NCBI GenBank assembly: GCA_026395435.1
Contig: JAPLYT010000003.1
Span: 4,024-68,023 of the forward strand
Direction of reading: 5' to 3'
DNA: 64,000 bases
Source: Candidatus Saccharimonadota bacterium
Lineage (GTDB): Bacteria > Patescibacteriota > Saccharimonadia > Saccharimonadales > AWTP1-31
The notes beneath the pieces are model-generated. The model ran no database searches, was not told the origin of the DNA, and worked only from the letters and a program-made list of their open reading frames with translations. The position numbers and the translations under genes are program-made. Below are positions 1 through 64,000 of this stretch, piece after piece (the stretch's first letter is position 1; each line of letters starts with the position of its first letter).

Positions 1-1388
1 TCCCAGAAAGAGAAAAATACAGGGACGCCGCTATCTCCGGTACCTAAAAATCCGCCAAAATCACCAGTTTGAGGGACTAAGCCTGTCGAATAACTGTTAA
101 AAACCGAAGAATTTGCATCGAGATTACCAATGAATCCTCCAGTATTATCACCGCCAGAAATCAATCCACGACTGTAGTTATTGTTCAAGTAAGCTTCACT
201 GACGTTACCAGAAAAACCACCTATATTATGATCGCCATAGGCATTTCCGGTGGCAAAAGATTCTGTTGTTGAATATCCATTATTCGAATTATTACCAACT
301 ATAGAACCTACTAAGCCACCAACATTACTATCACCATGGACATTTCCGGTGGCTTTTGACTGACGAATACCGCTAATATATGCGACACCTATTAACCCGC
401 CAACATCTTGTACGCCGGTTACTTCTCCTGATGCAGAAACGGTATTAAATTTAGCGCCATTGCCCATGCATCCATCTTGACCCACAAAGCCACCAACCTC
501 ATTTCTACCTGTAACTGTGCCTGTAGCATAAGAATTATTATACTGTGCAACACATGCTGATTGACCCACAAAGCCACCAACTAAATCGATACTGCTGTCG
601 GCTGTAACATTTCCGGTAGCAAAGGAATTTTCAACAGTATTTGTCGAGTCACCAAAATTAGATCCTGCAAATCCACCTATATTCGAATTTAAACACTCGG
701 TAGGTTGTGCAGTAATATTTCCGGTTGATGAAGAATTTAAAATGTTAGAAGTCTGCAGGGCACCAAATGCGCCGCCTATGTTATTGCAACCACCTGCAAC
801 AGCAACGTTTGCTATTACATTTGTAATATCGGTAGTAGACGCAGACCCGATAATTCCACCGACTTGTTGGTAATTTCCATTAACTGAACCGCTGACGGTA
901 ATATTTTGAAGTATTGTATGAGTTCCTCCATTATCGGTACTATATCCTGCCAAACCACCGACTTGACTACCCCCATTAACCGTAATATTTGTGAGGGTGA
1001 GGTCGTGAACATATGCTCCTTCAAGTGCAGTGAATAATCCTGACGCATCGTAACCATTAACGGTTACATCAGAAATTGTGAATCCATTACCGTCAAACTC
1101 ACCGTTAAATTCTTCATCATCCCAACCATTTGGATCCTTACCAATTGGCAGTAAATCACCTCCGCTGGAGCATGAGAAACTGGCAGTAAGCTTGAAATGC
1201 AGATTTTCTTGACCGCCGATGTCGTCCATAGCCCTAAGGTCTGTGCAATTCGAAATTAGGAATGGCGCTCCAGCGGATCCATTGCCAGCAAGCGCGTAAA
1301 CAGTATGTGAGAAAAGTATCGAAAACGTTGGTAGTAGCAACAAAAGCGATGCTAAAGAAACCTTTAATGTTCGCGTGATTGATTTCAA
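1..1388 (-). CDS. GLUG-repeat secreted surface protein, third tandem paralog (3' end runs off the window start)
   Basis: Not in the ORF track (open at window edge, TTG start). My translation of the minus strand from TTG at 1388 (AAGGA 7 nt upstream) gives signal peptide MKSITRTLKVSLASLLLLLPTFSILFSHTVYA. It continues with the cap PFLISNCTDLRAMDD..FNGEFDGNGFTISDVTVNG and repeats ending VGGLAG/VGGIIG/VGGFVG, as in the two upstream genes. The frame stays open to position 1. Confidence 0.75.
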   Translation of the reverse strand, partial: MKSITRTLKVSLASLLLLLPTFSILFSHTVYALAGNGSAGAPFLISNCTDLRAMDDIGGQENLHFKLTASFSCSSGGDLLPIGKDPNGWDDEEFNGEFDGNGFTISDVTVNGYDASGLFTALEGAYVHDLTLTNITVNGGSQVGGLAGYSTDNGGTHTILQNITVSGSVNGNYQQVGGIIGSASTTDITNVIANVAVAGGCNNIGGAFGALQTSNILNSSSTGNITAQPTECLNSNIGGFAGSNFGDSTNTVENSFATGNVTADSSIDLVGGFVGQSACVAQYNNSYATGTVTGRNEVGGFVGQDGCMGNGAKFNTVSASGEVTGVQDVGGLIGVAYISGIRQSKATGNVHGDSNVGGLVGSIVGNNSNNGYSTTESFATGNAYGDHNIGGFSGNVSEAYLNNNYSRGLISGGDNTGGFIGNLDANSSVFNSYSTGLVPQTGDFGGFLGTGDSGVPVFFSFW

Positions 1389-1422
1389 AACATTATCCTT
1401 TTTATAGTTTATTTTCATCATA

Positions 1423-4400
1423 TTATTTTCGATTTCCACCAAATCCGGTGTTTGGCGTGTTCACAACCAACAGAGCTGGGCCAGATGGATCCTTGATCTT
1501 TCCCACTGCAGGGTCTTCATCTAACGGTCCATTATCGACAATTTCGTATGCAAGCTTCACAGCGTTTTGTCCGCCAATAACAACGTTGGTAATTGTTGCA
1601 CCAGGGATAGTGCTATACGCGTTTGTGACAGAATTGTATTTGCGAGCTATGAAATCCTGAGCGGTGTAATTACCGAACCAATATTGCGAAATAGTAAACG
1701 AATGAGGGGCATTGGCTGCAACATCAAGTGGTGCACCACACGGACAACACTGCGCCGAAACCTTTGGACTGCCACCGTTTATAGACTGTGCACCGAGCGA
1801 CAATGCTGCAGTACCCATACAATCACAACAAGGATTGTAGCAGTCTGTACTAAAGCCCATTACACCCGCAGGATACGAATAGCCTGCATCTTTGTGATCG
1901 GTAGATTCTGGGACGACAGAAGTTGTTTTATTCAAAGAACCATTAACACCACCATTACATGTACCGGTATTAATGGCGACGTAGTTTCCGGTGATAGGGT
2001 TCAGGAAGTTTGTTACGCTTGCTTGCTCGGAATCAAGGATTCCATCGTTGTTGGCATCACCTTTGTTTGGGCCGTTGTTTTCTACCGAGTCGAGTACACC
2101 GTCGTTATCATGATCGGAATTTTCAGCTCGGGTAGTTCCTTCTAGAGTTGCAAATTCATCAATGAAGTTGTTATTAACGTGCATCGAGAATTCGTAGCTT
2201 GTGTTTGGATTCAGATTATAGAAAATTGCCTTTCCTTGAGGTCGACTGGCTGAATCTATATTGATCCAATCGGTATCACCGGTTTTTCGGTAGCGAGTAA
2301 CATTCCAGTCAGCTGGAGTTGCTCGACTCGAGTCGCCACCGTGATAGCCAACTTCGCACAATATTCTAGCGGTTGTTGATGTCAGATGCGTTTGTTCGCA
2401 GGTTATAATTGCGGTAGGGTCGAGCTGCCATTTGAATACAGGATAGTCATTGTTTTGCGTTGATGCAAATTCCCAAATTGTGGCAAAATCAAAACCATTA
2501 ATATCCGGGTTTACATTTGGATCTGCTTCGAAAGTTGGCTGATTAACTACTAGTTTCATTTCGTTTGTGTTCTTAGGAGTGGCTCTATTGTCGGTACTAA
2601 GTCCTGATGATTGCTGATCAAAGTACAGTGAATAATAGATAGGGGTGCCTTCTGCAACTCCAGACGCAACATCATTACCAATCATACCCCCTGTGTGTGC
2701 ATGGTCCGTTGCTTCGACGCCGCCGGTCGAGTAGGCATGAGTAAGTTGCCAACTATCAGCAATTTCGCCTATTAAACCGCCAACATTTCCATTGCCGGAC
2801 ACTGCACCACGAGAGTAAACGTCGTTAATACTACTTCCACTTACGAATCCGAACAGACCTCCAGCGCTATCTCCGGTAGCCGAAACATTTCCTTTTGAGT
2901 ATGACTTGTTTATTTTACTTGTTGAGTCACCAGCATTATATGCGCCACCGCTCAAATAACCACCCAATCCACCAACATACTGGTTCCCGGTGACACTTCC
3001 GGAGGCATATGACTTTGTAATAGTTGTTTGAGAACCTGAACCTATAAAGCCACCGACAGAAACATCTCCTTGTACATCACCAGATGCATATACTTTTAGA
3101 TAGGTACCGCCAACTCCTTCACAAGAGTCATCACCAACGAATCCACCGACTTCAGTCGCATGAGGAGCGGTTACATTACCACTGGCATAGGAGTTAGTTA
3201 TTGATGATTTACATCCACCCGATCCCGCAAAGCCACCAACCGAAAAAGCTGGATTGGCTGTTGGTAGATAGTCAACGACAACATTACCGGTGGCGTAAGA
3301 ATCGGATATTTCCACACCTTCGCCGAGTGCGATACCCGCAAACCCGCCAACATTATAGCTATTGGTATTGTTCGGTGAATTTCCATTGACGTTTCCATGC
3401 CCAGTCACCAATCCGGTAGCATGAGAGCCTGAGATTTTTGCTTTAGATGTAGGACTGAAATCTTGCATTTGGCCTACGAAGCCACCGGCATTAATTCCTT
3501 CAGACTCTACGGTAGCGGCAGTACTTGAACTTCGAATGTCGCCTCCCGTCATGTAGCCTACGAAGCCACCTACCTTATCTCCACTTTTTGCAACGCCACC
3601 AACATATACGTTCTCTCTGTAGTCTGCTTGAACAGTAGCATCTGAAGTAACAGTCACAAGGTTTACCATACCACCGCTAAGCTCTCCTATTGCTCCACCG
3701 ATGCTATAGCCACCATCTACATTTGCTGAGGTTGTACTTCCTGATAAAATTCCGCCATTCATAGATCCGATCAACCCGCCAATAATGTTTCCACTGCCAT
3801 GTACAGATCCGCCGAGCACTGAAGACTCGGAGATGATTGAAGTATCTGTATCGCTATCTTTGAACGTGTAGCCAGCAATCCCGCCACCGTTATAAGACAA
3901 GTAGGCTCTGGCCATGCTGTTATTTACAGTCACTCGGGTGATTGAAGTACTGCCTGCAACCCCTACTAAACCACCGGTATATTGTTGGCCGACGATTGAC
4001 GAATTAGTGAGCGTTAGGTCATGAATAGATGCTTTATATGTAAATCCAAAAAGCCCCACAAACGAAGTTTCTTTGCGGAAAATCCATAAGTTACTTATGA
4101 CCTTGCCATTGCCATCGAATGTCCCAGTAAAGTTATCCTGTGGTCCGCCAATTGGGTCAAAACCGCTATAACCGTTATTGACAACTCCTGTGTAGGAATC
4201 GTTTATGAGCGTACCTCCGACGATTCCGTCGACCCATTCTGATTCGTTCGGGTTTTGGGTAGCAGTGCTTGAACAGTCAATATCAGTGTTAAGTTTATAA
4301 CTAGCAGCTAGAGATGCCGTGTTGGCAGAAATTGCGTTGAGGTCTTCGCAAGAATTAATCAAAATTGGATCGGGTGCAAGCGCAGCTGCGATCTGAGGTG

Positions 4401-4476
4401 TAAACATCGTAATCATAGGTACCAGTAGCACGGCTACAGCTAATAATGAACTGGCTCGACGTAAATACTTATACAC
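1423..4476 (-). CDS. giant GLUG-repeat secreted surface protein (1017 aa), putative adhesin
   Basis: GTG start preceded by GAGGAG. Signal peptide MYKYLRRASSLLAVAVLLVPMITMF..AAALA. Cap motif INSCEDL..IDCSS..FTGTFDGNGKVISNL. More than 20 repeats of the type SYA[ST]GxVxGxxxVGG[FL][AIV]G (GLUG motif, PF07581-like). Also an FN3-like segment and acidic DxDxDG (thrombospondin type 3-like) repeats. The C-terminal module ends DPSGPALLVVNTPNTGFGGNRK. Confidence 0.85.
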   Translation of the reverse strand: MYKYLRRASSLLAVAVLLVPMITMFTPQIAAALAPDPILINSCEDLNAISANTASLAASYKLNTDIDCSSTATQNPNESEWVDGIVGGTLINDSYTGVVNNGYSGFDPIGGPQDNFTGTFDGNGKVISNLWIFRKETSFVGLFGFTYKASIHDLTLTNSSIVGQQYTGGLVGVAGSTSITRVTVNNSMARAYLSYNGGGIAGYTFKDSDTDTSIISESSVLGGSVHGSGNIIGGLIGSMNGGILSGSTTSANVDGGYSIGGAIGELSGGMVNLVTVTSDATVQADYRENVYVGGVAKSGDKVGGFVGYMTGGDIRSSSTAATVESEGINAGGFVGQMQDFSPTSKAKISGSHATGLVTGHGNVNGNSPNNTNSYNVGGFAGIALGEGVEISDSYATGNVVVDYLPTANPAFSVGGFAGSGGCKSSITNSYASGNVTAPHATEVGGFVGDDSCEGVGGTYLKVYASGDVQGDVSVGGFIGSGSQTTITKSYASGSVTGNQYVGGLGGYLSGGAYNAGDSTSKINKSYSKGNVSATGDSAGGLFGFVSGSSINDVYSRGAVSGNGNVGGLIGEIADSWQLTHAYSTGGVEATDHAHTGGMIGNDVASGVAEGTPIYYSLYFDQQSSGLSTDNRATPKNTNEMKLVVNQPTFEADPNVNPDINGFDFATIWEFASTQNNDYPVFKWQLDPTAIITCEQTHLTSTTARILCEVGYHGGDSSRATPADWNVTRYRKTGDTDWINIDSASRPQGKAIFYNLNPNTSYEFSMHVNNNFIDEFATLEGTTRAENSDHDNDGVLDSVENNGPNKGDANNDGILDSEQASVTNFLNPITGNYVAINTGTCNGGVNGSLNKTTSVVPESTDHKDAGYSYPAGVMGFSTDCYNPCCDCMGTAALSLGAQSINGGSPKVSAQCCPCGAPLDVAANAPHSFTISQYWFGNYTAQDFIARKYNSVTNAYSTIPGATITNVVIGGQNAVKLAYEIVDNGPLDEDPAVGKIKDPSGPALLVVNTPNTGFGGNRK

Positions 4477-4550
4477 GCTCAGGGACTCCTCAAGTAATTA
4501 CCTTTAGTGTACTTGATAATGGTTGTGCTTACTAGTATTTTTAAGCAAAA

Positions 4551-7500
4551 TTACAGCTTCGAAATACCGGTGTTTGGGACACCCACTCCAGCGAACCTGG
4601 AAGAGATTGGCCTTATAGCTAGAAGTGCGGGGCCAGTTGGGTCGGAAATTCGGCCGTTTACGGTGCCGTCATCATCAAGCGGACCACCGTCGATAACATG
4701 GTAAACCACTTTCATTACCGGCTTTCCGGCGATAACTTCGTTTGTTAGAACAGCATCAGGGATCGTAGTATACACATTGTTTTTCCATTTTCGAATCACT
4801 ATTTTGCTAATATCAAAAGTACCATAATAATATTGAGCGACCGTCACGTCAGACCCGCAGCCAGTAGCCGTGAAGCCGACCAATCCTGCCGGGTAATCAT
4901 ACATCGAGTCTTCGCTACTGCCTCCGGCCTCGCTACCTATCTGGACACCTTGGTTACTAGTGCAGTTAGTTTGTAGCACCGCGTACTTGCCGCTAACTAT
5001 GTCGACGTAACTTGAGACGTTAGATTGATTGCCGTCTGGTGTACCGTCATTATTTGCGTCTCCATAGTTGGGTGCATCGCTCTCTTGGTTGTTTTGTACA
5101 CCATCAGAATCTAAATCAATAGACCACTTGAGTTTGGGTGTCTTACCCTCTTGAATTACCCATATATCAGTAAAGGCCCAAATTGGTGATAAGTTGATTG
5201 TAAAAGGGGTATTGGTTGAATTACCGATAAAGTGGTTACTGTCATTACCGTCTAGGTTAACGAGTATACAAGAGTCATCGTTGTCGGCATTTCCATAACA
5301 ATTCAGGCCAGCTGATTGAGCATCAACATAAACTCGAGAGTCGGTAGTATAGGAACCAGTGTTTAGCCCAACAACGGACCCAACTGCAGATGGACCATTT
5401 TCACCTACTGAGACAAAAGAGTTCGTAATCGTTGCTTCACCATTTTGATACCCAATTATGCCACCAGCATGACCATTCTGAGCACTTACCCTATCGGTTT
5501 CAGCACTAGTGACGTAACTTTTATCAATTGTTACTATACCGATTTCACTTGCAATAAAGCCCCCCGCATTGTAAGCGCCAGCTGTTACTGAACCTTCAAA
5601 ATAACTATCTGAGATATGCGTAATCTGACCATCTTCACCAATCAAACCACCAGCATTATCATGACCGTTTACCAAAATCACCGCCTTTACAAAACTTTGG
5701 CTAATAGCGAGAGTAGGGTCATAATCTTCGTTAAAAGATTTCCCAATGAGGCCACCTACATTTGCGCCATTAGCAGAAAGTGAAGGACTGACGGCGCTAA
5801 CGTAATTCGTACGACTTAATATTGTATCTAACCCATTTGCATCTATATAGCCAATTAAGCCACCGACAGAATTTCCACTTGCCAGTATCGTTGATGTCGC
5901 TTTGCTCGTTGTGATATTTAATATCGGTCGGTCACCACTATCCTCAAAATAACTATAGGCGGTGCCGATAAGACCGCCACATTGGTTTGCGCATGAAATC
6001 GAACCAGTTGATTGACTATCACTTATTGTCAATGTGCTGGAATTCTCGACGTCACCATAGCCAATCAATCCACCAACAGAATTAGCGCTTGAACTATTGA
6101 TGGCAACGTCTGCCCGGCTATTTCGTATCTGGAGTGAACCAGGATTTAGCTCCGCGTATCCGACAACTCCTCCCCAGTAGCCATAATTGCCACTATTAGA
6201 GCTTGAGCCTATCGATACGTCCGATGTAGAGTTTGAAATTATAGTTGAAGAGCCATCATCGGTATAAACATATCCAACTATCCCACCGGGAAGGTAATCA
6301 GCGTGAATATTTCCTTTTACATGGACGGCATCAATCATTGCGCCCCCGTTGATTCGACCAACCAAACCACCCACCTCACAGCTTCCGGTGACATTAACTT
6401 CGTCAAGCGTAATGTCATGAACACTACTGTCGTTGTTCAAGCTAGCAAACAATCCGACATCGCAATCATTAGGCCTATTAATATACAGGCCAGAGATAGT
6501 GTGGCCTTGGCCATTGAGCGTGCCAGTAAAATCTTGGATCGGCATAAAGCCAAAGTAACCGCCGCTACCGTTGTCGTTCAAGGTTGCCGTACCGGAGCAA
6601 TCAATGTTTTGGGTAAGTAAATAGTCACCCGTAGGATCATTGACCATGTTTTGTATATCCGAGCAGTTTGAAATTGCATAGTTAATCACACCTAAGTATT
6701 TGTTGTATACGTAGTTCCACTCGCCATTCCCAACAATGTTTTTAGCTCGGGCTCGTATATCATAACGACCTACGGCCAAACCATTTATGCCAACGGCTGG
6801 GCTCGTTACCGGATACTCGCCCCAAGTATTCTGACCGGCCAAAGAATAGGCAAAATCGTAACCAGTAATTGCCGATGTCCCTGTATTGCTTGGTGCTACC
6901 CAGGTAGCACCAAGGCTAGTGACGTTATTTAAAAATTGGAGATTCGAGACTTGATCTGGTACCGTGCCGACCATGACATCGTCTACTTCAGTATATGCTC
7001 CAACCCCTACCTCATTGGCAGCCGCCACACGTAAGTCATATCGGACATTATTCGTCAGTCCATCAACGATTATATTGGTTATGCTTGAATTTGGATCGTG
7101 CCCAAATGTTGTCCATGCCGAGTCAGTAGATAATCGATATTGGATACTATAGTCTTCGATAGTACCATTCCCTACATTAAGCAAAGGCGCCCAAGTAAGA
7201 CTAACTTGAGCACTCGATCCTTCTGACTGAACGTTGGCGGGAGCACCAGGAAATGTCTTTAGTAAGGTTGGATGCCAAGAAAATTTTGGTAGATTTCCGG
7301 GATCCGCTACGAGATATGAAGATGCTGATGGACTGGAAAAGCTGACAAATGGTTCATTACTAAGTGACCTGAAGTAAGCACTGTCTGAAGTACGATTGGT
7401 ACAGCTTGTATTATTTGGTGTGGTCGTGTCTATTATCGCCCAACAATCAGATTTTACCGACAAAGCTGAGTCCCAGTTTAGATTTGCAAAATTTCCTGAA

Positions 7501-8312
7501 TTTACTCCACCGATAAGCCCTCCCACGCCTGGTGAGCTAACCGATCCAGTCGCAAAAATTTGGGTAACGGTGCCAGCCTGTTGTTTACCTATAAATCCAC
7601 CGGTATTAGTCCCGTTACCGGACACGTTTCCGCTGGCGAACGACGATGTAATATTATTATTGTTATATCCTGCGAATCCGCCGATACCATCACTGCCATT
7701 AATAACATTACCCTTGGCATAAGAGTTATTTATTGTGCCGGCATAGTTAGACCCAACAAAGTTACCCGTAAAACTTCCGCCATTCGTATTAATATTTGTA
7801 TCGGTGAAGGCAAATTCGATATGTCCTTTATTGAGGCCTGCAAGCACACCACTTCGTTCGCCAACGTTAAGATATCCACCCTGAATCCCAACATGGCCGA
7901 CATAGCCCTCGGCTCCAATGGTGCCAAACAAGCCAGTACCGTCTGTTCCACGACTTAGATTATTAATGTAAAGATTCTTAATGACGTGATCATTGCCGTT
8001 AAAGTTTCCTTTGAAATGTCCGGTTGTGTTGTTGCAGCATCCGTTGCTACCAATAGGTATGAAACCTTGACCACTGTTCCAGTTCAGGGTGTCGGAACAA
8101 TCAATATCGTTTGCAAGGCTGTAGTATTTGGTTAATTCTTGCTGGACCTCTTGTAGCTGGGTACACGTAGTAATTATGAATGGTGTCGCCTGGCTTCCAT
8201 CTCCAGCCCCCGAAAATGCATGTACTTGCCTGTTTTGGCCGAACATACTAAATGCTACTGATGCGATGAGCAATCCTGTAAACGTAATCGTAACTATGTT
8301 GATTTTTCTCAC
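4551..8312 (-). CDS. giant GLUG-repeat secreted surface protein (1253 aa), putative adhesin
   Basis: ATG start and signal peptide MRKINIVTITFTGLLIASVAFSMF. Two cap-plus-GLUG-repeat modules (caps FIITTCTQLQEV..IDCSD.. and YAISNCSDIQNM..IDCSG..). They are separated by two FN3 domains at roughly 6690-7250 (PGAPANVQSEGSSAQVSLTWAP.., VPDQVSNLQFLNNVTSLGATWVAP..). TSP3-like DSDGVQNNQESDAPNYGDANNDGTPD. Same C-terminal module as 1423..4476, ending DPTGPALLAIRPISSRFAGVGVPNTGISKL. Confidence 0.85.
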   Translation of the reverse strand: MRKINIVTITFTGLLIASVAFSMFGQNRQVHAFSGAGDGSQATPFIITTCTQLQEVQQELTKYYSLANDIDCSDTLNWNSGQGFIPIGSNGCCNNTTGHFKGNFNGNDHVIKNLYINNLSRGTDGTGLFGTIGAEGYVGHVGIQGGYLNVGERSGVLAGLNKGHIEFAFTDTNINTNGGSFTGNFVGSNYAGTINNSYAKGNVINGSDGIGGFAGYNNNNITSSFASGNVSGNGTNTGGFIGKQQAGTVTQIFATGSVSSPGVGGLIGGVNSGNFANLNWDSALSVKSDCWAIIDTTTPNNTSCTNRTSDSAYFRSLSNEPFVSFSSPSASSYLVADPGNLPKFSWHPTLLKTFPGAPANVQSEGSSAQVSLTWAPLLNVGNGTIEDYSIQYRLSTDSAWTTFGHDPNSSITNIIVDGLTNNVRYDLRVAAANEVGVGAYTEVDDVMVGTVPDQVSNLQFLNNVTSLGATWVAPSNTGTSAITGYDFAYSLAGQNTWGEYPVTSPAVGINGLAVGRYDIRARAKNIVGNGEWNYVYNKYLGVINYAISNCSDIQNMVNDPTGDYLLTQNIDCSGTATLNDNGSGGYFGFMPIQDFTGTLNGQGHTISGLYINRPNDCDVGLFASLNNDSSVHDITLDEVNVTGSCEVGGLVGRINGGAMIDAVHVKGNIHADYLPGGIVGYVYTDDGSSTIISNSTSDVSIGSSSNSGNYGYWGGVVGYAELNPGSLQIRNSRADVAINSSSANSVGGLIGYGDVENSSTLTISDSQSTGSISCANQCGGLIGTAYSYFEDSGDRPILNITTSKATSTILASGNSVGGLIGYIDANGLDTILSRTNYVSAVSPSLSANGANVGGLIGKSFNEDYDPTLAISQSFVKAVILVNGHDNAGGLIGEDGQITHISDSYFEGSVTAGAYNAGGFIASEIGIVTIDKSYVTSAETDRVSAQNGHAGGIIGYQNGEATITNSFVSVGENGPSAVGSVVGLNTGSYTTDSRVYVDAQSAGLNCYGNADNDDSCILVNLDGNDSNHFIGNSTNTPFTINLSPIWAFTDIWVIQEGKTPKLKWSIDLDSDGVQNNQESDAPNYGDANNDGTPDGNQSNVSSYVDIVSGKYAVLQTNCTSNQGVQIGSEAGGSSEDSMYDYPAGLVGFTATGCGSDVTVAQYYYGTFDISKIVIRKWKNNVYTTIPDAVLTNEVIAGKPVMKVVYHVIDGGPLDDDGTVNGRISDPTGPALLAIRPISSRFAGVGVPNTGISKL

Positions 8313-8380
8313 GGCGATGAAATTACCCCAAAGTGCTATTGGTTACAGTTTAGGCTAATTAACCACCCATTACAATCAAT

Positions 8381-9418
8381 TTACGATATGGATGACGATT
8401 CGAGCATTGAGAGTAGATTTTCAATTGATTCTGCATCCATTAGTCGTTCGCGGAATTCTTTGGCCCCGGGGAAACCTTCGATATAGACTTTGCAGAATTT
8501 ATTGAGCGTTACAATGTTACGTTCTTGATTTTTCCAGGTTTCGGCGAAAAGCTTAACATGTGAAGTGTATAAGTCGATCTTCTGTTGGGGGGTCATATTG
8601 CCCCACGGACTAGACTCAGCAAATACATATGGATCGTGAAAGACGCCTCGGCCGATCATCAAGCCATCCAAGCCATAATCCTCTGCGAGTTGTAGCCCTT
8701 GGTCGCGCGTTACAATATCGCCATTGCCAATGATTTTGGTGTCAGGAGAAAGGGAAGTGCGAAGCCTGGCGATATGGCCGATCGCATCCCAATGATTCGG
8801 TACTTTGGACATTTCTTTGCGGGTTCGACCGTGAATAGTTAGCATGTTAAGTTTATGCGAGAGTAAGTGCTCATGCCAGCTAAAATCAATTTCGTTCCAG
8901 CCCAGCCTCGTCTTAACGCTAACAGGGAAGTCCCCTACTTCGTCTCCCCTGCCCGCCTCTTTAAGACCTTCGGCCGACCCCTGTTGTACTGCTATGATGA
9001 TTTCTGAGGCTAATTCACGGTTATTGATGAGTGCGCTGCAACAGCCATTCTGAACGACTGGTTTGGCTGGACACCCCATATTAATATCAATCCCCGCAAA
9101 ATTTATTTCATTTTCTTTGATGTTAGGGTACATAGCTGCAATCTCAAGAGCGAATGTGCCGTTGGCAATCTCGCGAGCGCATTTGTAATAATTACCTGGT
9201 GTTTTACCCCAGAGCTGGACAATGAGAGGTTTTTCGGACGCCGTGGCGACCAATTTTGGCAACAGCTTTGGGCGCCCCGGACTCTGCAGACCATCGACAT
9301 TCACGAATTCAGTAAAATAAAGGTCAGGCGCAGCCGTAGTGGCTATCATCTGCCGGAAAACGGTGTCGGTGACGTCGTCCATAGGAGCAAGCACGAAAAA
9401 AGGCCTAGGAAGATTCAT
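8381..9418 (-). CDS. tRNA-dihydrouridine synthase (Dus family, FMN TIM barrel)
   Basis: Motifs VLAPMDDVTDTVFRQM, GIDINMGCPAKPVV, VSVKTRLG, LTIHGRTR, IIGNGDI are typical of the Dus family. Confidence 0.85.
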   Translation of the reverse strand: MNLPRPFFVLAPMDDVTDTVFRQMIATTAAPDLYFTEFVNVDGLQSPGRPKLLPKLVATASEKPLIVQLWGKTPGNYYKCAREIANGTFALEIAAMYPNIKENEINFAGIDINMGCPAKPVVQNGCCSALINNRELASEIIIAVQQGSAEGLKEAGRGDEVGDFPVSVKTRLGWNEIDFSWHEHLLSHKLNMLTIHGRTRKEMSKVPNHWDAIGHIARLRTSLSPDTKIIGNGDIVTRDQGLQLAEDYGLDGLMIGRGVFHDPYVFAESSPWGNMTPQQKIDLYTSHVKLFAETWKNQERNIVTLNKFCKVYIEGFPGAKEFRERLMDAESIENLLSMLESSSIS

Positions 9419-10220
9419 CGCGCAGCTGCATTTCTTTAACGATTTCTTTACTCAACCAAAAGTCCGAAAACGCATGGTAGTTTTGAAACGTTCTAATCCG
9501 GGCATTTAAATATCGTTTCACCATCGAAACAGTGCTTCTCCAATGCTCAACTCGAGTTTTTTGACTACCTTGGGTCAGGAAATAAATCATCGACTCTTCT
9601 TTTTTGACTCGCAGCTCATCACCCCAATTTTCTCGGGCCTGCAAGACATCTAAAATAGATAGCAGCTCCTGACTGCATAGGTTTATTAGATCTTGCATAT
9701 TGAGTGCCGAAAGGTGCGCCCAGCCTGCTGCTTTGACCTTTTTCTCAAACAAGTTCAGTTCTTCTTTGCGCTCATTAAGCTTGACTAAGTGATTGGCGGT
9801 AGATTCCATTCTTCCGGTCACCGCATGAATTTTTGATCTTCGAGCGGCGGCAAGTCGCTCCTGGGTCATTTCACCGGCGGCGAGGGTTCCTCTGAATGCA
9901 GATTCAGCGAGCTTATCGGGATGCCTTCCGATGAGTGCAAACTCTGCTTGATTGAGTGAAATGCGATGCGAACGTGGATTATCAGGCTCGATCCGGACAA
10001 CCATCAATGTTTTCTCGGGTGGTCTGAATAAGGCTTTTTCAATATCTTGAGTCGTAAACCATGCTTTGTCTTCGGGAGTAAGGTCCGCAAACGTCGGATC
10101 GACAAAATAATCTTCGGGCTTAAGATATCTCCCGAAAGCGACACGTGCAGAGTGTGCCAAATCAGTAGTATCGGGCTGATGTTCTACTGCTGGAAGTATT
10201 GGTTCTTTTTCGGGTGACAT
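9405..10220 (-). CDS. hypothetical protein (271 aa, helical/coiled-coil-like)
   Basis: Long ORF overlapping the dus start by 14 nt. No motif recognised. Confidence 0.5.
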   Translation of the reverse strand: MSPEKEPILPAVEHQPDTTDLAHSARVAFGRYLKPEDYFVDPTFADLTPEDKAWFTTQDIEKALFRPPEKTLMVVRIEPDNPRSHRISLNQAEFALIGRHPDKLAESAFRGTLAAGEMTQERLAAARRSKIHAVTGRMESTANHLVKLNERKEELNLFEKKVKAAGWAHLSALNMQDLINLCSQELLSILDVLQARENWGDELRVKKEESMIYFLTQGSQKTRVEHWRSTVSMVKRYLNARIRTFQNYHAFSDFWLSKEIVKEMQLRDESS

Positions 10221-10318
10221 AAACTATATTATGTCATATTATATATAATTTTAAAATACTTTTAGGCGGCAATTATCCCTTGACGCCATAATATCTCAAG
10301 CGTATACTAATAACAGAT

Positions 10319-11185
10319 ATGAAGTTCACTATCCAAGAGTTTAATCAAAAGTTTCCTACTAGTGACTCCTGCTTGGATTACCTCTGGAAAATGCACTTCG
10401 CAGATAAGCCCTGTATTACCTGTGGGATGTATGACGGCTTTCATAAACTTCCACACCGCCCTGCCTACCAATGCCAATGCGGTAGTCAGCTTTACCCGTT
10501 AGCTGGCACACCATTCCACAAGTCCACGACCGATCTACGTACGTGGTTTCTTGCTATCTTCTTTATGACCAACACTCGCTCAGGTATGTCAGCCCTCCAG
10601 TTCCAGCGCATTAGTGGCGTAACCTACAAAACTGCTTGGCGTATTTTCAAGCAAGTCCGTCTGATGATGGCTGACGACAATAGCCAGCTCAATACTCATG
10701 TTGAAGTAGACGAAGCCTACATGCACCCCAATCCTCAAAAGCGTAGTACCGCTAAGCCACATAACAGCCAAGTTTTATTTGGCATGGTGGAACGAGGTGG
10801 CCGAGCTAGGATTAAGCACGTCAAAAGCTCAGGTACTCGTGTATTAGTTCCTGAAATCCAAAAGAATATTGAGCAGACTGCCACGATCTATAGCGATGAA
10901 CATGGCTCATATCGTTTGCTTAAGAAACGTGGTTATCTGCATCAAACCGTTAACCACGGCAAGCAACAATATGTTATTGGCTGGGTACACACCCAAAACG
11001 TTGAAAACTTCTGGAGCCAATTTAAGCGTGGTATCTATGGCGTTTACCGCCACTGTGATCCAAACTACTTACAGCACTATGCCAACGAGTATGCTTTCCG
11101 ATATTCCAACCGCAAAAACGATACGCCTATGTTTGAGCTAATATTAGGCAAACTCCTTAGCTCACCAACCCCTCTAAACAAGTAG
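10319..11185 (+). CDS. IS1595-family transposase (N-terminal zinc ribbon plus DDE domain)
   Basis: N-terminal Cys pairs (CITCG..CQCG). DDE_Tnp_IS1595-like blocks VEVDEAYM, IYSDEHGSY, NVENFWSQFKRGIYGVYRH, YANEYAFRYSNRKN. I could not define terminal inverted repeats. Confidence 0.85.
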   Translation: MKFTIQEFNQKFPTSDSCLDYLWKMHFADKPCITCGMYDGFHKLPHRPAYQCQCGSQLYPLAGTPFHKSTTDLRTWFLAIFFMTNTRSGMSALQFQRISGVTYKTAWRIFKQVRLMMADDNSQLNTHVEVDEAYMHPNPQKRSTAKPHNSQVLFGMVERGGRARIKHVKSSGTRVLVPEIQKNIEQTATIYSDEHGSYRLLKKRGYLHQTVNHGKQQYVIGWVHTQNVENFWSQFKRGIYGVYRHCDPNYLQHYANEYAFRYSNRKNDTPMFELILGKLLSSPTPLNK

Positions 11186-11201
11186 TGAAATTGATGTAAT
11201 C

Positions 11202-11223
11202 CTGCCCCCGAGGGCGAGGGCAG
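11202..11223 (+). terminator. GC-rich hairpin just after the transposase stop
   Basis: CTGCCC(11202-11207)/GGGCAG(11218-11223) stem with a 10-nt loop. No clear T-run follows, so the terminator assignment is weak. Confidence 0.35.
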
Positions 11224-11304
11224 CATTACGCTTGTGTCAATCTGTTAAATCAGGAATACAGTGGTACCTACCTTTAAGTAATACGGATAGGAGGGTTTGG
11301 CAAA

Positions 11305-12168
11305 ATGAAACTAACTCAAATTCCAAAAATAACCTATAAACAAAAAACCATACTAGGTCTACTGTATACTCATAGATTCCTTACTAGAATACAAATACAG
11401 ACATTCCTAAACCATAAAGATAAAAAGACTATAAACCTATGGCTTAAAGACCTATGAGAAAAAGAATATATAAACTGGATCTACAATAAAGATCATTTTG
11501 CTGAGAAAACTAAACCAGCTATCTACTATCTCGGTATTAATGGCATCCGCCATATGCAGAACATGGATTTCCATCCAAACGAAGAACTGAGGAAACGCTA
11601 CCGAGAGCATGAACGTAGCCAAGGCTTTATTGATCGCTATCTTCTGCTAGCAGATGTCTGTCTAGAGCTTGATGATGAAAGAAACGGTACCTATTACATG
11701 ACAACCTGTCACTACTACGAGACTGAAGCTGACTACCGCAGTGAAATGCGTTACCACTTTTTGAGTGGAAACGAGCTGATCCAACCCGATCTGTGTATTG
11801 CCCAGTCTGAAGGTGACATGGATGATAGCATTGGTGATCCAGACACCACCGTAGCAAGTTACTTATTGGAGATCTTTGATTCTACCTTGCCGCGATACCG
11901 GTTACGTAACAAACTAAAGAAGTACGTGCAATACCTAGAGGAAGAATTAGACGAATGGGACGAGCAGACGGGTGAAGATCCAAGACCAACCTTATTACTA
12001 GTCTGCGCTACCCTTACAGACCTTATATACGCTAAACGCAGAACCAGAGGACTAATGGCCGACATCTGGGAGTATGACGATGAGGATAGACCACATATTC
12101 GATTTAGCACCATAGAGAAACTTAAAGAACATGGAGTGCTCGCTGGGGAGATTTGGGAAGAGGCTTAG
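11305..12168 (+). pseudogene. replication-relaxation (Replic_Relax, PF13814-like) protein gene interrupted by an in-frame TGA at 11455-11457
   Basis: ATG 11305 (GGAGGG upstream) gives MKLTQIPKITYKQKTILGLLYTHRFLTRIQIQTFLNHKDKKTINLWLKDL, then TGA. The same frame continues EKEYINWIYNKDHFAEKTKPAIYYLGINGIRHM into the tracked ORF 11554..12168 (..PDLCIAQ..SYLLEIFDSTLPRYRLRNKLKKYVQYLEE). The N-terminal wHTH and the PD..E..D/K core match the plasmid replication-relaxation family layout. Confidence 0.6.
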
Positions 12169-12176
12169 TTTTAGCC

Positions 12177-12782
12177 TTAGGCGACGTTTTGATTTGGCTG
12201 TTCAGGCGCAGGAGGTTGTTGTGCAGGATAAACTTGACCGTTGAGTGTAATGTCATGACCTGCCGCATTTGCATCTTCAATGGCAGCAGCTTCATATCCG
12301 GCTCGGTTTTGTTTTAAGTGCTGCTGTGCATCCCAGAGATTAGCACTGCTCTTCGTAGTAGCATCTTCGATCGCATCCATAGATTCATCAAGTGGTCGCC
12401 TTATATCGTCCATGGCTTCCTGGGCTTGTTGGAGTTCGCGTTTACCATAATTACTGAGAGGGCTAACCTGCGCATGTAGCTCATCTGAGGTTTCCTTTGC
12501 CGCGTCAAAGCTGCGCACGAGCTTACCCTTTCTTAGCAACTGGCTTGTCTTTTCATCCTCATGAGTCCCATGATTCCTATAGTAGTTTGCTGCCATTGCA
12601 GGAAGAGGATTGCCTTCTGTGTCGACTATCTCACCCGGCCTCGCGAGCATAGAAGCCTCGACTCCTTCATCGCCCTTTCTGTCTACACCTTCGTCAAGCA
12701 TCGCTTTAGCCTTTTGTGCGACTTCAGCGTCAAATTGCTCTCCATCCATTTGGCCACTTGCAGTTGGGGGTGTTTCACTCAT
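12177..12782 (-). CDS. hypothetical acidic protein (201 aa)
   Basis: Long ORF with AAAGGAAAC upstream of the ATG. No motif recognised. Confidence 0.5.
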   Translation of the reverse strand: MSETPPTASGQMDGEQFDAEVAQKAKAMLDEGVDRKGDEGVEASMLARPGEIVDTEGNPLPAMAANYYRNHGTHEDEKTSQLLRKGKLVRSFDAAKETSDELHAQVSPLSNYGKRELQQAQEAMDDIRRPLDESMDAIEDATTKSSANLWDAQQHLKQNRAGYEAAAIEDANAAGHDITLNGQVYPAQQPPAPEQPNQNVA

Positions 12783-12799
12783 TTTTGTTTCCTTTTATT

Positions 12800-12829
12800 T
12801 GTCATCTTAAACCTTAGTTCAAGATGACA
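12800..12829. promoter_or_regulatory. perfect 9-bp inverted repeat (TGTCATCTT / AAGATGACA, 12-nt spacer)
   Basis: Read directly. It lies 18 nt upstream of the ATG of 12177..12782 (minus strand). On the plus strand it is followed by TTTTTAT. It could be an operator, a 5'-UTR hairpin or a terminator. Confidence 0.35.
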
Positions 12830-12938
12830 TTTTTATCTTAGTTAGATGGGTGTATGCTATCACGCTCCCGCTTATCTGTCAATTTGATGTCTTCTCATCA
12901 ATTTGCAGAACAATGTTTTCGATCAAGCGCAAACAATT

Positions 12939-13085
12939 CTATGTCTTTTTTAGTATTTTCTTTATAACCCGATTGAATTTCTCTTTGCCACCTGGATGCC
13001 CTAGTTGCACTTTTTCCGCTTTAATATTTTCTTCTACTTTCTTTTGCCATTCTTTGTCATGATTTGTTGGTTTTGCGGATTTCAT
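12939..13085 (-). CDS. candidate small basic protein (48 aa)
   Basis: My translation: MKSAKPTNHDKEWQKKVEENIKAEKVQLGHPGGKEKFNRVIKKILKKT. It is below the ORF-track size cut-off and fills an otherwise empty gap. Confidence 0.25.
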   Translation of the reverse strand: MKSAKPTNHDKEWQKKVEENIKAEKVQLGHPGGKEKFNRVIKKILKKT

Positions 13086-13149
13086 AAACCTAGTATATAC
13101 CGAATAATTTAGCTATTTAATAACTATGGCTTGAGGGTATAATTGCCTT

Positions 13150-13956
13150 TTAGGCTTGGTATTCGGGCGTATTGAGGTATGCGCTCAAGGGCACTTGCTC
13201 GTATTGAGGCTCTGCGACCCGATGTTGCTTTAGATGATCTTGATGCTTTTGTTGAACATTGCGCCAAAACAGTTCCCTACTCCAGTAGTTTTGGACAGCT
13301 TCATCATATATCCCAAGCAAGTTGGTTTCTGTCAAAGTGTGTAGATACTCTTGAGCTTGGTCTTTGGCCTGGGCCATTTTATGAGTCCAATGTTCCTGGA
13401 TCCAAACACGTTTACCATTTTCGTTGGAATTTTCACCAACAAAACTAGCTAGATTGACCACATACATCGTGAGAGCATTGACCGCCACGTCAGAAGAAGT
13501 CAATGAATCTCTTGAATATGTTCTATCGGGATTCAGACCTTTGAGCAGTTCGGCTTTTTTGCGTAGGGAATCAATCAGATATTCGTTGTATTTACCCCGA
13601 AGTTTGGTTTCGGCTCCCATCGATGAAAAGCTCGCCCAGTGACGGACCAAAGATTCTGCGACATCGGTTTCGCTGTATTTTTCTTTGACTCTTTCTTTGG
13701 CATGCAATTTCGTTTCACGGGCATGTGGTTCTGGAGTTTTTACGACAATGGTATTTTCGCCAGCCGTCTGTGGCACCCAAAGATTCTTCACCCTTTTGTC
13801 AAAGCCCGTGGTGCGTTTCGTGGTCGCAAGATATCCGGTTCGTTTCTTTCGATTTCGAGCTGCTTCTTTTGCTCGATTGATATCGTACACTTCTGGTTGA
13901 CTTGGCAAACCATCAAACAAAAACGATTCTTGATTGTAATTACTACGCTTAGGCAC
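13150..13956 (-). CDS. hypothetical protein (268 aa)
   Basis: Long ORF with a GTG start preceded by GTGGAG and a TATAAT-like box. No motif recognised. Confidence 0.5.
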   Translation of the reverse strand: MPKRSNYNQESFLFDGLPSQPEVYDINRAKEAARNRKKRTGYLATTKRTTGFDKRVKNLWVPQTAGENTIVVKTPEPHARETKLHAKERVKEKYSETDVAESLVRHWASFSSMGAETKLRGKYNEYLIDSLRKKAELLKGLNPDRTYSRDSLTSSDVAVNALTMYVVNLASFVGENSNENGKRVWIQEHWTHKMAQAKDQAQEYLHTLTETNLLGIYDEAVQNYWSRELFWRNVQQKHQDHLKQHRVAEPQYEQVPLSAYLNTPEYQA

Positions 13957-14034
13957 TTAAAAACTCCACTATAATAGCTATATTATACTACTTTTATGGC
14001 TATTTTACAATAATTGCAAATTACGTTCAGACTA

Positions 14035-14439
14035 CTATTCTGGTTTGTTCGTTATGTCACCCTCAAGGGCTTGTCTAGAGGCAGCAATCCCTGCTTCATA
14101 GATCTTTCTTGTCTCATCATCCATGGCCGCGTGAGCTTTAGGATTAGGTAAAACACTGAGCGTACCATCTGCGGGATATACTGGGGGATTTCCTACCCCA
14201 CCAACTGATGGATGGCCAGACCGTGCCTTCTTGCGCTCCTCGGTACTTCCAGGAACGTTATGTATACCGACAACTTTTCTATCCCACCCCTGGTCTATGG
14301 CAGCTTCGGATGGCTGCCTCTCTTGTGGTCCTCGAGCAGCTTCTGCAACCCGTGCAGCATATTCATCTGGATCAGTAGGAATATTTGACTCTTCTGTTGC
14401 TTTAGGTTCATCGGGAAATAGTTGTAATTCGTCATTCAT
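14035..14439 (-). CDS. hypothetical protein (134 aa, Pro/Glu-rich)
   Basis: ORF only. No motif recognised. Confidence 0.45.
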   Translation of the reverse strand: MNDELQLFPDEPKATEESNIPTDPDEYAARVAEAARGPQERQPSEAAIDQGWDRKVVGIHNVPGSTEERKKARSGHPSVGGVGNPPVYPADGTLSVLPNPKAHAAMDDETRKIYEAGIAASRQALEGDITNKPE

Positions 14440-14470
14440 AAAATTATAGTAACCATAATCCTAATAAATA

Positions 14471-14505
14471 ACAACAAATAAAAACGACCCCTGAGTTCGG
14501 GGCCG
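14471..14505 (-). terminator. rho-independent terminator of 14525..14722
   Basis: Minus strand reads CGGCCCC-GAACTCA-GGGGTCG (7-bp stem, one mismatch) followed by TTTTTATTTGTTGTT. Confidence 0.55.
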
Positions 14506-14524
14506 TTTACTAACGCAATAAAGC

Positions 14525-14722
14525 TTATTTGTCGCGCTTGATGGTCAAGAAACCATTGCGTGGGTTTTCGTTTACAGAGAATCCGTCGGGTAGGTCAGTT
14601 GCCTCTGGGCGAACGTCTTTGCTGAAATAATAAATTCGTTGTTCTTTGCCGCCACGAAGAACGACCATCTTTGAGTTCAAGTGGTATGTTACGCCTTTTG
14701 AGTTTGTGTGATTGTAAGCCAT
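14525..14722 (-). CDS. small hypothetical protein (65 aa)
   Basis: ORF followed by a terminator. Sequence MAYNHTNSKGVTYHLNSKMVVLRGGKEQRIYYFSKD.. No assignable function. Confidence 0.5.
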   Translation of the reverse strand: MAYNHTNSKGVTYHLNSKMVVLRGGKEQRIYYFSKDVRPEATDLPDGFSVNENPRNGFLTIKRDK

Positions 14723-14929
14723 GCTTATCTCCCTCTACTTATCATTTAATACTGCACCCCTAACATACTCTGGTGGCTTTTAGCTTGTCAATACTCTTTT
14801 GCAGTTTTTACAGTGGTGTACCTCTGTTAATTTTGTATATTTTTCTTGAGGTCAGTATCAATTTAAAAAGAGTTGAGTAAGCTTATTTTGTTTTTTTATC
14901 AATAATGTTGTATAATTGCAATTATTACT

Positions 14930-15322
14930 ATGGATTTAGAAAAATTACCCTCAGTTAAAGACTTTGAAGACACTATGGAGCGGAGCCAACATATTGTTCC
15001 CGTTGGTCTTTGTATTATGCAATTTGAGCCAAATGCTCAAGATCCTTTTTACGCAATGCCGATTGCTCATGTAGTTGCTCGGGTTGTAGAGAACGTTCAA
15101 CCCGTTCAAGTTCTCCGAGATATGCGGTATTTCCAAAGATTTGGCATGATCATTACGAGCGAATGCACATTGGTCGAGCCTATAACCAATGCAAAATTAT
15201 TTGAACGTACCGATCATGAGCTTTGGAGTAATTTTATGGACGAGCACGGTGGAATACCGGGGATTGGCTTAGTGGACCATCTAAAGGCCATAGGCCCTAC
15301 AGATCTCGAAGTTCAGCCTTAA
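14930..15322 (+). CDS. hypothetical protein (130 aa)
   Basis: ORF with TATAAT 13 nt upstream of the ATG. No motif recognised. Confidence 0.45.
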   Translation: MDLEKLPSVKDFEDTMERSQHIVPVGLCIMQFEPNAQDPFYAMPIAHVVARVVENVQPVQVLRDMRYFQRFGMIITSECTLVEPITNAKLFERTDHELWSNFMDEHGGIPGIGLVDHLKAIGPTDLEVQP

Positions 15323-15908
15323 CCCAACGGTCCAGCACCAGCCGAATCACAAAGAATGCTAGTGACACGCTGGTAATTACCAAGCTCCAGCCAGCAAGAT
15401 CGGGCGACCAGCCTGGTGACACAAAATCAAACTTATAGAGTGCATCAGGAATTGATTTCTGGGCAACGCCTTTACTATCGATGTAATTCTTGATGCACGG
15501 GATTCGGCCGCTTCCGGAAAGCCCCACAGGAAATTGTCGTTCACATTCTGCTTGAGCATCGGTATATATCTGAGAGTTATCTTTACTTACCCGCTCTTGC
15601 TCGGCTTGCAGGAGGCGTTCATAACGGTACTTAAGCTGAATTGGTGGCTTGATGGCATTCTGTCCGCTTGAGAGGCTTGTATTCATGTGTCCGTACATAA
15701 ATGTTCGAAGCTCACGAAGAGCTGTTTCGATGTCTCCATTGGCTTTATCGACAGCAATCACGTTGTCACGAAGTTCGAGGGCTTTAAGATTATTGGCCCG
15801 CAAAGACAATACACAAATGACTCCAAAAACAATTGCAATCACCAAAGGAATGGCTGTATTGATATGCTGGAGAATGCGTGAAAAGTGTCGGAAGAATGAT
15901 TTATCCAT
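15297..15908 (-). CDS. membrane protein, N- and C-terminal TM segments
   Basis: ORF 15297..15950. Likely start MDKSFFRHF at 15908. TM helices AIPLVIAIVFGVICVL and LVITSVSLAFFVIRLVL flank an extracytoplasmic domain. Confidence 0.5.
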   Translation of the reverse strand: MDKSFFRHFSRILQHINTAIPLVIAIVFGVICVLSLRANNLKALELRDNVIAVDKANGDIETALRELRTFMYGHMNTSLSSGQNAIKPPIQLKYRYERLLQAEQERVSKDNSQIYTDAQAECERQFPVGLSGSGRIPCIKNYIDSKGVAQKSIPDALYKFDFVSPGWSPDLAGWSLVITSVSLAFFVIRLVLDRWVKAELRDL

Positions 15909-15950
15909 AATGTTTACCCTTATTATGCCTGAGAGGTACGCGGGCGACAA

Positions 15951-17171
15951 CTACCGTATATTAGCGTCTAAGGCTTTGAATTTTTCGGTCATAATAAGCA
16001 ATGAGGCTAGTCCGGCGACTATAAACCCAGTAGTGAGGGTCGTATGGGCTCCAATCCCCCCACTAACGATCACCAGAAGCCACCACATGGTTGCTTTTGC
16101 AAAACTCGACATGCCTTGTACGATGCTTATGTATACAATTCTATGACCAGGAAAATCATCTGCGGTATCATAGAAACCTTTCACGAATGGCATCCGATAG
16201 CCAACCGTTATAACTTCATTTATCAAACTGGCCCCCATAGCTACGGGGTATGTTGAAATAAACGGACGTACAAAGTGCAGTACTGCATTCCCGCTGGCAC
16301 CAGCTCGAAGTAGTTTTCGGCCATAGCGCTTATCGATCAATGAGCCAATAGCGTAGGTGCCAATCAGCGACATCGCCACAGAAACCGATGCCAAGATGCC
16401 GACTTTTGCGAACACAGATCCGTCGGTAACCACAAACAGTCCGAGGTACAGTGGCCACAGAACTATGCACAACGTATTTTCGAGATTTAAGCCAATCGCT
16501 GGGAGAATGTTGGATCTGAAAATTGTATGAACCGGAAAATCTCGATATGACAATGTTTGACGCAAACGAGTTGGCTCTTTGGTGCGAAGCAGAAACCAAC
16601 CGCCTGCAAACATCAGAATAAGAGATATTAAGAAGATGTATTGGGCACCAAACACTGTTGCCACTAAGCCACCGAGCAGTGGGCCAATCACGGCACCTAT
16701 CTTCTCCATTATCTGCTCATATCCAAGCTCTTTGCCACCGTGTTTTTTGTGTTTAATCTTCGAAAAATCCACATCAAAGGCGATAAAGAAGAAGCTAGCT
16801 GCACATCCCCAGATCATTCCCAATAGCCACACCGGCCAGTGGAATTGTGGCAACGTAAGAAATAATAGTGTCGATAACGCTTGGAAGACTTGTCCAACAA
16901 TGAGTGTGTGTTTGGGGCCATAGCGGGCCACACTATGGGCAGCCACAAAATCTAACCCTACCCGAGCGCTAAAATAAAAAGCATAGACCATTAAAATTTG
17001 GGTGACCGTGAAATCCAGTTTAACTAAATAAATCGGTACGAAGATTCCGGCCATCCCAATCGAAATTCCCCGAAGAAGCATGTTTACATACACTTCGCTG
17101 AGCTCATCGAAGTTCATGGTGCGCCAGTAATGCTGTTTTTTAAGTATTTTATGGATATATTTTCGTAACAT
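15951..17171 (-). CDS. MFS-type transporter
   Basis: About 12 predicted TM helices across the ORF. The start is trimmed to MLRKYIHK (17171) to avoid overlap with the upstream gene. Confidence 0.65.
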   Translation of the reverse strand: MLRKYIHKILKKQHYWRTMNFDELSEVYVNMLLRGISIGMAGIFVPIYLVKLDFTVTQILMVYAFYFSARVGLDFVAAHSVARYGPKHTLIVGQVFQALSTLLFLTLPQFHWPVWLLGMIWGCAASFFFIAFDVDFSKIKHKKHGGKELGYEQIMEKIGAVIGPLLGGLVATVFGAQYIFLISLILMFAGGWFLLRTKEPTRLRQTLSYRDFPVHTIFRSNILPAIGLNLENTLCIVLWPLYLGLFVVTDGSVFAKVGILASVSVAMSLIGTYAIGSLIDKRYGRKLLRAGASGNAVLHFVRPFISTYPVAMGASLINEVITVGYRMPFVKGFYDTADDFPGHRIVYISIVQGMSSFAKATMWWLLVIVSGGIGAHTTLTTGFIVAGLASLLIMTEKFKALDANIR

Positions 17172-17190
17172 GTGAGCTTTGTACTTTAGG

Positions 17191-17850
17191 CTACTGTTTT
17201 TGCTCTGGTTGCGTGCCGACCGCTGGAGTTGCTGCTGTCGGGCTACCCTGGAAGACGTCCTTGATGGCATTTACCATTTCACCAATTTCATTATTAGGCT
17301 TGTTTAGTGGCACGCCTAGGAACGTAGCGATCTGAGTCGCTTCGTTCTCGAGCGGTGATACCCCTATACCCGTGTTTGCAAAAGAAAATCTACTGCTATT
17401 GGTGGAGTTTGTAATTTGAATTTTCTGATTATTGTTTTGGACCAGTGAAAGATAACTTTGCATCTGAGAGCGACGTCGGTTATCTGAATCAATATTGTCT
17501 GAAATTCGCACTATAAGTTCAACAGATGTAATCGATGCTAGGCTTATTTCGGTAACTTCAGTTTTGCCCCCAATGATACGGGTAGTGGTCACACTGCTGG
17601 GACCCGATTTATCCAAAACAATGATTTTCTTTTGGGCTTTCATGATCACAAAAATCCCTGCCACACAAACAATGCCCAGGATACCTGCTACCCATATTGG
17701 TGTCGGTTTGCCAGAGTTTGAGTTGATACTTCCAGTGACAATTGCTACTGCAAAGATTAAGCCAATGACAGTCATAAGCACACCAACTATTAGATTTGTA
17801 ATACCGGAATCGACGAGTTCTAACTTAGTTTCTGTTTGTGTTATTTTCAT
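17191..17850 (-). CDS. membrane protein with two N-terminal TM helices
   Basis: TM helices LIVGVLMTVIGLIFAVAIV and IWVAGILGIVCVAGIFVIM, then a soluble Ser/Asn-rich domain. No motif recognised. Confidence 0.5.
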   Translation of the reverse strand: MKITQTETKLELVDSGITNLIVGVLMTVIGLIFAVAIVTGSINSNSGKPTPIWVAGILGIVCVAGIFVIMKAQKKIIVLDKSGPSSVTTTRIIGGKTEVTEISLASITSVELIVRISDNIDSDNRRRSQMQSYLSLVQNNNQKIQITNSTNSSRFSFANTGIGVSPLENEATQIATFLGVPLNKPNNEIGEMVNAIKDVFQGSPTAATPAVGTQPEQKQ

Positions 17851-17921
17851 ACTGTAACTATACCAGAAAACACACTATGAGCTTATGCTAAGTTACAGAT
17901 ACAATTCACAGTCGAAACTAA

Positions 17922-18695
17922 TTAGTCGTTATAATTTTTTTCGAGACTACCAATTACTCGCTTGTATTCATCGGTTGTTTGATTCCAATACCCTTTAAAT
18001 GGGTTATCTAAGTCTAAAATCAAGAACCGAAGTAGGCCTAAGAAAAAGAATAGTGCGAATGAAAAATAAGCCTGGTACAAGGTGTTATTGAAAGGCATGA
18101 TAACAACCATACCCTGAACGACAATAAGTAGTAGCTCGACTAATCCTTTGAGAATGTCAGGAAGCCGTGTTGTTGCTTGCCCAATTCTCGTATTTCGAAC
18201 TTCTGATAAATCTGAGTAGTCATCGAGTAATTGCCCGAATACAACGCTATCGTGATCATCATTAAAATCGATATCATTTATAGAGTGTGAAATTTCTCGA
18301 AATGCTGTGCTTGCCTTCGGGCTTCTCTTGCCAGTGGCGTTCGACTCAAAGTTATCTTCAACAATACAATTCAAATAGCTGATAACAACTTTTTTAAATT
18401 CCGCTTCTTTTTTACTATCCCGTAAGTATCGATACGTTCTGAATAGTCGTTCGCAGCCTGTTGCCTCTTGAATAATACTATTCCCGAGATCGGTAAACTG
18501 TTTCCATGCTTCAAATACAACGAACGCGAGCAAGAGTCCGAAAAGGACACCAAACAGTGCAATGATATTACTGATACTTCCTAATTCTTGGGAGTAGTTG
18601 CTGGTACTCAAAAACTTCCTGGAGAGAAGAGATAGAATTATCCCGACAATTCCCCATCCAAAAGCTCTAATATATGGTGAATATTTTTCGATCAT
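17922..18695 (-). CDS. membrane protein, DUF4239-like
   Basis: TM-helical ends with a central region LLLAFVVFEAWKQFTDLGNSIIQEATGCERLFRTYRYL resembling DUF4239 proteins. Tentative. Confidence 0.45.
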   Translation of the reverse strand: MIEKYSPYIRAFGWGIVGIILSLLSRKFLSTSNYSQELGSISNIIALFGVLFGLLLAFVVFEAWKQFTDLGNSIIQEATGCERLFRTYRYLRDSKKEAEFKKVVISYLNCIVEDNFESNATGKRSPKASTAFREISHSINDIDFNDDHDSVVFGQLLDDYSDLSEVRNTRIGQATTRLPDILKGLVELLLIVVQGMVVIMPFNNTLYQAYFSFALFFFLGLLRFLILDLDNPFKGYWNQTTDEYKRVIGSLEKNYND

Positions 18696-18848
18696 ATGTG
18701 TGTTATTCCTTTTACGCTACATTAAATATATACCATTACTTCTGTCTTGTGTATGGAAGTTGCCTGGCTTAGAACGGTAACGACAGGGATTGGCTCACGC
18801 TCTGGGCGTACCTTCTGCCGATCGGACATTTTGTCGTATACTATTCTT

Positions 18849-20144
18849 ATGCATATATTCTTTAGTGGTATCGGGGGCGCCGGTATCGGACCACTGGCCC
18901 TGATTGCCAAGCAAGCTGGATACACCGTTTCGGGAAGTGACAAACAAAATTCGTCATATATAGAATATTTACGGAAGCATGGCATTACGGATATCCACAT
19001 TGGGCAAGAGTCGGACAAAATTGCCGCTACCCATCACCAACAACCAATCGATTGGTTCGTATACAGTTCTGCTGTTGAAAAAGAACAAAAACACGCACCT
19101 GAACTCGCTTTCGCTCGTGAGTACGGTATTAGAATGAGCAAACGTGATGAATTGCTCAATCAAATTTTGGAAGACAAGAAACTCAAGTTGATCGCCATTG
19201 CCGGAACACATGGAAAGTCTACCACCACAGCGATGGTGGTTTGGTTATTTAAGCAGCTCAAACTTCCTATAAGCTACTCGGTTGGAGCAAAATTGAGCTA
19301 TGGGGATATGGGTCAATTTGACGCTGACAGCACCTATTTCGCCTACGAATGCGATGAATTCGACCGTAACTTTTTGGCTTTCAAGCCATTTTTGTCCGTT
19401 ATTACAGGGGTTACGTGGGATCATCATGAGATATTCCCAACCCGTGAAGACTACCAAGAGGCCTTCAAGGAATTTATCAGTCAATCACGCCACACTATTT
19501 GCTGGAGAGAAGATTATGACTATCTTGGCCTGACGTCTACCAGCACTATTTCAGTAGAAGAAACCGACCATCCGCATATTGCCGATATAAAACTCAATGG
19601 ACTCTACAATCGGCTTGATAGCTGGTTTGCCATTCAAGCAGTTCACGAAGTCACGAAAACACCAGTCAAGATACTTATCGGCCTCATGAACGACTTCCCA
19701 GGTTTACAACGGCGTATGGAACAGATTATTCCCCACTTGTATAGCGATTATGCCCATACACCAGAAAAGATTCGAGGCGGCATGAGCGTAGCACTCGAGA
19801 TGGCCCAGGATAGCGGCAAGAAACTATACATTGTCTACGAAGGGCTTACGAACCGTCGGCAACACTTTATGATAGATGACTACAAAGACTGCTTTGCTGG
19901 TGCTGATCACGTCTATTGGATTCCGAGCTATCTGGCCCGAGAAGATCCCGATCAATCAATTCTGTCACCTACAGAGCTCATCAAACACCTTGATGATCCG
20001 TCTATCGCAACCCCTATGGAACGCGACGAAACCCTCAAACAAGTTATTCAAAATCACCTAGACGATGGTGCAATGGTTGTCGGCATGGCCGGCGGTGGTG
20101 GCGATAGTCTCGACGATTGGTTGCGAGCGGAGTTTGCGTCATGA
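18849..20144 (+). CDS. murC: UDP-N-acetylmuramate--L-alanine ligase (MurC/Mpl family Mur ligase)
   Basis: GIGGAGIGPLALIAKQAGYTVSGSD N-terminal Rossmann motif and IAIAGTHGKSTTTAMV P-loop. Start moved to MHIFFSGIGG (18849), with TATACT 6 nt upstream. The TGA stop overlaps the next ATG (ATGA). Confidence 0.8.
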   Translation: MHIFFSGIGGAGIGPLALIAKQAGYTVSGSDKQNSSYIEYLRKHGITDIHIGQESDKIAATHHQQPIDWFVYSSAVEKEQKHAPELAFAREYGIRMSKRDELLNQILEDKKLKLIAIAGTHGKSTTTAMVVWLFKQLKLPISYSVGAKLSYGDMGQFDADSTYFAYECDEFDRNFLAFKPFLSVITGVTWDHHEIFPTREDYQEAFKEFISQSRHTICWREDYDYLGLTSTSTISVEETDHPHIADIKLNGLYNRLDSWFAIQAVHEVTKTPVKILIGLMNDFPGLQRRMEQIIPHLYSDYAHTPEKIRGGMSVALEMAQDSGKKLYIVYEGLTNRRQHFMIDDYKDCFAGADHVYWIPSYLAREDPDQSILSPTELIKHLDDPSIATPMERDETLKQVIQNHLDDGAMVVGMAGGGGDSLDDWLRAEFAS

Positions 20145-21514
20145 CATACACGAAAAGCCGATCACCCGATTCATTTTCCACACAACGATCTGACATTTTA
20201 TTGATCATTCTTATTGTTGCATCCGGCCTCATTGGCTCACTTCTCACAGCCACTACCGTGAACCGACGTAATCAAAACTTTTTGCTTGCTCGAGTAGATA
20301 CCATCGCGACTGCCCTGCCGGCCGAAGATGTCGCTAAACTTCAGGGCAATGAATCCGATCTGACTGAGGAAAATTACAATAAAATCAAAGCGAAACTAGC
20401 GCTTATACGAAAAAATAACAGCGACATTCGGTTTGTATACCTTACCTCCATTAAAGATTCTCAGGTGTATTTCTTGGTTGATTCAGAAGATTCTGCCAGC
20501 AAAGATTATTCTCCTCCGGGTGAAACTTACCCAGAAGCATCGCCTGAATTTGTAAATTCATTCAAAGATGGTGATCATTTCGTCGAAGGCCCCTACCGCG
20601 ATCGTTGGGGCAACTGGATGTCAGCCATCGCGCCAATTCGCGACCCGAACACCGGCCAAATTATCGCCATGGCCGGTGTGGATAGCTCTGCACTCAATAA
20701 CTTCCTCCAAGTTGCCCTATATGCCACTATTCCACTTCTCCTGTCGGCAATCCCACTGGTAATTCTGATTCGTCAAATTCGGATCAAAAAGGCTGAAGAA
20801 GAAATTCAAATGCTTAAACGAAGATTTATTTCAATCGCGTCACACGAGCTTCGTTCTCCTTTGACCGGTATGATCTGGGGTACACAATCGCTGCTTGGAC
20901 GAACAACTGAGCTTAATCCCGCTTCAAAAGAATTACTGTCAGATATGTCAGTAAGTGCTCGGTCGGTGATGTCGACAATTAACGAGATCCTTGATCTTTC
21001 TATTTTTGAAGAAGGCAACCCTGATAAATTACAGCACAATCAAGTTGACTTAGTATCAATAATCACCGAAGTACAAAAAGAATTTAAGCTGGCGTCTAAG
21101 GTTAAGGATATCGTCATTAAACGCGATAATTCTTGGCCAGAGCATGCATACGTAATCGGTGATTCTGGGGCTATCCGCCGTGGGATGATGAACATCGTAA
21201 GTAATGCTATTAAATACAGTCCTGAAACCACACAGGTCACATTGGGTTACCAAAAGAATGGCGATATGCATACTATGAGCGTCCATGACACAGGGATCGG
21301 CATACCATCAAGCGAAATTGAGAAAGTGACTGAAGGCTATTACCGAGCCAGTAATGCGACCAATATTTTGGCGCATGGAACCGGGATCGGACTGTGGGTC
21401 ACAAAACTAATGCTCGAACAACACAAAGGTCGTTTGGTCATTGAAAGCCAAGAGAACATTGGGACCACCGTCTATCTATCAATCCCTATTGCATCAAAAC
21501 CTACTACAGCGTGA
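20141..21514 (+). CDS. sensor histidine kinase with extracytoplasmic PDC/Cache-like domain
   Basis: One TM helix, then an approx 170-aa sensor domain, then a second TM helix. H-box SIASHELRSPLTGM, N-box NIVSNAIKYSP, G-boxes VHDTGIGIP and GTGIGLWV. Start at MTYTKS (ATGA overlap with murC). Confidence 0.85.
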   Translation: MTYTKSRSPDSFSTQRSDILLIILIVASGLIGSLLTATTVNRRNQNFLLARVDTIATALPAEDVAKLQGNESDLTEENYNKIKAKLALIRKNNSDIRFVYLTSIKDSQVYFLVDSEDSASKDYSPPGETYPEASPEFVNSFKDGDHFVEGPYRDRWGNWMSAIAPIRDPNTGQIIAMAGVDSSALNNFLQVALYATIPLLLSAIPLVILIRQIRIKKAEEEIQMLKRRFISIASHELRSPLTGMIWGTQSLLGRTTELNPASKELLSDMSVSARSVMSTINEILDLSIFEEGNPDKLQHNQVDLVSIITEVQKEFKLASKVKDIVIKRDNSWPEHAYVIGDSGAIRRGMMNIVSNAIKYSPETTQVTLGYQKNGDMHTMSVHDTGIGIPSSEIEKVTEGYYRASNATNILAHGTGIGLWVTKLMLEQHKGRLVIESQENIGTTVYLSIPIASKPTTA

Positions 21515-21562
21515 CAGATGGGCGTATACTATAGGTAGACCATAAAACGAAAGGATGCAGCC

Positions 21563-21958
21563 ATGGATAACAAACTAATACTTGTCGTTGAAGATGAAGA
21601 CAGCCTGAGTACCGTATTCAAGTTCGAACTCGAAAACGCCGGCTATGATGTACTCCTTGAAGCAAATGGATCCAAAGTAATGGATATTATAAAAGCGAAA
21701 CATCCTGCAGTGGTGTTACTCGATATTATGATCCCTGGCTTGTCAGGACTTGATGTACTGCAAGCAGTCGTTGCTGACCCAGAGACCAAAGAAACCAAAA
21801 TCATTGTCGTCACGACGCTCAACTCAACCGATCGTCAGCAAGAATACAAAACCTTTGGTGCTGCCGGTTTCATCGACAAAGTGAACATGAATCTTCCTGA
21901 CATCCTCAAAAAGATCCAAGAAGTAATGGTCACTGAGCCATCAACAGATATTTCTTAG
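21563..21958 (+). CDS. single-domain response regulator (receiver only)
   Basis: LILVVEDED, VVLLDIMIPGLSG and GFIDK receiver motifs. 131 aa with no output domain. AAAGGA upstream. Confidence 0.85.
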   Translation: MDNKLILVVEDEDSLSTVFKFELENAGYDVLLEANGSKVMDIIKAKHPAVVLLDIMIPGLSGLDVLQAVVADPETKETKIIVVTTLNSTDRQQEYKTFGAAGFIDKVNMNLPDILKKIQEVMVTEPSTDIS

Positions 21959-22287
21959 CGGTTGTCGCCGTGGCCTTTTTGGACGCCCCGTGTCTTTCGG
22001 CTGGCCAGTTTATCGAGGTTCAGTTGCATCACATCATCGAGTGAAAGATTGAGGCTATGCGCCATCATAGCAATATACCAGACAACGTCACCGAGTTCTT
22101 TTTTGATCTCCAACACATCTTCATCGGTAATGTTGCCGTCTCGATAGGCAACAATCTTTTTCCATTTTTCGATCACTTCACCTGCTTCACCTACAATTCC
22201 CATAGCCCAAATCGTTTTATCCATTAATGGGTCAGGGTTAAATATCGCAGTAGTAAGCGCTTGCTTTTGATACTCGTCAAATGTCAT
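21955..22287 (-). CDS. MazG-like nucleotide pyrophosphohydrolase
   Basis: 110 aa with GIVGEAGEVIEKWKK..ELGDVVWY (the EExxE..D MazG signature). Confidence 0.8.
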   Translation of the reverse strand: MTFDEYQKQALTTAIFNPDPLMDKTIWAMGIVGEAGEVIEKWKKIVAYRDGNITDEDVLEIKKELGDVVWYIAMMAHSLNLSLDDVMQLNLDKLASRKTRGVQKGHGDNR

Positions 22288-22397
22288 GTACCGTCTCCCT
22301 TTACATTATCCTAGTGTACCAGCCCTGACCAACTGGCCAAACTATAACCAAGATCGATGAGCTGGTGAGCAGCGGATATCTGGACTATACTAAATGC

Positions 22398-23285
22398 ATG
22401 AACAATACCTTTTTCGCTATCGAAACAATCAGCAAAGACTCGCTCATTAAAAATCCTAGTCTCTGGGTGCAAAATCATGGTCTCAATATTCTGATCATAT
22501 TGGGAGGTGCATGGATAGTGCAACGCCTCGCTGCATCAGTTATAAAAACGTTGCTTGGTCGCGTAATGCAAGGTCATAGCTTTAGCTCGGACACTGACCG
22601 GAAAAAACGAGCCAATACCTTGCACGGCTTGATTGACGCGATGCTTCGCATTCTAATTTGGGCTATTGCCTCCATAATGGTCATCGACGAGCTCGGTATC
22701 AATACTGCTCCACTACTGGCGAGTGCCGGAGTATTCGGTGTAGCACTCGGTATAGGTGCACAATCTTTCATTAAAGATTTTGTCAGCGGGATGTTTATTA
22801 TCACTGAGAATCAGTACCGAGTCGGTGACGTCGTGGAGCTCGATGCAGGCAGCCCAGTTAGTGGCACCGTGGAGGCGATAACCGTTCGCACTACAGTACT
22901 ACGAGATATTAACGGTACACAGCATCATATCCCTAATGGTAGTATTGTTGTCGCTAGTAATAAAACATTTGGATTTAGTAAAATTAATGAAATGGTCGTC
23001 GTCGATCAGAATACCAATATTGAGAAGCTTGAGAAGATAATTAATCACGTTGGTGATGAACTAGCAGCCGACGAGACTATCGGGAAACTCATTAAGAAAA
23101 CACCACGTATGGATTCAGTAGGCGGATACAATGAGCGCGGATTATTTGTCTATGTACGTGGAGACACCACTCCAGGTGGACAATGGACCGTCAAGACTGA
23201 GCTCTTCAAAAGACTCAATTCAGAACTTACAAAAGCCGGCATCAAAATTGCTATGTCTCCGCTTACGTCGCCGACTAAAAAATAG
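22398..23285 (+). CDS. small-conductance mechanosensitive channel (MscS family)
   Basis: Three TM helices, then FIKDFVSGMFIITENQYRVGDVVEL and a beta-domain. Start trimmed to MNNTFF. Confidence 0.8.
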   Translation: MNNTFFAIETISKDSLIKNPSLWVQNHGLNILIILGGAWIVQRLAASVIKTLLGRVMQGHSFSSDTDRKKRANTLHGLIDAMLRILIWAIASIMVIDELGINTAPLLASAGVFGVALGIGAQSFIKDFVSGMFIITENQYRVGDVVELDAGSPVSGTVEAITVRTTVLRDINGTQHHIPNGSIVVASNKTFGFSKINEMVVVDQNTNIEKLEKIINHVGDELAADETIGKLIKKTPRMDSVGGYNERGLFVYVRGDTTPGGQWTVKTELFKRLNSELTKAGIKIAMSPLTSPTKK

Positions 23286-23298
23286 TTTCGTTGATTGA

Positions 23299-24018
23299 CT
23301 AAAGACCGAGAGTTGCGTCAGTCAGATCAGCTTCTTGGAAGTCTTTGGTATCGTCGACTTTCTTAAGCGTATCGGTAATGGTAGTTGCAGCTTTAGCTGG
23401 ATCTGCTTTCTTTTCTGTGGTTGTCACCTGTGTTGTAACAGGTGGCTTTGGTACGTCAACAGTCTTCTTGTTGTTAAGCAAGTATGCATAGACTGCACCG
23501 CCTGCAAGTGCTAATGCGAGAATTACAGCCACCATGATGGCTGGACCTTTGCTTCTTTTAGCGGGAACGAGCTGAGACATTGATGCACTTTCGGTGGACG
23601 CTTTTTCTTCGCGGGCTGCCTGTTCCAGCAAAGTCTGAGTATTTTTAGCGACTTCGTCGGGATTTGCGGGCGGCAAGTCTGAAGTCGAAGAAATAGTATC
23701 ATCAGGTTTCGTATCTAAGCCAGGGATTAACTCAGGAGTTGATTCTTTGACTTCTTCAGCAATAACTTGCGGAGTCATAGGACCGACGCTGGCAGTTTCA
23801 GATGGAACGGGTGATGTTGAACTTGGAGCTGATGGCGCAACTGGTTCTTCAGGTGCTGAAGGCCTCGATGAGGCTTGTGGCGCAGCCGGGGTTGTATCGG
23901 TGGAATCGGTTATAGAGATAGATACCGGACGCGAAACAGGAGGACGGGCACCGATGCCGTCCATTGATCTTCCTGGTTGAGGACTTGATGGTTGAGGTGT
24001 AGGTTTGATATCATCCAT
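23299..24018 (-). CDS. Pro/Ser/Thr-rich protein with one TM helix
   Basis: About 150 aa of low-complexity P/S/T/A-rich sequence, then TM helix AIMVAVILALALAGGAVYAYLL, then a short tail. Confidence 0.5.
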   Translation of the reverse strand: MDDIKPTPQPSSPQPGRSMDGIGARPPVSRPVSISITDSTDTTPAAPQASSRPSAPEEPVAPSAPSSTSPVPSETASVGPMTPQVIAEEVKESTPELIPGLDTKPDDTISSTSDLPPANPDEVAKNTQTLLEQAAREEKASTESASMSQLVPAKRSKGPAIMVAVILALALAGGAVYAYLLNNKKTVDVPKPPVTTQVTTTEKKADPAKAATTITDTLKKVDDTKDFQEADLTDATLGL

Positions 24019-24020
24019 GG

Positions 24021-24734
24021 CTATTGTGCCCCCCCTGTTTTTGTAGGCGTCGGTGTTGGAGTCGTTGTTGTTGGAGTAGGTTTTGTGGTAGTTGTGGTTG
24101 TTTTGGTGTCAGCTTTTTCTTCTTTTAGAAGCGGTAATACCTTGGTTTCAATAGTAGTTCGAATGTCTTTAGCATCTTTGGCGATAACCACACGAGCTGC
24201 TCGTGCTCCTTCGAGCGCACCCTTGAACCCTGCAGGGTCAACGATACAATCGACGTCATTGAGATCGGCAACTGCTGTCTGATATGTTGCAACGTCGGTA
24301 GTATAAGACGCAATTAGAGTCGTAAGTTCAGTCTGGGCCGCTTCGATTGCCTTCGTATCCGTACCGGCAGTCTTCATGTCGGCAATAACTTCTGAAAGCG
24401 TGGTGGTTATCTTGGTATAATTTTCAGTTCGTACTTTTACTTTGTCGGTCAAAGTAACGGCATATGCCTTACCCTTGATCTGAGCAACTTTGCACTTCAA
24501 CTTTAGCTTAGCTTGATCGGCTGCACTTAATGTTGCGGCATAGGTCGTTTTGTTTTTAGCAATACGATCAGCGAGTGTCGTAGCAGCCGGCTTAACTGTT
24601 GGCGCCGGGGCTGTGGTCGTTGTAGTAGTTGTCTTGGTTGTTGCAGGTGTTGGAGTAGCTGCTGCCAAAACAGGCGCGACGCTTAAGAATGGCGCCACCA
24701 AAGCCATGCTCACGATCAACTTAATTTTATTCAT
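24021..24734 (-). CDS. secreted helical protein with poly-Thr tracts at both ends
   Basis: Signal peptide MNKIKLIVSMALVAPFLSVAPVLAA. TTKTTTTTTTAP near the N-terminus and KTTTTTTKPTPTTTTPTPTPTK at the C-terminus. Confidence 0.5.
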   Translation of the reverse strand: MNKIKLIVSMALVAPFLSVAPVLAAATPTPATTKTTTTTTTAPAPTVKPAATTLADRIAKNKTTYAATLSAADQAKLKLKCKVAQIKGKAYAVTLTDKVKVRTENYTKITTTLSEVIADMKTAGTDTKAIEAAQTELTTLIASYTTDVATYQTAVADLNDVDCIVDPAGFKGALEGARAARVVIAKDAKDIRTTIETKVLPLLKEEKADTKTTTTTTKPTPTTTTPTPTPTKTGGAQ

Positions 24735-24775
24735 ATAGATTCCTTGTTACGATGCTCTTATATTAGCATAAGCTT

Positions 24776-25609
24776 TTAGGAGAGAGAATAGTGGTTATCC
24801 ACCTGTTTAATCATTCCTTCTTGCGTTAAGTCGATGAGCACCGAAAGCAGACGGTCGTCGGCAATATTTCGCCGTAAGGCTCCGAGTTTCATTTCATCCT
24901 GCGTTAAAAGTCTTAGAACTGCACCCCGGACTTGTCGACGCGATCCCTCAAATTTTGACTGTTTCGTATAGGCCTTACTTTTGCGACTTTTATTACCAAC
25001 TTGTTGCTTGAGATAAGCCCCGTAATCCATTAGAGCCCAGTACCACTCCCGGAACGAATACTTTCCTGAATGACCCTCAAGTTTATCGATGCATTGTTGC
25101 AGTAGCGGCAACAGTTGCGAATCCGATATCGTATCGTGATCTTCAAAAAAATGGTGAATGAAAACTGTCCGAATGTTAGTTTCAATGTACACTACTGGCT
25201 CGTTATAGGCATAGGCCATAATTGCCCCCGCAGTATTAGCTCCAATTCCCGGAAGCGTCGATAATTGTGCTTTGTCAGTTGGAAATTTACTTCCAAATTC
25301 AGAAACTACTTTTTGGGCTGCCAAATGTAAGAATTTTGCCCGACGGTTATATCCCAGGCCCTGCCATATTCGAATTACATCGCTCAAAGGTGCATCTGCA
25401 AGTTTCTGAACACTGGGAAACTGATCTAAAAATTTCTGATATTTCTCTATTACCCGCGACACCTGCGTTTGCTGAAGCATAATCTCACTTACCATGATGC
25501 AGTATGGGTCAAACATACCGTCCAGTTTAGCAGTGCGCCACGGCATATTGCGCTTGTTGGATTCGTAATTGTCCCAAACAATGTTCATAAAAGCATCAAT
25601 ATCCATCAC
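24776..25609 (-). CDS. MutY-like adenine DNA glycosylase (HhH-GPD) lacking the Fe-S cluster cysteines
   Basis: VSEIMLQQTQVSRVIEKY (catalytic Glu region) and LPGIGANTAGAIMAYAY (HhH). Only two Cys in the whole protein, and none in the region where the C-x6-C-x2-C-x5-C loop sits. The C-terminus (FEGSRRQVRGAVLRLL..) looks like a winged helix rather than a NUDIX-type domain. Confidence 0.75.
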   Translation of the reverse strand: MMDIDAFMNIVWDNYESNKRNMPWRTAKLDGMFDPYCIMVSEIMLQQTQVSRVIEKYQKFLDQFPSVQKLADAPLSDVIRIWQGLGYNRRAKFLHLAAQKVVSEFGSKFPTDKAQLSTLPGIGANTAGAIMAYAYNEPVVYIETNIRTVFIHHFFEDHDTISDSQLLPLLQQCIDKLEGHSGKYSFREWYWALMDYGAYLKQQVGNKSRKSKAYTKQSKFEGSRRQVRGAVLRLLTQDEMKLGALRRNIADDRLLSVLIDLTQEGMIKQVDNHYSLS

Positions 25610-25639
25610 TACTATTGTACGATGTGCGCACGCGCTTGA

Positions 25640-26290
25640 CTACTGTTGCGTAAAGCCTGTAACAACCCAATTGCTACCCTGAAGGTTCATCTGTAAGAGT
25701 GTTCGGTCGACCTTGCCATCATAAAAAGCCGCCATTTTGACCGTTGCAGACGAATCACTCGACTGAGCCCATGTGTTATCATCGATGATAAATGCAGCCG
25801 TCTCAGGAATCTTTGGGAAAGACACAGCGACGAGTGGATTTCCTGTGAGGCCTTTTGATTCAATGTCTCGCATAGAGGTGCAGGCTTCCTTGGGTACTGT
25901 CGAATTCGTACATCCATTTGTACTTTCACCCCCTGCCGCACTCCCATCTGATGTTGATTCGGATCCACTAGATTTCTTTGAGCCATTACTGGCTGAGGAG
26001 CCTCCCTGATTTGTATTTGAGCCAGAAGAACTATTGCCCTGCGATGAACCATCTGCAGAAGGTGTATTTGTAGTTCCATCCGGAGTTGCTCCTGATTCAG
26101 AAGCAATACTGGTGTCTCCACTAGCTGTGCCATTCTTTTCAGCCAGATAAAATCGACTACTGAAAAAAACAACCGTCCCGGCTATAGCGATTGCCAAAAT
26201 CACAAAGAATTTTGAAGAAAAAGCTGATCGAGCATTTTGAATCTTATTATGGACGGTATTGTATGATCGAACGGGTGTTTGTCTTGCCAT
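25640..26290 (-). CDS. N-terminally anchored protein with Ser/Gly-rich linker and a conserved C-terminal domain (paralog of 32279..32920)
   Basis: TM helix FFVILAIAIAGTVVFF, an S/G/T-rich linker, then C..VP..AC..IESKGL.GNP..IPE..IIDDNTW.. The C-terminal domain aligns with 32279..32920. Confidence 0.55.
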   Translation of the reverse strand: MARQTPVRSYNTVHNKIQNARSAFSSKFFVILAIAIAGTVVFFSSRFYLAEKNGTASGDTSIASESGATPDGTTNTPSADGSSQGNSSSGSNTNQGGSSASNGSKKSSGSESTSDGSAAGGESTNGCTNSTVPKEACTSMRDIESKGLTGNPLVAVSFPKIPETAAFIIDDNTWAQSSDSSATVKMAAFYDGKVDRTLLQMNLQGSNWVVTGFTQQ

Positions 26291-26341
26291 TTTGTATTAG
26301 CCTATTTCGCCTATATTATGCTTATGTATAGCATAGCATAT

Positions 26342-26578
26342 CTATGATTTTCGTTTTGCAATCCAACTCATGATCACAAGCGCACTCACCCAATACGGCA
26401 CAATGCCAATAATCGTATCACTTACCGAGTGCGAACTACGGTCAACCGCCAACGCACTCGCACCCAAAAAGTATATATACGGTATATACGTTAACCACCC
26501 CTGCCAAGCCACCGGAATATAGCTCCCCCTAACTTGTTTAAACCAGACCGTTTTTTTATTTTTATTTCTTTTTGTCAT
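26342..26578 (-). CDS. small membrane protein (78 aa)
   Basis: Two hydrophobic helices. Overlaps the end of the upstream gene by 17 nt. Confidence 0.4.
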   Translation of the reverse strand: MTKRNKNKKTVWFKQVRGSYIPVAWQGWLTYIPYIYFLGASALAVDRSSHSVSDTIIGIVPYWVSALVIMSWIAKRKS

Positions 26579-27944
26579 GATATCTTCCTCTCATATATTG
26601 TTTAATTATCACAAAAGTTGTAGTTAAACCACCGAGCAGTACAAAATATTCGCCAACATGCGTATACAGTGTCAAGGTACCGTTCGTCTTTGCCAGTATT
26701 GAAACCGTGTCATTGCTCGATATCTTACCTATGATAGAGCCATTATTGTCATACGCGTAGGCAGTGGCGCTATTTGCACTTTGCAAGAAATACCGTGAAT
26801 TTGCAACAGCCATAAATCTGCCGAAGCTTTGTTGCTGCCAAGCGAATAGCCGTGAACCGTTAAATGGCTTAAGCGATGCAGAATTCGCAAAAACTGTTGC
26901 GCCTTGTAATGCAAAAGACCGATAGTCCTGGGGTGCGATGATACTTGAACAAACTGCAACACCCACAGAAATAGTATTGCCAATATCTACTGGCTTCAAT
27001 TGCACGGGCCCTTTAATGACTGACTTTGCAAAACTAAAGTAATCAAGCGTGTTCTTTTGACCGGTTGCCCGTAACCCTGTCCTCACAATGTAGGGTAAAT
27101 CTTCGCCTCCTGGTATAAGCCGATACTTATCTTGAAAATCAGTAATGCCATCTCGTGTATTCCCTGAAAGCATCCGATTCTGATGTCCAATTCTACCTCG
27201 AGTATACAATTGTGTAGATCCTACGAAGTATGTCGGCGACTTGTCATTTTTATCCATAGCTATCCGACTATCTACATTTTTATTTGTTATCTTTTCGAGT
27301 CCGTATTCCGGGAATACCACAAGAGCCTCATCTTTGGGTACAATTTGCGGTACTCGCTGAACAAGTGTTTCGCTTACAATCTTGGCTTTAAAATCGGTAC
27401 CATTTGGGTGTCGATAAAATCCCCACCCTATTATCGACAATAAGCTTAATACTAAAAGGGGGGCCAAGCTTAATGCACGATACTTCTTTTGCGACACAAG
27501 ATATATAATCGTCAATACGAATCCAGAGAGTCCATATAGACCAATGAACCTTGTTGAAAAGATGAAGGGGGTACGCAGGACGAGAAGTGACGCTGAGCCA
27601 ATGGGGAGTAAACTGTCGATCCTTCCCTGGGGACCTATCCAAAGAATTGCATTCAGCCATCCAACGGCGTAATCGGCAAAAGCAAAAATAACGACTAAAG
27701 CTGGTATATAGAATTTCGCATCAAGGTGCTCCTGGGTGATTTTCGCAATACTCAGAAATTTTCGAACAATGAATACCGACAAAGAAACATTAATGATAAG
27801 TACGATAATTGCCAGAATTGTGCCCTGTTTTTTTGACCCAGCAAGTTCCAACGAATCTGTTTGAAGTGCCCAAGACCACATGAACGAGAACCAAACAACC
27901 AGCCCAAGTATGGCTGGTTGTTTTTTTAGTTTACTGACAATCAT
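26562..27944 (-). CDS. apolipoprotein N-acyltransferase-like protein (polytopic N-terminus plus CN-hydrolase domain)
   Basis: About six N-terminal TM helices, then candidate E/K/C triad contexts VVFPEYGL, DKYRLIPGGEDLPY and VAVCSSII, which resemble Lnt. A C-terminal TM helix follows. Confidence 0.55.
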   Translation of the reverse strand: MIVSKLKKQPAILGLVVWFSFMWSWALQTDSLELAGSKKQGTILAIIVLIINVSLSVFIVRKFLSIAKITQEHLDAKFYIPALVVIFAFADYAVGWLNAILWIGPQGRIDSLLPIGSASLLVLRTPFIFSTRFIGLYGLSGFVLTIIYLVSQKKYRALSLAPLLVLSLLSIIGWGFYRHPNGTDFKAKIVSETLVQRVPQIVPKDEALVVFPEYGLEKITNKNVDSRIAMDKNDKSPTYFVGSTQLYTRGRIGHQNRMLSGNTRDGITDFQDKYRLIPGGEDLPYIVRTGLRATGQKNTLDYFSFAKSVIKGPVQLKPVDIGNTISVGVAVCSSIIAPQDYRSFALQGATVFANSASLKPFNGSRLFAWQQQSFGRFMAVANSRYFLQSANSATAYAYDNNGSIIGKISSNDTVSILAKTNGTLTLYTHVGEYFVLLGGLTTTFVIIKQYMRGRYHDKKK

Positions 27945-27950
27945 GTGCTC

Positions 27951-28646
27951 TTATTTAGCGGGAGCAGGTGCAGCCGTTGAGGATGTTGAAGCAGAAGCTC
28001 CGGTAGATGCCGTTGAACTAAAGTTGGCAACTTCTTCGAGGCGCATAGATGCAACTGTTAGAGTAACTCCTTTAGCTTTAACGATCAGCCGACCAGATAC
28101 AGCCCCTACTTTTACTGCAGCAATCTTTGGTGTACAGATATCTGCAAATGTGGTGCTGACTGGGCCATCGTATGAAGCGCCTGCGCCTGCGCCAGTTGGG
28201 TAACCAGGAAGGAACATCTCGATCTTTGCCTGCCCGCCAACTGGTGCCTTTACGTTTGCACAAAGACGATAATCTTTATAGAGATGGCTCGTATCAAAAA
28301 CTACATTTTGTGGAATTACTGTTGCCATATTTGCCCCGACTGTATCTGCGGTACAGGTCATATAGAACCCTGGATTTGGATTTTTTGAATCACCTAATTC
28401 TACTTGCTGCGTCTTACAAGGAGATGTGCTTGGCGAGACACCTGCCGTCAAAGTCTTGCTGGCTGCGTTGAAGGTCCAAGAAGCAGTTGCGGCAAAACTA
28501 CGATAGACCATGAGTCCACCACCGATTACGACAAATGCTAATACTGTTACAATTACCCGACCCTTGGTTGAGTTGAGACTTATACTTTGATTTGAGAATT
28601 TAATTTTACTATTATTTGAGCTTTTTACTTTTTTAGCTGTGGCCAT
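27951..28646 (-). CDS. N-terminally anchored extracytoplasmic protein
   Basis: Basic N-terminus, TM helix VIVTVLAFVVIGGGLMVY, a beta-rich domain and an S/T/A-rich tail. No motif recognised. Confidence 0.5.
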   Translation of the reverse strand: MATAKKVKSSNNSKIKFSNQSISLNSTKGRVIVTVLAFVVIGGGLMVYRSFAATASWTFNAASKTLTAGVSPSTSPCKTQQVELGDSKNPNPGFYMTCTADTVGANMATVIPQNVVFDTSHLYKDYRLCANVKAPVGGQAKIEMFLPGYPTGAGAGASYDGPVSTTFADICTPKIAAVKVGAVSGRLIVKAKGVTLTVASMRLEEVANFSSTASTGASASTSSTAAPAPAK

Positions 28647-28700
28647 TTTTATTCCTTTATCTACTATTACTCTTAAGAATAAGCGTAATGTATAGTTGTG

Positions 28701-30005
28701 TCAAACACGAGCAAGCTTCTTGGGTGTTTCTTTTTTCAACTTTTTTACATACGTAGGTTTCGCAATCCCTAAAATTATACAAATCCAGAGGATTACTTCC
28801 ATCTGAATATTGATGTTGTTTACAGCCAAGAATAATATCATAAACCACAAAACAGATCGGATCACCGTATTCGCTGAGCTGTTATTGCGTAACCCTCGTA
28901 ATGCAGAGTAGAGGAGATATATAAATAATCCCGTAATGATCACTCCTCTCTCGACAACAAGATCGACAAAATAATTATGGCTGCTTTCAAACCTGATGCC
29001 GTCTTCTACATCCACCCCAATTCGAGGATATTTTTTGCCATTGTCATGAATATTTCGATCAATTGAACCTATGCCTTCGCCGAGGATGAAGCCTTTTGGC
29101 TTTGGCATGCTCGCTTGTACCAAATTCAAGCGGTATAGAACACTTTCGACAAAATAGGGGGTATTGGCAAGTCGGGAAAAGTAGTTAAAACGAACGAACA
29201 GAAGTGTAAGCGCGACTAATGAGGACAGGATAAGGATTTTAAGATAGCGTTTAAATGAATATCTGTAATCATAAATGATTAAACCCGCAAGGATTATCAG
29301 GGCACTCCGCGTTTGGCTTAGTAGTAGACACAAACATAAGAAAATAATGCTCGGTACTAAATACTTTGGGTTTACTTTCTTATGTCTATACAGCCAAAGC
29401 CCCAGCAAAATACCGATTGCAAATAAACAGGCTGCATAGATAACTTGGGAATCGATAAAACCTAACCTTGTGTTTGAGTGTCCTTGTAGCCAAAAAACAA
29501 AATTCACAACTGCCCAACCGCATATACTTAGGTATGCACCAATCAACATTTTCGTCCGCTCAATTGTCGCAATCATTGTGCCGACTGCGATACTTGCATA
29601 TAAAGAAACCAGACTTGGATGGACCAATGGTGTACCTATAAGCGCGTTCATTGTAATAGAGTTGAGCAACAAGACAACGGTAGACAGAAAGACAAACAAT
29701 GGAATTTTCCTATCCTTCCAAATATTTTTTAGTATTTCCCGGCGGTAAAGTACAAGATATAAAAATGCGATGACTCCTGCGGCTCCAATAAAGAACCGAC
29801 GCAACCAAAATGCCTTGTATAAATCTTGTGACCAATAATACATACCTCCGAGTAATGAGGTAGTCGCCAAAATACTTAGAATAGAAGCGCCAAACGGCAC
29901 CACCGTTTGTTCGATTTTTTGTTGTTTGGGCATTACAGGTATAGTTATACCATGAGGCTCCGCCATACTGTGACTAATTTTTATAATGCTTTGAACGGGT
30001 ACCAA
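28701..30005 (-). CDS. O-antigen ligase/polymerase-like (Wzy_C-type) polytopic membrane protein
   Basis: About 10 TM helices. Signature ILGEGIGSI .. SSHNYFVDLVVERGVIITGLFIYLL. Start uncertain (alternatives at 29966 and 29933), because the longest ORF overlaps the divergent neighbour. Confidence 0.6.
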   Translation of the reverse strand: MVPVQSIIKISHSMAEPHGITIPVMPKQQKIEQTVVPFGASILSILATTSLLGGMYYWSQDLYKAFWLRRFFIGAAGVIAFLYLVLYRREILKNIWKDRKIPLFVFLSTVVLLLNSITMNALIGTPLVHPSLVSLYASIAVGTMIATIERTKMLIGAYLSICGWAVVNFVFWLQGHSNTRLGFIDSQVIYAACLFAIGILLGLWLYRHKKVNPKYLVPSIIFLCLCLLLSQTRSALIILAGLIIYDYRYSFKRYLKILILSSLVALTLLFVRFNYFSRLANTPYFVESVLYRLNLVQASMPKPKGFILGEGIGSIDRNIHDNGKKYPRIGVDVEDGIRFESSHNYFVDLVVERGVIITGLFIYLLYSALRGLRNNSSANTVIRSVLWFMILFLAVNNINIQMEVILWICIILGIAKPTYVKKLKKETPKKLARV

Positions 30006-32276
30006 TCTATTTTTTATTATCTATTTTTGAGCTCGCCTCTAGTATTTATTCAAGATCGTCAAAGTAACTCACGTTACGTACAACTCTGGTTTATTGGTAT
30101 TTCACTCGTCATTGGGGTTATCTTGCAGCGAAAATCGATAAGTCGGTATGTTTCAAGTATCCCTAAAAATGTCATGATTGCAGGGATAATACTTATCGCA
30201 TCAATACTCATTAGTCTCGCTCGCAACTTTGGAGCAAGAGGCCTCATAACTTTTGGTGGGTATGCGCCAGAATACATTGGGTATAGTGCCTGGTTCATTT
30301 TCGTAGCGGGGGCACTGCTTTTCGCAAAAGACATTCGAACGTATATATTTTCATCTGCCCACCTCATACTTTCTGGGCTTGTATTGTTGGTCTCTGTCTT
30401 GACGAGTTATAACGAACTAACCAGAGGAGTACCGCTGAGAGGGCTCCTGTATTCCCCTTTGGCAATGGCCACTTTTGCAAATATTACCCTCGTATTATGT
30501 ATTCTGCGATACAAAGAATCGTCACGTTTTCGTCTGTTATTTGGGCTTTCGATTATTCTGCTTTGTGGCGTAATCCTGGCAACCCAAACAATAGTTGGCA
30601 TAGCCGTTATGGTACTAGTCTTGGTGGTATCCACATTTATATGGCTACAAAAATTTAGTCAAAGAGTCTTCGTCTTGATATTCGTTGGCAGTGTTATGTT
30701 AATCCCAAGCGTTTTCCCCGGATATTTCTGGCATCTCAGGAATCAAGAAATCTCAGGGGGTGTTCGTTACCAAACTACCCTCATAACTGAAGCGGTATCG
30801 AATGCTTCAATCACTCAAATTCTTTTTGGAAGGGGTGCAAAATCCTTACCCAAAGCTGTAGATAATCATAATTTTGCCGAAGCTGAGATTGTAAAGAGCC
30901 TAGATGTTCATACAAGATTCATCGACAATCATTCCCTGTTTTTTGATATTTTTTATTATTTTGGAACGTTGGGTTTTGTGTCATTTCTATTTCTCAATAT
31001 CATTGCACTAAATAAGCTTTTGTATTTACGAAAAAAAGATAACTATGCAACCGGATTTGGGGTCATATATCTCATATTACTTACGTATACAATGGTAGCC
31101 ATGCCTTCGCTATATCTTTCTTTGCTCTATCTCATAGTTTTATTAGCAATGACTACTACTAAACTGGAAGAGGTTAAAAGGCATAAAAAATTCCATGTCC
31201 TTATGCTTGCTGCTCCTTTGGTGTTGGCAGTAGGAATTCTTTTCGTTTCTAGCCAGCCTAAAGCAGAAACGAAGCCAATTAAAACCTCCGTCCGATATAG
31301 TACGAATCAACCGTTTACATCAGAGGCGGAGCGCGTATTGCAGAAAGAGATCCAGAAGTCTTTCGCCGTTCGAGGTTGTGCAATCTTGATGGATGCACAC
31401 AACGGAGAAGTAGTAAGTATGGTTGATGCCGCCACAAACCAATCAGAACAGGTATGTGTATCAGCCTGGGAGCCAGGTTCTGTTATTAAGCCGCTACTAG
31501 TTGCAACTGCCATCGAAAAAGGAACCACCACACCAAATACTACCTTTTATGACCCAGGTTATGTGTATGCCGGAGAAAGAATCTTTCTTAACGCAGAATC
31601 ATATGATCCAGGCCCTGTCAGCACCCAGGCTATTCTTGATCAATCACGAAATACGGGCGCTATCCATATATTCAACGGGCTTGGTAAGACACCTACTCAA
31701 GCAAGAGACACGTGGCACAATAGCCTTACAGGATCATTTAAGTTTGGCAAGAAGACGGGTTTTGATATTCACGAAGCTTCAGGGTATATCCGTAATCCAA
31801 AAGGCGGCAATTATATAGAAGAACAATTTGCCGCTAGTTCATTTGGCGTCGGAATGACAATTACGCCGCTGCAATTAGCTGCAGCGTATGCTCCGCTCGC
31901 CAATGGAGGTATGTATGTAACACCTCACAAAAATGGTACAAATGTAAAAGATGCAACGCGGGTACTATCTTCGAAAACCAGCAACACAATGCAAAATGTA
32001 CTTAAAGAAGCACTCACATTTAATAATAAAAAGGCAGCGCAGAAAGGATTTGCGCTTGGGGGCAAAACAGGAACTGCCCCTATCGTCGATAATGACGGAG
32101 CATACAAAATTTCGGTAGACGACGGTGTATATGTAGGCTTCGTCGGTAAAGATACGCCAAAGTACATTATGGTCGTCCGAGTAGATGAACCAATGAACTA
32201 CAAGTTTGCCAGTTATTCCGCCCGCGACACGTGGGCCAAATTATCTGATTACTTACTTTCGAACGATTTGAACTAG
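29907..32276 (+). CDS. fusion protein: Wzy_C/O-antigen-ligase-like polytopic domain plus class-B penicillin-binding-protein transpeptidase domain
   Basis: N-terminal approx 430 aa are polytopic, with ILFGRGAKSL .. DNHSLFFDIFYYFGTLGFVSFLFL. The C-terminal domain has the SxxK (EPGSVIKPLL), SxN (DQSRNTG) and KTG (GGKTGTA) boxes. Start uncertain (29907 or MRLRH at 29952). Confidence 0.75.
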   Translation: MFDFLLFGHYRYSYTMRLRHTVTNFYNALNGYQSIFYYLFLSSPLVFIQDRQSNSRYVQLWFIGISLVIGVILQRKSISRYVSSIPKNVMIAGIILIASILISLARNFGARGLITFGGYAPEYIGYSAWFIFVAGALLFAKDIRTYIFSSAHLILSGLVLLVSVLTSYNELTRGVPLRGLLYSPLAMATFANITLVLCILRYKESSRFRLLFGLSIILLCGVILATQTIVGIAVMVLVLVVSTFIWLQKFSQRVFVLIFVGSVMLIPSVFPGYFWHLRNQEISGGVRYQTTLITEAVSNASITQILFGRGAKSLPKAVDNHNFAEAEIVKSLDVHTRFIDNHSLFFDIFYYFGTLGFVSFLFLNIIALNKLLYLRKKDNYATGFGVIYLILLTYTMVAMPSLYLSLLYLIVLLAMTTTKLEEVKRHKKFHVLMLAAPLVLAVGILFVSSQPKAETKPIKTSVRYSTNQPFTSEAERVLQKEIQKSFAVRGCAILMDAHNGEVVSMVDAATNQSEQVCVSAWEPGSVIKPLLVATAIEKGTTTPNTTFYDPGYVYAGERIFLNAESYDPGPVSTQAILDQSRNTGAIHIFNGLGKTPTQARDTWHNSLTGSFKFGKKTGFDIHEASGYIRNPKGGNYIEEQFAASSFGVGMTITPLQLAAAYAPLANGGMYVTPHKNGTNVKDATRVLSSKTSNTMQNVLKEALTFNNKKAAQKGFALGGKTGTAPIVDNDGAYKISVDDGVYVGFVGKDTPKYIMVVRVDEPMNYKFASYSARDTWAKLSDYLLSNDLN

Positions 32277-32278
32277 CG

Positions 32279-32920
32279 CTACGTAAGTGTATAACTAATT
32301 GCTTTCCAACTGTCTGAAATAAACTGGACGCTAGCGGTCCCTTTGTATGACTTCCCCGCCATTACGGTACTGAAATTTATCGTTCCTGTTGTTTCTGATG
32401 TCTTTTTCCAGGTTGTTTTATCGATAACCACAGAACTGCCTTCAGGCACCTTGCTTGTGTCTGCAATCACGTACGGGTTATTTTTAAGTCCATCTTTTTC
32501 GATTGATAATAATAAGACACAAACGGCTGCCGGGATCACAGCAGCATCACAACTACCCGGAGTATTTAATATAGCTTTTTGCTCTGCCGTAGATGGACTA
32601 TTTACTTTTTCGGTGGCGGGGGCTGTAGCCACAGTGCTAGAGTTTGTAGTATTACTTTGAGCGGACGTATTAGATTGACTTGAGGTTGTTTTGATAGGTG
32701 CAACGTTCTTTTTGGCATAGTAGTAATCTACTGAGACGTAGCCGATGAGGGCTGCCAAAACGGCTCCGAGCACGAGGGCTAAGATTTTCGTTATGCGGGA
32801 ATGAAAAATTGGTCCCATTGTCACTCGCCGAATAGTTGGCTTCGGTGGAGGAGCGGCTGCTGGCTCTTGCTCGGGAGTTATTCGGGGGGTTAAATCATAC
32901 GGATCAAAATCAGGTTTCAT
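32279..32920 (-). CDS. N-terminally anchored protein, paralog of 25640..26290
   Basis: Start trimmed to MKPDFDPYD (32920), because the longer ORF overlaps the ABC permease. TM helix ILALVLGAVLAALIGYVSV, an S/T/N-rich linker, then a C-terminal domain SCDAAVIPAAVC..IEKDGLKNNP..VPE..VIDKTTW. Confidence 0.55.
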   Translation of the reverse strand: MKPDFDPYDLTPRITPEQEPAAAPPPKPTIRRVTMGPIFHSRITKILALVLGAVLAALIGYVSVDYYYAKKNVAPIKTTSSQSNTSAQSNTTNSSTVATAPATEKVNSPSTAEQKAILNTPGSCDAAVIPAAVCVLLLSIEKDGLKNNPYVIADTSKVPEGSSVVIDKTTWKKTSETTGTINFSTVMAGKSYKGTASVQFISDSWKAISYTLT

Positions 32921-32975
32921 ACATAAGCAGTATAGATTATTTGGTGCCCTGAAGCCAGTAGGCGCGACTCCAAAA

Positions 32976-33767
32976 CTAGACGGCGCGACTTCTATAGCGA
33001 GCGATGGCCAGCGGAACAAAAATCGACAGAATAGCCAATGACCAAACGGCGCTTTTCCAAATTGCTCCGTTGCTAGGCACACCCAAAGCCAGTTCTCGAG
33101 CTGCCTGTACGAGGTGGGTTACAGGCTGGTTGCGGGCAAAGACTTGAAGCCACGACGGCATAGTCTGAATAGGCACGAAAGCGGCGCTGGCAAAAGTGAG
33201 CGGGAAAACAATCACAAAACTCGCCAGCTGAGCGGTCTCAGCATCTCCAACCGACATACCTAGGAATGCGGCCACCCATGAAAATGCAAAGCTAAACAGT
33301 AGCAAAATTCCTATCATACCAATAGCATTTATAAATCCATTTTGAAAACGAAAACCAAGTAGCGTACCAACGGTGAGCATGATTCCAGCCACGGTAAGGT
33401 TACGAACCATGTCAGATAAGGTTCGTCCGGCCATGACGGCACTACGACTCATCGGTAAGCTTCTAAATCGGTCAATAATCCCCTTACCCATATCCTCAGC
33501 AAGGCCAATACCCGTCTGTAATCCACCGAACAACATGGTTTGGGCTAAGATCCCGGGCAGAAGATAATTAATATATTTTCCTCCTGGGATAGCTGTCCCG
33601 TTGCCGATCGCGCCGCCGAATACGAAATTGAATAAGGTCAAAAACATAATTGGCTGAATTGAACTGAAGAATACCAATTGTGGTAGTCGAATGTAGCGAT
33701 AGAGATTACGGCGGGTAATGACAACGGTATCGGAAATTTCATTCCGAATTTGTTTGGACATACTCAT
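32976..33767 (-). CDS. ABC-2 type exporter permease
   Basis: 263 aa with six TM helices. Directly coupled (ATGA-type junction) to the upstream DrrA-like ATPase. Confidence 0.8.
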   Translation of the reverse strand: MSMSKQIRNEISDTVVITRRNLYRYIRLPQLVFFSSIQPIMFLTLFNFVFGGAIGNGTAIPGGKYINYLLPGILAQTMLFGGLQTGIGLAEDMGKGIIDRFRSLPMSRSAVMAGRTLSDMVRNLTVAGIMLTVGTLLGFRFQNGFINAIGMIGILLLFSFAFSWVAAFLGMSVGDAETAQLASFVIVFPLTFASAAFVPIQTMPSWLQVFARNQPVTHLVQAARELALGVPSNGAIWKSAVWSLAILSIFVPLAIARYRSRAV

Positions 33768-34765
33768 TATTTCTTCCCCTTCTTGGATGCACTACTAGCC
33801 GCATCTTCAGATGTTTGTGTCTTTTTGCCTGTTAATGCCAAGAATACATCATCGAGCGAAGGTCGATGAAGCGATAAACTTGTCGGGATGATTTTTGCCG
33901 TGTTGAGTGCTCCAACTACCGCCATTAAACTCCGTGATCCGTCTTTTACTGGTACCGTGATCGTCAATCCATCTTCATCTATGGTCGGTTCTTTTTTGGC
34001 ATGGCTCGCAACTGCTTTGAGGGCAGTAGCAAGATCGCGTTTATGGGCGAGCTGGAATTCGACCACATCGCCACCAAGCCGAGCTTTGAGCTGGTCGCTG
34101 GTGCCTTCGGCGATTACTTTTCCGTGGTCGATTACTGCGATGTGATCGGCAAGTTCATCAGCTTCTTCGAGATACTGTGTTGTGAGCAGTATGGTGGTGC
34201 CCCCAGCTACGAGATCTCGAATGATGTTCCACAGATCGAGCCGGGTACGTGGGTCAAGCCCCGTTGTCGGTTCATCTAAAAACAATATTTTAGGTTGGCC
34301 GATAAGACTTGCGCCAAGATCTAACCGCCGACGCATACCACCAGAATATGTTTTGACTTGTCGATCAGCAGCATCAGTTAGTTGCAGTCTTTCCAAAATA
34401 TCTGCAGTGCGTTTTTTTGCCTCAGCGTGGCCAAGATGATAGAGCCTACCAGACATGTAGATGTTTTCACGTCCTGTCAAAAATTCATCGACTGCCGCAT
34501 ATTGACCGGCTAATCCGATGATCTCTCGGACTTTGTTGGGTTCTTTATCAACATCGATGCCAAGTACTTTTGCGGTTCCCCTAGTCGGTGAGAGCAATGT
34601 ACTGAGCATCCTGACAATGGTCGTTTTGCCAGCCCCGTTAGGCCCAAGTAGCCCAAATATTTTGCCTTGCTCGGCTTGCAACGTCACGCCGTCAAGAGCT
34701 TTTACCTTGCCGCCATCATAATATTTGGCGACATCTTTAACTTCAAATGCGTATGGCTTCTTCAT
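33767..34765 (-). CDS. ABC transporter ATP-binding protein (DrrA/daunorubicin-resistance-like)
   Basis: Walker A GLLGPNGAGKTT, signature YSGGMRRRLDL, Walker B ILFLDEPTTGLD. Confidence 0.9.
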   Translation of the reverse strand: MKKPYAFEVKDVAKYYDGGKVKALDGVTLQAEQGKIFGLLGPNGAGKTTIVRMLSTLLSPTRGTAKVLGIDVDKEPNKVREIIGLAGQYAAVDEFLTGRENIYMSGRLYHLGHAEAKKRTADILERLQLTDAADRQVKTYSGGMRRRLDLGASLIGQPKILFLDEPTTGLDPRTRLDLWNIIRDLVAGGTTILLTTQYLEEADELADHIAVIDHGKVIAEGTSDQLKARLGGDVVEFQLAHKRDLATALKAVASHAKKEPTIDEDGLTITVPVKDGSRSLMAVVGALNTAKIIPTSLSLHRPSLDDVFLALTGKKTQTSEDAASSASKKGKK

Positions 34766-34872
34766 GTGATTGTTACCCCGTCTCTAAAAGAATATTCTCC
34801 TGTAGTATACGCTTGGTTGCCATAAGGCGCTATACTATTGATAGTTATATTAACAACCAAGGAACACATTTC

Positions 34873-35238
34873 ATGAATCAAACCATTATCAATCTCATCC
34901 TCGCCCTCGCCACCAACGAACTCATGCATAACGGACTCGAAATAAATAACATGCGCGAAAAACTTCGTCGTTTAACGGCCTATATGAACAAGAAATCGTA
35001 CAAAGAATTGCCGGTGAATATCGATACTCGAGCCAAAAGTTACTTTGTATCGTTCATTGCCTTTATCGTTTTTGTGTTGCCACTGTGGGGTGGCTTCACC
35101 CTACTCAATCTTGATCAAACATTGGCACTTAAACTGATCGTTAGTCTACTCGTAGCAAGCTACATCGTCACTGCAGTGGTCGCTGACCAATGGCACATGG
35201 ACATCGAAAAGATTACCAAACCTTTCCGCAAAAAATAA
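34873..35238 (+). CDS. small membrane protein (121 aa)
   Basis: Start trimmed to MNQTIINL. Two TM helices in the C-terminal half. Confidence 0.4.
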   Translation: MNQTIINLILALATNELMHNGLEINNMREKLRRLTAYMNKKSYKELPVNIDTRAKSYFVSFIAFIVFVLPLWGGFTLLNLDQTLALKLIVSLLVASYIVTAVVADQWHMDIEKITKPFRKK

Positions 35239-35240
35239 TT

Positions 35241-35627
35241 CTATTTTTCAATTGTATGCTGTTCTAGCCAGCTTGCTATTTCCGGAACACTCAAGTGATC
35301 TGTGGCTGTGCGAACAGCAAAATCTTCAAGCTCGTTATCCTGCAAAGAGCTAGTGTCATGACCATTTAGATTTAGGAATAGGAGTGCAGCCATAATACCC
35401 GTTCGCTTATTACCGTCAACAAATGGGTGATCGCCAATAATTCCACGAGCGAGAGCTGCGGCTTTATCATAAATAGTCTGATACACCTCTTGCCCAAAAA
35501 CAGATTGAATTTGCGTGGCGACTACCGCTTCAATTCGGGCGATATCTCTTAGCCCCTGTGACCCACCACTGGCATCAATAATTTGCATATGTAGCAGTTC
35601 TATATCTTGAACTGTCAGTTGTTTCAT
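35241..35627 (-). CDS. doc: Doc (death-on-curing) family Fic-fold toxin
   Basis: Fic/Doc motif GDHPFVDGNKRTG. 128 aa. Overlaps the antitoxin gene by 4 nt. Confidence 0.85.
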   Translation of the reverse strand: MKQLTVQDIELLHMQIIDASGGSQGLRDIARIEAVVATQIQSVFGQEVYQTIYDKAAALARGIIGDHPFVDGNKRTGIMAALLFLNLNGHDTSSLQDNELEDFAVRTATDHLSVPEIASWLEQHTIEK

Positions 35628-35845
35628 CGCTGGCTTAGATTTTTGAGTGCCGTCTTGTGACGTTTGATTAATTTCTGCGCAATAGCCACAACTTCTATGT
35701 CATGGGCGGTAGGCTCGTCAACAAGTTCGTATGTAACTTTGACTTCATCTCCTGTCTTGGCATTAAGTTGTTTTTTGACATGCGCGGGTACTGTAATCAT
35801 GTCACTTGAGCCGACTTTTACTAATTTTTGAGTGCTTTGAATCAT
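35624..35845 (-). CDS. AbrB/SpoVT-type antitoxin
   Basis: 73 aa. KVGSSDMITVPAHVKKQLNAKTGDEVKV matches the swapped-hairpin AbrB/MazE-like DNA-binding fold. Lies upstream of doc. Confidence 0.75.
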   Translation of the reverse strand: MIQSTQKLVKVGSSDMITVPAHVKKQLNAKTGDEVKVTYELVDEPTAHDIEVVAIAQKLIKRHKTALKNLSQR

Positions 35846-35877
35846 AAGAACATTATAACAATATTATAATATTCTGT

Positions 35878-36135
35878 CTACAGATATTTAGCGGTTACGT
35901 GGTGCTGGTTGATGCCATTCACCAGGTTGGTAAAGCCAAGACGTTGCAAGTACTGCATCGACACAGTACTCCGACTTCCACTGACGCAGTACAATACGAG
36001 TTCGGTATCTTTTGGTACTTCATTCAGCTTACTTGCTCCTGCCATTATTTCGTTAGGCGGGATGTTGATAGCACCAGGCACGTGACCTCGATCGTATTCT
36101 TCAGGTTCTCGAACATCAATGATTATTCTATCCAT
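35878..36135 (-). CDS. single-domain rhodanese (sulfurtransferase-like)
   Basis: IIDVREPEEYDRGHVPGAINIP and the active-site loop LYCVSGSRS. Confidence 0.8.
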   Translation of the reverse strand: MDRIIIDVREPEEYDRGHVPGAINIPPNEIMAGASKLNEVPKDTELVLYCVSGSRSTVSMQYLQRLGFTNLVNGINQHHVTAKYL

Positions 36136-36157
36136 ACCGCTAGTATACTCCGTAAAC

Positions 36158-37336
36158 TCACGTGGTACGGCAGACGGGGCATTGTTCTTCTAGGTCGTCG
36201 AATTGGCGCCACGTTTGAATCGACTTACGTATACCCATAACATAGGCATAGCCAATGATATCCGCGGCCTTACGGAGGAGGTATGCCAAAAATCCACTGA
36301 GGACTAGTGGCCCATATTGCAGAACTGCCCAACTTCCGCCAGCTGGCACAACATATGCCGGTTGGCGGTGACGATAGATGTTTGGGGTGCGCCCATTTGC
36401 TTCTTTTAGAATTGTTTTCGCAGCATACTCAGCCTGATACACAGCTGTTTGAGCCATGCCACTATATTTTGTTTCCGCATTGTCGCCGATCACAAATACG
36501 TGCGGATCAACCCGTAAGAATGAGTCGACAATTATTTTATGGCGTTTACTGAATTCAAATTGATTTGCGTTATCTTGATAAAATCCATTATTCGCCATAC
36601 CGGCTGTCCAGATTACGGTGTGAGATGGGATGCTCTTTCCGCTCACTTGCAGTGATGCTTCAGATTCGGATTCGACCGTTTTGCCCGTCATCACTTTTAC
36701 GCCCAATTTTTTAAGCCGACGTTTCACGAGGCGAGATGCCCGAGGACTCATGTTTGGAAGAATACGCGGTGCAGCTTCAATGAGCTCCAGATGCACCGAC
36801 TTCTTTTTTATGTGATGGTTTTTGGCAAGCACTCGCAGATAACTTGCCAGACCAGCGGCAAGTTCTAAGCCGGTCGGTCCGCCACCAACCACGACGTAAT
36901 TTCGATCGAGTTCATGTTCAGCCACTAGTTCTTTGTGTAAATGTGTACGCAGTTTATCAAGTGAATGAATATCTTTAATACCATAAGACAACTCCGGGAG
37001 TCCCGGAATACCAAAGTAGGAAGTTGTTGCACCCATAGACAAGATCGCCGTATCGTACGGTACTTCCTGGCCATTTTTTAGATGTAATTTCCGTAACTTT
37101 CGGTCGATACGGGTGACTTTGGCGTGCATGAGGGTTACGTTGTTAGGGAGAATATCTGCCAGCGGGATTAGAGCTACTCGCCTACGATACCCCGTTGCCA
37201 CCCGATACAAAGCTGCAGAATATCGATACGTTTCCAGGTCACTAATGAGCGTTACGCTGATTCCAGGTTTACCGGACAATTTTCGGGCAGCTACAACCCC
37301 ACCGAATCCACCACCTACAATTACAATTTTTTTCAT
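36158..37336 (-). CDS. type II NADH dehydrogenase (NDH-2) / FAD-dependent pyridine nucleotide-disulfide oxidoreductase
   Basis: Two dinucleotide-binding motifs: KIVIVGGGFGGVVAARKL and YVVVGGGPTGLELAAGL. Confidence 0.85.
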   Translation of the reverse strand: MKKIVIVGGGFGGVVAARKLSGKPGISVTLISDLETYRYSAALYRVATGYRRRVALIPLADILPNNVTLMHAKVTRIDRKLRKLHLKNGQEVPYDTAILSMGATTSYFGIPGLPELSYGIKDIHSLDKLRTHLHKELVAEHELDRNYVVVGGGPTGLELAAGLASYLRVLAKNHHIKKKSVHLELIEAAPRILPNMSPRASRLVKRRLKKLGVKVMTGKTVESESEASLQVSGKSIPSHTVIWTAGMANNGFYQDNANQFEFSKRHKIIVDSFLRVDPHVFVIGDNAETKYSGMAQTAVYQAEYAAKTILKEANGRTPNIYRHRQPAYVVPAGGSWAVLQYGPLVLSGFLAYLLRKAADIIGYAYVMGIRKSIQTWRQFDDLEEQCPVCRTT

Positions 37337-37489
37337 GATTCAAACATCGCTCTATTAGATAGTGTTAGATTAAGCATAAATGGAAATACTAAAAAACGAA
37401 ATTAAAAAGTTCTGTATAGACAAGAAAGATGACTCCTTGGCAACGATGGCTGCATGTAAAAGTGAATCAGAGAACTGCAAAAACAGAAG

Positions 37490-38206
37490 CTAAGCCGCAA
37501 TAAACTTCTGAAGTTGGAGCGCACTGGGTGCTGCAATTTTGCCTACTGTTCGAACTAATTCTTCAGTTGGGAGTTCGGGATCAATCAGCCAAAATTCTGA
37601 TGGAATCTTACGAATACGTTCTCGATATGTGTCGAGGGCTTCCATGCGTCGATCTAAATCTGCAAAGTAATCTGGATCTTGCTCATACGGATAGGTTTCT
37701 TCGCAAAAAAGTTGCGCCCCACTTGTACACATTTTGGCGAGATTATTGCGACGACGACTATTAATCTTATCGTTACGAACGCAGGTATATAAATCCCGGG
37801 CCGTAAACCAAACCTGACTACGATGATGTATCGATTCATCACTTGGTATCACGGGAGGTATGGTTATTCGATGCAGCCAATTGTGAAACACGATGGGCAT
37901 TCGCACCATGTTCACGTTATGGTTTCTGAATTTTATGACCGTATCGGACTTCCGTTTCTTGAATCCATGAGGATAATCAGCCCCGGGATGATACAAGTGA
38001 TGATCGTTGAACGCTTTTGGCTGTTCGCATTCTTTGGGCCATACATATGCCGGGTCGATAGTTGCCTTAACATCAAGTATCAACTGATGCACATCCACGA
38101 GCCCAACACTATCTAAAGGTGTTGGTATCTGATCTCTTTTGTCGATGAGTCTAAATTCTTCAGGCGGCAGACCACTAAACATTCGGTGGTATTCTGCCTT
38201 GCCCAT
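37490..38206 (-). CDS. hypothetical protein with a possible Cys-less HNH-like motif
   Basis: DHHLYHP .. FRNHNVNMVRMPIVFHNWLH resembles the HH..N..N..H..H spacing of HNH/His-Me finger nucleases. Tentative. Confidence 0.4.
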   Translation of the reverse strand: MGKAEYHRMFSGLPPEEFRLIDKRDQIPTPLDSVGLVDVHQLILDVKATIDPAYVWPKECEQPKAFNDHHLYHPGADYPHGFKKRKSDTVIKFRNHNVNMVRMPIVFHNWLHRITIPPVIPSDESIHHRSQVWFTARDLYTCVRNDKINSRRRNNLAKMCTSGAQLFCEETYPYEQDPDYFADLDRRMEALDTYRERIRKIPSEFWLIDPELPTEELVRTVGKIAAPSALQLQKFIAA

Positions 38207-38283
38207 ATGTTAGGCGCTGGCTTTCTGAGTAGTCATCTCATGCATTAGTACTATTTAATCATAGATTGTGCAGGCGCGCTAGA

Positions 38284-39471
38284 TTATCGTTCGTATGTTT
38301 TGGCTCCACTAGTGAAGGTAGTTGCTTGAGCTTTTGTTTTGCCAGGGAAGGCTTCCATCTTCATCTTATTTCCGTCAAGCACTTGGAACAATACCGTGCC
38401 TATGACCTGAGGTGTGCCCTGTTGTCGCATCTGCTGTTCCATCATCATGCCTGGATTCGAATATTCCACATATTCGTATGCAACGACACCACTGGATTTG
38501 TCGATAGTTGCCGGGTCTAAAGATCCATCAACAGCGGTAAATTGTGTAGCCTTGCCTTGATAGTCTCCAAACGAAATGTCTGTCTTGGTTGGATTGATTG
38601 CGTCGGGTGCGATCGAGAAGTGTCCGCTCCAGTAGCCACTGCCATCGCTGTGCGCCACTTTATTATCTTCAGGTTTACCTGCACCAGCATAGCCATTAGT
38701 GCCTTCGAGGAACCAGTTGCCCACCAATTTTCCTTCGATGTCATAGTCGATCTTACCACCTCTTGGTTCGGCAGTACGTGGATTCTTTGCAAGTATTTCG
38801 CTCTTGATTGGATCATTAAAATACGTAAAGAAGTCATCGGTATGTATTTTCCAGGTTTCATTCTTGTATGAATCAGGCTTAACAAAACCTTTGAGCTTCA
38901 TACTATAGTTATACACGGCAGTATCGAGCGACTGGGCCCCAACGCGTCCAAGCACTTGCCCTGCTTTGACGGGTACACGGATTTCGCCTTGCTTCATCTT
39001 GCCTTTAATAGATGGATCAATACTTGTCATGAGATCAAAGTAACTTACAATATCGCAGTTGTGCTGAATCTCAATCCGATATTCGCCTTTTTTCTGAGTT
39101 CCTGTATCCACATTCTGAGTTCGTTCTTGGTAGCTGACGATGAATCCATCGGCCATAGCGTACACTGGCGCTGCATCCCGGTTTTTCATATCTTTTGGAT
39201 AAAAATACAAGTGGTCTATAGGGGTGACATGAGCCCCGGCAAGGGTGCCTACAGGCAGGACCGTTTGAACATCTTTCATATCCATAGGGGCATGACTAAA
39301 GGTAACAGGGCCGTTTCCTTTACAGCCTAAGAGCACGGTTGATCCACCAGCCTGTTCTTTACTTTTCGATTTATTCATAACCTTTAGTCCGATGAAGCCA
39401 ATTGCACCAACAACGAATACAACGATGATCAATCCAATTATATGAGAACCACTATCATTAAGTTTTTTCAT
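38284..39471 (-). CDS. membrane-anchored protein with a possible M23/LytM-like domain
   Basis: N-terminal TM helix IIGLIIVVFVVGAIGFIGL. PIDHLYF .. APVYAMADGFIVSY .. IEIQHNCDIVSYFDLM .. VKAGQVLGRVG resembles the M23 peptidase fold pattern. Tentative. Confidence 0.45.
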   Translation of the reverse strand: MKKLNDSGSHIIGLIIVVFVVGAIGFIGLKVMNKSKSKEQAGGSTVLLGCKGNGPVTFSHAPMDMKDVQTVLPVGTLAGAHVTPIDHLYFYPKDMKNRDAAPVYAMADGFIVSYQERTQNVDTGTQKKGEYRIEIQHNCDIVSYFDLMTSIDPSIKGKMKQGEIRVPVKAGQVLGRVGAQSLDTAVYNYSMKLKGFVKPDSYKNETWKIHTDDFFTYFNDPIKSEILAKNPRTAEPRGGKIDYDIEGKLVGNWFLEGTNGYAGAGKPEDNKVAHSDGSGYWSGHFSIAPDAINPTKTDISFGDYQGKATQFTAVDGSLDPATIDKSSGVVAYEYVEYSNPGMMMEQQMRQQGTPQVIGTVLFQVLDGNKMKMEAFPGKTKAQATTFTSGAKTYER

Positions 39472-39490
39472 TCCACCCCTCTTTTTTTAC

Positions 39491-39943
39491 TTAAATTAGT
39501 TGTCTTTCGACTTTGAGTACTGGCGTTCGGGCCTGCATATGGCTGAACAGGGCGGCTCGTTCGAAATCATTAAAAAGACCTCGAGACTCTGTAGAAGCTG
39601 GTCGAGTAGTGCGGGCAACAGGCTGTGGAAGGTTACGGTTTGTAGTGCGGGCGATAGGCTGCGCCACGCGGCGTGAAAGTGCAGGCTCTATGGTATGAGT
39701 AGCGATGAGTGGTTTCACTTGTTTAATGCCTTGAGTATGTAGATTGTGCTGAACTTGTTTTATTTCTGTCGATATAGTCTGTATTTGGTTATGGGCGTGA
39801 GTTTTTTGAACGGTAGTTTTGATAACAGGCATAGAATATTCACGATACCCAGAAGCGGCAGGTTGATCCTCGAAGAAGTTAAAGAAACTCGGTTCTCCGG
39901 GAAGGGTTTCATACGAAATAGCTAAATCTGTTAATACGCTCAT
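39491..39943 (-). CDS. hypothetical protein (150 aa)
   Basis: ORF only. Contains a short internal repeat QPIARTT / QPVARTT. Confidence 0.4.
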   Translation of the reverse strand: MSVLTDLAISYETLPGEPSFFNFFEDQPAASGYREYSMPVIKTTVQKTHAHNQIQTISTEIKQVQHNLHTQGIKQVKPLIATHTIEPALSRRVAQPIARTTNRNLPQPVARTTRPASTESRGLFNDFERAALFSHMQARTPVLKVERQLI

Positions 39944-40019
39944 TTTTGTTTGAATATTTATTTTTATATAACACTACTAGTGTATCACGCTTGTGCAACT
40001 AGTTTTCCACAGCCTATAT

Positions 40020-40682
40020 TTACGAGGCGGCCTCAGGAGCCGGACCAAAGGCAGTCTTGACATATTCAAGGCTCGCCATCGCCCCCAAAGCTGATGTAGC
40101 GGCGGCGGATATATCGGCGATAGACTCAACTATGCGCTGTTCTGATTGATCGGCTATTGGTCGGGTATCTAATGCCGCCTGAATGCAATAGCTGGTCAGT
40201 GTTTCCCATTGTCCAAATGTCGTTATCTTACCGGCCGCGGAAGGATGAATTTCAATACCACGCTTTTTTGCAACGAAAGAACTAATCGTATTACTAACGT
40301 TTTGGACAGCAAACGACAGGGCAACGTCTCGGGGAATGATGCCTGCCGAACTTAGTATCTGGATCCCCCGTGCTATCTCAATTTTATCGATCGTCGCATC
40401 GACTAGTTCACCGGTTCTACTTTTTGTGCCTGTCTTGTCGGCAATATATCCGTCAGCCAAATCACAGGCCCGACCACCGACCATTTTTAGACAACCACTA
40501 ACATATTTCTTGTGGGCAATGTCTCGCAGACCAGAGTCGGTGATGACGAGCCCAGCTACACTGACCAGATTTGCTAAGGTGAATAATCCCTTGCTCAGAT
40601 GGGCAGCTTTTTGATGTCCATTATGGTCTTCGCGTCGTATTTGCTTCCATTCGGCTTCAACGTCGGTGCGATGTAAATTCAT
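40020..40682 (-). CDS. CDP-alcohol phosphatidyltransferase family protein
   Basis: DLADGYIADKTGTKSRTGELVDATIDK fits D-x2-D-G-x2-A-[RD]-x8-G-x3-D-x3-D. Confidence 0.7.
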   Translation of the reverse strand: MNLHRTDVEAEWKQIRREDHNGHQKAAHLSKGLFTLANLVSVAGLVITDSGLRDIAHKKYVSGCLKMVGGRACDLADGYIADKTGTKSRTGELVDATIDKIEIARGIQILSSAGIIPRDVALSFAVQNVSNTISSFVAKKRGIEIHPSAAGKITTFGQWETLTSYCIQAALDTRPIADQSEQRIVESIADISAAATSALGAMASLEYVKTAFGPAPEAAS

Positions 40683-40733
40683 ATGCCTACTCTAAAGGCA
40701 TACCTCACCAACTGCAAGCGTATGCCTTATAAA

Positions 40734-40982
40734 CTATTGAATCCTGCCAGGACGGCGACGATAATTGGCCTCTTTTATATCAGGGCCATAAAACAAATTA
40801 CTGTTACTTACAAAATCTAAAACTTTAGAGCCAATTTTTCGTAATACATGCAGTGATGTAATGTCTGGCTGCTCTAAATCACGAAGCATTTGTTCTGCGC
40901 CAGCAACAATTTGTTGACCTTCTTCGCTCAAATCAACTGGTATGTTGTGCTCATACGGTGGGTCGTATTCGTAATTATCCAT
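40734..40982 (-). CDS. hypothetical small acidic protein
   Basis: Start trimmed to MDNYEYDPPYE (ATG 40982, 1 nt after the upstream stop). No motif recognised. Confidence 0.45.
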   Translation of the reverse strand: MDNYEYDPPYEHNIPVDLSEEGQQIVAGAEQMLRDLEQPDITSLHVLRKIGSKVLDFVSNSNLFYGPDIKEANYRRRPGRIQ

Positions 40983-40983
40983 A

Positions 40984-41922
40984 TTATTTCTCCGCACCTT
41001 GCTCTTTGACATGTTTCATACTCATGTTAGTTATATTGGAAAACGGAACATATATTTCTCGGCCTTCAACGAAACCATCGAATCCAATACAAAATAAGTT
41101 TAGTTCTGGGATATAACGAAATCCTTGAGCGCGTGTATCTTCCTCAATGTCTGTATAATACCCTTCTTCAACATGCTCAACTACTCGTCCATTGATATCA
41201 ACCGAAATAATTCTTTCTGTAGATAGAGCTATATCAAACTCATCTAACGGAAGAATAGTGTTGAGATACAGCAAATAGAATGCTGCGAGCATCGAATTTT
41301 GCGTATCAATATACGCTGGTATATCGCCCTGTTCTACAATGCCAGAATTTCCACTACCTTCAAATATTTGACGGAGACGATGGAAATCGACTGGATCAAC
41401 ATATACACAGGCATCTATTTCTTCGGCAATATGATCATCAGGCTCGGGACGAATGGTGTCGATAAATTCTAATTCTTCATCAGGCACCATCACTCTGACA
41501 GTATCAAGCGGCCCAAAAGCATATTGTTCAGTTCGAGTTCGCTCCACAATGGTTTGTCGGGTTATTACGGTGTCGAGCAGTACTGAAACTCCAATAACCC
41601 ACCGCTCTAATGTAACTTCTTCACACGATTCATCATGTTTTACGACAAATACACCATTATTCGATCCAAAGACACTATCTTTTGTGGTCTGTATACCGAC
41701 CACCATATTATCTTTGCCAAGCAAAGGTATATTAACTCCTCCTTGAATAGAAATTCTTCTGCCCTCTATTACTCCTTCAAGTAATGGATCAAGGTCAGCA
41801 TATATTTGCTGCAAATCCTCATCTGCAATATCAGGAAACATGTTCAATCGATCTTGCACTTCAAGACCAATCTCACGGAATGCTTCGAAGTCCTCTTCAA
41901 TACTCATTGCACTATTATACAA
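40984..41922 (-). CDS. hypothetical acidic cytoplasmic protein (312 aa)
   Basis: Long ORF. No TM helix, signal peptide or recognisable motif. Confidence 0.5.
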   Translation of the reverse strand: MYNSAMSIEEDFEAFREIGLEVQDRLNMFPDIADEDLQQIYADLDPLLEGVIEGRRISIQGGVNIPLLGKDNMVVGIQTTKDSVFGSNNGVFVVKHDESCEEVTLERWVIGVSVLLDTVITRQTIVERTRTEQYAFGPLDTVRVMVPDEELEFIDTIRPEPDDHIAEEIDACVYVDPVDFHRLRQIFEGSGNSGIVEQGDIPAYIDTQNSMLAAFYLLYLNTILPLDEFDIALSTERIISVDINGRVVEHVEEGYYTDIEEDTRAQGFRYIPELNLFCIGFDGFVEGREIYVPFSNITNMSMKHVKEQGAEK

Positions 41923-41932
41923 TATTTTTGAT

Positions 41933-42391
41933 TTATATGGAAGTAGTCGTTATTTCCGACACAGCTAATACGGGCACATGCAGTAGTTCTGAGTCTTCTG
42001 TATGCTCAAAAGATGGTAGCAATAATGCTGTTGTGAACGTTAGGCAAATTGCCCGAACAGCATTACCACCAATAATTCTGCCGATATGGACCTTGGAATA
42101 ACAACGAAATTGAGCCTCAAATTGTAAACCAAAAATACTCGTATAGGTGACCAATTCGGTAGCTTCAAAAGAGCCTGGAACAATAAAACCGCGATATGAC
42201 TCTACGAAGTAGGTTTGATCAATAAAACCTAGATCAGATGCCGCGCTATCAAGTTCAGCAAGCGTTTGAAGATCGTTTGCCATTACATCAAAACTCAGTG
42301 AAGGCTCGAGCTCTGCCCTTTTGGAGGCCAATTCAACAGGATTTATGGGTAGCTCAAGAAGACTCATAATGCCCCGTATAGTACCCCTCAA
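41933..42391 (-). CDS. hypothetical protein (152 aa)
   Basis: ORF only. The start could be MSLLELP (42367). Confidence 0.45.
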   Translation of the reverse strand: MRGTIRGIMSLLELPINPVELASKRAELEPSLSFDVMANDLQTLAELDSAASDLGFIDQTYFVESYRGFIVPGSFEATELVTYTSIFGLQFEAQFRCYSKVHIGRIIGGNAVRAICLTFTTALLLPSFEHTEDSELLHVPVLAVSEITTTSI

Positions 42392-42420
42392 ATAATTTCA
42401 TGGCAAGAATATTGTGTGAT

Positions 42421-42840
42421 CTACTGCATTATTTCAGAAACCGGAATAGATTGGAGTATATTGCCTGCCGTAACCGCAGTATTGATGAGCTCAAGGGATG
42501 TCATGCCTAGTGCATGGGCGGAGTCTGCATATTCTGCAGGAATTACGCACGATATTTGATGGCGGCGGTAGACAAAGCGCAATGATGCACAGACGATATA
42601 GGCCTCGGTAGGCGCCAAAAAGAGACTGGTACTTTGATCAGTTTCTTGGATAACATCATCAATCATGTCAGCTACCGACAAGGGGATAAGCTGATCGTAG
42701 GATGATGTGTTCTGCCTCGTTTCCAGTGAGCCGGCGTCAAACCAAATCGGCACGCATGCACGCACCGCTAGACGCTCATCCAATGAATCGGATCTAAGAG
42801 CATCGATATTACCAGTTGCTCGATTTCTAATAACTTCCAT
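42421..42840 (-). CDS. hypothetical protein (139 aa)
   Basis: ORF only, 6 nt downstream of aspS. Confidence 0.45.
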   Translation of the reverse strand: MEVIRNRATGNIDALRSDSLDERLAVRACVPIWFDAGSLETRQNTSSYDQLIPLSVADMIDDVIQETDQSTSLFLAPTEAYIVCASLRFVYRRHQISCVIPAEYADSAHALGMTSLELINTAVTAGNILQSIPVSEIMQ

Positions 42841-42846
42841 GTGCTT

Positions 42847-43896
42847 CTAGGGGCCGAGGCGGTTGATGTCGCGTGGGAAGAGGGTAGCCTCTTTGATGTT
42901 GTTAAGCTTGAAAAGCTTCTCAACTAAACGTTCTAGCCCCAATCCAAACCCACCGTGTGGTGGCATACCGTATTTAAAGGCGCTGACGTATGGCGCGAAT
43001 CCAGGATGAGTCGGGTCGATGCCCCGCTCTTCCATCTGCGTGAGAAGCTGGGCATAGTCGTTTTGTCGCATACTCAAGGTGGCAATTTCTACACCGCGGT
43101 ACAATAGGTCGGCACGAAGTGCTAGGTTTTCATCCTGCTCATCTGATTTGTGATAGAACTTGAAGGTTTTACTCTTGGCGCTCCAGCCAGTCACAAATAC
43201 GGCGTCGGTGCCCTTGTTTTTCTTAGCCCATTCACAAATCCATTTCTCCTCAGAAGGTGCGAGATCATCTTCGCCGACGTGATCTTCTTTGGTGGCTTTT
43301 AGGAACATCTCGTGAATTTCATCGATGGTAATGCGAGGGATGTCTTCTGCTCGGTCTGGGAGTTCAGTCTTGACGACGTTCCACATTTTGAAAGCATACT
43401 CATGAGTGTTCCAGGTGCTTTCTACGACATGCTTGAGTAAACCACCGGTGAAGTTGAGGAGGTCATCGAAGTTGATGAAGCCCATTTCACAGTCGATGGA
43501 AGTATATTCGGTCATATGCCGAGTGGTTGCACTTGGTTCAGCACGGTATACGGGCGCGATTTCATAAACACGCTCGAACACGCCAACCATTATTTGCTTG
43601 TAAAACTGTGGGCTTTGAGCGAGTGTAGCTTCTTTGCCAAAATAGTCGAGCTTGAAGACTTCGGTGCCTCCTTCGGTCGCTTCAGCAAGGAGTTTTGGTG
43701 TCCGCATTTCAGTGAATTCATTTTCATCAAAGTAGGTTCGAACGGCAGAGCCAACAGCAGCCTGAACTTTAAAGATTGCTTGTTCTTGGAGGTTACGAAG
43801 ACCAATAACTCGGTTATCGAGTAAGGTGTCGAGGTGTTCGCTTTTATGGCTCAGTGGTTTGTCAATCTCAACGGGTGGCTCGTCGGTGACGGGCAC
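42847..43896 (-). CDS. aspS: aspartate--tRNA ligase, archaeal/type-2 form: intact catalytic core, 5' anticodon-binding region disrupted
   Basis: Class IIb motifs FTEMRTPKL, YRAEPSATTRHMTEY and GMPPHGGFGLGLERL. The same frame stays open upstream (AAEVEKLRGLQIGTILSISGEVIEDERAPGGAEIH) as far as a TAG at 44023-44025. The expected N-terminus MRTLAKDIAGSIGGQATVQGWLHKKRLLGG starts at ATG 44107 in a different frame. Confidence 0.7.
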   Translation of the reverse strand: MPVTDEPPVEIDKPLSHKSEHLDTLLDNRVIGLRNLQEQAIFKVQAAVGSAVRTYFDENEFTEMRTPKLLAEATEGGTEVFKLDYFGKEATLAQSPQFYKQIMVGVFERVYEIAPVYRAEPSATTRHMTEYTSIDCEMGFINFDDLLNFTGGLLKHVVESTWNTHEYAFKMWNVVKTELPDRAEDIPRITIDEIHEMFLKATKEDHVGEDDLAPSEEKWICEWAKKNKGTDAVFVTGWSAKSKTFKFYHKSDEQDENLALRADLLYRGVEIATLSMRQNDYAQLLTQMEERGIDPTHPGFAPYVSAFKYGMPPHGGFGLGLERLVEKLFKLNNIKEATLFPRDINRLGP

Positions 43897-44247
43897 TTGT
43901 ACGGTGATTTCTGGATCGTGAATTTCAGCACCACCAGGTGCACGCTCATCTTCGATGACTTCTCCTGAAATAGAAAGAATGGTACCGATTTGAAGTCCAC
44001 GAAGTTTTTCGACTTCGGCCGCCTAATAGTCGTTTTTTATGGAGCCAGCCCTGTACCGTAGCCTGGCCGCCGATTGATCCGGCGATGTCTTTTGCAAGTG
44101 TTCTCATGATGGTTCCTTTGTGGGATAAGTTGATTTGTTTTCAGGTTGGAATAGGGTCGATAACTCAAGCAAAACGCACCGTAGACGTCTTACTGACGAC
44201 CCGGAGATTATTATCTTGCGTGATTACCACTGTTAACATGACGCTAA

Positions 44248-44867
44248 TTATACCATATTACCGTTGGACTGCGTTGCGATCCAATCAAAAGCTTTGGCGA
44301 GCGCCTTCTCGCGGTGAGTTCGAAATCCTCCCCTGTCTTCAATCGAGGTGCCATGAATTTCATAGATCATCTTGTCTATTTCCGGTAAATACATCAACGA
44401 TCGGAAAGGAAAACCCTCACACGGAAGTATTTCACTGGATGCCCAGGTATCTTGACGGTGACAACTGATATGAACTGAGCATCCCGTTCACCCCCTTTTT
44501 TGCCGTCCAATTGTTCCAAACAGTGATCAATTATTTCTTGATCGGTCATCGGGTAGCCCTTCCAACGCCTGGAGTGGACTCCGGGAGCGTTGCCGAGCAC
44601 GGGGATTTCAATACCACCATCATCGGCAATGATAATAAGATCTGGTTCCATCAGCTGATCGGCGTACGCCATGACCTTAAGGAGTGAGTTTTCCTCGTAC
44701 GTGTCACCGGTCTCGTCAACGTCAAGCTCAAGGCCAATGTCCTTGACTGAAACTAGGTTAACGCCAGCCGATTTAGCAAAGATTGAAGCCTCCGTTAGCT
44801 TACCCGGGTTGCTGGTAGCAAAGAGAATTTTAGTTTTTGGTTTGGTCTGATTCTTCTTTTGTGTCAT
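44248..44867 (-). pseudogene. rdgB: RdgB/HAM1 non-canonical purine NTP pyrophosphatase with an apparent frameshift near 44400-44460
   Basis: ATG 44867 gives MTQKKNQTKPKTKILFATSNPGKL..IADDGGIEIPVLGNAPGVHSRRW..ERDAQFISVV, and the frame stops at 44394. The family's C-terminus (EGFPFRSLMYLPEIDKMIYEI..GGFRTHREKALAKAF) is read in the frame offset by 2 nt (equivalent to -1), ending at 44248. Confidence 0.6.
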
Positions 44868-45924
44868 TCGATTTTCCTTCTGCAGGTGTATGTTCGGGGT
44901 CTGCTGATGCATGAGTGTGACGCTTAGCATCTGCCTTAGCTTGCAAAGCTGCAACTGCACGGAGATCATCGTATCGATCAAATTCATCAATTATTTGCTT
45001 GCCCAAAATTCTCTCCAGTACGTCTTCGATAGTAATAATTCCGACAATTTCTTCAAAGCTATTCACTACCATGAAAAGATGATGTTTAGTCCGTAAGAAT
45101 GCTTGCAGGGCATGGTCGAGCGTTTTATCTTCGGCTACATAATAGACTGATTTCTTCATCAGATTTTTGACTGATCCACCCTGTTTCGCGGTTACTAAAT
45201 CATGCATATAGAGAGTTCCGACAATTTCACCTGACGATGGATCTTCCACAGGAAACCGGGAGAATCCACTTTTGTGAAGTTCGGTCATCAGGATTGGACC
45301 CACTGAATCAGTGCTTTTTACCATGGTAACGACGCGTTTTGGTGTCATCTCATCACGAATAATTTCGTCACTAAATGTCAGAGCACTTTTGACAATGCCA
45401 ATTTCATATGGGGTCATCCGGTTATCAGACTGCAGTACTTGTTTATCGAGTAGATCAATGAGATCTTCTTTTTGGTAGATACCACTGTGAATCGTGATAC
45501 GACCACGAGAGTGAATAATGCCGCCAATTCGATTCAGTAGTGGATAGAGAAAGCTTAGTATTTTTGCAAACACAGGTGCTAGTGTTTGAGCGAGTCGATG
45601 ACTAATGTCAGATACACGAGCGGTTGGTAGCCATGCAAAGGCCACCCACAGTAGTGCGGCACATCCAAACAATGCTAACCACGACGGCATATTAATCGAC
45701 AAAACCACAAAGAACCCACTTGCGCTCAAGCCTACGATTATCCAAAGCAACAGGTCCAAGCTAAAGCCATATGCCGAGGCAGCAAACAGCGCTTTAGCGA
45801 ATTCATCACCAGATTTGGCGCGTCTTTTTAGCTCTTTTAAGGGAATCTTGGTATACGTTTTTTGAAGCGATACGCTGAGAAGCGTTATCCCTGCGAGAAG
45901 GAGAATAATAATAAACAAAATCAT
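44830..45924 (-). CDS. CNNM/DUF21 plus CBS-pair membrane protein (CorC/TlyC-like divalent-cation transport family)
   Basis: N-terminal four-TM DUF21 (PF01595-like) domain with LKELKRRAKSGDEFAKAL, then tandem CBS domains. No recognisable CorC_HlyC C-terminal domain. Confidence 0.8.
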   Translation of the reverse strand: MILFIIILLLAGITLLSVSLQKTYTKIPLKELKRRAKSGDEFAKALFAASAYGFSLDLLLWIIVGLSASGFFVVLSINMPSWLALFGCAALLWVAFAWLPTARVSDISHRLAQTLAPVFAKILSFLYPLLNRIGGIIHSRGRITIHSGIYQKEDLIDLLDKQVLQSDNRMTPYEIGIVKSALTFSDEIIRDEMTPKRVVTMVKSTDSVGPILMTELHKSGFSRFPVEDPSSGEIVGTLYMHDLVTAKQGGSVKNLMKKSVYYVAEDKTLDHALQAFLRTKHHLFMVVNSFEEIVGIITIEDVLERILGKQIIDEFDRYDDLRAVAALQAKADAKRHTHASADPEHTPAEGKSNDTKEESDQTKN

Positions 45925-46033
45925 ACTAATGAGTATAGGGTGAAATGGACAAAGTAGAAAGTAGCTCTATGGATCTACTGAAACGTCCTATATTGGACTA
46001 TCTGACAAACAGACTATTTGATACTATAAAAGA

Positions 46034-46684
46034 ATGAGTAAAAGATTTTTGGTTATTTTAGCAGTTTGTGTTCTTGGTTTAGTCGGTATCTACGTAGCAA
46101 CATCTAAAAAGGCTGACGCACCAACCTCTAAGACAGGTAGTAGCTCTACGAGTAAACTTAGTAATAATGTCATTGGCAAAAATACAAAAGGCGTCCAATT
46201 GACCGAATATGGTGATTTCCAATGTCCTGCCTGTGGCGCCTACCATCCAATAGTGAAACAAGTCGTCGAAAAATATAAAAACGAAATTCAGTTCCAGTTC
46301 CGTAACTTCCCTTTACAGCAACTTCATAAGAATGCCAGGTCTAGTGCTCGGGCAGCAGAAGCAGCCGCAAAGCAGAACAAGTATTGGGAAATGCATGACC
46401 TTCTCTATGAGCAACAAGATGCATGGAAAGATAGCACAACACCAAATGTTATTTTTGAAGGCTATGCATCACAGCTTGGTCTCAATACCGCAAAATTTAA
46501 AACTGATTTTGCAAGTACGGAAGTCAACGAAATAATCAATGCTGACTATGCCGAGGGCACACGTCTAGAAATAAATTCTACCCCTACGTTCTTCTTGCAG
46601 GGTAAGAAGATCACTCAGTCTCCGCGCGACGTAGAAGGTTTCAGCAAACTCATCGATCAAGCAATAAAAGACGCCAAAAAGTAA
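46034..46684 (+). CDS. DsbA-family thiol:disulfide oxidoreductase (membrane-anchored or secreted)
   Basis: N-terminal hydrophobic helix and thioredoxin-fold CxxC motif YGDFQCPACGAYHP. Confidence 0.8.
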   Translation: MSKRFLVILAVCVLGLVGIYVATSKKADAPTSKTGSSSTSKLSNNVIGKNTKGVQLTEYGDFQCPACGAYHPIVKQVVEKYKNEIQFQFRNFPLQQLHKNARSSARAAEAAAKQNKYWEMHDLLYEQQDAWKDSTTPNVIFEGYASQLGLNTAKFKTDFASTEVNEIINADYAEGTRLEINSTPTFFLQGKKITQSPRDVEGFSKLIDQAIKDAKK

Positions 46685-46691
46685 ACGTTGG

Positions 46692-47366
46692 CTATACTTT
46701 CGGGTACACTACTTTGGATGAAACAGGGGCGAGTTTCACGGTTTTTGGCAGTAACCTTCTTACGATTCTGAACGCATCTTCACTGCTGCCCATTGGAGAA
46801 ATCTTTCCAAGCTCCACGCGATACAACTCCGATTTTCTAGAGAATCTCCAACCTGGAAATTCTGAAAAAATTATTTCCTCAACTGCACGCTGATCATTAT
46901 CTAATGTCCTATCTCTATCCTGGATCAAATCAACAGAGAGTATTTTTTTATTGGCGATTAATACCCTAATTGCACCAAGCTTGAGAGTTAGAAGCGGGTT
47001 TACTTGTAGCTCAGTCTGTTCTTCAGGAGTCTGAGTAGCTTCATCTGCTAGCACTTCGGAAGCATCTTCAGCTGTTGCAGCGCTTGATTCTTCAGCCTTT
47101 TCTGCACGTGTTTTTGGGTCGTTACTTTGTAACGCTTCTATACTATCGTGGATATTTTGCACTATGAGTGGATCTCTGGGTACATGTCTTAAAACGCGAC
47201 TGCTCAAGAGGTGCGTACGCAAATTATCACTTTCATGTGTCCATGACATTACGGGTGATAGTTCAGCCCTTATTTCATCGAAACAGGTTACAAACTCAGG
47301 GATTGGGGCAATCTTGCGGTAAACAGCAGAAAAAACTTGTTCATCGGGTAATATTTCTTGACGCAT
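46692..47366 (-). CDS. hypothetical protein (224 aa)
   Basis: ORF only. Acidic central linker. Confidence 0.45.
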   Translation of the reverse strand: MRQEILPDEQVFSAVYRKIAPIPEFVTCFDEIRAELSPVMSWTHESDNLRTHLLSSRVLRHVPRDPLIVQNIHDSIEALQSNDPKTRAEKAEESSAATAEDASEVLADEATQTPEEQTELQVNPLLTLKLGAIRVLIANKKILSVDLIQDRDRTLDNDQRAVEEIIFSEFPGWRFSRKSELYRVELGKISPMGSSEDAFRIVRRLLPKTVKLAPVSSKVVYPKV

Positions 47367-47432
47367 ATTATACTATCTTACATAATATATACATTTAAGC
47401 AAGCATGTGCGTTATGAACGTATCGCACAATT

Positions 47433-47585
47433 CTATGTTTTGAATGAGCTGTGTATGAGTTCAAAGCACTCGATACAGAGATGATATTTGTGAACAGTGT
47501 CAGATTCGTCTGGTGGGCTCAGTAAGATTCCACCAAACTCGTTTAGTTCTTTGCCGCATTTGTCGCATGTTGGAGATATTGCCAT
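47433..47585 (-). CDS. candidate zinc-ribbon small protein (50 aa)
   Basis: My translation: MAISPTCDKCGKELNEFGGILLSPPDESDTVHKYHLCIECFELIHSSFKT (CxxC..CxxC). TAGAAT lies 6 nt upstream of the ATG. Below the ORF-track size cut-off. Confidence 0.4.
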   Translation of the reverse strand: MAISPTCDKCGKELNEFGGILLSPPDESDTVHKYHLCIECFELIHSSFKT

Positions 47586-47617
47586 ACTGGTATTCTATAG
47601 CGGAATTACAGCAATTT

Positions 47618-48595
47618 CTATAGGACGTGAGCTATCTGGTGTTCGTCTTCAATCTCTTGACCAATGATTTCTTCTACCACGTCCTCGATGGTAACTATCC
47701 CGCAAAACTTATCACCATGAGTAACCGGCATTAAATGAGTTCGTGCCGCGATAAATCGCCGGAAAATTGTATCAAGTGCGGTCATACGTCCGATCGGCCT
47801 TGTCGGGTGAAGATTTAGTTCGCGTACCGCAATAGCTGTTTCATCGAAATCCATATCAACTAAATCTTTCATAAGCACCAGACCATAACATTCAGTCATA
47901 GATGGGTTAAAAACAGGAATCCGACTATACATCTTCCGTTTAATTTCATCGATTTTATCCCCATCAATAATGTCGTCTATAAATAGATAGTAGGTTCTTC
48001 GAATAGGAGTCATGACGTTTCGAACATGTTTTTCACTCAGCGACAGTGCACCACGAATGATCTCTACCTCACTGTCATCAAGTTCGCTGTCAGTATGTTT
48101 GACATGTTCTGCGATTAAAAGGCCGAGTTCTTGACGTGAGTGAAGAGACCCTGGCTGATGTTTAAAAAGCTTATCGAGTAGTAACTGTAATGGTTTTGAC
48201 AGTGGATAGGTTATAAAAATCATCACTTTCAAAATAGGTGCAAGCTTTGCCGTAAAATCCAGAGGTCTTCTGACAAAAATTGCCTGTGGGAAAATTTCAC
48301 CAAAAACAACGATCAGAAGTGTACTCGCGATGCCTGCTACTAAACCACTAAAACGGTGTTCGAGAGTCAGTGAGGTTGTAGAAATAACTGCTACGTTCGT
48401 AAACAAAATACTTACTAAACTTAGATGACCGTTCTTTCGAAGTGGCAATACTGCCTTGGCACGTTTATCGCCAAGTTTTGCTTTACGTTTTAAATCGGCC
48501 AAGTCAAGAGACATCAGCGAGAGGTTAAGACCAGAGCAAACTGCAGACATGCCCACGAGCACTACGGCTTGGACAGCTAATTTGATATTATCCAT
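47618..48595 (-). CDS. CNNM/DUF21 plus CBS-pair membrane protein (second paralog)
   Basis: DUF21 region GLNLSLMSLDLADLKRKAKLGDKRAKAV followed by a CBS pair. Confidence 0.8.
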   Translation of the reverse strand: MDNIKLAVQAVVLVGMSAVCSGLNLSLMSLDLADLKRKAKLGDKRAKAVLPLRKNGHLSLVSILFTNVAVISTTSLTLEHRFSGLVAGIASTLLIVVFGEIFPQAIFVRRPLDFTAKLAPILKVMIFITYPLSKPLQLLLDKLFKHQPGSLHSRQELGLLIAEHVKHTDSELDDSEVEIIRGALSLSEKHVRNVMTPIRRTYYLFIDDIIDGDKIDEIKRKMYSRIPVFNPSMTECYGLVLMKDLVDMDFDETAIAVRELNLHPTRPIGRMTALDTIFRRFIAARTHLMPVTHGDKFCGIVTIEDVVEEIIGQEIEDEHQIAHVL

Positions 48596-48640
48596 TATTT
48601 AATTACTATTTGATTCATGTAAATTATCTAAAATTATACC

Positions 48641-48674
48641 ATACAACAAAAACGAGGCCCCCTGCTGGGACCCC
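48641..48674 (-). terminator. terminator-like hairpin plus U-run about 50 nt upstream of the CNNM gene start
   Basis: Minus strand GGGGTCCC-AGCA-GGGGGCCTC (about 8 pairs including G-U pairs, one bulge) followed by GTTTTTGTTG. No annotated minus-strand gene lies upstream of it. Confidence 0.35.
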
Positions 48675-48748
48675 TAAACATTCGTAACAACTTTTCTTTA
48701 TTATCTATTCTTACCGATCATATTTTCTGCGCTTGAGATAGTTCATCT

Positions 48749-48939
48749 ATCACTATGCCCGAACGTTTCACGCTTGAGTTAATTTCGGTGCGAAGCTGAG
48801 GAGTGAAGCGAGCCGTGCATATAGTACGGTGCTGCGAACCCCGGAGGCTTCAAACTGAAAGTAGCCAAGAGGCAATGCATAAATACGGCTTTGCCGAATT
48901 TTAGTATTGCCGGCGTGAACTGCGAGGCACTAATAGTGG
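48749..48939. repeat. copy A (more degenerate) of a hairpin-rich element with terminal inverted repeats
   Basis: Alignable with 59256-59422 through shared strings TTGAG, TTTCG.TGCGA, CTGAG, GAGCCGT, AGTACGG, CGGAGG, TCAAA, GGCTTTGCC, TAATAG. Hairpins at 48812-48830 and 48886-48896. Confidence 0.6.
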
Positions 48940-49245
48940 AGGAACTGTTGCCAACTAGCCTTTTTAATTTTAACTTCCACGTTAATACTCCTCGAATGTA
49001 TTGATTTAACTTTAATTCCCATTTCCTCTTCCCTCACTTTTAGGGCCACAAAGAACGTCTCAAATTCTTCTTGGCTTTATTTTTAATTATTTTTGTTTTT
49101 CCATTGGTACTATTTGTACGCAAAGAATGTAATGATTCTACATAAGCATTATCGGATTGTCAAATCTAATTTTTACAGGCCTCGCATTCAAGACCAACAT
49201 GGTATACTAAGCGTAAGTATTACTAATATTAGGGGCACCAAAAAA

Positions 49246-49485
49246 ATGGCAAAAAAATCCACTGCAAAAAAACCAGTCAAAAAGACCGTTAAAACAGTTT
49301 CTAACAGCGGTTCAGCATCATTGCTTTCTGCAACAGCAATCTTATTCGCGGGCACATCAGTCGTTCTTATTGGCATGATACAAGACGCTGATCACATAAC
49401 GCTCCTTATGGTCGGATTTGGCGCTGCCCTTCTAGTCATCGGCGGTGCACTCCTCGGATCTGCCGCAAGAACTACTAAAAAATAA
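49246..49485 (+). CDS. small two-TM membrane protein with Lys-rich N-terminus (79 aa)
   Basis: Start trimmed to MAKKSTAKKPVKK. Two hydrophobic helices. Confidence 0.5.
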   Translation: MAKKSTAKKPVKKTVKTVSNSGSASLLSATAILFAGTSVVLIGMIQDADHITLLMVGFGAALLVIGGALLGSAARTTKK

Positions 49486-49506
49486 TACAGGGACTACACT
49501 CGTCTC

Positions 49507-51225
49507 ATGCATAATTTCTTCACTGAAATAAGTACCATTATTGCGCTCGGTGCAGCTATTGCACTTATCATGCGTGCCTTAAAACAGCCTTTGATCATTG
49601 GTCATATCATCACAGGACTCATTGCAGGGCCCTCTTTCCTGAATATTATTCACTCCGATGCTGCCTTTAGTGGAATTAGTGATATGGGCGTTGCGCTTCT
49701 ACTCTTTATAATTGGGCTCGACCTGAGTATCCGTGCTTTTTCTCGCGTGGGCAAAGCTGTTTTCATTACAACCTCTGTCCAGGTATCGGTTATCTCACTT
49801 ATCGGATATGGCACGTCACATGCTCTGGGATTTGGAAGACTAGAATCGGCAATTCTTGGGCTGGGGCTGGCTTTGAGCAGTACGATTATTATCGTTAAAC
49901 TTCTGAACGACAAAAAAGAGACATCTCGCCTCTACGCCCAAATCACCATTGGAGTTCTGTTGCTTCAGGATGTCATCGCCACACTTGCAAAAATCGGCCT
50001 CGATGCACGCCAAAAAAATGGTGGTTCAATCAGCACCCTGCTTCTCCTCGGAGCAAAAGGGATTATTCTCGTCGGACTTATCTTCGTGCTTGTTAAATTT
50101 GTTATTCCTCGACTAACGATTACGTTGGAGCAAAATAAGGAGCTACTCCTTATATTTTCCCTTGGCTGGGGCCTTGGCTTTGCGCTATTGTTCGCTAAAG
50201 CTGGCTACTCAATTGAGATTGGATCACTTTTGGCTGGTGTAAGTCTGGCAAGTCTTCCATTTAGTAGCGAGATGGCTTCTCGTCTCAAACCTCTGCGCGA
50301 TTTCTTTTTGGTTATATTTTTCATTACCCTTGGGCAATCCATCATCCCGGGCAAACTTGGATCCGTCATAGTACCGGCAGTTATCTTGAGTCTGATCGTC
50401 ATGATCATCAAACCAATTATTATTATGATGAGTCTTGGTGGACTAGGGTATACAAAACGAGCAAGCTTTAAATCGGCAATTGCGATGAGCCAAGTAAGTG
50501 AATTCTCACTTGTTTTTGCAGCAGCTGCATTTGCATCTGGGCTGGTGAGCGCCAAAGTAACTGCAACGCTCACGCTCACCGCGCTCATCACATTTGCAAT
50601 TTCTACATACCTTATAAAGTACGATAATGCCCTTTACTCACTTTTCGAATATCGCTTGCGGATGTTTGAACGCAGAGTCACGAAACTAGAGCAAAAAGAC
50701 GGTATGCAACATTTCCCTATTGTCCTATTTGGCTATCGAAAAGGTGGTCATGAATTTATCAAAACCTTCAAAAAAATGGGAAAGAAATTCATCGTGGTCG
50801 ATTATGACCCAGAAAATATCGAGTCTCTGGAACGACAAGCAATTCATCATTTGTATGGAGACGTAACCGATCCTGAACTACTTGATGAATTAAATCTCCA
50901 AAAATCAAAATTAGTCGTGTCGACCATTGGCGATGCCGAAACAAATAAATTCTTAGCGCACTGGCTTGGCAACAATAACCCAAGCGCCGTATTTGTCTGT
51001 TCAGCTGAACGAGTTGAAGTTGCCAGCGAACTATACGAAGAAGGTGCCGCCTATGTCATGATGCCGCACTATATAGGAAGTGAAAAAATCAGCACCTTTA
51101 TCCGCAAGAACGGTTTCAATAAAGCCGAGTTCAAACGCTTCCGTGACAAGCATTTATTATCTCTCGAAACACACGTAAAACAGATCACCGAAGCATCCTT
51201 GGAATCAGACGCTACAGATTCGTGA
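49507..51225 (+). CDS. cation:proton antiporter (CPA2/Kef-type) with C-terminal RCK/TrkA-N domain
   Basis: About 12 TM helices, then the Rossmann-like IVLFGYRKGGHEFIKTFKKMGKKFIVVDYDPENIE. Confidence 0.85.
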   Translation: MHNFFTEISTIIALGAAIALIMRALKQPLIIGHIITGLIAGPSFLNIIHSDAAFSGISDMGVALLLFIIGLDLSIRAFSRVGKAVFITTSVQVSVISLIGYGTSHALGFGRLESAILGLGLALSSTIIIVKLLNDKKETSRLYAQITIGVLLLQDVIATLAKIGLDARQKNGGSISTLLLLGAKGIILVGLIFVLVKFVIPRLTITLEQNKELLLIFSLGWGLGFALLFAKAGYSIEIGSLLAGVSLASLPFSSEMASRLKPLRDFFLVIFFITLGQSIIPGKLGSVIVPAVILSLIVMIIKPIIIMMSLGGLGYTKRASFKSAIAMSQVSEFSLVFAAAAFASGLVSAKVTATLTLTALITFAISTYLIKYDNALYSLFEYRLRMFERRVTKLEQKDGMQHFPIVLFGYRKGGHEFIKTFKKMGKKFIVVDYDPENIESLERQAIHHLYGDVTDPELLDELNLQKSKLVVSTIGDAETNKFLAHWLGNNNPSAVFVCSAERVEVASELYEEGAAYVMMPHYIGSEKISTFIRKNGFNKAEFKRFRDKHLLSLETHVKQITEASLESDATDS

Positions 51226-51817
51226 CGTCATGATACAGCCAGTTCTTTTTGGCGTAATTTTGGACGCTTGCCGTTACGGCAGGGCTTGAATCTCCAGCTC
51301 GAAGTGCCGAGCGAATCGTACTCGACGATGCTCCTGAAAGTTCACTATGAATGATAGTAGTGGCTAAGGGTTGTACGGGTAATACTGTAAGTAGATTGGT
51401 TACAACTTCCTCATCGGAATTACTACGGACTCCAATAGCCAGCTCGACGTGACGGAGCATGTAATCGACATGATTCCATGTATGTAAATGTTCGACCATG
51501 TCCGATCCCATTAACAGCACAAGTTCAGTACCTGGAAATTTCTGCTGCAATTTTGAAATCGTCGACTTAGGAGTAAAAAAACGTGCAGTCAGATCGAGGA
51601 CATGAAGACGCGGCTGTGACCTTGTAGCGAGGTCCAACATACTTACTCGATGGGAAATATGACTCACATTGGGCTTTCGGCGTGGCTTAGTCTCGGGGGC
51701 AAAATATACCGCATCAAGTTTCGCTTGTTCAATTGCTGATAATGCAAAAGCTATATGACCTTTATGTACCGGGTCGAAACTTCCGCTAAAGATGCCGATT
51801 CTCTTTGGCTTAGACAT
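51212..51817 (-). CDS. nadD: nicotinate-nucleotide adenylyltransferase
   Basis: IGIFSGSFDPVHKGHI (the (T/H)xGH motif) and SSSTIRSAL (ISST-like). Start trimmed to MSKPKRIG. Confidence 0.8.
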   Translation of the reverse strand: MSKPKRIGIFSGSFDPVHKGHIAFALSAIEQAKLDAVYFAPETKPRRKPNVSHISHRVSMLDLATRSQPRLHVLDLTARFFTPKSTISKLQQKFPGTELVLLMGSDMVEHLHTWNHVDYMLRHVELAIGVRSNSDEEVVTNLLTVLPVQPLATTIIHSELSGASSSTIRSALRAGDSSPAVTASVQNYAKKNWLYHDVTNL

Positions 51818-52007
51818 CTGCCGGAGCACCTTCACAACATTTGGTCGGCATAAAGCACGCAGGGCATACAAAATGCCCATGCATTGGAATAATTGGGTAA
51901 TGGCCGCAATTATCACAGAAAAGCTCTGGAGACTTCTCTTTGATCATTTCCTGATAGGGGTCGTAGCTGTCAGTCATAATTAGTAGTTTATCATTCGGCG
52001 AGTGCAT
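51810..52007 (-). CDS. small zinc-ribbon protein
   Basis: CDNCG .. CPAC pairs. The start may be MTDSYDPYQ (51977). Its 3' end overlaps the nadD start by 8 nt. Confidence 0.45.
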   Translation of the reverse strand: MHSPNDKLLIMTDSYDPYQEMIKEKSPELFCDNCGHYPIIPMHGHFVCPACFMPTKCCEGAPADV

Positions 52008-53481
52008 ACTCTGAATTTACTTGAGGTTTGAGATCACGTTTTTTGTTCTCTCGGCGTTTTGCTCTACCGCCATCACCTATTGAAACTACCTTGCCGTTAA
52101 CTACCGCGGCTTTGCAATCCCAACAAGACAATTTTGTTGCGCATGGATCACCAAATACTTTGGCTGCGCAGTATGGGCAATTCATCCACTTCTTCTCGGA
52201 CTGTGCCCCACTCCCGGAGTCTTCGCCAGAGGATGGGTCGGAGTTAGCATTTCTGAAAAATGGGCACGAGCTTGACGTGGCTGTTTGCTTAGCCTGAAGT
52301 GCAGACTGGGACGCCAAATAATATTCACCTCTCGCCATAAAATCTCGAGCTTGTTGAATATGAAACGCTGCTTCAGCACCGAAAACTGCAACATCAATTG
52401 ATTTGTCTTCGATACCTTTGTCTACGCAATACCGTTCTGATAATTCATCTAGTCTTTTGATGGCGTCAATAGGATTCTTAAATCCGGCGGCCTCATGTAA
52501 AAGTTGATTGGTAATAGATTCGACCATCGGCATGAACTGTGCATCGCGCTGATGACAGATTTCAGCGTAAGCTAGGTAATCTTGAGATGGGGCATCCTGA
52601 CCATAAAATGTGCCTCCAGCTTTTTGATCATAGCGCCGTATGATATCACTCATTCCATTTGGGATTTCTGATTTTGGTACTAACATAATGAATTGCAACA
52701 TATCGTCACTGTCTGATGGGAGAAGATCTATATCTTCATCGCTTGCGAGGGCTTTAATCGTAGCTTCATCATGCCTAATCCCATGTGGAGTTTTCTTGCC
52801 TGCTACCATGGCAGTCTCTAAGATTGCAGAACTTCCATCAGCACGAAGCATCTGGATAGAACAGCTGGCCGTATCGGCATAGAATCCGTAATCTCGTAGA
52901 GTAGCCTCGTCTTTTGGCGCGCATGAAAAAACGAGGGCTGCGTGGGTCTGTAGCACACCTGCTTCGTGCAGTTCCTCGAACATGTACGCATTACGTAGCT
53001 CGTGCTCAGAACGTTTCCGCATGACTGAATTTAGTGTCATATTTTCAAATGTATTTCGATGTATATCGATAAGATGGCGATTATTTTGAATGAGCTTGCC
53101 CTGCTCGAATTGCAAAGCAACTTTTGACTGATGTGCGACTTTATACAATCGTTCACTCACATCAGTCATTACATTGGTTTTGACCATCGATAATGAATGA
53201 GCGTCACCGTGACGCGCAGATTGTATCCCGGCAAGGAGTGTCGTATCGCTGACATGTTCAGGAACGTGCGATACTTCTACCTGTCCACGCATAGACAATG
53301 AACCAAGGAATTTGGTGGCCTTAGCGGAAGCACTCGACCATAGCTCCGGGAATTCGTGAGATGCCAACATCCATGAATCATCAGTTTTTTCTATTATGTC
53401 TTGTGATTGGGTGAGTTCTGACTCCCAAAGATCAAAATCTAGTGGACTGCATTGGACGTACGATTCGGCTAGCGCGGCCAT
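51991..53481 (-). CDS. hypothetical 496-aa protein with C-terminal zinc-ribbon
   Basis: Long ORF. The C-terminus NCPYCAAKVFGDPCATKLSCWDCKAAV has two Cys pairs. The rest is unrecognised. Confidence 0.55.
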   Translation of the reverse strand: MAALAESYVQCSPLDFDLWESELTQSQDIIEKTDDSWMLASHEFPELWSSASAKATKFLGSLSMRGQVEVSHVPEHVSDTTLLAGIQSARHGDAHSLSMVKTNVMTDVSERLYKVAHQSKVALQFEQGKLIQNNRHLIDIHRNTFENMTLNSVMRKRSEHELRNAYMFEELHEAGVLQTHAALVFSCAPKDEATLRDYGFYADTASCSIQMLRADGSSAILETAMVAGKKTPHGIRHDEATIKALASDEDIDLLPSDSDDMLQFIMLVPKSEIPNGMSDIIRRYDQKAGGTFYGQDAPSQDYLAYAEICHQRDAQFMPMVESITNQLLHEAAGFKNPIDAIKRLDELSERYCVDKGIEDKSIDVAVFGAEAAFHIQQARDFMARGEYYLASQSALQAKQTATSSSCPFFRNANSDPSSGEDSGSGAQSEKKWMNCPYCAAKVFGDPCATKLSCWDCKAAVVNGKVVSIGDGGRAKRRENKKRDLKPQVNSEYALAE

Positions 53482-53489
53482 ATAAAAAT

Positions 53490-53516
53490 ACCCTCATTCT
53501 CGCGGCAGAAGAGGGT
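53490..53516 (-). promoter_or_regulatory. SD-sequestering hairpin in the leader of 51991..53481
   Basis: Minus strand ACCCTC-(15 nt)-GAGGGT followed by ATTTTTAT then ATG. The 3' arm GAGGG is the only SD-like sequence. Confidence 0.4.
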
Positions 53517-53776
53517 CTCAAATAGACGTTTGCTCCTGCACGGGAGGCTTAATGCTAGATCGGACTTGTCCATATTCATAATGGCTTACCGTTGCGGCAC
53601 AGCACAGGAATCTCACCTGTTTCCAGCGTTTTTATTGTAAAGCTTGGATGATTCCAAGTTCAATATTAGTAGTCTAGCACATCATGCTCACGCTATATGT
53701 AGTATTTTTATCTTCAACCAACAAAGCATAAAAATGCTTTTGTTTATGTTAATCAATACGCGCTAAACTAGTACTC

Positions 53777-54943
53777 ATGACACCAGAAGCACATCCCACT
53801 CGAGAAGCGCATATCACCGATGCGGACCTTCACTCTACAATGATTTCTGAAATGGTTTACGATGAGTTGGTTCGCCAAGCTTCAGGCCATACGAGTCGTG
53901 CTTCTCGATTTGTTCCGCTAGAATTTAACCCTCGCGATATGTATCGAAATCCTAATGAAGGTAATCCGGGACAGCTACTGGCTGATTATTGCATCACTCC
54001 AGATGCAATCGATGGCATTGAAGATTTTATACACGCTGCTGCGGAAACTTTTTTGCCAGGATTTTCGGGTATGGTCGAGAAATTTCGAGACGCCGAGCAT
54101 GAGCCCCTGCTTGATTCATTAATAGAAAAGCTTGATGCTAACGAGAATGTTTTAATAGCTACTAATCATGGCGAGATCTATGATATTGCGATCATCTTAT
54201 CAGCTATCCGAGTCGCTCTTGCCGGCCATCTAGCTAAACAGGGACGTGAGCCCATCGAATCAGACAGGTTCAATATTATTGTTCATCGAATGATTAGCCA
54301 GCTTGGCGTAGCCGACGACCATGACCCTAGCAAGATTGCACCGGCATTGAGTGTCCTGAAACTCGTTGGGGAAATTTACTTAAGTTTTCCAAATACCGAA
54401 ACATCTAAAAAAGCCCGCCTTCCACCAGGATTGTCCAAATATTGTAATAAGCAAATGCTCTCTGCCCTATCCCTAAAATTAAGCATGGGAGGGCAAATAT
54501 TGGCAATTGCTCCGAGTGGTAGCAAAGATGAATCGGTTCGTGATCGTCTCGGAAAGCCTCGTAAAGTAATCAAGCCGGTAAACAGTGGTACGTTTGCGCT
54601 CATGCAGGCAGACAAAACGTGGGTACTGGGCGTAGGCGTTTCCCTCGATCAAAAAAATGGTCCATCATTTTCGGTCTCAGATCTGAAACAATGTAAGAAT
54701 GATGATGACTGTCGTGAAGTTCTTAATTCGATCGCTGCCCATCATTCAAAACTCACTGGAATAAAAACTGTTTTTGCTGAGCGCCAATCCGATATGGAAC
54801 GATTACGGGAAGAAGCAGCAGAAGTCATCCAGACGACTTCTGAAAAATCTCATATATCTCCTGAGACATTAGTAAAGGTTGGCGTTGCGGCCACCGCCCT
54901 TACTGTTGGTTTCTTACTAGGAAGACGATCAAAAAAGCGCTAG
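53777..54943 (+). CDS. putative acyltransferase (PlsC/LPLAT-like HX4D motif) with C-terminal TM tail
   Basis: IATNHGEIYD contains H-x4-D. C-terminal helix VGVAATALTVGFLLG followed by RRSKKR. Tentative. Confidence 0.5.
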   Translation: MTPEAHPTREAHITDADLHSTMISEMVYDELVRQASGHTSRASRFVPLEFNPRDMYRNPNEGNPGQLLADYCITPDAIDGIEDFIHAAAETFLPGFSGMVEKFRDAEHEPLLDSLIEKLDANENVLIATNHGEIYDIAIILSAIRVALAGHLAKQGREPIESDRFNIIVHRMISQLGVADDHDPSKIAPALSVLKLVGEIYLSFPNTETSKKARLPPGLSKYCNKQMLSALSLKLSMGGQILAIAPSGSKDESVRDRLGKPRKVIKPVNSGTFALMQADKTWVLGVGVSLDQKNGPSFSVSDLKQCKNDDDCREVLNSIAAHHSKLTGIKTVFAERQSDMERLREEAAEVIQTTSEKSHISPETLVKVGVAATALTVGFLLGRRSKKR

Positions 54944-55738
54944 AGATACCAGGATTAATAAACCGAGCGAAATTCGATAGTAGGCAAAGATTTTAAAATC
55001 ATGATGTGCTACGTATTTGAGTAGCCATTTTACGACGACGAGGGCACTGAAAAAGGCGGCAATTGTACCAACAATCAACGCAGACGATCCGCCTGAAATC
55101 TGAGATAACTTGTCTCCATCTTTAATAAGCTTGTAGCCACTAGCAAGAATTAAGATCGGTAGGCTTAGGTAAAAAGAAAATGCAGTGGCTGTGGACCTGT
55201 CGATGCCGCTCATGAGTCCTCCCATGATAGTTGCGCCTGAACGTGACACCCCAGGGATTAAAGATAAAATTTGGTACATTCCAACCTGCAACGATTGTTT
55301 TATCGTCAGTGAATCAAGATCTGGCTGTACTGGCTTGATTCGGCGACTTGCAACATGATTTTCGACTGCCAAAATTGCAAAACCTCCGAGTATCAAGGCG
55401 CAGGCTACTATAGGCAGCGTTGCTAATGTGCTGAATTTTTTATCGAGTGCTAGCCCAAAAAGTCCTGCAGGTATGGTGGCAATAATCCAATTTTTCCAAA
55501 ATGAAATAGCTTTTTTATCCCTTTTGAAAAGCGCAAGCGTACGCCCCAAAAGGTCATCGCGATAATACAAAATTATCGCACCAATTGCGCCAACCTGAAT
55601 CACAACCGTGAATAACTCAGCAGCATCTTTATAGCCGATAAGATTCTCCGCTACGAGTAAATGTCCGGTACTCGAAATTGGTAAAAATTCAGTAAGTCCT
55701 TCGATGATACCGAGTAGAAGTGCGTGTAATAAAGCCAT
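54929..55738 (-). CDS. uppP: undecaprenyl-diphosphate phosphatase
   Basis: GIIEGLTEFLPISSTGHLL and PGVSRSGATI motifs. The ATG at 55738 is preferred over the GTG at 55741. Confidence 0.9.
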   Translation of the reverse strand: MALLHALLLGIIEGLTEFLPISSTGHLLVAENLIGYKDAAELFTVVIQVGAIGAIILYYRDDLLGRTLALFKRDKKAISFWKNWIIATIPAGLFGLALDKKFSTLATLPIVACALILGGFAILAVENHVASRRIKPVQPDLDSLTIKQSLQVGMYQILSLIPGVSRSGATIMGGLMSGIDRSTATAFSFYLSLPILILASGYKLIKDGDKLSQISGGSSALIVGTIAAFFSALVVVKWLLKYVAHHDFKIFAYYRISLGLLILVSLALF

Positions 55739-55749
55739 CACTTAAGTGT

Positions 55750-55777
55750 AAAGTAGAAAGTTAAAAGTAGAAAGTTA
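55750..55777. repeat. perfect tandem duplication of a 14-nt unit (AAAGTAGAAAGTTA x2) in the uppP promoter region
   Basis: Read directly. The same 12-mer AAAGTAGAAAGT recurs at 45951-45962, upstream of the CNNM gene 44830..45924. Confidence 0.7.
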
Positions 55778-55834
55778 ACATTACTAGAGGTTTCTCCTCT
55801 AACAGATGGAAGAAATGTGAATTACGATTTCTGG

Positions 55835-56308
55835 TTATTTATTGTGTTTCTTTTTGAGGTCGCTCAGGCGAGTAATAAATGATTGAGCAGCACCTTCGAG
55901 TTCTAACACTCGAAGAGCTCCAACCACGACGTACAGTTCGTCCATTTGCTGCTCCGATGGCTTGGCAACCTGTTCGGCGGCTTTGAACATTCCCTCAATT
56001 CGTTTTACTAACCATTTCTCTTGAGCGGCGGTAACTTGATTTGTGGTTATGGGTTTTATTTCAGCAGTATTGATAACCTCAATTGATCGCGCAGAGTGGT
56101 CACGTTTACGCAGATGTCCTCTTGAAATCAAGCTGTTAACATGAAGCGAGATTGTCGCAACAGATGTGTAGTTGAGTCCGTTCATGATTTCACGGTAGCT
56201 TGGACTATAGCCGTGTTCAGCGATAAAATTTTGAATATAGGTCAAGATCTCGCGTTGTTTTTTGGTGGGTCGAATGGCTGCAGGGCTATCTTCTTTTACT
56301 TGTTTCAT
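55835..56308 (-). CDS. LexA-type winged-helix DNA-binding protein without S24 peptidase domain
   Basis: TKKQREILTYIQNFIAEHGYSPSYREIMNGLNYTSVATISLHVNSLISRGHLRK matches the LexA N-terminal domain. The remaining approx 80 aa are helical, with no Ser/Lys dyad region. Confidence 0.6.
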   Translation of the reverse strand: MKQVKEDSPAAIRPTKKQREILTYIQNFIAEHGYSPSYREIMNGLNYTSVATISLHVNSLISRGHLRKRDHSARSIEVINTAEIKPITTNQVTAAQEKWLVKRIEGMFKAAEQVAKPSEQQMDELYVVVGALRVLELEGAAQSFITRLSDLKKKHNK

Positions 56309-56325
56309 TTGCTATATTCTCATAC

Positions 56326-56757
56326 TTAGGTTGTTGAATGACGTATGTGGTGGTGGGTATGCGACGGGAATACCCAATACTTGTACCAGAGGTAATTCCA
56401 GATTGTAAAGAAACCTGCTGAAATAAACTGTCCTACATAAGGGGTCAAGCCTGCTTGTTTGAGACTCCATATAATAAGGTAATCTACTAAAAAGTTCACC
56501 AGCGTGATAACAATGTAGCGTCGACTCACTTCAGTTTGATGCTTGGCTAGACTTTTACTATTGAAAACCCAATATCGCTGAAGCATGTAGTTCACGAGCC
56601 AACCACAGACATTGGCGAGTAGTTTAGCCCACCATAAATTCAGATGGAATATCTGGTCGCCAATAGCAAAAACAGCATATCCGGTCCAAAAGTAGGCACC
56701 GCCACTCACTAAATATTCGGCGATTCTAACGGCTTCTCTTCTTTGTTTTCGTTTCAT
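56326..56757 (-). CDS. GtrA-family membrane protein
   Basis: 143 aa with four TM helices and YLVSGGAYFWTGYAVFAI, typical of GtrA-like proteins. Confidence 0.75.
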   Translation of the reverse strand: MKRKQRREAVRIAEYLVSGGAYFWTGYAVFAIGDQIFHLNLWWAKLLANVCGWLVNYMLQRYWVFNSKSLAKHQTEVSRRYIVITLVNFLVDYLIIWSLKQAGLTPYVGQFISAGFFTIWNYLWYKYWVFPSHTHHHIRHSTT

Positions 56758-56892
56758 AATTTCATGGATGTTTACTTTTTAATGCTACTGTTTATTATTA
56801 TACGCTAGATGTAGGGTAATGGCATATCATGACCACGATAATCACCGTTTTAATCTGTTGCATGGTCATTCTTATGCTATAATTGACCGCAT

Positions 56893-58608
56893 ATGTCTGA
56901 ACACGATATACCTCACAATCGCCCAAAAAGACGCCCTATTGATTCTATTGATGGCATCATGCCAAACCGCAAAAATGCTATTCTTTCACCGCAGTATTAC
57001 AAACAAAGTACCCAGCGAACGCCTGGCCAAAGAAGAAGTCTAGGAGTTCAACCTGGGCGCAAACGGCCTCACATGGAAGGTTTTACTCCCGCAGAAACCG
57101 CAGTTGAAGAAAAACAACCAACAATTGGTGATTTCGAATCCGTAGACCTGACTGAATTTGGCGACACTCCTCTCGACCTTCCATCAAAAGATACCAAAAA
57201 AACCAAAAAAGCTCCTGGCCGTATTCGGAAGTGGTGGAAAAACCGATCACGAAAGTTCAAGATTTTGTTTTTCTTGGTGATTTTTGCCTTAGTTGGAGGA
57301 GGACTCTTAGGCGTTCGTCTGTATTCGTTCTTGCACTCCGTGTTTGCGAAGAACGTTGGTAACAGTAGCTCGGTAGCGCTCGGCAAGAAAACTGATCCAA
57401 ATCAACTCAATACCGAGGGCGATGGACGACTTAATATTTTACTTCTTGGACGCGGTGGCGTCGAAAATGAAGCTCCTGACCTAACTGACACCATGCTTAT
57501 TGCTAGTGTTGACCTACAGAATCAAACAGCATCCCTTCTCAGTGTCCCGCGAGATATGTGGGTAAGCGTCAATGGGTCAAATATGAAAATTAATGCTGCC
57601 TACAGTACGGGCAAAGAGCTTGCAACATACAAAGGTGCTAAAGCAGACGCAGCCGAAGATGCAGGAATCAAAACCGCTATTACCGCGATGCGAAATGTCT
57701 CCGGTGTTCCGATCCATAAATATGTCTTAACAGACTATGTCGCTTTTAGAGATGTTGTGGATGCTCTTGGTGGCGTCGATGTGAATGTACCTGAACGTAT
57801 TTACGATGGATTTACCGGCTGGTCGTTTAAGGCCGGAAACCAGACGATGGATGGCGATTTAGCACTGCAATATGCTCGCACAAGACATGGTACAGCCCGA
57901 GGTGACTTTGATCGAAACGAACATCAACGTCAGCTCCTCGTTGCTATGAAAGACAAAGCGACATCCACGGGAATTGTCGCCAACCCGGTACGCCTCAACA
58001 GCTTGGCAAATGCCGTTCAGAAAAACATCCGTACCGATCTTTCCCTCGATGAAGCCAAAACCTTATTCAGTAAGACCAAAACCCTAACCGATGCGAATAT
58101 CAAATCACTTGACCTCGCAAAACCAGATGGACCACTGATCATGACAGGAAATATCGATGGAATTTCAGTTGTCCACCCTGTTGCTGGCTATTATGATTAC
58201 ACCAAAATCAGATACTATGCTCGAAGCAACATGATCGATCCATATATCAAAAAAGAAGCGCCTACCGTAGCTGTATACAATGGTTCAGGTAAATCTGGAG
58301 CTGCGACAATCGTTGGGGATATACTCTCCGGATACGGCTACAAAGTACTCATCAAAGAAACCAGCAAAGAAACACAAAACCAAACGCTTGTCGTTAAAAT
58401 GAATAAAGTTGATCAAATATTTACCGATCGTCTCCTCTCTGTCCGGTTCGGTGTATCGATTACTAAGTCACTTCCAACTGGTGTAATGCCTCCGAAAGAA
58501 CCAGCCCCGGCCAGTACTTCCACGACCCCAGCCAAAGCCGATCCAACGCCAGACTACGTCATAGTACTCGGTGTCGACTACGAACAGAAAAACGGCCCTA
58601 CTTGGTAG
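56893..58608 (+). CDS. LytR-CpsA-Psr (LCP) family glycopolymer transferase
   Basis: Cytoplasmic tail, one TM helix, then RLNILLLGRGG..DLTDTMLIASVDLQNQTASLLSVPRDMWV and RTRHGTARGDFDR. A LytR_C-like C-terminal domain and a Pro-rich tail follow. Confidence 0.85.
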   Translation: MSEHDIPHNRPKRRPIDSIDGIMPNRKNAILSPQYYKQSTQRTPGQRRSLGVQPGRKRPHMEGFTPAETAVEEKQPTIGDFESVDLTEFGDTPLDLPSKDTKKTKKAPGRIRKWWKNRSRKFKILFFLVIFALVGGGLLGVRLYSFLHSVFAKNVGNSSSVALGKKTDPNQLNTEGDGRLNILLLGRGGVENEAPDLTDTMLIASVDLQNQTASLLSVPRDMWVSVNGSNMKINAAYSTGKELATYKGAKADAAEDAGIKTAITAMRNVSGVPIHKYVLTDYVAFRDVVDALGGVDVNVPERIYDGFTGWSFKAGNQTMDGDLALQYARTRHGTARGDFDRNEHQRQLLVAMKDKATSTGIVANPVRLNSLANAVQKNIRTDLSLDEAKTLFSKTKTLTDANIKSLDLAKPDGPLIMTGNIDGISVVHPVAGYYDYTKIRYYARSNMIDPYIKKEAPTVAVYNGSGKSGAATIVGDILSGYGYKVLIKETSKETQNQTLVVKMNKVDQIFTDRLLSVRFGVSITKSLPTGVMPPKEPAPASTSTTPAKADPTPDYVIVLGVDYEQKNGPTW

Positions 58609-58611
58609 GTC

Positions 58612-58675
58612 ATAGGAGGGGATGACTTCCCCTCCTATCGCGCCAACAAAATGATACATTTTGTTGGGCTTTTCT
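58612..58675. terminator. two strong hairpins between convergent genes
   Basis: ATAGGAGGGG-(7 nt)-CCCCTCCTAT (58612-58638, 10 bp) and CCAACAAAATG-ATA-CATTTTGTTGG (58643-58667, 11 bp). The second is followed by GCTTTTCT on the plus strand. Confidence 0.6.
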
Positions 58676-58690
58676 CCCCTCAATTTTTAT

Positions 58691-59197
58691 CTATTCAAAC
58701 CTGAGGAGATCAACATTTTTTGCGACTTCATCAGACTTGAAGATGCCGCCATTCATACTTAGATACACTCCTGGCTCAATCGACTGAAAAGATGCAATAG
58801 CAAAACCTAAGTTAAAACCGGCGTCAGAAGCTGCAAACCCCATAATCGGAACCATTGAGCCCGTAAGAATAATCTTTTTACCCGAAATGTTTTTAGCGTC
58901 TAGATATTGTGCAGTCTGCGCCATTGTAAAAGTACCATGGGGGATAAGAATATTTTCATGAGGAGACTGCTCTATAGCTTTAATCAACTTGTCTCGATCA
59001 TCGTCTGTAATATCTCTACTGTCCTTTGCAGCGATCGGCTCAGAGCTAAAATTAAAATGCGGTTGGATCAAATTATGTAAATAACTATCAATAGTCGAAT
59101 CGAGTTTTAGTAGTTTCTTATTAAAGGCATCGTATGAGGGGTCTATAAACTCAATCGTACCACCCATCTTGATAATGTGAACGTGTGTTTTAGTCAT
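58691..59197 (-). CDS. asparaginase-family protein, single N-terminal-type domain (168 aa)
   Basis: IIKMGGTIEF, IPHGTFTMAQTA and IILTGSMVPI correspond to asparaginase/glutaminase N-domain motifs. Start trimmed to MTKTHV (TATCAT 6 nt upstream). Confidence 0.55.
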   Translation of the reverse strand: MTKTHVHIIKMGGTIEFIDPSYDAFNKKLLKLDSTIDSYLHNLIQPHFNFSSEPIAAKDSRDITDDDRDKLIKAIEQSPHENILIPHGTFTMAQTAQYLDAKNISGKKIILTGSMVPIMGFAASDAGFNLGFAIASFQSIEPGVYLSMNGGIFKSDEVAKNVDLLRFE

Positions 59198-59255
59198 GAC
59201 TACATGATACCAAAAAATGTAACAATATCTTTGAAGACAGCTATACATTAGGAAC

Positions 59256-59422
59256 ATCACCTATTAGGGTTGAGGTAGTTTCGATGCGATTCTGAGCAAC
59301 GGACTGAGCCGTACAGAAAGTACGGCGAAGGAGTAGCGGAGGAATCAAATCGGAAATACCCAACAGTACTGCAAAGTGGCGGGCTTTGCCCGACGCTCAA
59401 GCAGTACGGCCTAATAGGTGAT
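59256..59422. repeat. copy B (best preserved) of the hairpin-rich element; perfect 13-bp terminal inverted repeats
   Basis: ATCACCTATTAGG (59256-59268) pairs with CCTAATAGGTGAT (59410-59422). Internal hairpins GCCGTAC-AGAAA-GTACGGC (59308-59326) and CGGGC-TTT-GCCCG (59380-59392). Confidence 0.65.
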
Positions 59423-59433
59423 AGAATAGGGAT

Positions 59434-60858
59434 ATGAAAAACAACGCATCAATGGCCTACGCCATTCTGCTCATAATTGGCGATTTCCTCGCCCTCATCG
59501 CCGCTTTCACTGTCGCCTACATCTTACGCGTCAAAATAGACGCCCGTCCGCTTGTAGAGCAAATCAAGGCTCGAGAATATATCATCGCCTTTGCCTACGT
59601 CTTACCGCTTTGGATTTTAGTACATAGTTTCATTGGCCTATACTCTCAGCGAGTATACGAAAAACGATTTACTGAACTTGGCCGGCTCTTAGTAGGTTCG
59701 GTATTGGGTATTCTGGTTGTTATTGGCTTTAACTTCGTCACCAATGGCAAGCTCTTCCCCGCACGACTTGTCCCTGTATACGGACTTGGACTTGGTTTTA
59801 GCTTCTTGGTACTATTCCGGACTATTGCTCGTCTTGCCAGACGATCGCTCTATGCTTACGGCATTGGTGTCAGCAATGTCCTAATCGTTGGAAATACTAA
59901 GAGTTCAAGCATGATCGCCGAGGCAATCTGTAATACAAAAAATACTGGTCAACAAGTACTCGGCATTGTAAGTTCAGAATCAACAGATTTCACGCAATAT
60001 TCAAATTTTAAAACCGCAATAGAAAAGATTAGCCAACCCATTCACAGTATTATTCAAACGGAACTATATAAAGACCAAGACCGAAATGACGAAGTTCTAA
60101 GCTTCGCCCAGAAACATCATGCCGCATACCGTTTCGTTCCCGGCAATACGAGCCTTTTTGTTGGTAATATCGAAGTTGAACTTTTTGCCGGTCAAATCCC
60201 GATGATTGCAGTCCATCAAACAGCACTCGTTGGGTGGGGTCGTATCGCAAAACGGCTATTCGATATTTTCGTATCACTCGTCGCACTTCTGGTCGCGTCT
60301 CCACTTTTCTTGATTATTGCATTGTTAGAAATAATTATTGGCGGAGGATTTCCAATTTTCTTCCGACAAGTTCGACTGACACGATTCAATAACACTTTTA
60401 CGGTGTTTAAATTCCGGACTCACCGCAATGGCTTAAGTGGCCTCAGCGACAAACAAGCGTTTGAAAAATTAGGCAAGCCAGATTTATATAAACAATACAA
60501 AGAAAACGGCTATGCGCTCGATAACGACCCACGGTTAACTCGTCTTGGTTCTTTCCTCCGAAAGACATCCCTCGACGAACTACCCCAGCTGATAAACGTT
60601 CTAAGGGGTGATATCAGTCTGGTTGGACCTCGCCCTTTAATCCCCGAAGAGATTAATACCTACGACAAAAAACATATGATCCTCAGTGTAAAATCTGGCC
60701 TTACCGGTCTAGCTCAAGTTTCAGGACGTCAAAATATCAGCTTCGAAGAACGACGCAAACTGGACATGTATTACGTCCAAAATTGGACTTTCTGGGGCGA
60801 CATCGTCATCCTCGTCAAGACTGCCAAAGAAGTCTTCCTGGGCAGCGGAGCCCTCTAG
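59434..60858 (+). CDS. polyprenyl-phosphate glycosyl-1-phosphate transferase (Bac_transf/WbaP-like priming sugar transferase)
   Basis: N-terminal TM bundle, then [25 protein letters not shown] and [21 protein letters not shown]. Confidence 0.85.
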
Positions 60859-61952
60859 TGAATACGAAAAAGGTTGCCATAGTACACGATTGGTTGGTTG
60901 GCGGCGGCGCTGAGAAGGTCGTGCAAGAGTTGCATGCTTTATATCCTGGTGCGCCCATCTATACCTCTTATGCAACGCAGGAATGGCGCGATAAACTCGA
61001 CGGCAAAGTAGTCACCGGATCTTTACAGCATTGGCCATTTAGTAAACTCCGCAAATTCTTGGGCGTTAAGCGTATTTGGTGGTTTAGCCATCTCGATCTG
61101 AGTGAATACGATCTGGTAATTAGTAGTTCTGGAAATGGTGAAGCGAAAGACGTAACTGTCAGGGATGGTGCTACGCATATATGTTATTGCCATGCGCCGA
61201 CACATTTTTATTGGCGAAGCTATGACCAATATATGAAGAGTCCTGGATTTGGCGTATTCGATCCACTTGCCAGACTTGGTCTCAAACTACTGGTCAAACC
61301 CCTCCGAAATCGAGATTATAAAGCTGCCCAAAATCCAGATTTCTTTATTGCAAATTCCCAATTTATTGCAGATGAAATTAAGCAATATTATGGACGAGAC
61401 TCGATAGTCATAAATCCTCCTGTAGACGTCGAACGCTTTACATCAGTGAAAAACACCAAACGACAGGGTTTTGTAACTATGGGCCGACAAGTCGCGTATA
61501 AACAAACCGAGATAATCATCGATGCATGCAATGACCTCGACCTGCCCTTAACGGTTATTGGCCGTGGCCCAGAGCATGACAATCTCGTGCGTCGAGCAGG
61601 TCCAAACGTGACCTTCAAAACAAATGTCAGCGATGACCAAATGCCCAGCGAACTTGCCAGTGCCGAAGCGTTCATTTTTGCCGCCGAAGAAGATTTCGGC
61701 ATTGCACCCGTAGAGGCAATGGCAGCCGGTACACCTGTGATCGCATACAAGGCCGGTGGCGCACTCGATTACGTAACACCTGGAATCTCGGGAGAATTCT
61801 TCGAAGAACAGACCGCTGAAAGCCTTAAAAAGAGTCTTGCGCATTTCAATGCAAAACAATATGACTCTCAAACGATCAAAAAACATGCGGGGTCATTTGA
61901 TTCCCAGAACTTTAGAACGAAACTAAAACAATATATACAATCAATTAGCTAA
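60858..61952 (+). CDS. GT4-family glycosyltransferase
   Basis: GTG start overlapping the previous stop by 1 nt. VAIVHDWLVGGGAEKV and the E-x7-E region EDFGIAPVEAMAAGTPVIAYKAGGALDYV. Confidence 0.8.
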   Translation: MNTKKVAIVHDWLVGGGAEKVVQELHALYPGAPIYTSYATQEWRDKLDGKVVTGSLQHWPFSKLRKFLGVKRIWWFSHLDLSEYDLVISSSGNGEAKDVTVRDGATHICYCHAPTHFYWRSYDQYMKSPGFGVFDPLARLGLKLLVKPLRNRDYKAAQNPDFFIANSQFIADEIKQYYGRDSIVINPPVDVERFTSVKNTKRQGFVTMGRQVAYKQTEIIIDACNDLDLPLTVIGRGPEHDNLVRRAGPNVTFKTNVSDDQMPSELASAEAFIFAAEEDFGIAPVEAMAAGTPVIAYKAGGALDYVTPGISGEFFEEQTAESLKKSLAHFNAKQYDSQTIKKHAGSFDSQNFRTKLKQYIQSIS

Positions 61953-63420
61953 TATTAGAGTTGAGGCCTTGAATTACTCGCATACTAACGACGGGCTCAT
62001 CGAGAATATAGTGCCCTCGCTGATACACACCAAAAGGTGCATGTACGTACATATTTACGAGGATTAATCCGATTGTTACTACCATAAAAATCGGTCTGAA
62101 TGCCGTATCTAGCCCTCGATATGATCGTTGCCAACAGGTAACAATAGCTACATATACGAACGGGAGTACCGGCAATAAATAACGACCCTGGATTGCGAAT
62201 GGATAGCCATAAAAATGGTACGTACTAAGGTTATAAAAGAATACGAGAAGAATATATCCTACCGTTATAATGCCAAGTGCTCTGTGCAAGGCGGAACTTC
62301 TTTTTTCACGCCCTAACCAAATTCCAGCTGCCATTATTATCGCAACAAACACCGTCGTGACTCCAGCCACTCTCCTGGCCGGATCGGTAGCTTTTATAGT
62401 CTGGTGACCTCTATAGAAAAACGTCCGTTCATAAATCAAAATACTCCACTGTCGTGCGAAAACTCCAAAGGTTTGAAGCTGACCAGACCCGGCACGTTTT
62501 GCTGCTTCGAATTCTTTTTTCTGACCGGTATTTCGGCGATAAATACTGCTTTGCATGCACTCACTTTCTGAATGTACTTGGTTGCATGCAGGAGTTGTCT
62601 TGCCGTACACAACATAATTTTGAATATACCTTTCGGTGAACAATCCAAATGTCAGAACGAATACGATCATAGCCCCGATAAATGCTCGACGAGTAGGTGC
62701 AGACTTCCAGGCTTTGAGCGTTGATTTCCATATATCGATCCCTATTTTCTTAAATCCATCCTGCTTTAAATGCCATCCAAAAAGTAACAAGAAACATAGC
62801 AATACAACTGGCAGATATGTTTCTTTGACGACGAATAAGAATAGTGCAGTGCCGGCGCTCAGAAGCAGTGGAATAATTTGCAGCTTTTTCTGCAACCCAA
62901 CAAGCTGATACAAGAGTAACCAGAACAAAAGCATGGCTAGATTATCATAGGTAATACCAGCAAACACCCACACAAACATTCCGGTACTAATGAGCCCGGC
63001 GATAACAAGATTTATGGAAAGTTGAGACGTGCCGATACGACGCAAAAGACGAACTAAGACAAGCAAACACAAAAGGCCAATGGCGATATTGAGCAGCCTC
63101 AAACTAAACACCTGAACTTCAATATTTTTGCTAAAAACCGTTACAGCCCTTAGGTAAAAACTCGATAGATACTGGTACATATAACTTGGAAGGCGTTGCA
63201 CATCCCCTAGGATAAAATTGGAATTCTGATCGGCAATCACAGGCCCATCGAGAATAGGCCGATTAGCATAATACTGAGTGAACGTGAAATGAAACTCTTC
63301 GTCAGATGGTACTTTATAATTGATGGCTGCGGCAAAGAAGACAGCTTGACCAACAAAAAGGGCTAGTAAAAAATAAAGGAAATTTCTACTTTTTATACAC
63401 TGTTTCATTTTCTCAATCAT
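61945..63420 (-). CDS. polytopic GT-C-type glycosyltransferase-like membrane protein (ArnT/PMT/DUF2142-like)
   Basis: About 12 TM helices. First extracytoplasmic loop VPSDEEFHFTFTQYY (acidic DE motif). Tentative family call. Confidence 0.5.
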   Translation of the reverse strand: MIEKMKQCIKSRNFLYFLLALFVGQAVFFAAAINYKVPSDEEFHFTFTQYYANRPILDGPVIADQNSNFILGDVQRLPSYMYQYLSSFYLRAVTVFSKNIEVQVFSLRLLNIAIGLLCLLVLVRLLRRIGTSQLSINLVIAGLISTGMFVWVFAGITYDNLAMLLFWLLLYQLVGLQKKLQIIPLLLSAGTALFLFVVKETYLPVVLLCFLLLFGWHLKQDGFKKIGIDIWKSTLKAWKSAPTRRAFIGAMIVFVLTFGLFTERYIQNYVVYGKTTPACNQVHSESECMQSSIYRRNTGQKKEFEAAKRAGSGQLQTFGVFARQWSILIYERTFFYRGHQTIKATDPARRVAGVTTVFVAIIMAAGIWLGREKRSSALHRALGIITVGYILLVFFYNLSTYHFYGYPFAIQGRYLLPVLPFVYVAIVTCWQRSYRGLDTAFRPIFMVVTIGLILVNMYVHAPFGVYQRGHYILDEPVVSMRVIQGLNSNIS

Positions 63421-63432
63421 TCTTTATTCCAG

Positions 63433-64000
63433 TCATGCGCTATACTTTTTCTCTCGACCAATTGCCAACCATACTGCTGCAAGCGTTATAAACAGTATAC
63501 CTCGATCAATCAGTGCTAACGATAAAATCTGCGGGGTACTCAGCCCAATAACTGTTGCTGTTACGACGTACACTGCTTCTTTAACACCGATATTGGCCGG
63601 TGTCAGGCTGATAAAAATACTGAGACTACCGAGGACGCTAAAGAGCAGAAGTTGGCCAAATTCTATTGAGATAGAAAGCGAAGATAACTCGAACCAGGCG
63701 ATAAGCACCGTCAAGATTATTTGAATCAGTACAAACAGACTCAAATGTAGGAGCAGCTTCCTATTTCTTGTCACCAACCGCCATCCATCCGACATTTTTC
63801 TTAGTGTTTGAGCGGCTGCCGATAGGTATTTATTGTGGATCTTGATGGATGGGATTTTCAGAAAACTAAGTATCAACGATGCTAAAAGCAGCCCTGTAAA
63901 AAACAAACCAACTCCCACAAATTGCGGGCTTCCATTCGAGCCGATGAGTATAAGACTAGTAATCCCAAGCACGGCATTAATGATAAAAATGAGAAGATAA
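63433..64000 (-). CDS. flippase-like / LPG-synthase-TM (UPF0104) family membrane protein, 5' end outside the window
   Basis: The frame stays open to 64000. The C-terminal region ISLTPANIGVKEAVYVVTATVIGLS..ALIDRGILF resembles the P-x-G-x-G-x-x-E motif region of this family. Confidence 0.55.
   Translation of the reverse strand, partial: YLLIFIINAVLGITSLILIGSNGSPQFVGVGLFFTGLLLASLILSFLKIPSIKIHNKYLSAAAQTLRKMSDGWRLVTRNRKLLLHLSLFVLIQIILTVLIAWFELSSLSISIEFGQLLLFSVLGSLSIFISLTPANIGVKEAVYVVTATVIGLSTPQILSLALIDRGILFITLAAVWLAIGREKKYSA

Follow-up and report, generated by a model that had tools for sequence, protein, structure and literature searches.

The textbook cell-wall sorting signal is tripartite and comprises a recognition motif, a membrane helix and a basic tail. 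Schneewind et al. (1992-93) reportedly found that protein A deprived of either its hydrophobic or its charged tail is secreted and not anchored, which implies that a substrate lacking the anchor needs another way to meet its sortase. Sortases are grouped into classes; those of class C join proteins to lysines, and the class F model NF033748 represents the housekeeping sortase of P. acnes. As of 2026, the physiological roles of class F sortases were described as not yet known (PMC13251363). Synthetic peptides without a membrane anchor are substrates of sortase both in vitro and on live cells, and with Staphylococcus aureus SrtA in situ an LPETG peptide bearing a cationic cluster and no hydrophobic domain enters the wall about 20-fold better than LPETG-amide (PMC4723074). 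In the open-access literature on Saccharibacteria or Patescibacteria that deals with sortase, LPXTG or choice-of-anchor, we found no description of anchor-less substrates.

In this work we analysed a 64-kb stretch of DNA, referred to here as the window, from a Saccharibacterium (Patescibacteria/CPR), a tiny epibiotic bacterium. Two large genes of this window encode proteins that end in PNTG and a few further residues. With a probability of about 0.7, we read this ending as a working sortase recognition signal from which the hydrophobic helix of the tripartite signal has been lost. Such an anchor-less signal, found again in hundreds of relatives and encoded beside a sortase clade of its own, looks like an undescribed variant of Gram-positive cell-wall sorting.

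Two large surface proteins and their C-termini

Both genes lie on the minus strand. Protein 1 (1423-4476, 1017 aa) consists of a predicted signal peptide, GLUG-type repeats (Pfam Glug), acidic repeats and a choice-of-anchor-U-like module with a Cys-rich insertion, and terminates as TPNTG-FGGNRK-stop (C-terminus ...DPSGPALLVVNTPNTGFGGNRK). Its Logan gene call begins at Met21, and the resulting 997-aa product is identical on 4 Logan contigs. Protein 2 (4551-8312, 1253 aa), in which Pfam recognizes Glug, fn3 and Peptidase_M26_N, is built from a predicted N-terminal signal peptide, GLUG repeats, two fn3 domains, an M26_N-like region, acidic DxDxDG repeats and a choice-of-anchor U module, and terminates as VPNTG-ISKL-stop (C-terminus ...DPTGPALLAIRPISSRFAGVGVPNTGISKL); an identical 1253-aa gene was called on Logan contigs. 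Read by eye, the N-termini of both proteins show a basic stretch, a hydrophobic stretch and small residues (..QVHA/FS and ..IAAALA), as expected of cleavable signal peptides.

The PNTG codons, located by translation and motif scan, occupy positions 1444-1455 in protein 1 and 4566-4577 in protein 2, and account for two of the three PNTG occurrences in the six reading frames of the window. The two sites have the 11-mer CCAAACACCGG in common, because the same amino acids are written with the same preferred codons. In protein 1 the motif is followed by the six residues FGGNRK, which fit the class consensus [LIF]-G-G-x-x-[RK] described below, and a TAA stop (1423-1443); in protein 2 the four residues ISKL and a TAA stop follow (4551-4565), with no hydrophobic helix after them. 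The original prediction had reported these two endings, the positions of the PNTG codons and the near identity of their DNA, all of which agree with the translated ORFs and the common 11-mer. It had also claimed that no anchor helix had been overlooked. This holds for both genes, as the ATG of the next gene (1421-1419) lies 2 nt past the protein 1 stop, and the 74-nt spacer behind the protein 2 stop contains no in-frame hydrophobic segment. That next gene is a third tandem paralog of the same family (703 aa), of which the window holds the 5' part (1-1421, minus strand) before its edge cuts the gene; it is complete on Logan contig L071/L002, where it ends in VPNTG-IERLQ-stop. Classical LPXTG signals with a helix were not found within the 64-kb window.

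It is hardly credible that an assembly or frameshift error, or an alternative genetic code, conceals a normal anchor. UGA is recoded in some Patescibacteria (Gracilibacteria, Absconditabacteria), which lends this explanation some plausibility, but both stops in the window are TAA, the next gene begins within a few nucleotides of the stop in other loci as well, the gene products are identical on four independent Logan assemblies, and short tails occur in dozens of independent metagenome-assembled genomes (MAGs).

Two specific candidates were tried and rejected. For an alternative code, the stops of short-tail ORFs were TAA in 15 cases, TAG in 14 and TGA in 3, with no in-frame helix downstream. 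For readthrough or frameshifting into the next gene, the N-terminal helix of a downstream sortase was in frame in a few loci, a share close to the one in three that chance predicts, and the wrong topology would result.

The original prediction was right about both the acidic DxDxDG repeats and the beta-rich domain. The NCBIfam model choice_anch_U (NF041766) matches residues 1137-1230 of protein 2 with 50.5 bits, above the curated cutoff of 32, and an AlphaFold2 model of the last 190 aa (4554-5123; calcium-type acidic repeats, beta-sandwich and flexible tail) predicts an all-beta sandwich with a pLDDT of 93.3 and strands up to residue 168. In the same model residues 171-190, PNTG included, have a pLDDT of about 65 and no secondary structure. 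A fold search of the PDB with this model returned nothing at E<=0.001 and generic Ig-like matches only. The whole of protein 1 gave no choice_anch_U match at E<=0.01 and its C-terminal 45 aa alone reached 20.2 bits, the protein falling under the cutoff because of its 45-aa Cys-rich insertion; its module (last 235 aa, 1426-2130) is clearly homologous according to alignment A1 and our own profile, which it matches at positions 8-213. In protein 1 the spacing DPSG-PALLVVNT-PNTG amounts to 12 residues, as is standard for the short-tail class, and protein 2 has 10 residues more than this between the DPxG glycine and the motif glycine.

Tail classes among homologs

A profile search with the module against 1.84 billion representatives yielded 4637 proteins at E<=1e-3. 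The best 150 of these 4637 were combined with sequences from genome loci into a set of 206 distinct sequences, in which the tail was measured after the motif pattern [AVTSI]P[ND]TG. Tail length was bimodal, with 125 short, 76 classical and 5 intermediate tails, a short to classical ratio of about 60:40 that may be biased because the 150 representatives are the top-scoring slice obtained with a profile to which short-tail sequences contributed most. Classical tails comprise 26-40 aa with a hydrophobic helix and a basic end, and short tails 1-19 aa (median 5) with the consensus L-G-G-x-x-R/K. A hydrophobic segment after the motif is thus absent from 125/206 homologs, as it is from proteins 1 and 2. 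When the isolated tails were scanned with NCBIfam, no sorting-signal model matched either type, so that all of these proteins would escape the LPXTG predictors and curated models now in use.

Within the short class, composed only of sequences already matching the search pattern, the motif residues are P in 124/125, T in 124/125 and G in 125/125, and among pattern-matched sequences these three residues are near-invariant across 201 homologs and across sequences below 50% identity. Independently of this tally, a PxTG/AxTG-type motif is present in all but one of 152 listed proteins. The tail varies more, with L, I or F at +1 in 106/125, G at +2 in 72/125 and G at +3 in 54/125. Lysine or arginine occurs in 96/125 short tails, as it does in FGGNRK and ISKL, and is the last residue in 55/125; at their short length the tails are not a cytoplasmic stop-transfer element.

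The distance to the preceding domain is rigid in the short class (G at -12 in 123/125), and the linkers of the classical class are variable. This fixed distance would suit a PNTG that belongs to the choice-of-anchor U fold and has no sorting role, the alternative that the original prediction had set beside its main reading. We consider it very improbable. The segment after the last strand is modelled with low confidence and without secondary structure, the 10-aa insertion before the motif is tolerated in protein 2, and the same ending is found in beta-propeller proteins of an unrelated family, which do not contain the module. In addition, classical-tail homologs encoded beside a sortase gene carry this motif ahead of a helix and a basic tail, and in the short class it tracks a dedicated sortase clade.

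Another explanation is that the short forms are truncated classical substrates that are now plainly secreted, with PNTG as a relic. Truncation is an easy mutation, classical-tail homologs are found in the same lineages, and tail type changes about 35 times on a tree of the 206 sequences. A relic would however be expected to drift, and the near-invariance of P, T and G in the pattern-matched sequences does not show this. Truncations cluster 1-13 aa past the G and never before it, and the short class has conserved residues of its own at +1 to +3 as well as its rigid spacing. The genomic context, described below, argues in the same direction, since a single cluster retains a tandem series of four to six short-tail genes and a sortase gene from clades of its own is kept directly downstream in 17 loci. 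We therefore regard decay of the signal as quite improbable.

Linked sortases and the gene cluster

In 17 loci from different Saccharibacteria MAGs, a sortase gene was found directly downstream of a short-tail gene, on the same strand and at a distance of -72 to +98 nt. The linked sortases pass the Pfam Sortase model PF04203, and class F is by far their best NCBIfam class. Five linked enzymes, including the sortase P0166, score 100-119 bits with NF033748, which does not reach its curated cutoff of 166; NCBI naming makes P0166 a 'class F sortase'. In a sortase tree the 17 enzymes encoded beside short-tail genes and 9 encoded beside classical-tail genes fall into separate clades, and an FSQxP motif ahead of the catalytic Cys is present in 15/17 of the short type and 0/9 of the long type. 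An alignment of all 26 shows conserved DGH and L[IV]TC[GS]G motifs and hydrophobic N-termini, and the R of a ..DR.IV.. stretch near the C-terminus was assigned as the sortase Arg by its position in the alignment. By this alignment the enzymes have the catalytic His and Cys (and, by position, Arg) of the sortase fold and an N-terminal membrane anchor. A peptide such as VVGAPNTGLGGRQK is a candidate substrate of a short-type sortase.

Within the 64-kb window no sortase was detected, either by a TLxTC motif scan or by tblastn with a Saccharibacteria sortase. For the strain of the window, the linkage is deduced from contigs of the same samples and from synteny in a relative, and not from a single continuous sequence. 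Identical copies of P0166 are present on Logan contigs of runs carrying the window's cluster (SRR25046534, SRR20698644 and SRR20698643), and on every one of those contigs its gene lies 4 nt after a gene ending in VPNTGFGAKI-stop. Contig L071 is identical to the window's cluster and extends beyond the third paralog to a YncE-like protein ending in IPNTGFARK-stop, and then to a small protein (198 aa) bearing a classical LADTG and helix signal. In the relative (L074/L075, about 92% DNA identity to L071), six short-tail genes, one LADTG gene and a sortase gene, whose product is identical to P0166, form one co-directional cluster, with the sortase at its 3' end.

The YncE-like beta-propeller family is unrelated to the module. 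Both the member in this cluster and its homologs end in [IV]PNTG plus 3-5 aa, and the family shows the same split into short and long tails. Its short signal surfaced only on extending the window's own cluster. Apart from these, 7 of the 1932 stop-to-stop ORFs in 67 genome loci ended in PxTG; these appeared chance-like and none was convincing. The original prediction, which had proposed the PNTG ending as a possible minimal LPXTG-like sorting signal without an anchor, is thus supported by the constancy of the motif among homologs with varying tails, by its recurrence on other exported proteins and by its co-occurrence with a sortase, cleavage being predicted.

The same signal and sortase might also serve to ligate the short-tail proteins to a different protein or a foreign wall, and not to the bacterium's own peptidoglycan. 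In that case the absence of the anchor would be by design, since a substrate must be free in order to be joined in trans, and candidate acceptors would be a lysine or the N-terminus of the small LADTG protein, a further member of a covalently linked surface assembly, or the host bacterium's wall. The position of the 198-aa LADTG protein in the middle of the cluster, the occurrence of both class-F-like and TLYTC sortases in these loci and the precedent of the class C sortases are in keeping with such an acceptor, as is the obligately epibiotic life of Saccharibacteria on Actinobacteria (PMC11623550). However, neither a pilin-type motif nor a conserved acceptor lysine was found, and a small LAxTG protein is absent within 10 kb in most loci with short tails and a sortase, which makes a different acceptor unlikely. 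Somewhat less likely still is its most specific form, in which free sortase-tagged adhesins, exported by the epibiont, would be joined covalently by its FSQxP-type sortase, or even by one that the actinobacterial host supplies, to something else than its own nascent wall, such as the host wall or a covalent scaffold of several surface proteins built on the small LADTG protein.

Proposed mechanism and comparison with known systems

In the preferred reading, that of a working signal without its helix, the large adhesin-like surface proteins would leave the cell through Sec. Their last folded unit is the choice-of-anchor U beta-sandwich, with [A/V/T/S/I]-P-N-T-G exposed just past the final strand, where it would be accessible to a dedicated, membrane-anchored, class-F-like sortase (DGH, LITCGG and the clade-specific FSQxP). 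This enzyme is predicted to cut between T and G, which would free a peptide of 2-9 residues (here G-FGGNRK and G-ISKL), and to pass the protein to an amine acceptor, most likely a peptidoglycan precursor, resulting in covalent attachment to the wall. Membrane retention would not be needed, possibly reflecting slow escape of proteins of 700-1250 aa from the wall zone; docking via the adjacent module and/or the basic tail may be an alternative or additional reason.

If this is true, a large and conserved natural class of helix-less substrates with its own sortase clade would show, against the textbook rule, that membrane retention is not universally required, and natural substrates could be assigned to class-F-like sortases. 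The ending would also mark the surface proteins of these obligate epibionts, the Saccharibacteria, about whose host-contact molecules little is known, and attachment in trans, should it take place, would give CPR bacteria a covalent means of attaching to their hosts. Protein ligation could moreover profit from a sortase that has evolved for soluble substrates.

The classical signal of S. aureus protein A, recognized by SrtA, shares with the signal described here the Sec signal, the P-x-T-G at the very end of large surface proteins, a neighbouring sortase gene, classical-tail members in the same family and tails that are often basic. The short signal differs in having no hydrophobic membrane-spanning segment, with 4-6 residues after the G in the window and 1-19 in the class, in having A, V, T, S or I and not L at motif position 1, in its own tail consensus and, in the class as a whole, in its fixed distance to the preceding domain. 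Like class F sortases (NF033748), which they match best, the linked enzymes have an N-terminal membrane anchor, a conserved His and Cys and a PxTG-type motif, but they stay below the 166-bit cutoff and form Saccharibacteria-specific clades, of which the FSQxP one is tied to anchor-less substrates. The choice-of-anchor U domain, for which protein 2 lies above the cutoff, directly precedes the sorting signal, as its name implies, but the model NF041766 ends at DPxG and does not cover the short signal. Closest in format are the synthetic ligation substrates (LPETG-G, or LPETG with a cationic tail), which likewise consist of the motif and a few residues, often Gly or basic. Those substrates are artificial and need high concentrations, whereas in Saccharibacteria the format occurs naturally, is conserved and has an enzyme of its own as genetic partner.

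C-termini of two large secreted proteins and their gene cluster

Two very large secreted proteins are encoded co-directionally on the minus strand at the left end of the window, protein 1 by ORF 1423-4476 (1017 aa) and protein 2 by ORF 4551-8312 (1253 aa). Their translations end in DNGPLDEDPAVGKIKDPSGPALLVVNTPNTGFGGNRK and GGPLDDDGTVNGRISDPTGPALLAIRPISSRFAGVGVPNTGISKL, respectively, with the PNTG codons at positions 1444-1455 in protein 1 and 4566-4577 in protein 2 (minus strand), and with TAA as the stop codon in both. The placement of PNTG just before the stop, as described in the original prediction, was thus borne out, and these two C-termini account for two of the three occurrences of PNTG in the six frames of the window. 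The further claim that no anchor helix had been missed also held: the next gene starts (ATG 1421-1419) 2 nt past the stop of protein 1, and no helix is encoded in the 74-nt spacer 3' of the protein 2 stop.

Pfam searches identified GLUG repeats, fibronectin type III domains and an M26-N-like region in the surface proteins, and the C-terminal end of protein 2 belongs to the choice-of-anchor U domain family of NCBIfam (50.5 bits for a cutoff of 32). The last 190 residues, modelled with AlphaFold2 using an 80-sequence alignment, form a beta-sandwich (pLDDT 93), the final strand of which stops approximately 20 residues ahead of the stop; PNTG and the rest of these final residues have no secondary structure (pLDDT ~65). 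A fold search gave no significant match of the modelled module to a solved structure. Within its module protein 1 carries a Cys-rich insertion of about 45 aa with 8 Cys (CYNPCCDCMG...QCCPCG; window 1750-1900, residues ~860-905), which is missing from protein 2 and most homologs, a similar one being found in the homolog P0058, and which probably explains why protein 1 falls under the NCBIfam cutoff.

Elsewhere the window contains genes for a Mur ligase, a PBP transpeptidase, Dus, an MFS transporter and similar products, and the close homologs of the surface proteins all come from Candidatus Saccharibacteria/Saccharimonadia MAGs. The source organism is accordingly assigned to the Patescibacteria, as a member that bears a wall. 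At a distance of 2 kb from the surface-protein cluster there is a transposase gene of the IS1595 family (ISXO2-like; 10319-11185, plus strand). A divergent gene pair (28701-30005, minus strand, and 29907-32276, plus strand) encodes Wzy_C (O-antigen-ligase-like) domains; the 789-aa product of the second gene is a fusion of the Wzy_C membrane domain with the transpeptidase domain of a penicillin-binding protein, a domain combination that is unusual among cell-wall synthases.

An exact-product look-up located the window's genes on Logan assemblies from four sequencing runs, and the longest matching contig, L071 (12,975 nt), runs past the left edge of the window as far as the fifth gene of the cluster. 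On this contig the third gene, which is cut by the window edge, ends in VPNTGIERLQ. The fourth (L071 10860-12428) encodes a 522-aa YncE-like beta-propeller/Ig (Big_7) protein without the choice-of-anchor U module, ending in AAATIPNTGFARK (IPNTGFARK). The fifth (L071 12425-12973; 11566-12162 on the related contig L074) encodes a small secreted protein of 198 aa with a classical signal, composed of LADTG, a hydrophobic helix and RQYR. The organism's cluster therefore comprises four tandem short-tail genes, one of them on an unrelated scaffold, and an adjoining classical sortase substrate. This LADTG protein, placed in the middle of the short-tail genes, could be processed by another sortase, or could serve the short-tail proteins as a base anchored in the wall.

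Conservation of the motif and classes of tails

A search of 1.84 billion representative proteins with a profile of the module resulted in 4637 matches at E<=1e-3, of which 911 reached E<=1e-30. Tails were classified in 206 distinct sequences, taken from the best 150 matches and from genome loci, and their length past the motif was bimodal. Short tails were found in 125 sequences (1-19 aa, median 5) and classical tails, with a hydrophobic 15-mer and K/R, in 76 (26-40 aa, median 34), leaving 5 odd cases. As anticipated for a genuine signal, PNTG is kept in the short class while the tail varies: P and T are each present in 124 and G in all 125 sequences, tallies which, like those that follow for this class, partly restate the selection, since only sequences fitting the motif search pattern were counted. 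Independently of this pattern, a PxTG/AxTG-type motif is present in all but one of the 152 listed proteins. At the variable position, 106 of the 125 short-class motifs have N and 9 have D. The residue following the motif is L, I or F in 106, G is found at +2 in 72 and at +3 in 54, and 96 short tails contain K or R. Exactly 12 residues separate the glycine of DPxG in the module from the motif glycine in 123 of the 125 sequences; linkers in the classical class are variable.

A neighbour-joining tree built on the domain, tails excluded, required approximately 35 changes of tail type, versus approximately 66 with shuffled labels; tail type is therefore heritable, yet has been switched repeatedly. 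The same ending also occurs on other exported proteins, as had been proposed, namely those of the unrelated YncE-like family, whose homologs likewise split into short and classical forms (e.g. VPNTGFSKR versus VPNTGLQPAEHMYLTEALIVMMLGLLAMLFATYRRM). More distant homologs of the module carry LA[DEN]TG and a helix, a motif type typical of class E sortases.

Could the short tails be artefacts? UGA recoding might hide an anchor, but the short-tail ORFs end in TAA (15), TAG (14) or TGA (3), and this reading was rejected. No in-frame hydrophobic segment was found 3' of the short-tail stops, except at places where the signal or anchor belonging to the following gene is in frame by chance, and gene products are identical across independent assemblies. 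At some junctions (L034, L035 and L027) a sortase ORF lies in frame, 0-1 codon past the stop of the short-tail gene. Readthrough there would join PNTG and tail to the membrane helix of the sortase; this arrangement, which concerns about one third of the junctions and would give the wrong topology, was judged coincidental. The feature itself is real and well above chance.

Sortases linked to the short-tail genes

The first classical-tail homolog, P0001, has a sortase gene 3 nt downstream. This sortase, followed by profiles from its matches, was used to search 67 genome loci, and 30 sortase genes were found in 28 of them. Co-occurrence with a sortase was thus seen in these loci: in 17 of them a short-tail gene lies directly upstream of the sortase gene on the same strand (stop-to-stop ORF distance -72 to +98 nt). 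A classical-tail gene is directly upstream in 7 loci, and adjacent on the opposite strand in 2 more. The linked sortases pass Pfam PF04203; class F is their best model at 100-119 bits, under its cutoff of 166, and one of them carries the NCBI name class F sortase. On the sortase tree the neighbours of classical-tail genes form two clades of their own, and all 17 short-tail neighbours fall outside both. FSQxP immediately precedes the catalytic LITCGG in 15 of 17 short-type versus none of 9 long-type sortases.

Some Saccharibacteria loci encode a second sortase type, with a TLYTC motif and closest to classes C/D/E (L009 7281-7880; L030 19222-19833; L046 13654-14292; L051 7654-8280), which may serve LAxTG substrates. 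A type-1 rhodopsin gene (PF01036) is located approximately 8 kb from the sortase operon of a related Saccharibacteria contig (L001 9769-10503).

Searches for a TLxTC motif and by tblastn found no sortase gene in the 64-kb window. An ENA contig (L074/L075), 92% identical in DNA to L071 across genes 4-5, bears a cluster of co-directional genes: three of the GLUG/choice-of-anchor U type (with the C-termini VPNTGLGKL, VPNTGFSR and VPNTGIERLQ), the YncE-like gene (IPNTGFARK), the 198-aa LADTG protein with its full anchor, two further large genes (VPNTGIQRTN and VPNTGFGAKI) and, 4 nt past the last of these, an FSQxP-type sortase of 223 aa. An identical sortase protein, P0166, is encoded on Logan contigs of runs SRR25046534, SRR20698644 and SRR20698643, which also contain the window's exact cluster, and in every case its gene is 3' of the one ending in VPNTGFGAKI. 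Contig L078 bears genes 6 and 7 of the cluster, with the sortase gene after them. As read from these separate contigs of the same runs and from synteny in the relative, the sortase gene most likely sits approximately 7 kb past the left edge of the window.

Proposed processing and relation to known sorting systems

We consider that PNTG with its short tail is a sortase signal, with a probability of about 0.7. From the observed sequence, conservation, linkage and co-variation we infer the following steps. The surface proteins would be exported by Sec and their signal peptide removed, after which a membrane-anchored class-F-like sortase would bind the exposed PNTG and cut the T-G bond, releasing G and 1-13 residues; an amine, most likely that of a peptidoglycan precursor, would then resolve the acyl-enzyme. 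The very large size of the proteins may slow their escape from the wall zone, making a helix dispensable, and the fixed spacing to the motif points to docking of the adjacent module on the sortase.

In S. aureus, SrtA incorporated LPETG with a cationic cluster and no hydrophobic segment approximately 20-fold above the bare motif (PMC4723074), which parallels the basic short tails described here. A sortase family is encoded in more than half of CPR genomes (PMC6744442), and what class F sortases do in the cell is still described as unknown (PMC13251363). The NCBIfam sorting-signal models did not match the tails. In the open-access literature we found no description of natural anchor-less sortase substrates, and an earlier account may exist outside that scope. 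The data are best explained by a tail-less sortase signal served by a dedicated clade of Saccharibacteria sortases. Such a system would work like the classical sorting signal but without its defining hydrophobic segment, and for this reason we class it as a variant, rather than a member, of known sortase sorting.

Follow-up and report, generated by a model that had tools for sequence, protein, structure and literature searches.

A 167-nt element directly upstream of a priming sugar transferase gene belongs to a previously undescribed family of structured elements. The family is ancient, dispersed and strand-specific, and has so far been seen only in Saccharibacteria (TM7, Patescibacteria). Our best explanation, to which we assign an even chance, is that this element, termed copy B, is a member of the ancient family and serves as a cis-acting RNA module, spreading and disappearing as a whole. 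It lies in a 64,000-nt stretch of DNA (hereafter the window), and an earlier note had described it as one of two copies of a MITE-like element or structured RNA.

Copies B and A share a branched fold

Copy B occupies positions 59,256 to 59,422 on the plus strand, where both its minimum-free-energy structure (−86.1 kcal/mol, z = −10.4) and a covariance model give the complete three-way-junction fold. The shared family architecture is a tightly stacked junction of a closing helix of ∼13 bp (P1), a rod of ∼97 nt (P2) and a hairpin of ∼45 nt (P3). In copy B, the 5′ strand of P1 (ATCACCTATTAGG, 59,256–59,268) pairs with the 3′ strand (CCTAATAGGTGAT, 59,410–59,422), and these are the inverted termini of the earlier note, indeed perfectly complementary over 13 nt. 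P2 (59,269–59,364) forms a bulged rod of 96 nt, with internal loops rich in GA and, at its apex, the hairpin GCCGUAC-AGAAA-GUACGGC (loop at 59,315–59,319). P3 (59,366–59,407) carries the outer stem GUACUGC/GCAGUAC and the tip CGGGC-UUU-GCCCG, and both helices (7 and 8) covary. The covariance-model scores of copy B are 202.9 bits (R1) and 175.9 bits (R2), and the reverse strand reaches only ∼10 bits against 176 bits for the plus strand.

The priming sugar transferase gene (Bac_transf; 59,434–60,858, plus strand; Pfam PF02397, E = 7e-59), whose homologues carry the name Candidatus Saccharibacteria, begins just downstream. Copy B does adjoin the start codon as first described, and with the ATG at 59,434 the two are separated by 11 nt. 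The P1 3′ strand contains the Shine-Dalgarno-like AGGTGAT together with the TG of an extended −10-like motif, TGaTAGAAT (59,419–59,427). The right terminus overlaps a −10-like box as noted, with TAGAAT at 59,422–59,427 and TG-A just before it. The P1 5′ strand includes AUCACCU, which is anti-Shine-Dalgarno-like. Another extended −10-like motif, TGTAACAAT, lies on the plus strand 29 nt upstream of copy B (59,218–59,226). In a comparison of flanks it resembles TGCTACAAT, which is conserved ahead of the orthologous copies in L051, L041 and L065, and it may represent a promoter. A two-hexamer scan for plus-strand promoters at copy B found none, TGTAACAAT included, and no alternative structure, terminator or anti-terminator was found there.

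A real second copy is present in the window, although its boundaries, first given as 48,749–48,939, are better set by the covariance model at 48,760–48,924. This copy A (165 nt, plus strand) has the same architecture when folded independently of B (−74.9 kcal/mol, z = −5.7) and scores 93.9 bits (R1) and 133.1 bits (R2). Both hairpins reported earlier are found in the two copies: GCCGTAC-AGAAA-GTACGGC in B corresponds to GCCGTGC-ATATA-GTACGGT in A, and CGGGC-TTT-GCCCG to CGGC-TTT-GCCG. The inventory was nevertheless incomplete, as it missed the covarying P1 and, in the 3′ hairpin, the covarying outer stem (GTACTGC/GCAGTAC versus GCAATGC/GTATTGC). An alignment of A and B made with MAFFT misaligned the 3′ third, causing RNAalifold to miss these same two helices, and was replaced by a corrected, model-based alignment. 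Two conserved patterns of 20 and 27 nt occur in the window only at A and B, where 0.07 and 0.00 chance matches are expected. Like the fold energies of both copies, this lies far outside chance expectation. Copy A is intergenic, 165 nt from the start of a divergent CNNM/CBS gene. A small membrane-protein gene (ATG at 49,246) begins ∼320 nt downstream and is followed by a Na_H_Exchanger/TrkA_N gene. A weak plus-strand promoter-like site lies ∼55 nt upstream of copy A.

Compensatory changes establish the fold and its strand

In an alignment of 18 copies, 57 of the 63 base pairs have undergone compensatory change, so that the covariation claimed earlier for the internal hairpins proves significant across the family. 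Paired positions are complementary in 93.7% of cells, compared with 33–43% when the partners are slid, and none of 500 shuffled controls reaches the observed covariation values. All 13 pairs of P1 have been changed by compensatory substitution on both sides. On the plus strand, G-U pairs outnumber A-C mismatches 69 to 18 overall, 7 to 0 in copy A and 23 to 5 in copies antisense to their neighbors. The folding strand is the plus strand, and the proposal of a structured RNA is strongly supported by this covariation.

About 25 loop and junction nucleotides are conserved in the family consensus, and the GUAC/GUAC apical stem is nearly invariant. The family therefore displays a riboswitch-like trait, namely a conserved aptamer-type fold with covarying helices and conserved junction and loop nucleotides. 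Independent fold predictions for two copies embedded in open reading frames (ORFs) match the architecture of A and B. The window and L001 differ in upper P2 by a cluster of fully compensated changes, which suggests gene conversion between copies.

The family is dispersed and oriented uniformly

The covariance model recovers ∼25 further copies in ∼1 Mb of Saccharibacteria DNA, so the original view of a two-copy family does not hold, and the search for additional copies that had been recommended was productive. Copies are 165–173 nt long. In a near-identical strain, a third copy is located just outside the right-hand edge of the window (L092:1880-2046). Within the window itself, the first 48.7 kb contain no copy and the last 15.3 kb contain two. 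Orthologous transferase-leader copies of L051, L041 and L065 are 61–77% identical, with transferases sharing 66–67% amino acid identity, and paralogous copies are only 35–58% identical.

Family members are found in 5′ UTRs, in intergenic regions, fused to gene ends and in frame within ORFs, and some are antisense to both neighbors. Copies in five lineages occupy the transferase leader, ending 0–11 nt from the transferase ATG, and their P1 3′ strands carry AAGGAAG, GAGGAG, AAAGG or AGGTGAT. Copies in L038 and L020 lie between the transferase stop codon and the start of a GT4 glycosyltransferase gene. Against these five transferase-leader lineages and two GT4-leader copies stand six copies embedded in ORFs and seven plus-strand copies situated between minus-strand genes or overlapping their ends (L002, L069, L001:9047, L018, L043, L204:4555 and L206:18). 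Since all loci were harvested around one gene cluster, they argue only weakly for enrichment in the polysaccharide cluster. Some copies occupy a junction where toxin-antitoxin genes also gather. Every confident match lies on the strand of the transferase gene. This strand is C-rich, with negative GC skew in 49 of 57 loci, and encodes the smaller share of the genes in the window (17 versus 41).

Searches elsewhere yielded no further members. A contig scan with the pattern TGCGANNCTGAGN{30,55}CGGAGGNNTCAAA returned one Rokubacteria and one Acidobacteria locus, neither of which matches the covariance model. The pattern is too strict, because a relative with 92% identity already has CAAG in place of CTGAG. 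Among viral contigs, 109 stretches fit the apical-hairpin pattern, and in the 48 loci searched with the model, matches were limited to the 23-nt hairpin (15–16 bits). Most of these stretches belong to a group of ∼29.5-kb phage genomes. A BLAST search of copy B against plasmids and phages gave no match.

Copies inside protein genes are constrained as nucleotides

In one lineage, glmS contains an in-frame copy, which appears as a block of ∼50 codons without counterpart in seven other Saccharibacteria GlmS proteins. In at least 15 homologues of a GT4 glycosyltransferase, an insert occupies the same fixed position, and the covariance model scores 93–108 bits inside each of the five GT4 genes examined. 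These five copies share a common frame and are stop-free. They also retain the fold, with 89% of cells paired and compensatory changes at 29 of 63 pairs, compared with a maximum of 22 in 500 shuffles. Indeed, all six ORF-embedded copies examined in glmS and GT4 are stop-free and preserve the frame, with conserved protein downstream, and an additional 27-nt block in L202 preserves the frame as well.

Differences at the three codon positions of the GT4 gene amount to 0.28/0.34/0.33 in the insert, compared with 0.35/0.26/0.64 in the rest of the gene. Third positions of the insert are as conserved as first and second positions, and its synonymous sites are about twice as conserved as those of the flanks. 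The constraint on the GT4 insert acts on nucleotides and not on the peptide. AlphaFold assigns the insert (residues 122–172) a pLDDT below 50, compared with 75–97 for most of the surrounding fold.

Reading enters the element in different frames in glmS and in GT4, but at the apical hairpin both are read in the same frame. Frame-0 peptides of ten copies are merely 10–29% identical, and a profile built from such translations was abandoned because the peptides are too dissimilar to form a useful query. A stretch of the type ...RKGGVQESTLTADR... is a candidate insert-derived peptide of the GT4 and glmS inserts. A protein search with the glmS insert and its flanks matched only the conserved part of GlmS, and the query protein itself is absent from the database. 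A leader peptide was considered and rejected: a stop-free frame is common across elements, yet it is out of frame with the downstream gene. Stop-free frames are common because the consensus itself lacks stop codons in two frames.

Sites are gained and lost without the hallmarks of a MITE

Occupancy varies at the transferase leader, at the LexA/GtrA spacer and at the GT4 site. Two relatives with 97% identity (L007 and L008) lack the element at the leader, yet retain GGCCTAATAGGTGATAGAAT, the P1 3′ strand. L002 and L069 have an element at the LexA/GtrA site, which is empty in the window and in L001, and the closest GT4 relative (P0242) has no insert. The idea of a mobile element is thus upheld by presence and absence between near-identical strains and by gain inside genes, but the hallmarks of a MITE are missing. 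Small size, many dispersed copies and filled or empty sites among relatives do agree with such an element. However, what were taken for terminal inverted repeats are the P1 closing helix, and the 18 copies have no terminal consensus. Because all 13 P1 pairs covary, no conserved terminal sequence remains for a transposase to recognize. A check for target-site duplications, also proposed at the outset, revealed none, nor any direct repeats or common target sequence, in the flanks of ∼15 copies. With no target-site duplications and no conserved P1 sequence, the family falls outside the definition of a MITE. Gene tables list no transposase, Y1 transposase or RAYT gene adjoining any copy.

Comparison with known RNAs and repeats

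The earlier conclusion that the element matches no known RNA family agrees with a comparison to Rfam 15, in which the whole window gives no match at the gathering score. When four members were searched at E values up to 10, only noise was returned (11–22 bits, unrelated families). This comparison covers group II introns, 6S, T-box, ydaO, glmS, EAR, wcaG and lysM-TM7, with EAR and wcaG both presumably represented in Rfam. The apical hairpin (AGCCGUA...UACGGU) has what we take to be a similarity to the base of group II intron domain V. Domain V is a 34-nt hairpin with an AGC triad and a 2-nt bulge, in an intron that also has domains I and VI. This identity was rejected: the apical hairpin has only 7 bp and a 5-nt loop without any bulge, and Intron_gpII gives no match. 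The literature on riboswitches and structured RNAs of Saccharibacteria yielded only lysM-TM7, a different motif (Weinberg et al. 2017).

The closest analogue is the group of Rickettsia palindromic elements (RPEs), by analogy and not by membership. RPEs are ∼105–150 bp long, have strong secondary structure and reside in the reduced genome of an obligately host-dependent bacterium (PMC10969869, PMC3184786, summarizing Ogata et al. 2000). They are found between genes and in frame inside unrelated protein genes, where the added peptide is compatible with the protein fold, and they are described as encoding a conserved peptide (PMC10969869, PMC3184786). Both groups are short structured repeats of reduced, host-dependent genomes, intergenic and in frame in unrelated genes (here glmS and GT4), with no recognized transposase, terminal inverted repeats or target-site duplication. 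Nonetheless, the Saccharibacteria element belongs to a different phylum and is compared by description rather than by sequence. It forms a branched three-way junction instead of a simple long hairpin, and has no conserved peptide in one frame, its constraint being at the nucleotide level with a flat codon-position profile. Its vertically inherited copies also show deep covariation, which points to long-term structural selection.

Other small repeats offer partial parallels. RNA-level MITE-like repeats can provide the signals of promoters, ribosome-binding sites or start codons and can become joined to the ends of ORFs (PMC3184786). Correia/nemis, ERIC, BOX, RUP and Neisseria REP2 elements are likewise shorter than 200 bp, form stable RNA stem-loops co-transcribed with their neighbors, and show filled and empty sites between strains. 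In contrast to these, the Saccharibacteria termini are not conserved (P1 covaries), target-site duplications are absent, copies are 35–58% identical rather than near-identical, and no related insertion sequence is known. EAR of Bacillus eps operons, the wcaG motif and translational riboswitches resemble the family as structured RNAs in or ahead of exopolysaccharide clusters with the ribosome-binding region in a helix. The Saccharibacteria element differs in having no Rfam match, multiple copies, locations in ORFs and antisense to genes, and an extremely stable P1. Homing introns and inteins share a fixed site in a conserved gene across divergent hosts, sporadic absence and conservation of their own structure. 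Unlike them, the element keeps the frame, is stop-free and tiny, lacks an endonuclease or reverse transcriptase, and lies mostly outside genes.

A proposed cis-acting module and its alternatives

In this explanation each copy folds on the plus strand, and the folded molecule is most plausibly RNA within the transcripts of its host, not single-stranded DNA. The element is gained and lost as one block that tolerates any context, and within ORFs translation would turn it into a disordered loop. In all contexts the fold and the loop nucleotides are maintained by nucleotide-level selection. The module, concentrated in the cell-envelope polysaccharide cluster, would probably modulate translation or mRNA fate, most likely with P2 and P3 presented to a putative trans-acting factor. 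In copy B and the other transferase-leader copies, the P1 3′ strand would coincide with the gene's own ribosome-binding (possibly −10) region. Formation of P1 would then be predicted to occlude that region and attenuate translation of the priming transferase.

This model faces several difficulties. The seven copies in antisense contexts or overlapping gene ends would need promoters of their own to become RNA, and no conserved promoter was found at these copies among minus-strand genes. With 13 perfect base pairs, P1 seems too stable to serve as a switch operated by a ligand. For copy B in particular, the TGaTAGAAT at its 3′ end could give a leaderless transcript that excludes the whole element. 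The uniform orientation along the C-rich strand with a minority of genes could instead reflect a replication-linked process at the level of DNA.

We also entertain, tentatively and as the less probable case, a bolder proposal that the family is a new functional RNA fold class of the Candidate Phyla Radiation, selected wherever it is located and even in translated ORFs, whose synonymous sites the fold would constrain. Such a class could be a shared cis-regulatory module that places envelope-polysaccharide genes, among them those for the priming transferase, GT4 and glmS, under a single ligand or factor acting in trans. Alternatively, it could be a new kind of small mobile RNA element that needs its fold to spread.

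A selfish palindromic DNA repeat, MITE- or RPE-like and non-autonomous, might spread by transposase or recombination, its fold a by-product without benefit to the host. Several observations fit this idea: occupancy differs between the 97%-identical strains and at further sites, the glmS insertion is derived and limited to one lineage, and some copies share a junction with toxin-antitoxin genes. In-frame and end-fused copies are also known for RPEs and other small repeats (PMC10969869, PMC3184786). We nonetheless judge it unlikely, for vertically inherited copies at fixed sites keep the fold by compensatory changes across deep divergence, and the GT4 inserts protect synonymous sites about twofold. 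The lack of conserved P1 termini, target-site duplications and a shared target sequence, the low identity of paralogues (unlike young MITE families) and the excess of G-U over A-C on one strand only all point the same way.

The element might alternatively act as a hairpin of single-stranded DNA, either in replication-coupled transposition (IS200/IS605-derived or REP-like) or in a replication function. This would explain a single chromosomal orientation regardless of the direction of neighboring genes: all of the ∼25 copies share the transferase strand, seven of them antisense to minus-strand neighbors or overlapping their ends. The negative GC skew and minority of genes on that strand would also fit, as would the absence of target-site duplications and conserved terminal sequences, a feature of elements recognized by hairpins. 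This explanation is distinctly improbable, however. If the G-rich strand is leading, the folding strand is the leading-strand template and is not exposed at the fork, and G-T pairs of the plus strand would become A-C mismatches on the strand that is exposed. The gene tables show neither a Y1 transposase nor a RAYT gene beside any copy. The fold, branched over 170 nt and with conserved nucleotides in its internal loops, is also more elaborate than the DNA hairpin signals known to us.

We regard it as very unlikely that the family is a riboswitch class for envelope polysaccharide genes, sensing a metabolite or second messenger such as a nucleotide-sugar or cyclic dinucleotide. The recurrent site directly upstream of the priming transferase across lineages, the Shine-Dalgarno-like P1 3′ strand and the ∼25 conserved loop and junction nucleotides suit such a sensor, as may the associated genes: the transferase, GT4 and glmS, with copy A between the CNNM/CBS gene and a K+/H+ exchanger operon. 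Yet P1, with 12–13 perfect base pairs, is unusually stable for a switching helix, and there is no alternative terminator or anti-terminator structure. Copies lie within ORFs and antisense to neighbors, the element is absent from close relatives, and no known riboswitch family matches at E values up to 10.

Little credence, by our estimate, is due to a small homing intron or intervening sequence removed from the transcript, excision of which would let host genes tolerate it. Divergent species share one occupied GT4 site that is sporadically empty in close relatives, a typical homing pattern. P1 also joins the two boundaries, the structure is conserved in ORFs without constraint on the peptide, and there is the presumed likeness of the apical hairpin to domain V. 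However, excision requires neither the frame preservation and freedom from stops of all six ORF-embedded copies nor that of the L202 block. The majority of copies are outside genes, matches to group I or group II intron families are absent, and we know of no self-splicing intron that is not far larger than 170 nt.

Finally, the copies might be a family of small RNA genes that act in trans, each under a separate promoter. This would suit copy A and the antisense-context copies outside any obvious 5′ UTR, the weak promoter-like site upstream of A and the restriction of conservation to one strand, but is scarcely credible given that no conserved promoter or intrinsic terminator accompanies the copies, that many abut start codons or lie in ORFs, and that paralogues are alike in structure and little in sequence, which is unusual for base-pairing small RNAs.

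Implications for Saccharibacteria

In gene predictions the element is translated as a portion of a protein or as an N- or C-terminal extension, so its recognition improves annotation. The GT4 copies represent a rare natural case in which a constraint at the level of RNA or DNA overrides the usual coding pattern, and with some Saccharibacteria now open to culture and transformation it can be tested directly.

Like other Patescibacteria, Saccharibacteria are ultrasmall and depend on hosts, and their streamlined genomes have almost no known regulatory RNAs. The cell-envelope polysaccharide cluster, which holds several copies of the element, builds the surface for attachment to host bacteria. A 170-nt fold that recurs in this cluster and is kept by compensatory change even in ORFs therefore implies either an uncharacterized layer of gene control or a new structured selfish element. 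On the selfish reading, such a structured element would persist in a genome with little room for junk.

A branched fold shared by copies A and B

The element at 59256–59422 on the plus strand (copy B), which an earlier note had singled out, begins with ATCACCTATTAGG and ends with CCTAATAGGTGAT, and these inverted termini are indeed perfectly complementary. Its plus-strand RNA yields a predicted folding energy of −86.1 kcal/mol (z = −10.4 relative to dinucleotide shuffles). The related copy A (48760–48924, plus strand) adopts the same predicted architecture (−74.9 kcal/mol, z = −5.7). This is a three-way junction composed of a closing helix (P1, the "terminal inverted repeats" of the note), a bulged rod of ~97 nt (P2) and a 3′ hairpin of ~45 nt (P3). 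The two internal hairpins described previously are present in B as the tips of P2 (hairpin 1) and P3 (hairpin 2), and they differ from those of A exactly as stated. Additional compensatory changes between A and B had been overlooked, both in P1 (arms UUCACGC/GCGUGAA in A) and in the outer P3 stem (GCAAUGC/GUAUUGC in A, GUACUGC/GCAGUAC in B).

Additional members of the family

Within the window, two long conserved patterns occur at A and B only, and a model search with filters off reveals no other copies. A covariance model (R1) built from B together with the orthologous copies of two relatives matches copy A, two diverged copies in related contigs, and 12 further copies in metagenomic loci (744 kb in total) that surround homologues of the priming sugar transferase gene that follows B. 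A model rebuilt from 18 sequences (R2) confirms the earlier copies, adds a few truncated ones, and identifies a third copy in a near-identical strain (L092:1880–2046), just past the window's right end, as well as six more in contigs fetched later. The family, proposed to have two copies, has about 25 others outside the window. The reverse strand of B scores ~10 bits, compared with 176 bits for the plus strand.

In line with the earlier note, which matched it to none of the RNA consensus types considered, no known RNA family accounts for the element: neither B nor any other member searched matches a family in Rfam 15, even at E values up to 10. Plasmid and phage collections contain no similarity to B, and the 64-kb window has neither tRNA genes nor Rfam families at gathering score. 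A 23-nt hairpin (RAGCCGTAY-N5-RTACGGNGA) occurs near position 640 in three viral loci (L095, L099, L101) and ~40 others, its position being constant within a large group of ~29.5 kb phage genomes. These loci were rejected as family members because the match is confined to the apical hairpin and is unrelated to the element. In a 92% relative, a truncated look-alike of the 5′ part of the element (CACCTATTGGcctcTTGAtaATTTCGGTGtGC; L009:2697–2735) lies just upstream of an intact copy, and may be what is left of a previous or tandem one.

Covariation and the folding strand

The covariation suspected from the hairpins extends throughout the structure. Standard pairs occupy 93.7% of pair cells in the 18-sequence alignment, compared with 33–43% after sliding the 3′ partner by one to three columns. 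Both sides have changed in 57 of the 63 pairs, and 500 column shuffles all fall short of every observed measure. Fitting the alignment to the model inflates figures of this kind; even so, independent minimum-free-energy folds of four members converge on one common structure. On the plus strand, G-U combinations exceed A-C combinations by 69 to 18 across the family and by 23 to 5 in copies antisense to their neighbors, and therefore the plus strand is the folding strand in every context.

Paralogues are only 35–58% identical, yet their overall architecture is conserved. Also conserved are UUGAG and CAA-nAG at the 5′ and 3′ bases of P2, three internal loops rich in GA within its upper part, an apical stem (GUAC/GUAC) that hardly varies, and a GGCUCUGCC-like sequence at the tip of P3. 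B differs from the orthologous copy of L001, whose transferase is 96% identical, at ~9 positions, all clustered in upper P2 (59290–59340 versus L001:2823–2873), with the other ~125 nt identical and three base pairs converted by double changes. Such clustering suggests that another copy has served as donor in gene conversion, or else that this is a specificity region evolving rapidly.

Copies inside protein-coding genes

One member (L039) is embedded in glmS as a stop-free, in-frame insert, adding ~50 residues just ahead of GIGHTRWATHG that are absent from seven other Saccharibacteria GlmS proteins. Another (L051) lies within a GT4 glycosyltransferase gene. Six homologues are without it, as is the closest relative (P0242, 384 aa), whereas a database search found at least 15 homologues, 54–64% identical to the L051 protein, with an insertion at exactly the same site and a recognizable peptide (...AQGASE[DN]RKGxVxxxTxTAxRSxQ...). 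The covariance model matches inside all four of the inserted genes for which DNA was fetched, with 93–108 bits. Together with L051, these copies share an identical frame offset and contain zero stop codons. Among the five, 89.4% of pair cells are paired (25–41% when slid), and 29 of 63 pairs show compensatory change, compared with a maximum of 22 in 500 shuffles.

The rest of the GT4 gene carries the usual coding signature, with differences of 0.35, 0.26 and 0.64 at codon positions 1, 2 and 3 and an amino-acid identity of 0.58. In contrast, the profile of the insert is flat (0.28, 0.34 and 0.33; identity 0.51). Thus, the insert is constrained as a nucleic-acid fold and not as a peptide, though the frame is kept. 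AlphaFold2 predicts a confident GT-B fold, with most flanking blocks at pLDDT 75–97, and places the insert in a disordered excursion (residues 122–172, pLDDT <50). In L202, an extra 27 nt (10362–10388; nine codons, KPERPSKPS region) precede the embedded copy with the frame preserved. WLSRLL, which in other genes corresponds to the P1 5′ strand region, is consequently displaced to the 5′ side of a new P1 with 13 perfect base pairs.

Genomic contexts

The gene 11 nt 3′ of B encodes a Bac_transf priming sugar transferase whose nearest homologues carry the names Candidatus Saccharibacteria or Saccharimonadales. In five lineages, the 3′ end of a copy is 0–11 nt from the transferase start codon, and the P1 3′ strand of such leader copies contains purine-rich, Shine-Dalgarno-like AAGGAAG, GAGGAG, AAAGG or AGGTGAT. 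Three of the five (L051, L041, L065) conserve TGCTACAAT ~30 nt upstream of the element, and B carries TGTAACAAT at the equivalent place; this arrangement suggests that the element forms the 5′ UTR.

In two cases (L038 and L020), the copy occupies the interval from the transferase stop codon to the following GT4 gene, into which an in-frame ATG within the element reads. The same junction holds two toxin-antitoxin pairs (PhdYeFM/PIN and PemK) in L205:1413–2767 and L206:3290–4644 and a 23S_rRNA_IVP-family gene in L207:4844–5206, and looks like a hotspot for inserted DNA.

Six plus-strand copies are flanked on both sides by minus-strand genes, and a seventh overlaps the 3′-terminal part of a minus-strand Wzy_C ORF. 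In general, the element's 3′ terminus adjoins a gene boundary, which is the start codon of plus-strand genes or the stop codon of minus-strand genes. All confident copies are on the transferase strand, whose GC skew is negative in 49 of 57 loci and across the entire window, where it encodes 17 of 58 long ORFs (41 are on the minus strand).

Copy A separates a divergent CNNM/CBS gene from a small membrane-protein gene (49246–49485, plus strand; 79 aa, with a lysine-rich N-terminus and two hydrophobic segments) that precedes a Na_H_Exchanger/TrkA_N gene. This small gene is conserved, and it precedes the exchanger gene in L002 as well. The longest-ORF call, from TTG at 49093, over-extends this small gene. 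A strong promoter-like TTGACA-17-TAGAAT (11/12 matches; 49135–49163, minus strand) and, on the other side of A, an intrinsic-terminator-like hairpin with a T-run (48654–48674, minus strand) could define a ~480-nt minus-strand transcript running antisense through A and ending immediately ahead of the CNNM/CBS gene.

Gain and loss

Two relatives with 97% identity (L007, L008) lack the element, leaving a LytR–transferase gap of only 66 nt, and keep GGCCTAATAGGTGATAGAATGGGTATATG, which is the P1 3′ strand plus everything downstream. We read this state as a secondary deletion that spared the transferase's own expression signals, and the retention also shows these signals to be a second role of the P1 3′ strand. 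The site is without an element in relatives at 72% and 68% identity. At the LexA/GtrA spacer, L002 and L069 carry a copy and the window and L001 do not. In L002, a short tandem repeat of GATAGTCTCCAGTC (~2.5 units; 7362–7399) directly separates the LexA-like start codon from the 5′ end of the copy.

An asparaginase N-terminal-domain gene (168 aa; 58691–59197, minus strand) directly abuts the 5′ side of B. It is shared with near-identical L091 and L092 and absent from 92–97% relatives (L001, L009, L046, L007), in which the element or the transferase comes immediately after LytR. The gene resembles a strain-specific insertion beside the element.

Discussion

The original observation is confirmed and is more interesting than stated: the element is a genuine, ancient, strand-specific structured family, gained and lost as a unit, tolerant of any context, and maintained by selection on its nucleotides even where it is translated. 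Of the two identities first offered, "MITE-like or structured RNA", covariation and folds uphold structure. The MITE reading lacks two defining features, since the terminal sequences are not conserved and the flanks of the 15 copies inspected show no target-site duplication, nor any common target sequence. Closest in behavior, with no relatedness implied, are the Rickettsia palindromic elements, short structured repeats of a reduced genome that occupy intergenic sites or insert in frame into unrelated genes (PMC10969869, PMC3184786). The Saccharibacteria element differs in its branched fold, its deep structural covariation, and its lack of a conserved peptide.

We infer that the element acts as RNA carried on host transcripts. 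In transferase-leader copies, including B, P1 would occlude the ribosome-binding region, and the conserved P2 and P3 loops might form a binding surface for a putative factor. Several points call for caution here. Copies in antisense contexts have no obvious promoter, the uniform chromosomal orientation could reflect a DNA-level, replication-linked process, and P1 is very stable for a switch. In B, TGaTAGAAT (59419–59427) could direct a leaderless transcript that excludes the element. Five rival explanations were weighed and all seem less probable, namely a single-stranded-DNA element, a riboswitch, a small-RNA gene family, a purely selfish repeat and a small intron. A purely selfish repeat is disfavored because copies inherited vertically at a fixed site show compensatory evolution and synonymous-site constraint. 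A small intron is likewise disfavored, since all six ORF-embedded copies keep frame without stops, and the extra block in L202 likewise leaves the frame intact.

Whatever its mechanism, the element is a new structured family in Saccharibacteria, and it provides unusually clear evidence of fold-level selection within coding sequence.
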